A DNA stretch of 63,271 bases, the filler included, from Hyphochytrium catenoides (Eukaryota > Protista > Hyphochytriomycota), in NCBI GenBank assembly GCA_900088475.1. It is 6 parts of 6 records of this genome, joined end to end, with 100 filler letters (N's around TTAATTAATTAA, not from the genome) between each part and the next. Parts side by side here need not be neighbours in the genome. Positions count along the whole stretch, not along the records: positions 1 to 28,015 come from FLMG01002487.1; 5 more parts are not named here. One strand, 5' to 3'. Positions 1 to 63,271 of the stretch are shown here, one piece after another. The position numbers were made by a program, and so were the translations under genes. Position 1 is the stretch's first letter; each line of letters begins with the position of its first letter. The notes beneath the pieces are model-generated. The model saw only the letters and a list, made by a program, of their open reading frames with translations, did no database searches and was not told where the DNA came from.

Positions 1-2062
1 AAGCCCGACCCGGGACGTAGACGTCTCTCCCTTGAGATGCAACAGCGTTAAGTCTCTACCTCTACACTTAGGTCACCCCCACCCTAGTCTGTAGGTCCCC
101 CCGCCATATATACTGAAGGTACGGGATCAGGTACTTTTTTAAAATTCGGGTAATTGACGCAATTTTATGGGGTCTGGGTCAATCTCCCAACTTTGACAAG
201 AGAAGAAACTTTAGGCTCATATTTTCGTTCATTAGGTGTATGACGCTATTATCGGCTAGTTGAGTAGCTGTGTATTAGGTTGGTGGTCGTTGCTCATGAA
301 CAGTTGCTTTCCTAATAATCTCATGAACCTCCCTCGTTCCTGCGAGCACTGTGAATGAATGAGGATGCCCAGCCGACAACCTTCTTCCTCTCACTCCCCT
401 CACCTCCTCCCTCCGCTCATCTCAATCGGATGAATGATGAGCAGGAGAAGATGCTCGACGAGAGCGGGAAGATGGGGAGACAGGAGGAAAAAAGGGGCCT
501 TAACGGCCTGGATGATGGCGATGGTAGAGAGCTCAGTACTAGACCCAACAACATCTATGTGTATCGAGAAGCACAGTCCTGTCCGCTCGCAAGCGTGCCA
601 AATATAGCAAAGCGCCTCCGTATAGTTCTACTGGGAGATCATGACGTTCTAGACCCCCTCAGTTGGCGGTTCTGAGGCGCGGTACTTCTTTCTTCGCTTC
701 CTCGTCGGGCAAAACCAGCTGTTGTCTAATGTTGGCTCCATACGGTCATCATCTACGCGGGACCGACAAACACACAGAGGAAACGATGCCTTCCATGGAC
801 CCGGGACCAAGTGTTATCTTCCATGCATAACTTCGGCATAGAGACCAATGGGCTCAACAAGGTAGAAATGGCCCGATCATCGCGGTTAATCAACGATGGC
901 CAAGTCTATTAGGGCGGCGTTATTATGGCGGGCTGTGCGCTGGCAGGAGTTTGTTCTGCATGGCACGACCAGGAGGACTTCCCCGCACTTACTGTCCTCC
1001 TCCCTCCATGATATATTGTGGTTTGTCATGGGTTGAGTCTGCTATTATTAGCTAATCTTCTAGCTTACTCCGGCGGCGGAGGGTGGGTCGACCTAGGACC
1101 TTCTTTAGTAGTGCATAACGCTTCAAACTCAGGTGTGAAGGAGAAGATGCCGCCTCATTTTGTTCGGGAATGAGTAGCTGCACTAAGAGGAGGTTAGCCT
1201 ACACGCTGTTCACTTTTCAAAAACATCTTCCCTTTATAATCTCTAATCCATCTATGGTTTCTGAGAAAATGGAAAGTGTGACGCCTCCTCTCTCTCCTCT
1301 CCTCAGAAGAAGATCCTAATAGTTGAAGAGAAGCCAAGGCAGATGTCCTCTTCTGACCATGAACACGGCCATAGTTACTGTGGGCGGAGCGCATGTAGTA
1401 CACAATCGGGAGGAGGTTTTCCTCTAAATTGTCGCGAGTTAGGCAGTAGCAAGATAAGCGCTGCCGCCGACTACTTACGGAGCCAACTGACCATCATAGT
1501 ACTGAAGATTGTGCGCGATGCCGGAGGTGAGATAAAGAAGTTCTATGGTTCGGTGTTCCTTGGCGCTTCAGAAGCTCATCTGCTGCACTAACCACAGTTT
1601 TCATCATCTACGGCGCCGAATGTATGACATTCAGGACAAGCAGCAATAAGGATTACTTCGTATAGAATAACTAGCGTATGATCAGGAATATGGCTAATGC
1701 GAAAGGTCATCTTACCGTACTGTAGAAGTTCGGCTCCCTGAGCAGGTGACAGGAGGATGCTGCTGCGGCCGCTACTAATAATTATATGGGTGCTCAAGGC
1801 TCCATGTTTGCTCCTGCCAGTGGTTGGGCAAGTGACCTGTAGAGCGTCAGACCTAGGGCTTCATGATCCGTAACCAGGTCAAAAGCTTCAAGCCCTGGGG
1901 CCATGGCTCTGAACTTAGATAAATGGGGCGGAGAGACTTTCACTACCAGAGTTCCTTTAGCTGGTGACCGAAAGAACTATAAGCTGACAGTCGGAACTTG
2001 GGCTACCGCTTAGCTCGCCCCACGGCAATATTAGAAGGCCTGATATCCTCATTCTTAGCGGG

Positions 2063-3320
2063 ATGAGTGCCCTACTGTCAGCGAACCAGCGGCTAGCACT
2101 AGAGAAGACGTCTGAGAACAATTCAACCTTCAAAAAGCTAAAACTCGTCCGAGAACGTAAGTTAAGCGGATAGTTCTCACTTGTGGTGGCCCCCTTTGAC
2201 CACTTATCTGCAGACGCAGACGCCTCATTCGTCGCCCTACTTGCCGAAGGCTTAGCAACAAACTGCTACCTTGAGCACATTGACCTGAGCCTGAACAAAC
2301 TGGAGGATGACGGAGCTATCGCTTTGGCGAGAGCACTAGAGGTTGCAGGCTGCAAGCTTCCATTGGAAGCCCTCATCCTCTGCCTCAACGGAATCAGAGT
2401 TCAAGGTGAGAAGGGATACAAAGAATCTTCGGTCCCTCTTCCTTATCCTTCGTGCTTCTAGGCATGCGGTCTCTGGCCACACCTCTCTGTAAATTCCTAG
2501 GCATGAAGAAAATTATTCTGGATGGCAATACCATCGGAGATGAAGGGCTCATGGCTCTGCTAAGTGGGGCCAATAATGGCGCTTTGTCTAATGATAGAAG
2601 CTTTCCCCTTTTGTCCACTCTGTCTTTGGCGAACTGCGCCATTACTGAGGTCGGAGGACGTATCATCGTAAGGCACTTTATGGAAACTTCCAGTCTCGAA
2701 TCTCTTAATCTGGCGGGCAATAGGCTAAGAGATGGTGGTGCTGGTCTGATGGCGTTCCTTCTCCTCCATTGTGAGAATCTGAAAAAGCTGGACCTTTCAG
2801 ATAATCGAATAACTGACGATGGGTGCGGTCACCTCGCCGCCGCCTTGAGCCAAAATCCACCGTTGCAGGTTTGACAAAATGTCATAGCTCTCAAGAACTA
2901 TCCTTACCCTAACCCTATCCGTCTGCTTTAGATTCTTAGACTCGCCAGAAACGAAATCACAGATGCAAGTTGTCCGATACTGAGGCATGCAATTTTGTGG
3001 GGCAACCGGTCTCTTCAAAAGCTGTACATAGAACATAACTCCATTAGCAAAGGAGGAGTTACGAAGCTGGTGTCCCTTGTGGGCTCGAAGAAGAACATAC
3101 CCCTAAACTACGTCAAAGCGACCATCTCAAAGACACGCAAGGTCTTCGCAATGGTGGAGCGTGACGTCAAGACCCCATATGAGGTTGGGCTGTACATCAA
3201 ACAGGGCACTGAGAGATTGTCCACCTTTTTAAATGAGCGGTGAACGACCTTCCCACCCTAATGCACTATGGTACATAGAGCACCGCCAAAGCTCTCAAAC
3301 CGACCTCTCACGTGGCCTGA
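2063..3320 (+). CDS. Ribonuclease-inhibitor/NLRC3-type leucine-rich repeat protein (spliced)
   Basis: ATG 2063 (MSALLSANQRL...) splices (GT 2157 / AG 2213) in frame into ORFs with ~28-aa LRRs: LEHIDLSLNKLEDDGAIALARAL, LESLNLAGNRLRDGGAGLMA, LKKLDLSDNRITDDGCGHLAAAL, LQKLYIEHNSISKGG. The 3' end is either TGA 3243 or a last exon 3279-3320 (branch-like CTAAT upstream). Confidence 0.8.
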
Positions 3321-3329
3321 GCCTCTGAG

Positions 3330-6300
3330 CTACGGCTTCACGATGCTTGATCGAGGAGCAGAGTTTCTTGATATGAGCCATTGTAACGCCTCCAGCCATT
3401 GATTGCGCAGGCTCTCAGTTTCGGCCTCCAGATCAAGCTTTCTATCAACAGCGATCACAGTGAGGGCCAAGTGCTGGTCCGCCCCTACGCGCCATGAAGT
3501 GATGGAGTAAGGAAACAGCTTAGCAAGTGTTGGTCTTTTCAAAGAATTAGAATTCTAACCAACAACCCTACCAGAACTCCTTCTGCTGCCTGCATGCACC
3601 TTCAACAGGTCACGGACGAGCAGCCCTTCTTTGGCTTTCTTGTCTTTCTGCAAAGGCCGCCATTGGATGCGATCGTAGGTAGGAGGGCACCATACGAATC
3701 GTCTGCGAGGAGGACCCCAGGTGCCATATTTAGTGAAGACTTCCCCTGTAGATCAAGGAGTTTAAAGAGTTGAGGATTAGCACATTTGACCGCCTAAAGA
3801 GTTAGTATCAGGCATTCTAAACGCCAATCAAAAGCTATAATGACCTTCAGCTAGGAGTCTCCGATAAAATTCTTCTCCTTGTCCTTCCGCAGGTCGCCCC
3901 AAATTGCTGAAAGAGGCCAGCGGCTTGTCGGAAGGGAGGGGAGCTAGGGAGGGGTCATCCAGACTGTCACCCCCGACGGACATCGCCATGGAATCAGTCC
4001 CGAAATGGTTCCCAGAGGCAACAGTCGCTGCCCCATCCTTGTCTTTGAAGGGAGTGCGAAGTACGCCTAACTGCTCACCGGGAGGAAGACTCCGCGCAGA
4101 CTGCTCCTCCTCTTCTTTTGGGGTTGATGAGAAGAGGTCCATCAGGCGGTTGATACCTTTGCTTGGCGATCCCTGGGGGCATAGGTGGGAGGGGTGTAAT
4201 AGTTTTCACCAAAAGACGTGTGCATGAAATTTAAAGGTAAGCATTGGGACGATACTTACCTTCTGTTCTACTTCCGTAACGTCTGTCGAAAAAGAGACGG
4301 TAGAGGGCACGCTCTCACTGGAAGACACAGGGCAAGATTCGAGTTGCATCGAGCATGGCATATCTGAAGGGCCTTCAATTTGAACGCAGTTCTCTTCATT
4401 TTTATTAGAGGAATTCGACGGGCCATATGACAAGGTTAGAGTGAGTTGATGGTGGCAGGATGGCAGATGATGACCTACCAGCCATTGGACTAAAAATCTT
4501 CTTGATTAAATTGTTCTCCGTTGAATCTCCGCGCTGTACATCCTCTGGCGGTATAAACGGAACTTCAACCTGCTCTAGGTTGGTCTGTTCAATCTGGGAT
4601 AGCGCTGCAAATTGTTCTGAGTGAGGACTAGTTCCATCAAAGCACTCCTTCTCCTGTACCAAATAGGCGCTCTGTGGTTAATAGAGACTCGAAATAGAGA
4701 CAGCGAACAAGTGGTCATAGGTGGATAGTCTACCTCTGCCGCACTCTGAAGAGTATTCAGATCAGGGGAAGAACTGCGCCACTTAGTCTCAGTTGCGGGC
4801 CTCGTGGCCTCCCGTTCTCTATCTGTAGTGATCAACAACTCAGACTTTGAACATACTGTGCAGACGATGACCATGGTTACTGACTGGTATTGTCCAAGAA
4901 GTCCTTGATTTGCTTCATGCGGGTCGTCGCCACAGGCTGGCCTAATGAAAGAGGGCAATAAGTCTGAGATGGTAAGCATGTACTTTTTAACGTGCATAGA
5001 GAAATATCGAAGGAAAGAACTCTAGTATACAATCATAGCAAAGAAACTCCATCTAGTAGTAGGACACTCTACTTCCCTGACCTCGACACTCCGGCCTGAG
5101 GTCATTATTCCGAACGATAAGATAATCTGGGGATCCTTCTTGGACCCACATCACCATATACTTAGCATTGAAGTTCTGCACGGCGGTCATCAGGGAAGAT
5201 TGGGCTAGTGAAGAACGAGGTCGTCGTTGAAAGATCTGTAGAAGCTCCTCAGTTAGAGGCAGACGGAGCACGTGGTGCACGAATGGACCCTCACCTCCAA
5301 GATTTTGGCTTTCTTGAGTCCCATGTGCAACGTCTGCAGTACCCCCTTCAAATACCATCCAACATCTTCCTCTTCTACCTCATCTCTGCTAACAAGACCT
5401 AATACCAATGGTTAGCGGCCACGCTACTTTTTTATGGTTGTTGCTCCCGGTTAAATCACCTAGTCGTGCTATTGCACTTATAAATCGGCAGAAGCACAGC
5501 GAGCTTCGATACTTTTGAGCCGATCCTTGGAGCCGTGCTTCACCTGCCACTAGCTGATGTGCCTTACAGGAGACGTGACCTTCCAGAGCAGGAGTTAAGC
5601 AAGCTCCCACAAAGGCCTGCCGTTGCCATGTGATGATAACGTCGAGGGGTTTAGGATCAGGCGGGGTGCTGGACCGCGTACCAACACTACTGACCTCGCA
5701 AACTTCCTTCGTGCTGAGCCCCATGGCGCTTAGTTCAAAGTCAGTAAAGAACTTGAGGAAGGAAGAGAAGTCCAACCACTGCACCGTGTCGCGTCTGATA
5801 GGGGCCTCTTCCAGTGCAGAGTAGAAGTGGAAGATCTAAGCGGAATTGAATATTAGCCCTGCGTCATCTCTAAAAAGTCTCTAAAAGAAAAAGCGCAGTA
5901 ATAGAAAAACTCTGCACGGAGTAGGCAATCTAACCACTGCTAAAGGTGAGACGAGAGTCTGCAGGAGCTTCAAAATGGAAAAACTCACCCCTTTCAACGG
6001 CTCTTCGAAGGCCTTCACGATGGCGATCACCGTTGGCGCCTTTATATGGTCACTCTGCATTCTCAACCTTTCGCTCGGCCAACGACTGGCGTACGGCAAA
6101 ACGTACCTCTGGAGAAAGAGGCAAAACGGCTCGGCAACTGCCGGTCCGCTCGGAGTAGCTGGACAGGATTGTATCCTAGACAAGTTTAGCATCGCAAGCT
6201 TAGAGAGGAAAAAAAAGTCGTCAACTTGACTTATGACAAGTACCTTTCGGATATTGTCATGAGGCTGCTTAGGAATCCCTGATAGGTTAACCTCTTCCTT

Positions 6301-7816
6301 GAGCTTGAGTGTAAGGTAGGGTTAAGGTTACGACAGGGTCAAGCGAGATGAGAGATCGATGGCAGGCCTATCGCTGCAGCAGAGTCCTGAGCCCACAAAC
6401 TGGATAGATCAAGTCATCTCATAAACAAGGAAATGATAACGTAGAGAAACAGAGGAGCTGACAGGGCAAGGGCTCGATGCGATCCTAGTCATCACTGCTT
6501 TTCGTGCAAAGGATATTTGTCGAAGAATTAGCCTCCGCGGCATAAATGATGTCAACGATAGCAGGCGTGAGGTCTCGATAGCCTAGCAGCCCACAGTCCT
6601 TCAGTAAATGTAAGAACTGTTTGGACGTGAGCGACTCCAAATTCAGCGAGTCTCCTTGGGCACAATAGAATAGGAAGATATTCCAAAGTTCACCTGCATA
6701 CCACACAGTGAGGTGGATCCCAGTAAACATGCGTGCATGACTCCGGTTTGAGCCGGTACAGTAAGGACAGATAGGCAGAAGAGTGGCAAACCTTCACAAT
6801 CAGAGGCTCCAGGTATTGGCAATGCCTGCAACTGTAGCACTGTCTGATAGGAGGATCGTCGACGAAATCCCCCTCGTGGTGAGGGTGAAGCACCCAGTCT
6901 GTTGGGACTTCCATGGTAACGCTGTTTACGTGGACTGGAAGGACCTACTGCGATCTCTTGTTGGCCTGTGAGACTTGCCATTATCAAGAGCAATAGCTGC
7001 GTTGGATATACTTGCAGACATACCTCTTACCGAACCATCTAGGGACGGCTTGAACCTAGGTGTCTCGAATTAGCGTCGTCCAAGTGATTAATTCTGGGAC
7101 AAAACTCTAAACTCGATACCTCATGCGTATGACCATGGTCTGCACAGCATCTTGTACGCTCTCAATGGTGGCTTTGTCAGGCCAGACCCATCCCTCACCA
7201 TCTGAAAATCTAGAAGGTCGGCCACAAGTCTGACGGAAGGAACAAGGCAGTATATATTCCAGACCTTCCAGCACAACCTCAGCGGGTTCCACCTTCCAGA
7301 AGCCCGCAGCTTCAACACGCAGTTGTTGGAAGGTATGTCCACTCAGGAGCCTGGACCTGAACTCCTCACCATTGGGATGCTTTACAGTGACCTTATCTTT
7401 ATGCAAAAGGCAATCACATGTTGTCCTCCATTACGTACGAAGTGGGCTGTTAACTTACCGATGACTGATTTCGTGGCTCGTGGCTCGCGGATCGTAATGA
7501 CTGGACAATACTTTTGGGACTTCTCTTCTATCTCCTGCTTGTGACTAATGGGAACTCCATCAGGCATTAAGAAGTGAAAGCATCGTGGACTTTCCTCCAC
7601 AGCATCGCGAATCAGATGCCGTGCCTCTGCGAGCGTTGTCTCCTCGTTAACCTTTATGAACCCCAGGTAGCCAGCGCCCTCCACTGCTACCCGCAGCAGT
7701 TCATTCGTGGACGTAACCTGCTCTGGCGCTGCTCCTAGCTTGCAACGGCTAGGCTCTGCAAGTGCAACTGGAGAAACGCTTTCCCTGCTCGTTTCAGCAT
7801 GCTCTTCTTCCGTCAT
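3330..7816 (-). CDS. Large multi-exon protein: N-terminal ubiquitin-like-looking segments, EF-hand/p25alpha-like helical region, disordered linker, C-terminal PH domain
   Basis: Chain of minus-strand exons with GT-AG ends. The C-terminus FTKYGTWGPPRRRFVWC...LALTVIAVDRKLDLEAETESLRNQWLEALQWL is PH-like. ELWNIFLFYCAQGDSLNLESLTSKQFLHLLKDCGLL is EF-hand/p25alpha-like. Continuity as a single gene was only partly traced. Confidence 0.55.
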
Positions 7817-8737
7817 CGTGGCCCCTCACAATATTGTTTTGTCCTCGTGTTTCAAGGGCTCAAAGGGAAACTGGCCATAACTTATGACGCAATCCACTCT
7901 ACCAAGAGCTGCTCAGTTGTCCCATACAGCTATCTCACACGCTAAACTACTTGCAGTTGGCTATGCCTTATGCTCATTTGTCATTTGCGATCTTTGCAAC
8001 CGCCGATCAATAGGGAGAAGTAAAGGACTAAGAAAGACGCTTTCCTAATCAGAGGATCATTCGAGGAGAGGAACCCTAGAGGTTAAAGATGCGGAAAGGG
8101 AGGAGACAGACACGATGGCAGGACGAGGGAGAGGGAAAGGAGATGTACCTCCCATCATTGCCTCAGTTCCGACCAGGCTCACGATGTCCTGTCTCCAGCG
8201 AGCAGAAAGTTGGCTGCCTAGACCCAGCATCAGAACGCGCCTCATGGACTTGGCCCTGGACCCACTCGGAGGCCGAACTGAATCTGTCTATCCTGACCCT
8301 TGAAACGGACAACTCGGTGATTATCAGCATCTGTCGAGAGTTGATAACTATATTGAAGCTACTGTGCTGTGAGATGCGCTTGAGATCCAGATGTCCTCTT
8401 CCTATTCCACATCATCGGCTAGCAACTGAGTTATTCTGATGGCATCTTCCTCTCTCCTCTCTGTCTGTCTCAATACTCGATCTAGCTCTCTCTTTTCTGT
8501 CTCGTTTTCTACTGTCGCGTTCCCCTCATATCCCTTCTCTCTCTTCCACTCTCTTTCTCTGTCACCCTGGTCTCTGTCAGCCGGGCCACCGCATCAGTTT
8601 CCTTGGAGCTTCTAAAAGGTTCTCCTACGAGTTGCGCATCGAGGGTATCCATCGCCTTCCTCATTCAGTTTTCCTTCTCTTCCACCAAGCGTTAGTTGGT
8701 CCTCCAACGTACGTGTCGGACTATCACACTGCTGATC

Positions 8738-10985
8738 ATGGCGTCTGTTCAACCTGCGAAGGGTGAGTTTGAGGAGCCAAGGGCGAGGAAAACTTTGGTG
8801 TGGTGGGAGAGTACGAAGTAGAGCCGGGTTTGAAGAGGTTACGCTGTGCCTTTCCTCCTAACCTTCGTTCATTTTCGCTCCCGCTCTGTCTCGTTCAGCC
8901 TTTCTGGAGTTCTCCAACTATGCAAGATCGAGGTACCATGCCGCCGAGTTTGTCGCTAAGACTCTCTCTGGTATTGGCTACGAGCGCCTGTACGAGCATG
9001 ATGACTGGTCCAAGAAGCTCAAGCAAGGTGGCAAGTACTACGTGGTCCGAAACCAGTCCAGTATTGTGAGTGCTATTGCCTTGTAAAGTCGGGTGGTGCT
9101 GCGGTGGTTATTGATCCCTTCTATTCTTCTTGGCAGATTGGTTTTGCCCTAGGTGGCAAGTGGCAGAAGGGCAATGGCTTCAACATTATCGGTGCGCACA
9201 CAGACAGTCCTTGCCTAAAGGTGAAACCGGTATCAAAGCTTACTAAGGCAGGCTTCCTTCAGCTCGGTTTAGAGACTTACGGGTACGCTCCTTACTTAGC
9301 TAGTGCTTGGGAATCTCTGGCCAATTAGCTGGTGTTTACCGAATCTTTTGCTTAGAGGTGGCATCTGGCACACATGGTTCGACCGCGACCTAACGGTAGC
9401 TGGCCGGGTGCTGGTCAAGGAGAGTGGCAAGTATAAGTCACGCCTGGTCCACATCGGTCGCCCCGTCTGCCGTATTCCGAGCGTTGCTATCCACTTGAAC
9501 CGTGAGGTGAATGAGAAGGGCCTACAAATCAACAAGGAGACGCATCTTCGGGCCATCCTGGCCACGGGTAAGCTCTTGAGCAGGACAATTTGACTGTGTC
9601 TACTCCACTCCATAGTCACGCTAGAATCTTCGACTTTTCTTGCCCTCTGTGACATTTGGCTAACTAGACTACCTCATAGTCGCCAAGGCGCAGTTGGAGG
9701 GGAACACCGAGAAGGCTGAGACGAACCACCATCCCGTCCTTTTGGAGGCCATAGCAGAAGAGATTGGCTGCAAGGCTGATGATATCACAAGCTTTGACCT
9801 CTGTCTCGTGGATCACACGGTAAGCAAAAAAGAAGTGACATAGCTAGCACATTTTGGTGTGCCTTCATACAGAGAGTTAATCCAAACCTCTACGGAAGAA
9901 ACCAAAGGACGGTAGTGTGGTGGATGTTACCCTGCTAACAAGAGAGAGAATAAAGTGAGAAGGAAGGCATTAGAGAGACAAGCTGACTGGGGTGAAAGCG
10001 ATCTCTGTAACGACCTACCCTGTATAAATTCCGCTCTCGTAGCCCTCCCTGCTTGGTGGTATCAAGAATGAGTTCATCTTTGCTCCGCACCTTGATAACC
10101 TGTGCATGAGCTGGTGCTCTATGGAGGCTTTGAAAAGGGCGTCGGATAGTGGTAAGCCACAGAGGCTGAATAGTCAATCTTGGTGATATCAATGTATTGG
10201 CTTACACGTTTCTTATATGTGGCCGTCTATTTCAGCGTCTCTGGCGGATGAGCCCGGAGTGCGATGCATCGCTCTATTCGATCACGAAGAAGTGGGCTCA
10301 ACCTCTATGATGGGTGCAGACAGCAATTTCCTACGTGAGGTTCTGGTACGGGTCAACGGATCTGACCTTGTCGGCGTTTCCGTTAGTAAGAGTCTACTGG
10401 TAAGGTTCTTGGGAGATTTTGCTTGCCACATCAACCTCCTTCCTGCGCTTTCTAAAATTGATGTCGCTAACCGTTGTGGATTGTATTAGGTTTCTGCTGA
10501 CATGGCACATGCCCTGCACCCTAACTACCCTGAGAAGCATGAGGTATGAGAGTTTCTAACGCTGACCCGAAATCTTGTTCGTCGTGAGTCACTCAAGGCT
10601 ATCCGCACCATGTCACCCTTCTGCCTTGTAGGAGAACCACCAGCCTGCATGTGGCAAGGGCATCGTCATCAAGTGGAACACGAACCAGCGCTATGCCACC
10701 ACTCAAGAATCCTCTTTAGCGATCACCGAGCTTGCCAAGGCGCATAACATTCCTTATCAGCAGTTTTGTGTCAGGCAGGACATGGGGTGCGGCTCCACAA
10801 TCGGACCCATGCTGTCTGCCAACCTTGGCATGAAGACAGTAGACGTCGGAGCTCCTCAGCTGGCCATGCACAGCATGAGGGAGATGATGGCAGCGGATGA
10901 TATTGGCCACTCTGTCGATATTCTGGAGGTCTTCTTGAAGGAGTACTCAGCTCTCAACCTCAACATTGATGTAGAGTCTTTCTAA
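8738..10985 (+). CDS. DNPEP: Aspartyl aminopeptidase (peptidase M18), spliced
   Basis: MASVQPAK|AFLEF start; motifs [63 protein letters not shown]; stop TAA 10983-10985. Confidence 0.95.
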
Positions 10986-11226
10986 GGGCACCCCTAAATT
11001 TCACTCTCTCCACCTTCATTGCACAATCTCAACGGCGCTATTACTGCCCCATGCTAGTGGTGGGGATGTCGGTCGCCACTCCCCGAAGTAAACTAATCTT
11101 TGTCATGCGCACAGCTTTACTAGAGCCAAAGAGAGGCGAAGGCACTGGAACAGGCCCCTGGTCGAATAAATTAAACTTCATTGGACTCAATCTGATGAGT
11201 CGGAAGGAACGTGTTCTTTGGCAGCA

Positions 11227-14200
11227 TCAGTAAAACTGAAGAATCTTGACAGGAGGTAGTATAGAGGAGTCCCAGCGGAGGAAAAACGTTTCCCACAGCC
11301 TGAGATTCTTAGAGCTTGCGCTGGGATAGACCGTCTCTGAGGTCTCTTGGTACAGAGCGTTGATAAATCCTTTCTTATGCTCCTCCACATAGCACCAGAT
11401 GGACAACGTTCTTTTAGGGACTTCATTCTGCATCCTGGTGAAGCGGTGGAGAACGGGAAGAGGAAGCATCGATAAAGCTTGCCATGAGAAGAGTACCAGG
11501 TCACGATGCACGAGCCAATGAGTCAATGAAGTACCGCAGAAAATAGCATTGGTGATCTTCTGCGGTGATAGCCCTCATAGAACTACTCCATACCTCTCAA
11601 AGTTGGAGTCAAACAAGAAGTTTCCAAATCTGCAAGCGAAGCAAAGATCCGCGAGGCAGACCAACAGACGCTCATTAAACTCAAACATTTGGGGATACTG
11701 CCTCATAATCTGCCAAACTACATCAATCCAAAGAGGAAAGACGGGACTTTGCTGGTCATTGGGCTCCCTCCCATGACCGCAGCGCTTCGCAAACTTGGAG
11801 GAAGGCAACGAGGACAGTGTGAGTCAACTCATGGAGGAGACACGAAGAGCTTCATTTTAAGATCGCAGGAATGCATCCATTTTCTTTTCTCAGGTCGTTA
11901 GGGGCCAAGGGAAGAAGAGGGATAGGGCAAGCAAGGCAATCAAGGGACTGTATAGCTATGCAATGGTGTTCTACAGCCACTTGAAAGGAGAGGAGGAGGA
12001 TTGCTGTGTTCTTACCATGTGTCCAAAGCCACACCACTCCTTTTCAATGAGACACTAGCACCGAAGGATGTTAGCTGGAGTATTGGAAGGCGCTTCTTCG
12101 AACACCTCTTTTGCGAACTTCCACTAGCCTCTATTCAAACAAATGGACCTCACCTGGAAGCCTTCAAATGTTCGATAGAAGGGATCAAGAAGTAGTTCCG
12201 CCGTAGCCACAATCTGAGTAGTTCGGTCCCATCCGTCACTACAGTGAACCAGACAAGAAGCGCCTTCTTGGTCCACTAGGCGGACGATCTGAATCGCTGC
12301 GGATAGAATCTAGCAGTGCGGATAAGCTTGTGTCGATGTCACGTTTTGGACATAGTGAAGAAGGACAGAATGCCTGAGGTTGTGAAGCGAGAAGGAAATA
12401 GTCTGGAAGGGGAAGGAGAATGTTCGATGTGATCCACGCACCAAACTGGCAGGAAAGAAAGACGACATTCACTCAAGACGATAGGGAAGGCCCTCGCCAA
12501 TGGAAGAGCTCACTGGAGCCAATGGGACGTACCTTTTGCACATGCCGCAGCCACCCGGTCGCATCCACCTTTGTCATGAAGTCCCCATTATCGCTCGTGG
12601 GGTCAGCCAACAGGCAAAGCTGACGGAAGCTCTCACGTAAGGCATGAATGTTACCTTCAGACGTATGAGGTTATTACGAAGTCACACTTCTTTGACCCGT
12701 GCCACTGCTCTATTCTCCCTTAAAAGTTCAGAGCTTACCGATATTCATATACAGCTTTTCTCCGCCTGGGTAGAACTCCATCCGCTCTGAACCCTTGCCT
12801 AACGGTGGCCGAGGTTAGCCCAGATAGCTTCGAAAAGAAATTAGGCCAGCTTACCAAGAGCTCTGTTGCCCATTCCAGCGGTACGGCTTCGGGCATCAAT
12901 TATGTAAAACTTCTTCGATTTGACTCCTGCATTGAGAGTCACCACGACAGAAGCGACAATATTCAAAGGGTTAGATGCAAGGACGTCAATCCTCTTGCGT
13001 GCCACCACTATCTTAGGAAGTCACCTGAGGTAGAAGAGAGAAGAAGAATAAGTCGCTCATCTTCCTTGCACCGATTTTTGCGCATTCCAGTTAGAGGTTG
13101 GCTGCTCCGAGAGATCGTGGCCTGTTATGGTCCAACAGACATCGCAGGCAAATGTATCAAAAGCGCTATAAGCCCCTAAGTTTCCTTTTACGTTGGAATG
13201 GATATGAAGCTAGAGGGGAAAGGGGATATATACGAGGGATAGACAAAGGAATTTACCTTGGTCCTGGAATGTTTCCACACAGTGGCTGGTATCCGGCTCT
13301 TGCTTCTAAAGGCACTGACATATTCTAGCTCGCCATCGCTTATTTGACTCGGGATGACGACAAAGGCTGGGTAGCTCTTGCAGACAGAATAGCGCTGATT
13401 GACGAACCTACAGCACAAGACCGGGATACAAAAGGGGAGAAAAGGGGAGGGTCAAGAGGTAAACGAAAGGAATGCTATGGTTCGCTATCTCTAGCCTAGC
13501 CACTTGTGGGTTGGAACAAAATTTTACCGTTTAAAGGAGTCGAACACATTCCTGCTCAGCTGCTCATGCAGATTAAACCGACATAGCCCCAGAAACTCTC
13601 TAAAAATAAATTAACGCTTACCTCCATTCGTCAGAGACAAGCCCCAGTCTTCCATAATCTTTGACCGGATCGTATACCGTCCACCATTGTTTTTGGTCAT
13701 TACCACTGCCTCGCCATCCTGAAAAAGCGAATGCCACAACAGCAAGCGTCAGGCAAGCAAAGGACTAGCGGGCAATGGAAGGGTCTAACAAAGAGATTGC
13801 CAAGCTTCCAGTACACCACAGATAGACGTAGATGCTGCGCACCACGGTGCCCGCAGTTTCAGAACTGGGCACGGAAGTCTTATGGGTATAAAAAAACACT
13901 GCTATCAACGGTTATATCATCACCTGTTGTTCTATTTAATGCGTGCGCATAGTGACTGAAAGCAAAGGCCTGACGAAAGTCGCCCGAGAAGACTAAGCTG
14001 GAGATCATTAGCAGGAACTGCTGCAGCTCTGCCGTGTTTCTGACAAGAAACCTTTGAACCTAGGAAGAAAAAGTCAAAATAATGTTGTCGAACCCAAAGA
14101 CATTCCCCCATCAAAATGGGAAGATGAAAAGCCTTACCATTACAACTTTGGTATAAAGTGTGAAACGGATGTCGTCCTGCTGTCGGGGTTCAGCCGATAG

Positions 14201-17200
14201 ATCCAGGATGTTGCCCGCCACCGAGGAAGTTGTGAGCTTTTGAATCAGAGTGAGAGGGACGCACCAGTCCGCTACATATAGAAAAGTAAGAGAGATCGCT
14301 TCCAGAGCAACTAAGCCTTCGAGCACTTACCTGTTTTCCTATCGTCGACGAAAATGAATCTGTAGTTACTTACGAAGATCATTCCGGACAAGCTTTCGTC
14401 ATAGACAAGCTGTCGCTGCAGGTCCAGGCGGGAGTCCTCCAGTACAGCAGGCAGAGTCGTGATGATGCTTTCTCCCCGCAACAGCTCTATCTGATGTTGG
14501 AGCTTATTGTTGGAAGGAGAGAGTTCGACGGTAGAAACGTCAGCTTGGCCGTAACCTAGTCGAGGGAACAGCACAGAGAAAGACACGTCACAGATGTGTA
14601 GCTCTTTCGGTGGCTCTTTTGGGCCGGCCCACTACTTCAGCATCTATTTCCCTTGTCATAGAGGTTGTCATGTTTGCCTTCAGTCTGATGCAAACGCATT
14701 TTTTCCGTGTTCTCTTTCATACCTGAACGGAATGCTATGTATATAGGTCGCGGAAGTCTTTGAATATGGCTCACGAAGTCCATAGTGCCCACATTGAGAA
14801 GAATGACTCCATTAACGGCATAGACGATATCACCCTTTCGAACCTAAGAACAAGCTCTGTCACTAGTATGTATCTTCCACCGTAAGCTGCGGCTTCTTTT
14901 GCTTTACCTGCCCACTGCTCTCAGCCTGACTGCCCTGCGTCAAGCCGCTCACATATAATCCGTGATCAGCGGAGCGATTCAGCACTAACCCCAGGGGCCC
15001 TGGACATAGCGATTAGCCTTGCTAAGCCATTAGAAGAGGGTACTTCACTCGGCGAATGTGCGCATCGATAAAATTGTAGGGGGTACCAGGGATGAACCTT
15101 TACCAATGGCCCGACAGAGAAATGTACCAGTAAAAACCGTACCATGAAAGAACTTGACGACATTGACTCCAGGTATAGAGGAGAGAAGGTATGGATCCTG
15201 TATGTAAAGTGCTTGCTTGATTATTCCGTCCACACCCATAAGCTCGCTACTGTTGATGTCATTCAGCAGATCAAGGCAGGCCTGAGCATTATCTATGGAC
15301 ATTCGAGGAGAAGTTAATGAGAATCGTGAGACACCGAGGAAAGCTTCACGCCTTGAGAGCCATGTGAGGTGAGCTCCATTTGCGTTTGAGCGGTGATATC
15401 GAAGCAATGCCTAACCTAAACTTACCTGCAGCTAAGACCTGATCACGCTTAGACAAGAGGTTGGAGACACATAGATAGGGAAGCAGCTCCGGTATGGAAC
15501 TGTTAGACTAGACGAACTCGGTCAGAAAGCTCAAGTAGCAGCGATTGTGCCCCGGCAAACCTTAGAAGCATTTAGTACCTGCGAGGGGAGCTGCCTGAGA
15601 AAGGCGTCCCACACCAGCAAGAGATCTTCTAGGCCGAACTGGGTGATGAATAGACCTCTCAGCCACGGTTTAAGGTAGACTTGTGCCTCCACTTTTAGCG
15701 CCTGAAGATGCTGATACATCAATGGGGCTACATCCGGGAGAAGGTTGTCATGGATGTGGTGACAGAGGTGTGGCAACACCGCTTGGTCATGGCCTAGGAG
15801 GTAGGTGTGAATGGTGGTTTCGCTTCCACCGCGGAATGCATACAGAGAGAGAGTGAATGGGAGAGCAAGGCTGTAGGATGAATTGTTGAATGAGCAGGTT
15901 GGCATACTAGAGACACCGTGAAGGTAAGACGAGCAAACGGCCGGGTTACCTTCTTCGAGATACAAAGGCTGAAGAGAAGTCATGAGAGAAGAGAATATTA
16001 GGAAAGAGTCAGGCTCCACGACGACAGACGGGCTCTCCATCTGGCCTAGCTTATTCTTATGCAGTAGAGGACTGCGTACACCGCTCAAAGGTGCGCTGAT
16101 GAGGCCCATAGACTGCCTCCGAACAATGTGCTGAGGGTCTTGCTCTAAAGTCTCCAAGCCTCGGCCTGTTTCCTCTATTTGAGCAAGCTCCGAAGCAAGC
16201 ACTCCATAGTCATTCTCCTGTGGGAGTAAAGGATTGATGTCAGCTTAACAAGTTTCTACCCTCACAAGGTTGGCTACGCACCAAAACCTTGATAATAACT
16301 GCCAGTATTTGACGCATCTCATCTTGAAATTTTAGCTCCTGGGTGATAGACAGCAGGAGGTTGGTTGCTGGGCAGCATGGATCAAAGAGGGTGGTTCAAA
16401 GAGAGTAGGAGAAAGAAGCAAGCAACAGTAAAGGCCTGAAAACATTCGCAAGCAGCAAGGTCAAGGTCATATCCAGCGAGGCGAGACTAACCTTGTTTTC
16501 CGAAAGCCATGCCAACAGCACACGCTTCAACACTTCAGCCTTGGCTTCTAGCACTACAAACTCATAAGCCTCGTCTTCCTCAAGCTGCAGGGACTTCTCT
16601 ATCTCGGCTATTATCTCTTCAGAGTCCTAGACCGAAGGAGCTAGCGTCAATGGTGGAACACTAGGACCGAGGCCAAGCTCCCCTGGTTTAGTATGAAAAG
16701 GCGGACGAAAGCTATTTACTCTTTGAGGCTTGAAGTGGTCCTCGGTTATGATTAAGGGAGACAGGCCCGATGGCGCGGAGCGCACACAGCCTTCTGCTTC
16801 CGCTGTTGCACTCTGGACGTCGGTCTTCTCGTCGTGCAGGGTATCGGGGTCCGAGGGAGGTATTATTCTTGCTGGTTCTGAGCGTCTCCGGCTTTGTTTG
16901 CTACCTGCAGAAAGATGCAAGATGGGAAGCAATTTTCTCCTATCCCGTGACACGGAATCTTCCTCTAACCTCCGACGCCTCCTTGGTTGTGCGGGTGGCC
17001 ACTGAAGTATTCCTTTCGCATATCGTCCAGCTGGTCCGCCCATCGATCGACATGCTGGCTGTCGCCGAGTATGCCTAAGTGATGCATCCATTGTATTGAC
17101 CTGCGGGGTTCACTCATAAGCGTGTTTACGCAAATTATTGTTGTCCGTGAGTCGCACCTGTACTGTGACAGAACAGCATCAGCCAGCCGTTCCGACTCAA

Positions 17201-17246
17201 AGCTCTTTCGTATAGATCTCCTCCCTGGCTCTCGCAGTGGTTCCAT
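11227..17246 (-). CDS. TBC (Rab-GAP-like)-PDZ-PH/GRAM-myotubularin phosphatase fusion protein, spliced
   Basis: TBC: YLKPWLRGLFITQFGLEDLLLVWDAF...LPYLCVSNLLSKRDQVL. PDZ: FHGPLGLVL...GLYVSGLTQGSQAESSGQVRKGDIVYAVNG. GRAM: LLRGESII...GMIFVSNYRFIF. Myotubularin: YSVCKSYPAFVVIP, FRSKSRIP, VHCSDGWDRT (12220-12249), SPVFPLWIDVVWQIMRQYPQMFEFNE, FGNFLFD. The junctions between domains splice in frame. Confidence 0.85.
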
Positions 17247-18083
17247 GGGGGCGCGAGCAGGATGGCCCTTATGGCATGAGCGTTATACCGTCCGCTACCT
17301 AGACACCCTACGGTATGATGGCGCTAGCGTAGTCTTTGATGCTAGACCACGACAGACCTCGTGACAGACCCGCATTCTTGAGTCTTCAGTGATGAGCTTA
17401 TCGGTTACTCGCTATTGCAGAAGGCCGTCGGGCAGGACAACCTTAGTCTTCCTCATCGCAGTGCCCATTCTTACGCAATGGTACAGCGGCAGAGCTCTGC
17501 AGATCTGCAGACAAGCGCTCTGATGCATTGTCATGGCTACGAGGCGGTGCCTGGACAAAGGATCAGAATAATCAAGGAAACTCCTCTCTCCCATGCCACT
17601 TTGCAACCCCAGTCACCAAGTGAATCGGGCTTTAAAGCTATCGGAGTTTGCTAGTCTGTCTTTATTATTGAGTCAGGTCCATAAGCCCGAGTCAGATTCG
17701 GGTTATCACCTCAAACAGTATTCCCAAGCGTCATAAAATGATGAAGATTTGGCCGCGTTGAGCCCATCATCAGACGGAAGCCTCTCAGTCTCGGCCCAGA
17801 GCCCTTGTCCAAGGTGCGGGTCTTTGCCTGCCTTGTGATGAGGAGCAGCCCTTGCTTGGCTGGTAGTGATAAGGCAAGATGCGCCGCAAAGGTGTCATTA
17901 AGTGAGCAGCACGTACGGGCATATACATCGCCCATCTCTGGCTTCTTGATCAGTGCTTAGCTTAGCTGTCTGTCTGGATTGAGCCATGGAGAGCGCTATT
18001 GTCAAGGGACTCACGAGCGGCGGATCCCGTGCGAGACACCATGATTAAGGCAGATAATTAAACACAGATGAATGGACCCTGCT

Positions 18084-20198
18084 CTAGCGAGAAAAGCTCT
18101 TCAGAAGTTCCATGACATTCGCTACTTGAGTTGCTACTCTTGATACATCTGCCTGCAGCACGTGAATGGAGTTGACGCACACCACCACAATCTCCTCGAC
18201 GCCATCCTAGGCGGCATAAGTATGAAGATCGTTAGGTAAGGGTCGCCGGGTGAAATTCAAGAAAGTTCCTAACCATATCTAGATCGAGACTGGCGATAGC
18301 GTAGACGGGGCTGGCAAACGTCCTGACTGACTGGAGGTTGAATTCTAGGGGAATGAAACGTGGATAACTTCTGTTGCTCCAAGGACAAAATGCAGGCGGG
18401 CGAATGCATACCTTGGCCTCCTCCTCCATCCCTCATCTGGAGCTGGTAGACTAGGACGCTGCCGTCATACGTCCCAAGCAGGACTTCCTCCTGGCCATCC
18501 TACATAGCAACTGGTGCTTCAGTTCGAACCCTGGGTAACTACGACCAGATCTCAACTTGGGACGGAAAACTGATCTGCCTCCACGACAGAGGTCAAGAAG
18601 GCGGGTCACAGCAAAAAGAAAGCAACAGATACAACTCGATGCAAGTCCGCCTCACATGATTGATATCCGCAAGATGAGCGCACAGGATGGCGTCGTGCTT
18701 ATCAGATTCGGGCAGGATCTGAGGCTTCCCCTGATCAAAGGACAGAGCATACCCTGCACCGCACGCCGCAATCAATGTTGTGCACAGCTGCTGTCTCTTT
18801 TTCTTCTCAATTGGCTCGGATGTCAAGTCGACGTTGCAGATTCCTGTTATGGGTCCGTCCAGGATGCGGCTCAACTGTATACTGACTTCTACTGACGTGT
18901 TGGGTGTCGCAGCAACTTGGGTTGACACAACCTTGAGAGCGCTAAGTGAAGGTCGTCAAGACTTCTCTCGGAGCCGCACTGGAACAAAAAGGATAACCTA
19001 CCCGTTTTGGCACCCAATCGTTGCAAGTCTTTGATCGAAAAAGTGCCTGTAGGACAGAGCAGATTGAGAGTTGCGAACTTCCCTTGTAAGCCCTTTCTCG
19101 TTGCTGAGTGCATGTACACAGTTCTCACACCTTATCGTTAGGTAGGAGATGGAGCTCAGATTCTTTATAGTCTGAAGTTCAGGAAGTGCTCCTGCCCCAA
19201 TATCCTGAAGCCTCAGCTCACCCTTATCTCGGAGGACAGAATATACGAGGATTTGCCGGTCCTTACAACTAACTATCAGAAGCTGGTATAGCAGTTGGAA
19301 GGAAGGCGAACTGGGTCAGCTCGGAGCACAGGTAGACGCATCCATACTGCATATATTGTTGCTTGCAGCTCATACCTCTACTTTCTGTCCTTGAAGAGAA
19401 GTTTGGCAGTTTGTGATATGCATCGGCGCCGCCAATAAACTAAAGTCCTGGAGAGCCGTAAGGTTTGAGCTGCCGGAATGTCCATGAGAAGAATTAATCT
19501 TCACCATTAATTACCTGTTGATCACTAACGACGTCCTGAAGCGACCTGGTCGGTGGAGTACGCAGTCCACAGATACGCAGCCGCCAGCATCTGTCGTTTG
19601 GCGCGTCTCTCTCGGTGTCTCCAGAACTATGTCCTCCCGCTAATTCCGTTCCACTCCGATCCTGGCTGACAGTGTAGCCTATCGCAAGAAGTAGTTCCGG
19701 TTGGCGCACGTCACTCGGTCCTATCTAGAGGAGTTAGAGTTAGGGTCTTACTTAATAAGCGATTGTGAATTGCGAAAGCTTGACCTTGCATGGCTGGAAA
19801 GCATGGAATGATATTATCTCTCCATCACCTTCTTCCTCGTCATTATTGAAGACTGCCAGAGGTTCACACCTATGTGCAACGATACATAAGAACAAGAGGG
19901 AGTCAGCATATAACCTATGGTAATGATGAGACAGCGTAGAGAGCCTTTCGCCTTCTGCGATGTAGGGTTGGAGAACCTGAAGGCCTCGTCTTCTTCGTCG
20001 TAGGTTAGATGATTCACTCCCTTTGTATGTGCAATCAAAGCCCTGCATAGGGAGTGGTAAGTATGAGGATGGGTCAGATGAGCCTTCCAGACTGCCTCAC
20101 CCTTTTTTGCCCGTTGAGGAAACGCAGCTTGAGAAGCAGTAGATATTGTGGCGGTGAGCCGTCTGGATATAGGAGATCTCTTGATAGTCTGCCAGCAT
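18084..20198 (-). CDS. KPTN: Kaptin-like protein (KICSTOR subunit), spliced
   Basis: N-terminus MLADYQEISYIQTAHRHNIYCFS; GEIISFHAF; ILPESDKHDAILCAHLADINH; DGQEEVLLGTYDG; C-terminus RTFASPVYAIASLDLDM|DGVEEIVVVCVNSIHVLQ...SFSR* matches my recollection of the kaptin motif order. An alternative in-frame ATG lies at 20225. Confidence 0.75.
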
Positions 20199-20835
20199 TG
20201 TCTCCGAAACCTCTCTCAGGAACATGGAAGAAAGCGGCTGTGCTCCGGCGCCGCTTGCAGTCAAAAGTTGCCTCAGCCACACACTCGCGCGTCGAAGGAG
20301 TGCTGTCCCTTGCTTAACTAGTCTAGGTCAGACGATCTCTTAGGTATCGTGCTGACACTGGTCAGCTCCGATCACCGTTGAACATCATGGGCAGCTCCCA
20401 TTGTTGTCTTCCTTCCCGGTTGGCTCGCGTCGTCATCGACCCGATATAGCAGGATGCAGGGGCTGCACCTCCTGTCTCTGAAGCAAGGAGAACAGTGGCA
20501 GTCCTCCAAACTCTTCACGTCCCGGTTGGCCTCCCAGCACAATCGCACCCTCTTCTGGACGGGACTGGAGGCGTCAGAAGTCAGAAACCATCAAAGATGT
20601 GGTCGAAGAAACCCAGTGCATCCAAGAGGCGCTAACCGTTAGTAGAAGGAGCAGATCTTCGCGTTGCACTGAGAGTCAGAATCTCTTGTCTCATCAGGCT
20701 CTGGATACTTCTATTGGATTCATAAGGATCATGCTGCTGCTTCTCTGCTGGACCAGAAGTACCTTGTAACCTATCGTGTAGCACCTCGGAGCGTCATAGA
20801 GAGCTGCAGGAAGCAGCTCACAGTCAAGGCACCTT

Positions 20836-22514
20836 ATGGAAAGTGGCATTGCTGCAGCGGCTGAAGTAGACGTCCACGCTTCAAGGAGTGGCGCAGGAAG
20901 TAAAGATGACTTGAGGTCCAGTCCTCCATCGACATCAGTATCGCGGATATCTAGAAGAGCTGCTAGGGGTCTGCAGGGTTCCGGCTTTGCTTCATACTTC
21001 AAATACATTTCCCTTGCTCTTGCAGATCCTTGGACGCCAAAGAATCAGGATGGGTAAGACTACTCGCCAGGACACGGGTACTAAGACTAACGCCGGCATG
21101 GGAAGTTCTAACGGCATTGACTACGTAGATATGTAAACCTTTCCGTGGCTGCGAATGTGCTATTAGCACAAGAAGTCCGTGACAAGCTAAGCCAGGGCTT
21201 GGCAGATGTGCCTGCCTCCGCGTCCTCGTATGGCCCTTTGCAGGGGCTTCAGAGCTTGCGTGAACAGGCGAGCTTGTTCATGAACAGCACATTCATGGCT
21301 GGTGTGGATGTACGTCCAGAAGAGCTGCTTATCTCATGCGGCACCACTGCTACCCTAGACCTGCTCTATTTCAGTATCTGTGAGGAGGTAGGCCATGGTT
21401 TATATTCAGTCAGCTGGCCTTACCTCTGAGTCGTTTGGTCCTTCCTGTCTCAGGGTGAGGCTGTGCTGATTCCAACACCATGTTATGTAGCCTTCGAGAG
21501 GGACCTCACGTTGAAAGCAACCTGCTCCTGCATCCATGTGCACCCATCGGGAGAGGTGATCACTTTAGAGGACATTGAGGTATCATTGTATGCTGGCTCT
21601 TTGTTTAACCTACACCACACCGAAGCTAAAGAGCCCTTCCTACCCTACGCCTAGACCGCCTATCAGTCAGCTCAAAAGACTGGCGCAGTGATCAAGAGTC
21701 TCCTGCTCACCAACCCTAATAATCCGAACGGAAGCATTCTGAAGCGCGAAGAGCTCAAGAAGTTGATCGTCTGGGCCCTGACACGTCGCATCCACGTGGT
21801 CTCGGACGAGATCTACGCGGCGTCCATATTTGATGAAAGATCTGATAACCTCTTCGTTAGTGCGGGGCAACTGGCAGTGGAGATAAAGAAGGAGAACATC
21901 ATTGAGTCAGCAGTGGTGGATAATTACCTGCATGTGATCTATGGCCTTAGCAAGGATTTCTGCATGAACGGCTATCGCATTGGAATACTTTGGACGAGGA
22001 ACAGTTTGCTGATGAACGTTCTGGCTGCAGTGAATGCCTCTGCCCTTGTTCCAAACAACATACAGCATGCTGCTGCAGGTTGGTGCATACGTAGCTTCCC
22101 AACCTCGTTACCATGTGCTCATTGTTCCGTATCTCTTCATTCGCAGCACTCCTCGGTGATCGCGAGTGGGTAACTGCGTATCTGCGGCGCAACTTGCAGG
22201 CATTACATTCAGCCTATACTTTGTTAGGAAACACTTTAAGGCAAAGTGGGATACCATTCCAAGATACAACTGCAGGAATGTTCCTATGGTTGGATCTAAG
22301 AAGCTTGATGAAGGAAGAATCCTTCCCAGAAGAACTTGCCCTTGCAGACTCCATTGTGAAAGAATGCAAAATAGTAATGGCACCGGGCCAGGACAGCAAG
22401 CATCACATTCCTGGCTTCTTCCGAGTCTGCTTTGCAGCAGCGACACCTCAGGAGTTACAGGTTGTTGGGGAGCGTCTGAGCAGATTTGTGGGAAGAAGAC
22501 GGCTGACAGTCTGA
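20836..22514 (+). CDS. 1-aminocyclopropane-1-carboxylate synthase-like PLP aminotransferase (class I/II), spliced
   Basis: YVNLSVAAN, VLIPTPCY, LLTNPNNPNG, HVVSDEIYAAS, YGLSKDFCMNGYRIG (PLP lysine), GMFLWLDLR, PGFFRVCFA. The start codon is tentative. Confidence 0.85.
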
Positions 22515-22655
22515 GAAACTACCAAGGGGATTCAGTGAAGTGAGGTGACAATATAAATAATTGGGTTACGAGTTGTAAATAAGATCTGCCGCTGAATAGT
22601 TTCGTTTGACGCCCCGCTCCGGAGAGCAACGCAGTGTAACACATGCTATTCGAAT

Positions 22656-24578
22656 CTAAAGATCTTGTCCGTGCTGTGCCATTCTTTCCAGCACACCATC
22701 TAAGTGCTCCTTGGTTACTCTCCATGGGCTCGCAAAGACAATGCGAAAGAAGTTTGGATACTGCTCTAACGGTTGAAAGCCTATCATGGCGTCACCCGCT
22801 CGCAGCATTCTTGCCTTTAGCACCGGGGCTACCTTACCCAAAGCAGCCCACTGGTCTGGAGTCGCTTTAGACCTGTCAAAGGGCCGCATAGAGGGCGGAA
22901 CGTACCAGAAGCACACGTTAATGGAGCTTCGGGGATATGCTAGAACGAAGGTTCCATCCTTCTCTTCCCATTGCTTGACTCGATCCTCGAAGTGCTTGGC
23001 TAACTCGAATGAGAGATCCACCTGCTTGCCAATATAGTTGTCTCCATATGCTTTCCACATGCACCAGAGCTTGAAGACATCAGGCCTGCGGCCACACTGG
23101 ATGGTCTTATCTCCAATATCCCACTCTGCATAGCTCTTGTCTGGCTGGAATAAATAGCTTGCTCCAGACGCATTGCATGAGGCCAAAATGTTCAAATGGC
23201 GTGTGATAAATACACTACATTGCATGGGCGCACCCATCAACTGGTAAGGAAAGGAAAGAGCGATAACGTCAGCAATGACCCCAGAAGCGGAAACAAGAGG
23301 ATCAAGGCAGACGCTGAAGACTGACAAGACGATTGCACAAGTATGAATCAGATTGGGTTTGTCTATGCGGAACTCGAAAGAAGCACCTATACCCTTACCT
23401 TATGAGGATTCCAGGCAAAAGAATCAGCATTGTCGAGGCCTCTCACGAGGTGGCGGTGATTCGGAGAGTACAAGGAAGACCCTCCCCATGCCCCGTCCAC
23501 ATGGAACCAGAGCCCATGCTCCGCACACACTTCGCCTACAGCTTCCAGGTTGTCAAACGAGCCCAATACTGTTGTCCCAGCAGTAGCTCCCACAAAAAAA
23601 GGCCTTTTACCCTCGCGCTGCACCTGTACAAATATTTGTTAGTCACTCTTGGCTAATACACTTCATAAAAATACCACGGGAAGAGATACCTGCCCAATGA
23701 GACGCTGGAGCATCTCAACATCCATTTTGCCGTGTGCATCACTGGGAACCTTGATAAGGTTATCTGTACCTAGGCCAAGCACCATTGCCGCTTTATCGAA
23801 GGAATAATGCGCATGTTCCGATACAAAGGCCACTAGTGGAGGGCTGCCAAAAAGTCCGCGGGTACGTACTTCTGGATCAGCGCGGTAACGTGCTAGCTGC
23901 ATGCTGTACAGGTTCTGTAGGAAAACACGCGCTGCCGTTAGGGCTGCAGGGCGTCGAACGTACGTAAATAGGGCTAGAGCTCACCGATATGGAGCCACCA
24001 GGGACTAGAAGTCCGTCTGCTGCCTCGTCATAGCATCCACCTACGGTAGCTGCTACCTTGCGGATAATCTCCTTCTCCATCAAGGTAAATACTGGAGAGA
24101 CTTCGTAGGTGTGCACAGCAGTGTGTGCCGCGACAGTCAGCCACTCTGCGGCAATGCCCACTGTGTCTGCACGAGCATAAAGCTGGTTGAAGAAGAGGGG
24201 ATGTCCTGTGCGCACGGAGAGGTCAAGGGTACGCCCGCACGCCTCTAGAATACTCTCTAACTCTGCAGGGTGGTCGTTTTCAAGCAGGGATAACGACATC
24301 CCAGCCGTATCAAAAGCCTCATGTATCTGCCTCGGTGACATGAACTTTGTGACTGGCTGGGTAGCATCAGGGCTAGAGTTGACGTACTTGGCGAGCAGAT
24401 CAGAAACCCTGCGCAGAAATGTTTCCATGTGCTCTTCAGTAGGCCTGCTACAGGGTACCTGCCCATTGTGGCCATTTTGCATTCCGGTAGGGGCAGTTTG
24501 GCCATCCTTGTCAGGAGATGTTGGAGGCGAGACTACCGTCAGCCCTCGTAGGCTACCAGGGGCGATCGAAAGGTCCAT
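22656..24578 (-). CDS. Group II PLP acidic amino-acid decarboxylase (GADL1/CSAD/GAD family), spliced
   Basis: TGHPLFFNQLYA, HTYEVSPVF, PGGSIS, HYSFDKAA, ATAGTTVLGSFD, WFHVDGAWGG, DSFAWNPHK (PLP lysine), YLFQPDK, GDKTIQCGRRPDVFKLW, NFFRIV. Confidence 0.92.
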
Positions 24579-25457
24579 GACTCTCACTGATCAAAGAAGG
24601 TTGCCCGGCCTCGCTTCGAAAAACACCGTTTGCTGGTCCACGCCTGGCGAAAGATTTAATATTGAAGACGTGATCTCCTGACCCGTAGCTCAACAGCATC
24701 GACTCCTATGCAGTCCATTTGTGGCTGCACTTACTATCAGGAATGCACCTGTTCCTGTGAGAATGCTCATCGAGGCCAGACGCGAGAGGAAGAGACAAGG
24801 TGGGTAAGCAACAGTCTTCTGCTTAAGTCGAGGGTGAAGGCAGACAGGGCGATGAAGACGAGCAGACAACAAGAGGAGGCCGCAACACCTTGCCATCACA
24901 TCCCACATCGCCATACATTTGACTCCATACATTGTTCCAATCTGGGGCTCGTCAAAGCCTCTTCTCCGCCATAAATAACATTCTTCCGCGTCACCCTCCA
25001 GCACCACAGGGAAGAGGAGGAAGGGGAGCGGGCGGACATGTATGAAAAACACACAAACTGCGCTCCCAGGATATTCGCGCTCACATTCATTATAGAGATA
25101 TTTAGCAAACTCTCTTAATATGTATATGGGTCTAGGCATTATCCACCTTCTGCTCACACTAACTCTCCTAGGAATAGCGTATTATGGGGAGTAAGAAGAC
25201 TAACAAACACTCACAAGAGCAGAGTGGTGGCTTGCTCTGCTCTAGACGTACTTGTACTTGTACTTGGTGACCGACAGACAGACAAAAAGACGAGAAGGTC
25301 AATCACGGTTGAAATTTGTACTCGTAGTTCTACATCTTGTACCACAAGTCTAGAGTTCTTCTAAGGCCTTAGTTCTACATCAAATGAGAGAAAATGGGAA
25401 CATAATAACTGTGGTAACATCAAATGAGAAGGCCTCATTATATTATCTATAATCTAA

Positions 25458-25810
25458 GGAGAAGTAAAAGAAGAAGAAGAAGAAGAAGAAGAAGAAGAAG
25501 AGGGGGAAGGAGGAATAGAAGAAGGAGAAGAAGGAGGAGAAGACGAATTTTATCCAAGTAATCAAAAGAAGCTTGCTAAGCTTAGTCTCTCCGCTTTTAT
25601 AAACTTAGCGTTAGATTATGCAGCTCAAAGGCATTAGCTACTACAATAAAGTACTACTTTTGTTGACCACTTCTTCAAGTAGTACTACTCCGTAGGAGGA
25701 GGAGGAGAAAAAGAAGGAGGAGGAGAAAAAGGAGGAGTAAAAAGAAGAGGAGGAGGAAGAAGAAAGAACAGCAGCAGCAGAAGAAGAGAAGGAAGAAGAG
25801 ACAACAACAA
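25458..25810 (+). pseudogene. Degenerate Glu-rich reading frame with (GAA)n tract
   Basis: GEVKEEEEEEEEEEEGEGGIEEGEEGGEDEFYPSNQKKLAKLSLSAFINLALDYAAQRH*LLQ*STTFVDHFFK*: protein-like text interrupted by stops, followed by a frame change. Confidence 0.3.
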
Positions 25811-38501: not shown

Positions 38502-39224
38502 GTGTGTCTCTCTCTCTCTCTCTCTTTTCCTCTCTCTTTCCCATCTTTTCTCTACTATTTACTCTGAAGTGTTATCTGTCACTTTCTGTTATGTTTCTGT
38601 TCCCTCTTGTCAAAACTTCTTGCTGCGCCTTCTCCCTCTCGCTTTCTCTCTAGTCACTCTCTCGTTCGGTCTTTCTCTTGCTTGCTCTCTCTCTCTCTCT
38701 CTCTTTTTTCCTCTCTCTTGTCCCTATCTATCTTTCTATCTCGTTCCATTTTTCTTTTCTGAGCATCATAGTTTGGACTTCCTGCGCATATCGATCTTAA
38801 CTTCCGTTTCTCTCACACGTGCTTCTTCTCTTTCTCTCTCTTTCCCTCTCTCTCACTCTCTCTCTCTCTCTCTCTCTTTCTCTACTCCTTACCGTCCTTC
38901 GATGGAAAAGATAAAAATAGAAGAATTGAAGAACACAACGGGAAGAAGCTAAGGCCGATTGGAAAGAAGAGAGAGAGCAGGAAAGAAAGAACAAGGAAGA
39001 TAAGAGGGAAAGAAAGAAAGAAAAGATTATATAGAGATATGGCTAGTGAAGTGGAAGTGGGAGAGAGAGAGACAGAGAAAGGGAGAGAGAGAGAGAGGGA
39101 GAGCGAAAAGAGAGAGAGAGAGAGAGAGAAATGCAAGTGATAGTCCCAAAGAGAGAGGGAGGATAAGGGAGAGACAGAGAAAGCCAACAAGGAAGAGAGA
39201 GACAGAAGGACAGGAAGCTTCAGG

Positions 39225-40665
39225 TTAATCCTCAAAATCATCGTCATAGCTGCCTTCATCTCTCTCTCTCTCTCCCTCGTTCGTAGGCCTTTCTGCGAGT
39301 ATTTCTAGTAACATTATTCCCTCTTTCTCTCCCTCTGTCTCCGTCTCCCTCTCTTTCTCGGTGTCCTCCACTAGGAACACCGCAGAAAGAGAGAGGCCAC
39401 GTGTCTCTCTCTCTCTTCTCTCTTTTTCTTTCAATTCTAGGGAAAAACTCTCTTCCTCTCTCTTGAAAGTCAAGGAGGAAGAAGGTTCTGTTGGGAGACC
39501 AACTTGCTCTATTTCTTTCTCTTCCCTCTTTTCTCTCTCTTTTTGAAGAGAGAGAGTTTCTTCTGTCTCTCTCGTCCCAGGAGAGAGAGCTTTTGTCTCT
39601 GTTGTAGGAGACTGGGAGGAGGAGGAAGAGGCCAGGATTGCTTTGCTCTTTTCAGGAGAAGAGAGAGACAGCTTCTCTTTCTCTTCTCTCTTCTCTCTCT
39701 CATTTTGAAGAGAGAAAGTTTCTTCGTCTGCCTCTCTCGCCCCAGGAGAGAGAGGTTTTGTCTCTGTTGTAGGAGACTGGGAGGAGGAGGAAGAGGCCAG
39801 GATTGCTTCGTTCTTTTCAGGAGAAGAGAGAGACAGTTTCTCTTTCTCTTCAACGACTCTCTTTTCATTCATCTCTCTCTCCCCGATTTCCTCTCCTCTT
39901 TCTTCTTTTTCAGTCTCTTCTTCCTCTTCCCATAGATACTCTGTATCCTCTTTCTCTTCAACGACCGCTGGTTCTCGTCTCTCTCCCTCTGTCTCTTTCT
40001 CTCTCTCTGTGACTATTATCTCCGTCTCTTTCTTTGTATTCTCTTCTCGTTCTGTTCCTCTCCTTTCTTCTCTTTCTTCTTTCTCCCCTTCTGTCTCTCT
40101 CTCTTCTTCTCTTTCTTCTCTCTCATCTTCTCTTTCTTCTCTCTCTTCGATTCTCCTCAACAATTTCTCTTCCACCTCTTTCTCGAAGTCTCCATCATCA
40201 TACAGAATATCGTAAGAATGGGTCCCAGGATGAGGGAGAGAGACTCTTCCTGGGTACCAGTCTTCCCCTCCTCTGTACCTCGCCATCACTCTCTCTCCCT
40301 CCTGAAAAGAAGAGAGAGAGAGAGAGACTGGTGAAGGATGGTGATCCTGCTCTCTCTCTCTCTCTTCAGTTTCTCTCTCTCTCTCTTTTGCAGCCGTTGC
40401 TTCTTTCTCTCGCGCTAAAAATTCTTCTCTCTCTCTCTTTCTCTTCTCTTCCTCTTCTTTCATCTTCTCTTCCGCTGTCTCTCGACTGTTATTATTCTCT
40501 CTTTCTCCCTCTTCTTCTCTCTTCTTCTCTCTCTCTTGATTGTTGTTTTTCTTTCTCTTCTCTTCTTCCTCTTCTTCTTTCCCCTGCAAATGGCCCATGA
40601 TCTCTTCTAGGAGAGATGGACTCTGTCTCTCGGCTTTTGGGATACTTTCCACCAATTCCGCTAAC
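39225..40665 (-). CDS. Glu/Arg-rich low-complexity protein with a Tudor-like domain (5'-truncated)
   Basis: 476-aa open frame; FQEGERVMARYRGGEDWYPGRVSLPHPGTHSYDILYDDGDFEKEV is Tudor/Agenet-like; ends EGSYDDDFED*. Confidence 0.75.
39520..39860 (-). repeat. In-frame tandem duplication of about 55 codons
   Basis: EEKEKLSLSSPEKxxAILASSSSSQSPTTETKxLSPGxRE...SLQxEREKR occurs twice. Confidence 0.9.
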
Positions 40666-40765
40666 NNNNNNNNNNNNNNNNNNNNNNNNNNNNNNNNNNN
40701 NNNNNNNNNTTAATTAATTAANNNNNNNNNNNNNNNNNNNNNNNNNNNNNNNNNNNNNNNNNNNN
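40666..40765. other. Artificial contig spacer
   Basis: N44-TTAATTAATTAA-N44. Confidence 0.98.
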
Positions 40766-43700
40766 ACGTGGGCTACAGAGAGTTAGGCCTGATCTACATG
40801 AAAGGGAAGAAGGCGCACTCAGGGTTCCCAGAGATTGCCTTTGGGAAGTTTGCCAACAATCTCATATCACGAGGCTACAGGTGCGATAAGACAGAGAAAG
40901 AGCGAGAGAGAAAGAGAATGAGAGAGAGAGGGGAGAGAGCAAAAGAGAGGAAGGATAGGGATTGCTCTCAAAAGAGACAATGGATATTTCTTTTGTTGCC
41001 AGTGTGTACAGTGTGGGAGTAAAGTCGCCTTCCCCTCTCGTTTGCCTTCCCATTTGCTTTCCTTCTCATTTGCTCTCCTTCTCGCCCGCTCTATCTCCTC
41101 CCTCCCCTCTCTCTCTCTCTTTCTCTCTCCCTCTCTCTTCCTCTCGCTCTCTCTTTCTCTCTCTTTCAAACTCTGCTTTGCAGGGTTGCTCGGGTCGAGC
41201 AGACAGAGACCCCTGAGATGATGAAGGACCGTAATGCACAGAACAAGGGCGTCAAATCCGCTCCGGGCGACAAGACGAAGAGGGTACAGAGGATGCTTCC
41301 TCCCTTTTCTCTCATTTATTCTCCTTCTCTCCTACTCTCCTACTTGAGCACCTTCGCTCTTTTTCTCTCTCTCTCTCTCCCACTTCCTTCTTCGTGGCCT
41401 TCTTTCTCTTCTCTCCCTCTCTTCTTCTTTCTGTTTGTAAATAATATAATTCCACCACCCTCCTCTCTTTCTTTCTCTGACGCTTCTTCTCTCTCGCGGG
41501 TTTCCCTCCAATCCGATGTCCTCTCTTCCTAAGCTCACGTCTTCCCAAGCCTTTTCCGCTCTCAGTGGTCGTCTCTCCCTCCCTTCTCTCTCCATCTGTC
41601 ATTCTCAATCTCTTCTCTCTCATACACTCTCACCTTGCAGGTCGTGAAGCGGGAGATGTGTTCTATGCTGAGTAAGGGCACTCGGACTCGCGATGTCTTA
41701 GAGTTCAGTGTGGATGGAGCCCCACAGCTTGAGGACTCTTCTTCTCTTCTCCTCATTATCAAGGAGGAGAAAGGGAGAGAGAACGTGGGAGAAGAGGAGT
41801 GGCAGTACGGCGTCTGTGTCGTGGATTGTACCACGGGCCATTTTCAGGTGAGAGGGAGGAGAGGGACACACAAGACAGGAGAGAATTGCATCTATTTGAT
41901 AGTACGAAGCACTCGCAGGCAATCTCTTTCTCTCTCTCTCTTTCTTTCTCTTTCATTCTTTTTCTCTCTCTCTTCTTTCAGATTTTCTTCTATGGGTTAT
42001 CTAGGGGCTTGTCTATCGTGGTGTCTCCGCCTTATACGGCCCTCCTTTGCTGTTTCTCTGATTTTCTCTCCCCTCTTGGTCTCTCTCTATCCGATTTATT
42101 GACTGTCCCTTCATTTACTCTTCCCTTGCCCACCGTGGCTCATCTCTTCCCCCTCTCTCTCTCTTTCGTTGTTATTGAACACACAGACAGTCTCTCACAC
42201 ACTCTCTCTCGCATTCTTTCTCCTCGCGGTGTCTCTCTCCTCTCTCTTTCTCTCCTCTCTCAACTGCAGCTGGGTCAGTTCTCTGACAATGCTCAGCGGG
42301 AGCGGCTGTACACTCTGCTCTCTATGGTTCGGCCAGCTGAAGCTGTCATTGAGAAGTATCAGTGCTCAGAAGAGTGCCTTCAGATGCTGCGCCTTTGCTC
42401 CCCTTCTCTTCTTCTTGTCCCTCTCTTCTCTCTTAAAGAGTTTTGGGATAAAGAGAGAACCATTGAAGAGCTCAACGAGGTAGTGCCAATCTCTCTGTGC
42501 TTCTCTGTCTTGTAGTTCTGTTCTGTGTCATTCTCCTTCTCTCTCGGTGACTCTGTGTGTGTGTGTGCGCTCTCTCTCACTTTCGCTGTCTCTCCTCTGT
42601 GTGTGTGTCTCTCTCTCTTTGGCTCTCTCTCTCTCTGTGTATCTCTCCCGCACGTTGCCTTGTTTTCTCTTTCACTGGCTACCCTTGCAGCTCGCTCTAC
42701 TCATATGCAGTCTCTGTTTAACTCTACTCAATGCCACTCTGTTGATTCCGAGCCAGCCCTTATCCTGTCTCTCTCTGTTTCTCTCTGTCGCTGTCTCTCT
42801 GTCGCTGTCCTCTGTCTCTCTTCTCGCCTCTGTCTCTCGCCTATCTCTCTCCGTCACTTTCTTTCTTTCTTCTTCCTTGCGCTGTCTCTCCTGCTCTAAC
42901 AGGCTCATTACTGGGACGACGGGGAGTGGCCAGCTGCCCTTCAGACCCTTCGAGAGAGAGAGGACGAGTTCTCTCTCGCTTTCTCCGCCTTCGGCGCCTC
43001 TATCTGGCACCTGCGCCGCTGTCTGATCGACCACGAGCTTATCTCTCTCAAGAACTTCTCTCTGTACTCTCCTCCTGACTCTGCAACCTCTCCTCTCTCT
43101 TCTGGCTCTCTCTCTTCCTCTTCTGACCTCACGGTTCTCTCTGAGGAGAGAGAAGAGGAGAGAGAGGATGCGAGAGAAGGAGAGCACATGGTCCTGGACG
43201 GGCACACCATCTCCAACTTGGAGCTGTTGGCTAACAGTTACGATGGAAAGAGAAAAGGCTCTCTCCTTGCATTTCTGGACCACACTGTCTCCGCGTTTGG
43301 GAGGAGGATCTTGGAAGGTTGGCTGCTGAAGCCGCTGAGACGAGTCAGGGATATTAACTATAGGTAACTGAGGAGAAGCTGCTGTATATACTTCTCTCCT
43401 TCTTCCCCGCATTCCGCTGTTTACGCTCACTCTCTCTCGCGCGCGCTTTTTCTCTTTCAACTCTCTCTCTCTCTCGGTCTGTCTCCTCTCTCTGTTTCTT
43501 GACCTTCCCGCTCACCTTCCCCTTCTCTATCATTATCATTCGGGGGCCATGGTGTTTGGACCCTTCATCTGTGTCTTTATCAACAAGCTTCTTTCTCGCT
43601 TGCTCTTTTCNNNNNNNNNNNNNNNNNNNNNNNNNNNNNNNNNNNNNNNNNNNNNNNNNNNNNNNNNNNNNNNNNNNNNNNNNNNNNNNNNNNNNNNNNN

Positions 43701-44884
43701 NNNNNNNTGAGGAGCTCATGGGTTTGGGCGAGGAAATGACTAATTTTAGAACAGAGCTGAAGAAGCTTCCAGACCTCGAGAGACTCCTCTCACGGTACAT
43801 CCACTGCACAACTTTTCTCTCCTATCAGCCCTCTCTCTCTAACATATAAGATGTATATCTCTGTCTGTCTCTTACCCTTTCTGCCTCTTTGTTTCTGTCT
43901 GTCTCTCTCTCATCCTCTCTCCTCTCTCTTCTTTGTCTTTCTTTCTTCTCACTTTATACTCTCTCTCTCTCTCTCTCTCTCTTATATCTCTAGCATCCAC
44001 GCCTTTGGCTCCAAGCACCGGGCAGAGGAGCACCCTAACAGCCGGGCGATAATGTATGAGGAGAAAGAGTATAACATCAGGAAGATAAAGGTGAGAAGAA
44101 ACAGGGGAGAGATCAGAGAAAAGATAAGGGGAAAAGGTTAGAGCGGTGATATCAGGAGAAGAGAGGATTCGAGCATTGACAGCGGGCGAGAAGGAGACGA
44201 GAAAGACAAAGGGAGCTTATATAAAGGGAGAGAGAGAGGAGACACGTAGGGGCACCAAGACAAAGAGGGGCAGAGAGGAACACAGAGAGTGTGTCGAGAC
44301 AGAGAGAGAGAGACAGAGAGAGAGAGAGAGAAAGGGAGAGAGGTGCGTCCTTGAACTGCGAAGAGGAAACAAAGAGGATTAGAGTAAGATCCTTGTAGAG
44401 AGACGGAGTGAGTTGACCTCTTTCTCTCTTTCAGGACTTCATGTCCGCGCTAGATGGCTTCAAAGCAGCTGACAGTACGTATCTCCTCCTTCTCTCTCCT
44501 TTGGGTCCTTTTCTTTTTCTGTTTGGCCTCTGTGCTGTCTCCTATCTGTCACTTTCTCTCTCTCCCATAGTCGCTCTCTCGTTCTCGCTGTTTTCCGGGC
44601 CAAGTTCTCCCTCTCCTGCCCGTGCTTCTGCTCTCTCTCTGTCTCCTCTCTTTACCCATCTCTCTCCCTCTCTCGGTCTCTCCCTCCACGTCTTTACAAA
44701 TATTTGTTAATCGCTCTCTTCTCTTTCTCTTTTAGCATTGATCAGGAGATTCTCCGAGGGCGGCTATTCGTTCTCTTCTCCTCTTCTCCGAAGTCTGCTG
44801 ACCATGGCACCCAGTGGAGCGCTGAAGAAGGGCAAAGCTTGTTATCCAGACCTCTTAGAGGTAGGTCTTCACTCTTGTCTGCTG

Positions 44885-44928
<44 letters not shown>

Positions 44929-45577
44929 TTCTCCATGCTCCTCCTTCTCTCTCCTTCGTGGTCGCAATACTATGTGCATTTTCTTCCCTTCTTTACGTCA
45001 TTACCTGCGTTGCCGGACTTTCCTTTTCTTGCTTTCCAGACGGCTTTTCTCTCTCCTTCTCTTTCTTCTGCCGATCTGCTGTTTTACTATTATTACTTTG
45101 TAACTCCTCTTCTCTCTCTCAATCTACTCTGTGCAGCTTATGAAGTACTTTGACGGTGCTTTCGACCGTAAAAGAGCGCGGGAAGAGGGCGTGATCTTTC
45201 CTTACGAGGGTGCAGACCCAGATTATGATGAGGTGAGAGAGAGACTAAAGAGAGAAAGAGAGAGAAAGGGTGTTCAATTGATAGGTGAAAGGAACATTTC
45301 AGAAGTGAAGGGATGGACAATGAGAAGCAGGAGAGAGGGAAGAACGCTGAAGACAAGACGGAACGTGATAACGAGAAGGGAGAGAAGAGAGAAAAAAGGA
45401 CAAAGAGAGTCCCACTCCGGACGGAAGACTTCTCTAGGACTAAAAGAAGGCGCTCTCTTTTCTCCTCTGATGGCAGGCGAAACGAGAGGAGACAGAGATA
45501 AAGAGGGAACTGAACGAATATCTTCAGAAAATGCGGAAAGAGTTTCATTGCGCGGTCCGTCTCTCTCTCTCTTTCTT

Positions 45578-45626
<49 letters not shown>

Positions 45627-45767
45627 ACATCCTCTCCCCCCTCCTTCTCTCTTCTCCTACTCTATTTCCTCTCTCTCTCCCTCTCTTTCTCTAGATTTGT
45701 TGCATTGTACACCTCTCTCATTCCGTCGTTCCATTCTCGCGTACTTTGGCTGCTTAGACAGTTTACT

Positions 45768-45802
<35 letters not shown>

Positions 45803-47667
45803 TCTCTTACTCTCTATTCGTTCTCTCTCTCTCTCCAGGAGATCCAGTATTGGGGTACTAAGAAAGAGGAACGATTCCAACTGGAGCTGCCGGAGCGCGT
45901 GTATAAGAAAGGATTGCCAGCAGAATTTGAGACTATCTCTAGAAAGAAGGTGAGACAAAATAAAAGAGAAAGAGAAGATGATCGCAGAGAGAGCGACATG
46001 CGCGTGCTTGAGACCTGCGGGAGACACAGAGAGAGAGAGAGAGAAACAGAGAGAGAGAAAGAGAGAGATCTTCAGACAGGAGTCTACCCTAAAGAGAGCA
46101 ACGTTCGTCATAAGGAGGGCTGAGAGAGAGGGGGAGAGGTCACACATAGACCGCCTCTTTGAGGGAAGAGAGAGAAAGGAAAGGAGGCAAGGGATGAGCA
46201 AAGAGAGAAAGAGAAGGAGACGAGTCTAAGCACTTGCGCCTACAATTTAGGGCTACACGCGGTTCCACACTCCAATGATCAAGAGATTACTGAAGGACCT
46301 TATCGCGGTAGGCAACTCTCCCTCGCTGTCTCTCTCTCTGGTCGGCCTGTCTCTTCATAAGTTGTCTCTCTTCCTCTTTCGTGACGACAAATAAGCTATC
46401 GGATTGCGCGCGTAATCTTTCCCACTCTCTTGCTCTCTCTCTCTCTCCTTCCATAATTCTCTTTCCATGAGGAGTAGAGGGAGGATCTGCCTATCTTACC
46501 CTTAGATCCCATGCAGTATATCATCTATGGTTCCTCTCTCTCTCCTCACTCTTCTGGGTCTCTGTCCTCTCTCTTTCGCAGCTTCTCTCTTCTCTCTCAA
46601 CGAAAATATTCACCGATTGCTCTTCCCCATGCAGGCTGAGGAGCAAGTGGCTGCATGTCTCAAGGATCAGATGAGGAAAGTCTTCCACAAGTTCGCTGAA
46701 AAGTAAGGAAACTCTGAGTAGCTCTTGGTAGAACCTCTCTCTCTCTCTCTCTCTCTGTCTCTCTTTCCCTTCTTTCTTCCCTTGTCTGTTGCCTATTGTA
46801 TCTTTCTTTTCCTTCTGTCCTTCCCGTCTGTGCCTGTCTCCTAAACTCTGGTGCATCAACCTCGAATGTTTTCTCTCTCTCTGCATTTTTCTTGCTATCT
46901 CTTTCCTGGTACTTCTCGTTCACGCGTGTCCTTTTCCTTCTCTTCTGTGCCTTGATGTATCTCTCTCTTTCGGTTTCTCTTTCTCTCTCTCTCTCCTTTT
47001 CGCCTCTCTCTCACTCTCTTCCTTCCTCTGGTCAGCTATGCCTCGTGGATGATGGCAGTCAAATGTCTCGGTACATTGGACGCGCTCATGAGCTTGGCTC
47101 TAGTGAGCAATAACACTGAGAATATGTGCCGACCCACCTTTGCATTACCTCCGCCAGGTCAGTTGGGAAGCTCTCTCTCTCTTCCTCGTTTCGTTCTTGT
47201 CTTCCTCTTCCTCTCTCTCTTTTTGTGTCTCTCATCTTGAGGAAGAGAAGCCTCGAGAGGGAGACTTCCTCAAGCACATCCATCGCCTCCATTTGCTATG
47301 CGTTAGGACCCTTCCCAGCTTCCACAACTCTCTTTCTCTCTCTCTCTTTCTTTCTCTTTCTCTCTCTCTTCTTTTTCTTTGCCCTGCTTCTCTGTGCTTC
47401 TCTCTATCCTTCTCTCTTATTCTCGATGGCCTGTAGGATCTGGACCCTTCCTCGACCTCCGAGGCGGTCGTCATCCTTGTGTGCAAGAGAACATTGAAGG
47501 CGGCTCCTTCATTCCCAACGACACTAGGCTGGGCCACGCAGGAGAAAGAGAGAGAGACGGAGAGACAGAGGATCAAGCGCTATGCAATGAAAAAGGAGCC
47601 CCAATGCTGCTGCTCACAGGGCCAAACATGGTGAGGGAGAGGGAAGGGCCTAGAGAGAGAGGGGGAC

Positions 47668-47708
<41 letters not shown>

Positions 47709-48562
47709 AAGAGAAAGAAAGAAAGAGAGAGAAAGAAAGAAAGAGAGAGAGAGTATAAGAGCTATCGACAGAAAGGAAAAAAGATGAACATGGAAAGACC
47801 AAGAATGAAACGACACAAAGGAACAAAGAGAGACCGAGGCAGAGAGAGATGGGGAGAGACACAAACACTTGCGAGATGACAAAGGAGGAGAAATGCTGAG
47901 GGAAGAAGAGATAGAGGGACACCGAGAGAGGCAGAGAGAAGAGATGCCAGCTAAAGAGATGAAGGTTTGAATCTTGAAGGAAAGAGAGAGCGACGTTGAC
48001 AGCGAGACAGAGTAAGCGGGGATTCAGATATTGGCGTGGTGGCTTTCAGGAAAGAAGAGCAAACGAAGAGAGGAGAGAGAGACTCTGCGCACTGAAATTC
48101 TTCTCTTCCGACGTTTAGGGCGGCAAATCTACGCTTCTGCGGCAAACTTGTGTCATCGTCATCCTCGCCCAGATGGTAAGAGAGAGAACGCTCTTCGCCG
48201 CTCAGATTTAAGACTGACTCTTTCGCTTCTCTGTCTCTTTCTCTGTCTCTCTCTCTCTGTCTCCTTCTCTCTCTCTCTCTCTTCTGCTCTCGTTAACTCT
48301 TCTCTCTCCCCCAAGGGCTGTTTCGTCCCTGCGGAGTATTGCCATCTCTCTCCGGTTGATAGGGTTTTCACCCGCATCGGCGCAAGTGATCGTATCCTTG
48401 CAGGTGAGATTAAAGACTGTACCTTCGCTCTATTCTCTCCACGTTATTCTGTCTCCCGCTCTCTCGCTTTCTCCCTCTCTCTCTCTTTCTCCCTCTTCTA
48501 GTCAGTCTCAAGATCTTTTTCTTCTTTTCTCCATCTCTTTCTCTCTCATACTACGTTTCCCC

Positions 48563-48615
<53 letters not shown>

Positions 48616-48967
48616 CCGTCTCGTTCTTCCTATCGTGTTTGGCCCCCTCTCTCTCGCTCGCTCGCTCCCTCACAGGGAAAGCCTTTTTCTCTCTTTCTCT
48701 TGAGTCTTTCTCTCTCTCTTTCTCCGCGTTCTCTTTTCTCAATCACTCAACTCCCGTTCTCTCAACAGGCCAAAGCACATTCTTCGTAGAACTGAGCGAG
48801 ACCGCGAACATCTTGCATCACGCCACTGATAAGAGCTTGGTCATCCTTGATGAGCTAGGTAGGGCACGAGAGAGAGAGAAAGAGAGAGAGAGAGAGTAGA
48901 GCTTACAAAGTTGACGAATATGGAAGAGAAAAGGAGAGAACCAAAGACTTGGCAAGAGCGAGCACAA

Positions 48968-49024
<57 letters not shown>

Positions 49025-50204
49025 AAAGAAACGTAATTGAGAAGTGTTCTCACCTGTTCTGTGTCTCTCCTGCCTCTCCGCGCTCCTATTTCCGCTCTGT
49101 CTCTCTCTCTCTCTTTTTTTCTCTCTCTCTCTCTCTCTCCTCATTCTGCCTGTGTATGCAGGTCGAGGCACCTCAACCTTTGACGGCACTGCCATTGCTT
49201 ACGCTGTCATTGAGCATCTGTCCAAGGTCGTGGGCTGCCGGACCCTCGTGGCGACGCATTATCACTCGCTGGTCGAGGAATATAAGGAGGATCACAACGT
49301 AGCGCTCGGCCATATGGTGCGTCTCTCTCTTTCTCTGGCTCTTTCTCCCTCTTTGGGGCTCTGTACTCACGCGTCGTCTAGAGCCTCTCTCTCTCACCCT
49401 CCTCCGTCTGTCTTTCTGCTTCTCTCTCTTGGTCTGCCGTTCCCTCATTTCCCCACGAAATCTGGCTTGACTTTATAGGCTAGAACTCGCTTGCTTGCTC
49501 TCTCTCTTTCTCTCTGCTTTGTAGGGCATCTCTCTCACTCTCTCTCTTCTGCCGTTCTCATTCCTTTCTACTAATTCTATTTCCTCTTTTATTTTGTTTC
49601 TTCCTTTTCGTCTCAACGCTGATCCCACGACTCCTGCTTAGTCTTTTTGGGTCTCTCTCACACACTCCGTCTCTCTCCCTGTCTCTCATTTCCTCTCTCT
49701 CTCTCTCACTTTTGTTCATTGTCTCTCTCTCTCTCCTCTATTGATAGGACTGCTTGGTAGACCCTGAGAGCAACAATCAGCGCGTGACATTCCTCTACAA
49801 GCTCGTGGACGGCGCCTGTCCTAAGAGTTACGGAATTAACGTCGCGAGACTCGCCCGACTGCCAGAAAAGGTAAGATCTTCTTCCTTTGCAGTGCCTCCC
49901 ATTCTCCCTCGGCCTTTTCTCTCTCTCTCTCTTTCTCTCTCCGAGTCTCTCTTACTGTTCTTTGTCTTCACACGTTTGACTGTTGCTCTCCCAGGTCATC
50001 CGAGAAGCTCAACGCCGCTCTGAGATATTTGAAGAGTCTCTCCGCACCGCTCACAGAAAAGCTATGACAGGAGGCTCGTCTCCTTCTTCCTCCTCTCAAG
50101 AGCTCTTTCTCCTTCAGCGGTTGGAGGCGGCCGTGGGGAAGGGAGACGTAGAGGCCATTAAAGCGCTTCAGAGAGAAGCTTCGCAGCTATTCTCTTCGTC
50201 CTAG
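40766..50204 (+). CDS. MSH6: DNA mismatch repair protein MSH6 (5'-truncated, about 20 introns, one exon partly in an N gap)
   Basis: [16 protein letters not shown]|[56 protein letters not shown]|[34 protein letters not shown]|[20 protein letters not shown]...[13 protein letters not shown]; TAG 50202-50204. Confidence 0.96.
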
Positions 50205-50209
50205 ACGTG

Positions 50210-50241
<32 letters not shown>

Positions 50242-50949
50242 ATTGTTCTTCCCTTCCGCTGACGTTCATCCTGGCGTTGCGCATCTCTTCTCTCTTATTT
50301 TTGCTCTCTCTCGTCTTTTGCCAACCTTCCCTCATATTACCAGGATAAATGGGAAAAGAGAGAGAGAGCCAGAGACAGGAGAGAGACAGACATAGCAATT
50401 TTGTATCTATAANNNNNNNNNNNNNNNNNNNNNNNNNNNNNNNNNNNNNNNNNNNNNNNNNNNNNNNNNNNNNNNNNNNNNNNNNNNNNNNNNNNNNNNN
50501 NNNNNNNNNNNNNNNNTCTCTTCCCCTCGGCATCTCACTCAAAGCATTCTTGCGATGCAGCGTGCGCTCTGGCTTTCCTCAGTCTTGGTATAGAGTACCG
50601 AGGTGATGGTCCAAGGTTGGTTAAGTAGGGGGAAATTTGTACAGCAAAGAGATAGTGCGAAGGCATGAAGAAGAGAGAGAGAGAAAGAGAGAGCACATAG
50701 ACCTAAGAATGTGGAGAGAATGGGACATAGTGAAGAGAGAGAAAAAGGAGAGGGCAAAGAAGCCCTGCGCATGCGACAGAAAGAAGAAAGATAGCGGAAC
50801 TGGGAAATCAAGAGAGAGAGAGAAAGAAAGTAAGGGAGAGATGAGAGAGGTAGGAGAGGTATTTACAAAAAGAAGATAGGGACAGCGGAGAAGGAAAGAG
50901 AGGAAGAAAGAGAGAGCGCGAGAGAGAAACAGAGAGAGAGAGAGATGGG

Positions 50950-51080
50950 GGGGGATGGCCTGACGAAGAAGCCTCTCTGCTGAGGTGTCGATGCAACGCT
51001 GAAGCCTTCTGAGCGCCACTTCCATCTCTTTCTCCCTTCCATCGGCACGGAGCAGCTCCATCCACTCGTGAGTAGCACTG
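50950..51080 (-). CDS. Isolated exon of an unidentified gene
   Basis: Complex island ATHEWMELLRADGREKEMEVALRRLQRCIDTSAERLLRQ flanked on the minus strand by pyrimidine tracts. Confidence 0.3.
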
Positions 51081-51375
51081 CAAGAAGGAGAAAGAGAGAG
51101 AGAGAGAAAGAGAAAGAGAGAGAGAGAGAGAGAAAGGGAAGAGCAAACGTTGTGGGTCAGACTAGGGAGCAAGAAGAGAGAGAGAAGGAGAAAGAAAAAC
51201 GCAAACGCCAGAGAGAGAAAAAGGGAGTGCAAGAGATAGAGAAGGAGAGAAAGAGAGGGAGAGATTGCGAGGACAACCACAGAAATCCTGAGTAGCCAGT
51301 AAAAAGAAGAGACTAGCAAACCTGGGACACGCATGCGTGCTCAAGCAGAGCATATTCTGCAGCGCATGTTTCCGC

Positions 51376-51475
51376 NNNNNNNNNNNNNNNNNNNNNNNNN
51401 NNNNNNNNNNNNNNNNNNNTTAATTAATTAANNNNNNNNNNNNNNNNNNNNNNNNNNNNNNNNNNNNNNNNNNNN
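51376..51475. other. Artificial contig spacer
   Basis: N44-TTAATTAATTAA-N44. Confidence 0.98.
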
Positions 51476-54400
51476 CCTTCCCCAAAAGGTAAACGCCTTT
51501 CCTTCCCTTCTGCTCCAGAGGTCCTCTTGTTACCAACATCCACTGATGTCTTTTAGGGAATTTCCGATAACGAGATCGTGAGGCAGATGACGGAGTGGGC
51601 GGAGAAGGAAGATAGCCGCTGGAAGTCAGGGAAGGTGTCTGGAGCAGTATATCACGGAGACGAAGGACATTTGCAGCTGCTCAACAAAGCGTACAGCCTT
51701 TTCTCAGTGGCAAATCCTCTACACGCTGATATCTGGCCAAGCATTGTACGTCTCAACGATAGAGAGACAAAGACACTACCTTAGAGATGACTCGAGCATA
51801 GACAAGCGTTTCTCGTCGTTACTCTTTTGACCTGCACTGTAATCTATCTTTTGACCTGACTGTCCTCATCATTTCTGACAAGCTCCCTCTCACCAGGTCC
51901 AAATGGAGGCTGAGATCTGTTCGATGACGGCCAATCTTCTTAATGGTGGAGATAAAGGAGTCTGCGGCTGTATGTCTTCTGGCGGAACAGAGTCAATTCT
52001 GTTAGCTACTAAGAGCCATAGGTCCTGGGGCTACTCGCGAGGCATCAAGCATCCTGGTGCGAAGTATATCATGGCCAAAGCCACCTCTATCCTTCCTCTT
52101 CCTTGTTTTTTCCTCATTCCTCTTCCAGGAGTACTTCGTTTAATGTGTCATTGAACCTGTCCTACTCTCTCATGGAGCGTTCGTTCACTTGGTCTTTTCT
52201 AATGGTCTAAATGCCTTCCAATCATGAGAATACGTTGTTCCCACTCCTTTCTTCATACTCTTTTTTTCGTTGCCGTTGTCTGATGTCTCTCGACCAATCT
52301 TCTGGTGCTGGCCCTTTGTCCGCTTGTATCAGATTTTCCAGGTATCTTGACACTTACCTCACTTTAACATCCATTTCAGAGATTATTGCGGGGACTACCG
52401 CACATGCCGGGATTGACAAGGCTTGTGAGATCCTGGGCATCCGGCTTGTCAAAGTTCCAGTCAACTCCAAGACCTTTCAGCTGGAAGTGAAAGAAGTCAA
52501 GAAGCACATCAACGCGGATACCATTATGATCTGTACGTCCTTCTACACCTCATGGATTTATTTCTTTTCCAGATATTCAATCCTCTGGCGATCGCTATCT
52601 TCAAATTTTTGCTTGCCTTTCGGTCTGTCGACGCTATCTCTCGCTCGTATGTTTCTTCGCTCTGATGACCCGCTGATCTCGTGTTAGAGGCGCTTCTTGA
52701 TACCCTTTGCCTTCGTTATACCTTCCCCTCTCTATATATATCTCTGACCCTCTGTATAGATGCCAGCGCTCCCAACTTCCCTCAGGGAACAATCGATGAC
52801 ATTGAGGGACTGTCCGCTCTCGCTTACCAGTACAAAGTTGGCCTCCATGTAGACTGCTGTCTCGGTGGCTATGTACTGCCTTTTGGTCAGTGCGAAATAA
52901 CCTAGGGTTCATTCTCTTCTCTTCGTACAGTTCTAGTCATGTTGGCGAATCACTAGGGCTTTGCTTCAGCTAGAGCTTCGATCAATTCACTTCACTTTCC
53001 GAGGTTGTTTCTTGTCTGGTGTCACTGTACTTCCGAGAACGGCCCAGTATCTCCCTCAGCTTGGGTGTGCTCTTTTTGATGCTCCAGAGAGTAGGTTTCA
53101 CTGACAGGGGATCCTCCTCACTATACATTTCACATTAAACAGCGAAGATGCTAGGGTATGACATTCCCCCCTTTGACTTCTCTTGCCCCGGTGTCACCTC
53201 CATGTCTGTGGACACCCATAAGGTAGGTTTCTCGGCATCGGCAGATTTGTTCGCATTTCTTAATTATGATACTGTCCTGTTTAGTCTGAGGCTGTAACAG
53301 AGAAGTGACCGCTCCTGACATGTTGAAGTTCTCTGCGGAATTAATGAGTTGTCCGTGTCTGCTCGTTATCGACTCTCTTAAAGCGCTCGGCTCTGATAAC
53401 CGTCTGCCTGTCTGTCTGTCTGACCATTATTGCTGATTGTAGTACGGCTATGCCTCTAAGGGCACATCAGTCGTTCTTTATCGGGACAAACGGCTTCGTC
53501 GATTCCAGTACTTTACCTTTCCTGAGTGGACGGGCGGGCTATATGTCACACCTTCGGTGCCAGGGAGCAGACCTGGAGGCCTCATTGCTGCGTGCTGGGC
53601 CTCTCTCGTACACATTGGACTTGAAGGGTAACCCACCAAGGACCCTTTCCCTCTTTAAAGAGTCTCAGTCTGTCCATCCTCTTCCTCTCCCTAGTGTATT
53701 TTGACTTCACTTGGTCTGGCGTCACGCTTGTCGTTGCGCTTCGCGGAGGCTCAGGCATGTCTCGCTTAAGGGGTGTTCTTACCCTTTTTTTGTCTCCACT
53801 TCTACCTTTCGTTGGCGATGTCAAGGTTCAAGGAAATTACAGAAGGCATCATTAAGGGGGCGCAGCGCATAAAGCAAGCAATCGAAGAGGATATTCCTGG
53901 GCTTTATGTGCTAGGGGAGCCCAAGGTGAGGCCATAGGAACGATAGCGGACGATTGGATACTTCTTCATTTCTCTTAAGTCTCTATTTCAATGCATGGGT
54001 ATCCTATTTCAACTCATCTACTTATGTCATACCTGGCGCTTCTTCTACCTCAAAGCTGGCCTATATCCTGTCCTCGTGAATAGCGGCGTCGGCTGTGCTA
54101 ATCTGATTGGACCTCATCACTCTCTACTGCTGCCTTCAGGCTATGGTTGTATGCTTCTCGAGCTCGGAATTTAGTATATACGAAGTTGGGGATCTCTTGG
54201 CCTCTCGCGGCTGGTCTCTTAATGCTCTGCAACATCCTGCTTCGTTGCACTTCGCACTAACCAGAGCCCATCTGGGCCATGTTGAAGAGTTCATTGAAGC
54301 CTTGAAAGAGGCAACCGACGAGGTAAGGGGAAAGGGACAGAAGGGCCAAGAAAGCAATGTGCACCTGAAAAGCGGGATATGCAAGCATTCAACTGCGGTG

Positions 54401-54821
54401 CTTGAGGAGGAGGTCACAACCGACTTGAGTGCATTCAGAAAGCCAACTCTGGCAAACTTCCATGAGGGAAAGATATGGGGTACCTAGTTGAGCAGACGAG
54501 GGTTGCATGAGTGTCGGGTCTTATCTGAGAAAGAGGTTGCGGTGGAGGATGGGAAAGAGATCTTAAGGGTTATTATAAGCTGTCATAACGAGGGAGCGAG
54601 AAGGAAGATGAAGGGAGTGAAACTCTTGACTTGGGCGGGTGAGAAAGGGATGATGGAAATGGCTAGATGCTGATTCGTGACTTTTGTTTTAGGTGCGAAA
54701 GGCACCAAAGAAGGCAAAGCAGGAAGGAAGCAGCGCAATTTATGGCATGGCCTCCACTCTTCCTGCCGGGCCCGTAGGAGAAATTCTCCAGACATATGTA
54801 GATGTCACTTTGACACCTTAG
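51476..54821 (+). CDS. SGPL1: Sphingosine-1-phosphate lyase (5'-truncated, spliced)
   Basis: [62 protein letters not shown]|[34 protein letters not shown]...TLTP*. Confidence 0.95.
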
Positions 54822-54930
54822 AAGAAAGTATCTTCTACTTATTTCTTAAACTACCCAGATCTTTTCATCTCCTCCTCTCTCTCGTCAACTGGCATGCTGC
54901 TAGCCAGAGAGTTATCCTAATGATAGACTC

Positions 54931-57660
54931 TTAGGCTTTGGTCCCTTTCAAAAAGTGCTCTGCGACGAATCTCCGCTGAAAAGTGACGACACGTCAGTCA
55001 CAGAACAATTGCAATAGACAGAGTCCAGCAGCCTACAATTACTCATTGAAGACCGGCAAGCATGCTCATATTCCCCTGCTGCTTTCTACTTATCTATCAA
55101 TCCTTCTTTCATACACCTGTTTCATGTCTCTCGCATTCGCAGTCACCGTTACGCTCTCCTCTCCTACCTGGATCTTGCCAGTAGCTGTCCTCGGCAGATC
55201 TGTGGCGATAAAGAGCTTTTTGGGAAGCTTAAAGGCTGATAGCTTCACCTTCAGATCCTCTCGTAGCTTCTCCTCAGTGGCATGGGCCCCGGGCTTAAGA
55301 ACCACCGCAGCATTCACCTCCTCTCCATACTTTTCGTCCTAAGAGCGGAATAGTGGGTCAGAGCACTCCTCATCCCTAGTAGTAAGAGGTAGACTTGGCA
55401 CTTTTTAGGCACATTGTGTCACTCTCAATAGCTTTGGACTGGAAAAACATGCTCTTTTCTGCATATACTCTTTGAAGATCCGGTTTGCCTAGTTATTTCA
55501 ATGCCCTTCTGTCAATCAACTCACCGGAGCTGCAAAAGCCACCGCCTCTCCTACTTCTGGAAGTGACAGGAGTGCCGCGTCCACCTCTAGTGGGGATATT
55601 TTCTCTCCACCTCTGTTGATCAACTCCTTGATCCGCCCAGTTAGAGTCAGGTATCCTTCCTCATCGAGAAAGCCCTGGTCCCCTGGTGCATCAATGAGAG
55701 AGGCCACAAACAAGGCAGAAGAGGGGTGCCCCAATGAGACGTAAAAGAATAGCACCAGAAGCGTCACACAGCAGAAAGAACGAGAGCCGAAACGATGCAC
55801 AGAACTCCAGCCACAGAAGAGCAAAAGCTACCATCCTGTTTCATTCCGTCTACCCACTGACCTGTGTGGAACCAGCCACCCGCAAACGCTTCAGCATTTG
55901 CCTCTGGTCGGTTGAGATAACCTAGACATTAGGTTTAGAAAGAAGGGATGCTTAGATAGAGGATGGTAACCTATCTCCCGACTAGGAGCTCTAGCGAGTC
56001 AGAAGCAGGAATCTTTGAAGAGTCTATACGTGTCAGCATTTTGTTTACTAGGATATTCGAATGAGAGCAGTAGAGCAGCGTACACCTTTCGTGACGTTTT
56101 CGCCTTGAATGCAGACTTCCCCAATGGTTCCGGGAGGAAGGATGTTGCATTCTCCGTCAAGAATCGCCACCTTGACATTCTGACCTTTACCTACTGACCC
56201 AGGCTTGTGGGGTCCATAGCGTGGTAGAGGGTTTGAAGTCATCTGATGCGCGGCTTCAGTCATCGCGTAGGCCTCAAGGACCGGCGCATGAAATGTCTTT
56301 TCTAGTCCTTCTAATACCGCAGGAGCCAAGGACGCAGAACAGGAGCGAATGAAGCGAAGAGAGGGAGGAGAAGCCTTGGGATAGTCCTACAGCGGGTGTA
56401 AGAGGAGAGGCCGGTCAGTAAGTGGGGGAACAGGGTCGCGGGCCACGCGAAAGGAGCCTTGGTCAGCGGGCACTCGGAAGGGGTGTAGGGGGAAAGGAAC
56501 GTGGCAGGCAAGACCCCAGGGCTGCTGCTTCATTACCTGCTCCGCTCTCATCAATAGAATCTGTTGAATGGTGGGCACAGCAGTATACCTACCGCCACAA
56601 AAGTGATGACGGACAACACGTTAGAGATATCTGGTCTGTTCACAGGGCCTGGAGGCAGTGAGGAGAAATGGTAGAGAACCGTACCCAAGGTGACAAGAGC
56701 GTAGGTTGAGGAATACTTTACAGTCCATGTACGTCAGAAGAGAGAGAATGATGATAAAACTTATCGCCGATCTGAAGGATAACTAAGCATATGCGTCACC
56801 ATGTGCAGCCATAAGAAGTGATATCCTTCCAAAAGGTGGCTGCAGAGAACTTTCCTCCTGCAGGAATGACGACTCTTGCCCCCGAGTGTAAGGAGGACAA
56901 GAGCCCTGCCATCAGTCCATGCACATGGAAGAGAGGCATTACCTGTAACAAGGAAGTTCATATGAGATCAAGAGCTAAAATTATCTTCTACGACCACCGA
57001 GCAGAACGTGACTCGGCCTCGGTAACACAGCCTTGGGCAAAGACACGAAACAGTGACAGAGATACGAACAAATGGGAGATGAAGGGATGTGATGGATAGA
57101 GAGAACGGTGAAAGAGACATAGGTAAGTGACAAGGTGAGAATTGCGAAATTGGCAGCTGAGAACGCTGCCTACCAGCAGCGTGCAGTCAGTAGATGTTAG
57201 CTCGTAGGTCCTGCGGATATTCTTGATAGAAGTGCTAAGGTTTTTATGAGTCAGAGGGACGCCCTTGGGTCGACTTGTGGTTCCACTCGTATGCAGAAAC
57301 AGGCATACGTCTTCCTCCTGCGCTTCTTCTGCCGCCATCACGGCTTCTTTCACTCTTCTACCTCCTGAGGGCAGGTCCATTTATTTAGTAGACAAGAGAT
57401 GGTCACGCGGCATATAAAAGCTTGAATGAACAAAAGAAAAGAGGGCTACGAAGTAGCTTGAGAGGCTTCAAATGGGCGTGGTAGTACACCTGATCGCGGG
57501 GACCGGACACGCATACAAAGGCAGGGTAGAAGGAGACTCTGCCGAGTCAGCACTCCGTAACCTTGGAAAGAAGAAGAAGAAGGATTCTCGAGGAGAGACA
57601 AGAGAAGAGCAACTTCTACGTATGGAAGATTAGGAGGGAGGGGGAGAGAGAGAAAGAATG

Positions 57661-57694
<34 letters not shown>

Positions 57695-58232
57695 AGACGA
57701 GGCTAGAAGTAAGGTAGGAAAAAGGGGCTAGAACAGAACAGAGAGGAAAGATAAGGAACGCCCCAGAATTAGAGAAAGGATATGGAGAGTTCCTACCTGT
57801 ATCAAGGACAACTCCGCGCTCTGTTTCTCCAACAAGGAAAACCGGGATGTTTAGCCGTGAAGCCGCCTTATAAATGTGGGAGGTCTCAGGCAAATCTGCA
57901 GGCACAAGCACTACAGCCGCTCCTGCGTCCTCGACGTAGAAAGCAAATTCCTCCTCAGTGTAGGCTGAATTTAGAGGAGCAGCGACAGCCCTAGCCCAGG
58001 TAGTTCCTAGAAAAGCGACGACGTATGGAATGGAGTTCGGCAGCACAATAGAGACCACATCACCGGTGCCAATGCCTGCAGATCGAAGATTTTTGCAGAA
58101 ATCTCCGACCTCTTCATGAAGCTTAGAGTAGGAAACATCGCGACCGCTGCTCTGTGAGAGGGCAATGCGGTCGCTGAAGGCGGTGACATCTGGGATGTGG
58201 GCCAAGGTGTGGATGGGCCTTTCGACAAACAT
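54931..58232 (-). CDS. Oxalate-CoA ligase-like acyl-activating enzyme (AAE3/Pcs60 family), spliced
   Basis: [106 protein letters not shown]|[14 protein letters not shown]. Confidence 0.9.
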
Positions 58233-59549
58233 GATTCTTATTGAAATTGTTCTGTCACTCTTAACTCCTCTTCCACCTCACCGTCTAGGAGTTTTCAGGA
58301 CCGCCGCTCTCTGTGAGAACGACTCTCTTTGAGCTAGATGGGACTGCGATCAGGAGCCGGACTAAGTGCTGCCCTCGAGAGAACAAAAGGAAGGTGGAAA
58401 TGAGTCTTAGAGAGTCTCCAAGGTGCCACTGCGAGGCACAGGTATGGAACTGTCGTTCAGGAGACGATATGCGCCGGCATCATGAGGAGCAAGGGACAAT
58501 GGGACAGAACAGACGGCGCGGAAGAGTGCGCCAGAGCGATGCGAAGTAGGTGAGGAGATTGGCCAAAGGTTGTCAGATCCTTTGTTCGATAAAGATCCTG
58601 ATAGGCGTTAGCGGTCCGTAGAGCTGTTTCACAACCTGTCCGTGATTGCTCAGCTACCATGTGTGTCAGAGGAGAGAAGAATGGTCACTGTCATGTCCTT
58701 TCCTTCCTTCCTTGATCGTCATCATCTTCGTTCTGTCTGCGTCGGTCCTGAGGCTGCTGCTGCTGCTGCTTTCCCGTCGTCCGTCTGCCCTCGCTCGTCC
58801 TCGAGTTTCTTCTTGGCAGTTCGTCTCTGTCATTGGACCTTTCCACTTTCTTTCGCCTACGATACTCCTCCATATAACGGCGTTGGGTTTCTTCTAATTC
58901 TAGAGCTTCATTGCTGCTGTTCTCCGTATCTGCTTCTTCTACCTTCTTTCTACACGCGAAGAAAAGGAAGGACGTTCTATCGTTTCTTCTGCACTGACCA
59001 TTGATAAGTGGATTCTTCGATTATACCCTGCTTCTGAACCATCTTCTTGTTCATATCTCCTTCCCCCTTCCACCGCTTTATTCTTTCCCCACATAGCAAA
59101 CTCTAGAGTTGTACTCATGTCATCGTGTGTCCTTCTCCTTGACTACGATAAATATGGTGAGAAGAGGCAACACCGATGTATTATATTAGCATGTCATCAG
59201 CTGGATGCGCAGCGCAAAAGGTCACCGGCGCCATGCATGATAGCATTGGCGTCGACAGGCTCCCTTTATGTAAGCGGCGTCGGAACAAACCATAATAAGA
59301 TGTGGCAGCTAAAAATAAAGTTCGCAGCGACAGATAATATAATAGTAGATAGAGACGAGAGTTAGATTTCGGCAGTCTGCGGCCTTCGTAGTGGGCGAAA
59401 CTGGTAAGCGGAGGCAGTCCTCTTTGACTATAGCGAATCACCATGAGGGAGGGTGGAGAATGTGGAACCATGGCGTATGGCGAGGCATAATGTTCCTACG
59501 CTTGATAGGACCCAGCGAGTGGGCATATACCACTCTTGTCGACCATCTC

Positions 59550-61240
59550 ACCCTTCTTTGGGTGTGTGCTGAAGGAGAGATGGCTTCTCAAAAAGTGATA
59601 ACCGTGCCGCCCCGATGAAGAAACTAGCTCCTAGCTCCTGCAGTTGTCCCTTGACGGTAGTAGGGCAATCCTCATCAAGGTCGCCGAAAGAAAACCCAGA
59701 CATCAGTCCTCACCAGAGCTCAAGAAAGATCAGATGTAAGGAGATCTTCTCCGTCAGGATATCTTCCTCATGCTCTCCATGACGCAGAAGTTTGCCATCC
59801 ATTGCTTACCATGAGAGAGTGCATCCTGTAGACGCTGTACCTATCCCCACTGAACGAAGGACAATGACAGCACATCTTCTCCAAGCTCCTCCCACAAGGC
59901 AGCCCAACCACTAGCAGTCGTATTGGCCAACGGTGAGTTCCATGCGGTTCTTTTTAGTTAGGAGGGCCTTGCCTGCATCCTAGGTACACGGAGCGCTCGA
60001 TGGTCGTAGTAGCCATTTACCATAATCAAAGGCTTAATGGAGCTTCCTAGTAAGGAAGACTTGTCATCAAGATGTACCCGGTCCGGAGAATTTTTCTTGG
60101 TGGTGCTGCGTCTCCACCACCGAGAGGGCTTAACGCGGTGCTTAAACTGGGCCAAGAAACTTTCCATGGCCATGTCACTGAGGGAATCCTGAGGATGATA
60201 TAAAGCAAACCTAACAATGGGCTGAAGTGAAGAAGCTGGATGCTGAGGGTTAAGTTGAGCGCTGCGCGTCTGTTTAGCTTATGATTAGATCTATCAGTCC
60301 TCTCCTTCTTGACTATCTTTTGCCAAATGCCCTTCTGTCCGTTCGCTGAGCCCTACCACTTCTCAAGAGTAAAAGCTCCAGGCCAAGAACTGCTACTACC
60401 ACCTTCAGATCTTCCCACCCAATGAGAGGGCCTGATGCCAATGTGTCCAGTGGCTAGCAGGAAGGTCAACAAGAGTCAAGCGCAGCAGAAGCGCGAACAA
60501 AGATGCGTAGAACAGCGGGCGAAACGGACGAGTGCATAGTTGTGATGCCGATCTCCCAAGTGTACCTAAGGAAAGGACAGAGTCTGGGTGCTGTGGCTGC
60601 GGGGAGGAATCAGGTGAGCCCGCACCAACGAAAAAAGACAGAGAATCGCTGCTATGTGCTGAAAGAAAGGGGAGACAAGTGAAAGAAAAATGAAGATCAG
60701 GGAGAGAGAAGAGCAAGAGAGAGCCCCTCCTTGAACTACACTGGCCTCTTGTTTCCAGGCACAAAGCTGTAGGTGAAACGACTTTAGCAAGCGCGGGAGG
60801 ATCGGTACTGACCACCTTTTCTTGGCAGTTCTGTCAGAAGGCCCGGCCAGCCCAGCCGGATCTTGCTTCTTCAGCACTGGTCACCACTTAGCTTTTGTCC
60901 ACTTTGGCTCTTTCTCTGTCTTTTCTCTCCCACTCTGTCTCATCTCTTGCATTCCACCTTCCAAGTCCAGCAATGTTTGGCACGGACACACAGTCAGTAG
61001 TGTCGCCTTACACCATCAGCGCTCTTATTTACAACCTTTTCTCTTAGAGGTAGTTCTATAGCTCTAAAGCCTATACACCTCCTCTTCGTTGGCTTTTGAA
61101 CTGCAAGAGCGGAAGTCCGAGGTTGGGTGTGATTGCATCAGACGGTGCAGTTCCCCATCTGTAGTGCTGGGGCAAAGGGAGGAGCAGAACTCAGTGACAG
61201 TGAGTGAGGGGCAAGAGACAGTGCCGTTACTTCTGTTCTA
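59550..61240 (-). CDS. Possible spliced hypothetical gene
   Basis: Several short minus-strand ORF segments bounded by AG/GT, e.g. DSLSDMAMESFLAQFKHRVKPSRWW...KPLIM|gtaa. No family recognised and no full model built. Confidence 0.25.
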
Positions 61241-61622
61241 TCAGGGAAGCTTGGCCTTTGGGGTCCTTTGTCCTCTGTCACTAGAGTCTGTTTCGCTTAC
61301 ATCCTCTCTTTGTCTCAAGTCAGAGAGTTGCTCTTCATCATTGCTTTCTCCCATCTACAAATGATAAGCAGATAATATCTCTTGTTGCCCTTAACCAGTA
61401 TCTCCTCCTCTTTCTGTCTTTCATCGCTATCTTTACCCTTCATCCTTTGATCCTCTGTCTTTCTATTCATGTTATGTACCTGTTTTCCCTTTTCCTCCAT
61501 CATTCATCATCCATTGCTATAAAGCAGTCATTGTGGGGTCACATGGCACTCTTATCTGCTTATCTGTATGGTTATGTATGGCTTTGTGGCAGCCACAGTT
61601 ACAGCCTGTCGTCCAAAAGGAG

Positions 61623-61722
61623 NNNNNNNNNNNNNNNNNNNNNNNNNNNNNNNNNNNNNNNNNNNNTTAATTAATTAANNNNNNNNNNNNNNNNNNNNNN
61701 NNNNNNNNNNNNNNNNNNNNNN
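61623..61722. other. Artificial contig spacer
   Basis: N44-TTAATTAATTAA-N44. Confidence 0.98.
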
Positions 61723-62499
61723 GCTAATGCCTTCATCATCCTGGCTCTACTTGGTCATCTCCGCATCAACGAAGAACGAACGAACGTTGTTCTTAATTAT
61801 CAGTGAAGAGCCATTCTTTCCAACGGACGTGATCATCATTGCGTTTCAATGGATTGGAGAGTACTAAGAAGAGCAAGGCTTTCATTGGCACGCAGCTCAA
61901 TTTCCTCCTTCAGCTGCCTCCTCCATTTATCGTTAACTGGGACTGTCATACAGAGTAATTGGATGATGATGAGAGCAGACACCTCGTCTAGCATAGAGGA
62001 CCTCGCAAATGTAGTCTATCTTCTCTATGAAAAGGTATCGATAAGCATTACTAACAGAAACCAAGGCAAAAATGTGAGTTTGAAGAAGAAGAAAGATCTG
62101 GCAGCTGCTGAAGAAGAAGAAGACAGAGACCTGAAAGCAAAGAAAAACACAGAGAAGAGGGCAAAACAGAGACTCTGGAGATCTGATCTGAAGATCTGCA
62201 GAACCGTTTTGAAGACCTTTCGTCAGATCTCCCCCAGGCCTCTCCGAGGTAATCTGCAATTCCCATGACCTGACCCTATGATCTACCTTCTGACGAGAGT
62301 GATAATATCCTGCATAATATCTAATTCTCACATTCTAATGACGGTCTGGAGGTATACCCCGCAACCTACCTCTAGCAGTGTTATCCCCCAACCTATCTCT
62401 AAGGGCATTGTCAGTTGAGTGGTAGGGGAGGGCCGCCCTCACCCTCACCGGGGGAATCTACGTATCCTGGAGGAGATCTGAAAGACCAATTTTCTTTAT

Positions 62500-62576
62500 A
62501 AATGCTTTCTATGCTTGATTCTCTGTCTTTTTCTGCTCTCTCTGCCTCTCTCTCTCTCTCACGCGTTCGCTCTCTC

Positions 62577-62611
<35 letters not shown>

Positions 62612-62624
62612 TTCTCACGCGGTA

Positions 62625-62665
<41 letters not shown>

Positions 62666-62687
62666 TCCCTCTCTCTCTGTATCTCTG

Positions 62688-62742
<55 letters not shown>

Positions 62743-63271
62743 CTCTCTCTGTGGGTGTTTTCCTGTTGTCTGTTGTCTCTCTTTCTCCCTCTTTCATTGC
62801 CAGCCTCCCTGTCTCCACTATCTCTCTTATCTCATGCTCACCCCTCTGGTTATCTATCTCTTTCTTGGCCCTCTGCCTCTTCCTCTTTTTTCTCTACAAG
62901 TAGTCTTTGTTCCTCTTCTCTTGCATCGTTTTTTGATGAATGATCTTCTTGGCTCTCTTCTCTCTTCAAAGAGCTATTCCGTATCTCTCTCTCCACGGCT
63001 TCCTAGTAGTTCCCAAATGCTTCACACCTTTACTCGAGAGAGAGAGAGAGAGAAAAAGAGAGAGAAAAAGAGAGAGAAAGGGGGGAGAGAGGGACGAGCA
63101 CAACATAATGAACGTCGCAAGAACATTTGAACAGTGAGAGGGAGACGATTATACTGAACTTATAGAGAGGAAAAGGACAAGCACGTACGGGGGAGAGAAG
63201 CCGGCGGCAGAGCAACTCCCCGCTTCCCTCAAAGAGATAGAAAAACAGAGAGAGGGAAAGGAGAGAGAGAG
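62500..63271. repeat. (CT)n then (GA)n microsatellite tracts
   Basis: Directly visible. Confidence 0.95.

Follow-up and report, generated by a model that had tools for sequence, protein, structure and literature searches.

The identity of endosomes is the joint work of Rab GTPases and phosphoinositides. At one locus of Hyphochytrium catenoides, an earlier note on the window (the whole stretch of 63,271 nucleotides that was analysed) described a fusion of a TBC Rab-GAP fold, a PDZ domain, a GRAM domain and a catalytically intact myotubularin, which raises the questions of whether these parts belong to one protein, whether its two regulatory enzymes look functional, and whether such a layout is new. 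Here, we show that the locus is one protein-coding gene of this intron-rich stramenopile. We consider it probable that this single four-domain gene belongs to a TBC1D5-like family and is a diverged duplicate that combines an active-looking phosphatase with a pseudo-GAP TBC domain devoid of its catalytic fingers.

A single gene of 22 exons

The gene model runs on the minus strand from an ATG at 17246 to a TGA at 11229-11227 and comprises 22 exons with predicted splicing (Table 1). The junctions were read one by one on the minus strand and then verified by coordinates in a script, giving a coding sequence of 3429 nt (1142 codons) that is free of internal stops. All 21 introns, 56-223 nt in size, are bordered by GT-AG, and each would bring in an in-frame stop if retained. 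The open frame in this scripted check bears out the earlier claim that one frame passes through GT-AG sites from the TBC domain via PDZ and GRAM into the phosphatase, and the junctions named for it (TBC tail to exon 7, exon 7 to the PDZ loop exon, and intron 14722-14556 to the GRAM exon) all lie at the places given. Further, 14 exons match the profile of an oomycete protein family with E < 0.05, their order along it rising without exception, which is far beyond chance. At the 3' end, the limit of the gene is set by an M18 peptidase gene that converges on it; the model is least secure at exons 1-2 and the start codon. Both the frame check and collinear orthologues, which are single genes in oomycetes poor in introns and in one case an uninterrupted ORF, support a single protein with TBC, PDZ, PH-GRAM and an intact-looking myotubularin.

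Table 1 Coordinates of the gene, its exons (from high to low) and its domains along the window.
Feature	Position	Strand	Observation
Whole gene model	11227..17246	-	GT-AG introns, open frame, exons collinear with the family profile
Exons 1-6	17246-16970, 16904-16720, 16626-16492, 16338-16288, 16217-15579, 15507-15426	-	
Exons 7-12	15292-15143, 14999-14908, 14843-14723, 14555-14331, 14271-14138, 14059-13924	-	
Exons 13-17	13718-13622, 13407-13257, 13121-13025, 12926-12855, 12798-12739	-	
Exons 18-22	12654-12533, 12309-12154, 12054-12016, 11793-11594, 11434-11227	-	
TBC domain (exons 1-7)	15180..17105	-	C-terminal half solid, N-terminal half very diverged
IxxDxxR arginine-finger-homologous site	16582..16602	-	Ser for Asp, Leu for Arg
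YxQ glutamine-finger-homologous site	16321..16329	-	Reads Phe-x-Asp
PDZ domain	14724..15173	-	Tail of exon 7, exon 8 with x-hydrophobic-Gly-hydrophobic loop, exon 9
PH-GRAM domain (exons 10-12)	13925..14553	-	Family-profile matches, in-order alignment
Myotubularin phosphatase domain (exons 13-22)	11230..13718	-	Pfam Myotub-related, family profile
Catalytic C-x5-R loop	12246-12220	-	Intact, identical to the family-invariant loop

Four domains and the substitutions at the TBC fingers

The phosphatase is the best-kept domain of the gene. Pfam Myotub-related (PF06602) recognised five pieces from 13451 to 11578, with exon pieces reaching, among others, 57.5, 77.4 and 86.9 bits (cut-off 25), and 114 of the 169 aligning family positions that are conserved at ≥90% are identical. 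The loop holds both the Asp of active members and C-x5-R, and its identity with the family-invariant loop agrees with the description of the myotubularin as catalytically intact; judged by these residues, the phosphatase looks active.

The PDZ domain is split, as previously described, over three exons (the end of 15292-15143 plus 14999-14908 and 14843-14723) and is hidden from a single-exon view, with a Pfam scan of single exon pieces giving no PDZ. Exons 8 and 9 nevertheless align to the family PDZ, exon 9 matching profile positions 459-512 at E 3e-10. In the family, the region matches, among solved structures, PDZ chains only, Pfam detects the domain in one member (P0172) at 31.6 bits, and a model of the linker, made from oomycete relatives and not from the window exons, has PDZ topology, the Foldseek matches listed all being PDZ domains. 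Through this family model, a PDZ fold of six strands and two helices with a carboxylate-binding loop is predicted for the window gene. The PH-GRAM exons match family profile positions 531-588 at E 8e-4 and 650-687 at E 0.012, while Pfam GRAM gave no match on the window exon pieces. A family model of the region, likewise of oomycete relatives and not of the window exons, has the PH-GRAM domains of MTMR2 and MTMR6 as its first matches, and both this model and the in-order exon alignment place the PH-GRAM directly N-terminal to the phosphatase.

For the TBC domain, the C-terminal half was recovered by Pfam RabGAP-TBC in the stop-free piece 15534-16244(-) with 35.7 bits against a cut-off of 25.2, and matched family profile positions 150-299 at E 6e-18. 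Exons 1, 3 and 4 gave weak but in-order matches to the same profile, Pfam found no N-terminal half in the pieces of exons 1-3, and a whole-genome Pfam scan flagged the C-terminal half alone on this contig. Missed 5' exons with a better N-terminal half were not found on the same strand up to 20.5 kb.

In the family, the Asp and Arg of IxxDxxR are invariant in 31 of 31 members, as are the Tyr and Gln of YxQ, and at both homologous sites the window gene carries substitutions (Table 1). The arginine-finger site was placed by family-profile alignment and by MAFFT together with five oomycete sequences and a paralogue from the same genome. The finger-site alignments are weak alone (E about 1), with placement resting on the order of the matches, their spacing and an intron position in common with the paralogue, and when exons 3 and 1 were each aligned to the family with hhalign, probabilities stayed <1% because single exons are too short. 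The Ser/Leu site is the only one whose distance to the following helix fits the family, and the Phe-x-Asp register is fixed since the exon 3/4 intron position is common to the window gene and its paralogue. Exon 2 also holds an I-x-x-D-x-x-K string, 18 residues upstream of the arginine-finger-homologous site. From its sequence, the window TBC appears to retain neither the arginine nor the glutamine finger, its two catalytic residues. Of the TBC Rab-GAP proposed in the earlier note, the TBC fold is supported in its C-terminal half, whereas Rab-GAP activity is doubtful because both fingers are absent at the homologous positions; Rab binding or scaffolding is the more likely role.

An oomycete family and a second copy

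More than 40 oomycete proteins, from Phytophthora, Pythium, Lagenidium, Bremia, Peronospora, Aphanomyces and Saprolegnia, carry RabGAP-TBC (PF00566) together with Myotub-related (PF06602), including P0186 of Aphanomyces stellatus, P0151 of Pythium oligandrum, P0023 of Lagenidium giganteum and P0196 of Saprolegnia parasitica. They are filed as 'phosphatidylinositol-3-phosphatase', 'myotubularin-related protein 2' or 'SET-binding factor 2'. Like the window gene, with which they are collinear exon by exon, they have the order TBC, PDZ, PH-GRAM and active myotubularin, and most are 957-1250 aa long compared with its 1142 codons. One of them (P0172) holds all four domains in one uninterrupted ORF of 1106 codons, and on one oomycete contig there is also a TBC-PDZ-only gene (P0106). 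In an Atlas cluster of 67 members, Myotub-related is present in all and RabGAP-TBC in 79%, and the family profile matches MTMR2 at E 9e-137. The window gene, in contrast, has 21 introns and an identity to these proteins of only ~25-54% per exon, and it has neither finger while the oomycete proteins keep both without exception; since these family-invariant residues are missing, it is filed as a diverged paralogue and not as a typical member. P0189 and P0190 were considered as oomycete counterparts of the window copy and rejected, as only the phosphatase is common to them and the window gene.

A paralogue resides in the same genome (G000:C3251, ~18.8-24.75 kb, L009), with the same four-domain order and at least three intron positions in common with the window gene (profile positions ~120, 891 and 942). 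This copy keeps both TBC fingers, IxxDxxR and YxQ, and outscores the window gene against the family in every domain; by these comparisons the window gene is the diverged duplicate and the C3251 copy the better conserved one. P0189 also has a PDZ in common with the C3251 paralogue. In the earlier note the layout was not known as a characterised one, and no paper treating TBC and myotubularin as one architecture was found among open-access papers and bioRxiv. It is, however, present in the >40 oomycete proteins and in the second gene here; every major oomycete group already has it, unstudied, in public proteomes, and the finding is hence a refinement rather than a new kind.

By best hits, the family TBC appears closest to TBC1D5. 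After the family itself, the next-best matches of the family search include the sole named ones, all called TBC1D5, and the top matches of an unbiased scan with the window TBC exon are TBC1D5-like, while there is no TBC1D5 chain among the solved-structure matches of the family profile. In a profile-free scan of 1.84 billion cluster representatives, no close orthologue of the 237-residue TBC exon was found; its top match, P0001, was dismissed as a low-complexity artefact, and P0023 surfaced in the same scan and opened the route to the oomycete family. A separate TBC1D5-like gene is located on contig C2429. TBC1D5, the nearest TBC type by best sequence hits for both the family and the window exon, differs from the window gene in having no PDZ, GRAM or phosphatase.

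Among animal proteins, the active myotubularins MTM1, MTMR1 and MTMR2 share with the window gene the PH-GRAM, the phosphatase and the same catalytic loop, and are not known to carry a TBC or PDZ ahead of the PH-GRAM. MTMR5 and MTMR13 (SBF1/SBF2) also have a Rab-regulatory module N-terminal to the PH-GRAM-myotubularin unit, in their case a DENN domain, which is a Rab GEF, combined with a dead phosphatase, whereas the window gene combines a TBC with an active-looking phosphatase and a dead-looking regulatory module. Pfam found no DENN in the window exon pieces, and this absence together with the intact catalytic loop sets the gene apart from the MTMR5/13 (SBF) type. Neither TBC nor PDZ is among the domains in a 2010 survey of myotubularin architectures.

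Alternative readings and biological meaning

Several readings compete with a single gene encoding an active-looking phosphatase and a pseudo-GAP. The window TBC could still be an active Rab GAP, either because the model missed the true exons 1-4 or because non-canonical residues catalyse the reaction, and the weak alignment of the N-terminal half, the uncertainty of exons 1-2 and the I-x-x-D-x-x-K string in exon 2 would all fit. We regard this as unlikely, given the lack of a better candidate exon on the same strand up to 20.5 kb, the helix spacing, in agreement with the family at the Ser/Leu site alone, the shared intron that fixes the Phe-x-Asp register, and the Pfam results, in which the N-terminal half was seen neither in the exon 1-3 pieces nor on the contig in the genome scan. 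Still less probable is a loss of function, with the window gene as a decaying or non-functional duplicate of the one on C3251. In every domain the window gene has diverged further than that copy, and its TBC exon is without close relative among the 1.84 billion representatives, but 22 of 22 exons are open with canonical splice sites and the catalytic loop is kept along with the 114 aligned conserved phosphatase positions, so that preservation without selection is unlikely. The least credible reading is that of two neighbouring genes, one TBC-PDZ and the other GRAM-myotubularin, for which a retained intron 9 ending the frame 28 codons on and the TBC-PDZ-only oomycete gene P0106 could be cited. 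The gap is, however, a canonical in-phase intron of 167 nt, and the orthologues hold the four domains in one gene, in one case in an uninterrupted ORF. From the stop that precedes exon 10 to the core of the GRAM domain, no in-frame ATG was found, which argues against a separate GRAM-phosphatase gene.

Under the preferred reading of a four-domain, pseudo-GAP-bearing duplicate, the family common to oomycetes would place a TBC1D5-like Rab-GAP domain, a PDZ and a PH-GRAM ahead of an active myotubularin. In the canonical members, i.e. all oomycete copies and the C3251 paralogue, GAP fingers and phosphatase loop are intact, and one polypeptide may both switch off a Rab, most likely of Rab7 type, and dephosphorylate PI3P or PI(3,5)P2 at the 3-position, the two reactions taking place on one membrane. 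In the window copy, the TBC would instead act as a pseudo-GAP module for Rab binding or scaffolding which, together with the PDZ and PH-GRAM, positions the predicted PI3P/PI(3,5)P2 phosphatase on a membrane. Substrate, Rab partner and site of action are predictions, as are the pseudo-GAP role, the recognition of cargo by the PDZ and the endosomal location, the last two having been put forward in the earlier note. A bolder 'Rosetta stone' version, which we hold to be rather improbable as a whole, would see the pseudofungal fusion of a TBC1D5-type Rab7 GAP and a myotubularin as one eraser of Rab7-GTP and PI3P, the two signals by which retromer and sorting nexins are retained on endosomes. On that view, the canonical copy would have the finger-less one as its regulatory pseudo-GAP partner, in a pair that would mirror the active/dead myotubularin pairs of animals with the roles reversed. 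The biology of TBC1D5 as a Rab7 GAP bound to retromer is summarised in PMC6176412.

With the layout itself already public, what is new here is the apparent likeness to TBC1D5, the second copy on C3251 and the substituted fingers of the window copy. Joined in one protein, a Rab7-GAP-like domain and a PI3P phosphatase predict a coupling of two 'off' reactions, an idea that is open to test in tractable oomycetes, and the fusion might hint that TBC1D5 and myotubularins, which are separate proteins in animals, are functionally linked there as well. The paralogue pair, with fingers present in one copy and absent in the other, represents a natural comparison of GAP and pseudo-GAP in an otherwise equal setting.

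Gene model and genomic setting

The assembly that carries the gene comprises 61 Mb in 4759 records. GC content is ~49%, and short GT-AG introns interrupt the genes; for Hyphochytrium catenoides, the published assembly has 4758 scaffolds plus a mitochondrial genome and 3.64 introns per gene (PMC5795050). The gene, on contig C3659, was modelled by minus-strand three-frame translation, Pfam scans of the stop-free pieces and reading of the junctions, followed by a coordinate test. This test returned 22 exons separated by 21 GT-AG introns, each 56-223 nt long, with the frame open over 3429 nt (1142 codons), and in the predicted splicing every intron would bring in an in-frame stop if retained. Read on the sequence, the splice junctions proposed in the earlier note, including the PDZ/GRAM intron at 14722-14556, lie exactly where it had placed them. 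Pfam matched Myotub-related in five stop-free pieces between 13451 and 11578. A Peptidase_M18 gene that converges on the model and ends near 10985 fixes its 3' end, and the least secure portion of the model is exons 1 and 2 with the start codon. Separately, the Lagenidium orthologue is directly flanked by a gene from the Pfam family to which the decarboxylase in the window belongs; the decarboxylase neighbours at the two loci may be either remnant microsynteny or coincidence.

Coordinates of the window gene, its neighbours and related loci
Feature	Location	Strand	Remark
Window gene	window, ATG 17246 to stop 11229-11227	-	
IxxDxxR-equivalent segment	window 16602-16582	-	Ser for Asp, Leu for Arg
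YxQ-equivalent segment	window 16329-16321	-	Phe-x-Asp
RabGAP-TBC, C-terminal half	window 15534-16244	-	35.7 bits against cut-off of 25.2 (Pfam, stop-free piece)
Catalytic C-x5-R loop	window 12246-12220	-	
Leucine-rich-repeat exon	window 2452-2871	+	
M18 aminopeptidase	window 10217-10982	+	converges on 3' end of window gene; ~240 nt stop to stop
Class I/II aminotransferase exon	window 21688-22170	+	
Pyridoxal-dependent decarboxylase gene	window 22659-24587	-	~5 kb from window gene
Decarboxylase-family gene beside Lagenidium orthologue	L014:6305-6541	-	
Second four-domain gene	C3251 ~18800-24750 (L009:1800-7731)	-	collinear
Stand-alone TBC1D5-like gene	C2429:12281-12871	+	sole match in genome to oyster TBC1D5-like protein
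TBC-PDZ-only gene P0106	L010:1-1236	-	569 aa; E 6e-177 to family profile
Four-domain gene, head to head with P0106	L010:1501-4821	+	
PDZ-GRAM-myotubularin P0189	L015:301-3948	+	JGI metagenome 3300020184

An oomycete family with the four-domain layout

The closest relatives of the window gene are oomycete proteins. In a HMMER search of 1.84 billion cluster representatives, its TBC exon matched distant TBC proteins only, among them P0023 of Lagenidium giganteum, which has both TBC and Myotub-related domains and aligns in order to the TBC, PDZ and phosphatase exons. Searches seeded first with P0023 and later with an alignment of 31 sequences found PF00566 and PF06602 together in more than 40 proteins, from Phytophthora, Nothophytophthora, Peronospora, Bremia, Plasmopara, Hyaloperonospora, Peronosclerospora, Pythium, Globisporangium, Lagenidium, Aphanomyces, Saprolegnia, Achlya and Thraustotheca. 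An ESM Atlas cluster is in agreement: Myotub-related is present in all 67 of its members and RabGAP-TBC in 79%. Against the local family profile, 14 window exons match with E < 0.05, their profile positions rising strictly from 150 to 1093. The fusion is no gene-modelling artefact, since P0172, from a Logan contig, encodes it in one uninterrupted ORF of 1106 codons.

Database entries call these proteins 'MTMR2', 'SET-binding factor 2' or 'mannosyltransferase', names that say little or are incorrect. Six Phytophthora models (P0160, P0161, P0162, P0170, P0174 and P0185), named mannosyltransferase, contain a glycosyltransferase (PF00534, PF13439) in addition to the TBC-myotubularin, probably through the merging of adjacent genes; the misnaming has passed to some shorter entries. 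The head-to-head pair on the oomycete Logan contig L010 looks like a partial inverted duplication. As P0189 has no TBC signal in its first ~300 residues, the PDZ-GRAM-phosphatase unit also exists without a recognisable TBC.

Searched against all solved-structure sequences, the family profile matched MTMR2 at E 9e-137, Gyp1 and other TBC domains, and PDZ domains only at positions 416-517; Pfam PDZ is above cut-off in P0172 and weaker in other members. The structure prediction suggested in the earlier note was run on the family linker regions and gave PDZ topology and a PH-GRAM of MTMR2/MTMR6 type. The PDZ region, modelled with AlphaFold from six relatives together with window exons 8 and 9, had a mean pLDDT of 72, and its Foldseek matches, among those listed, were all PDZ domains at probability 1.00. 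For the GRAM region, the best model reached a mean pLDDT of 71 and the other four 43-49; first matches were the PH-GRAM of MTMR2 and MTMR6, followed by other PH domains. Window exons 8-9 align in order to the family PDZ region and exons 10-12 to the GRAM region, and TBC, PDZ, PH-GRAM and myotubularin are therefore all confirmed for the family, and for the window gene by alignment.

The earlier note had cited no characterised protein of this architecture. The layout proves widespread across oomycetes, but no open-access or bioRxiv paper describing it was found. A 2010 survey of myotubularin architectures includes neither TBC nor PDZ, the fusion goes unmentioned in an oomycete phosphatome paper, and no open-access or bioRxiv paper was found to name RabGAP-TBC and Myotub-related together. 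As far as searched, the layout is thus on record in sequence databases but undescribed in the literature, and the window gene is, by its predicted product, a diverged, finger-less variant of it.

A canonical paralogue and the TBC fingers

A whole-genome search with an Aphanomyces family member located a second TBC-PDZ-PH-GRAM-myotubularin gene on contig C3251. Each of its domains scores above the window copy against the family, it retains IxxDxxR, YxQ and the C-x5-R loop, and it is likely the true orthologue of the oomycete family. The two paralogues have at least three intron positions in common (profile ~120, 891 and 942), as expected if the duplicated gene was already fused and intron-bearing. 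The genome holds at least eight myotubularin loci (C2239, C791, C3251, C3207, C1057, C1039, C396 and C3659); Pfam scans placed TBC and myotubularin together on C3659 only, the C3251 TBC emerging only in the protein search.

The earlier note had proposed a TBC Rab-GAP fused to an intact myotubularin. The phosphatase half of this reading holds, with its hallmarks kept, as are 114 of 169 aligned positions whose conservation across the family is 90% or higher, but the TBC fingers, invariant in 31 oomycete sequences, are absent at the homologous positions. Window exons 3 and 4 align weakly on their own (E ~1), and the finger register is supported by exon order, spacing to the next conserved helix and a shared intron position, directly ahead of the YxQ exon in both paralogues. 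No alternative exon with canonical finger motifs was found up to 20.5 kb.

TBC type and proposed function

Outside the family, the best profile matches are stand-alone TBC proteins, and those with a source name are called TBC1D5; the top matches of an unbiased scan with the window TBC exon likewise resemble TBC1D5-like sequences (E 1e-20 to 1e-135). TBC1D5 is a retromer-bound Rab7 GAP (PMC6176412). Best hits thus suggest a TBC1D5-like subtype for the family and the window gene. The genome also has a separate stand-alone gene of this type on C2429, and the fusions are therefore not its only TBC1D5-type genes.

As predicted from sequence, the window protein comprises a finger-less TBC and a PDZ followed by a PH-GRAM and a myotubularin in which all catalytic hallmarks are present. 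A myotubularin enzyme should strip the 3-phosphate from PI3P or PI(3,5)P2, and the dual-finger GAP mechanism is inoperable without its Arg and Gln. The TBC of the window copy probably serves as a Rab-binding or scaffolding module, and the canonical copies would couple inactivation of a Rab, probably of Rab7 type, to PI3P removal on endosomal membranes.
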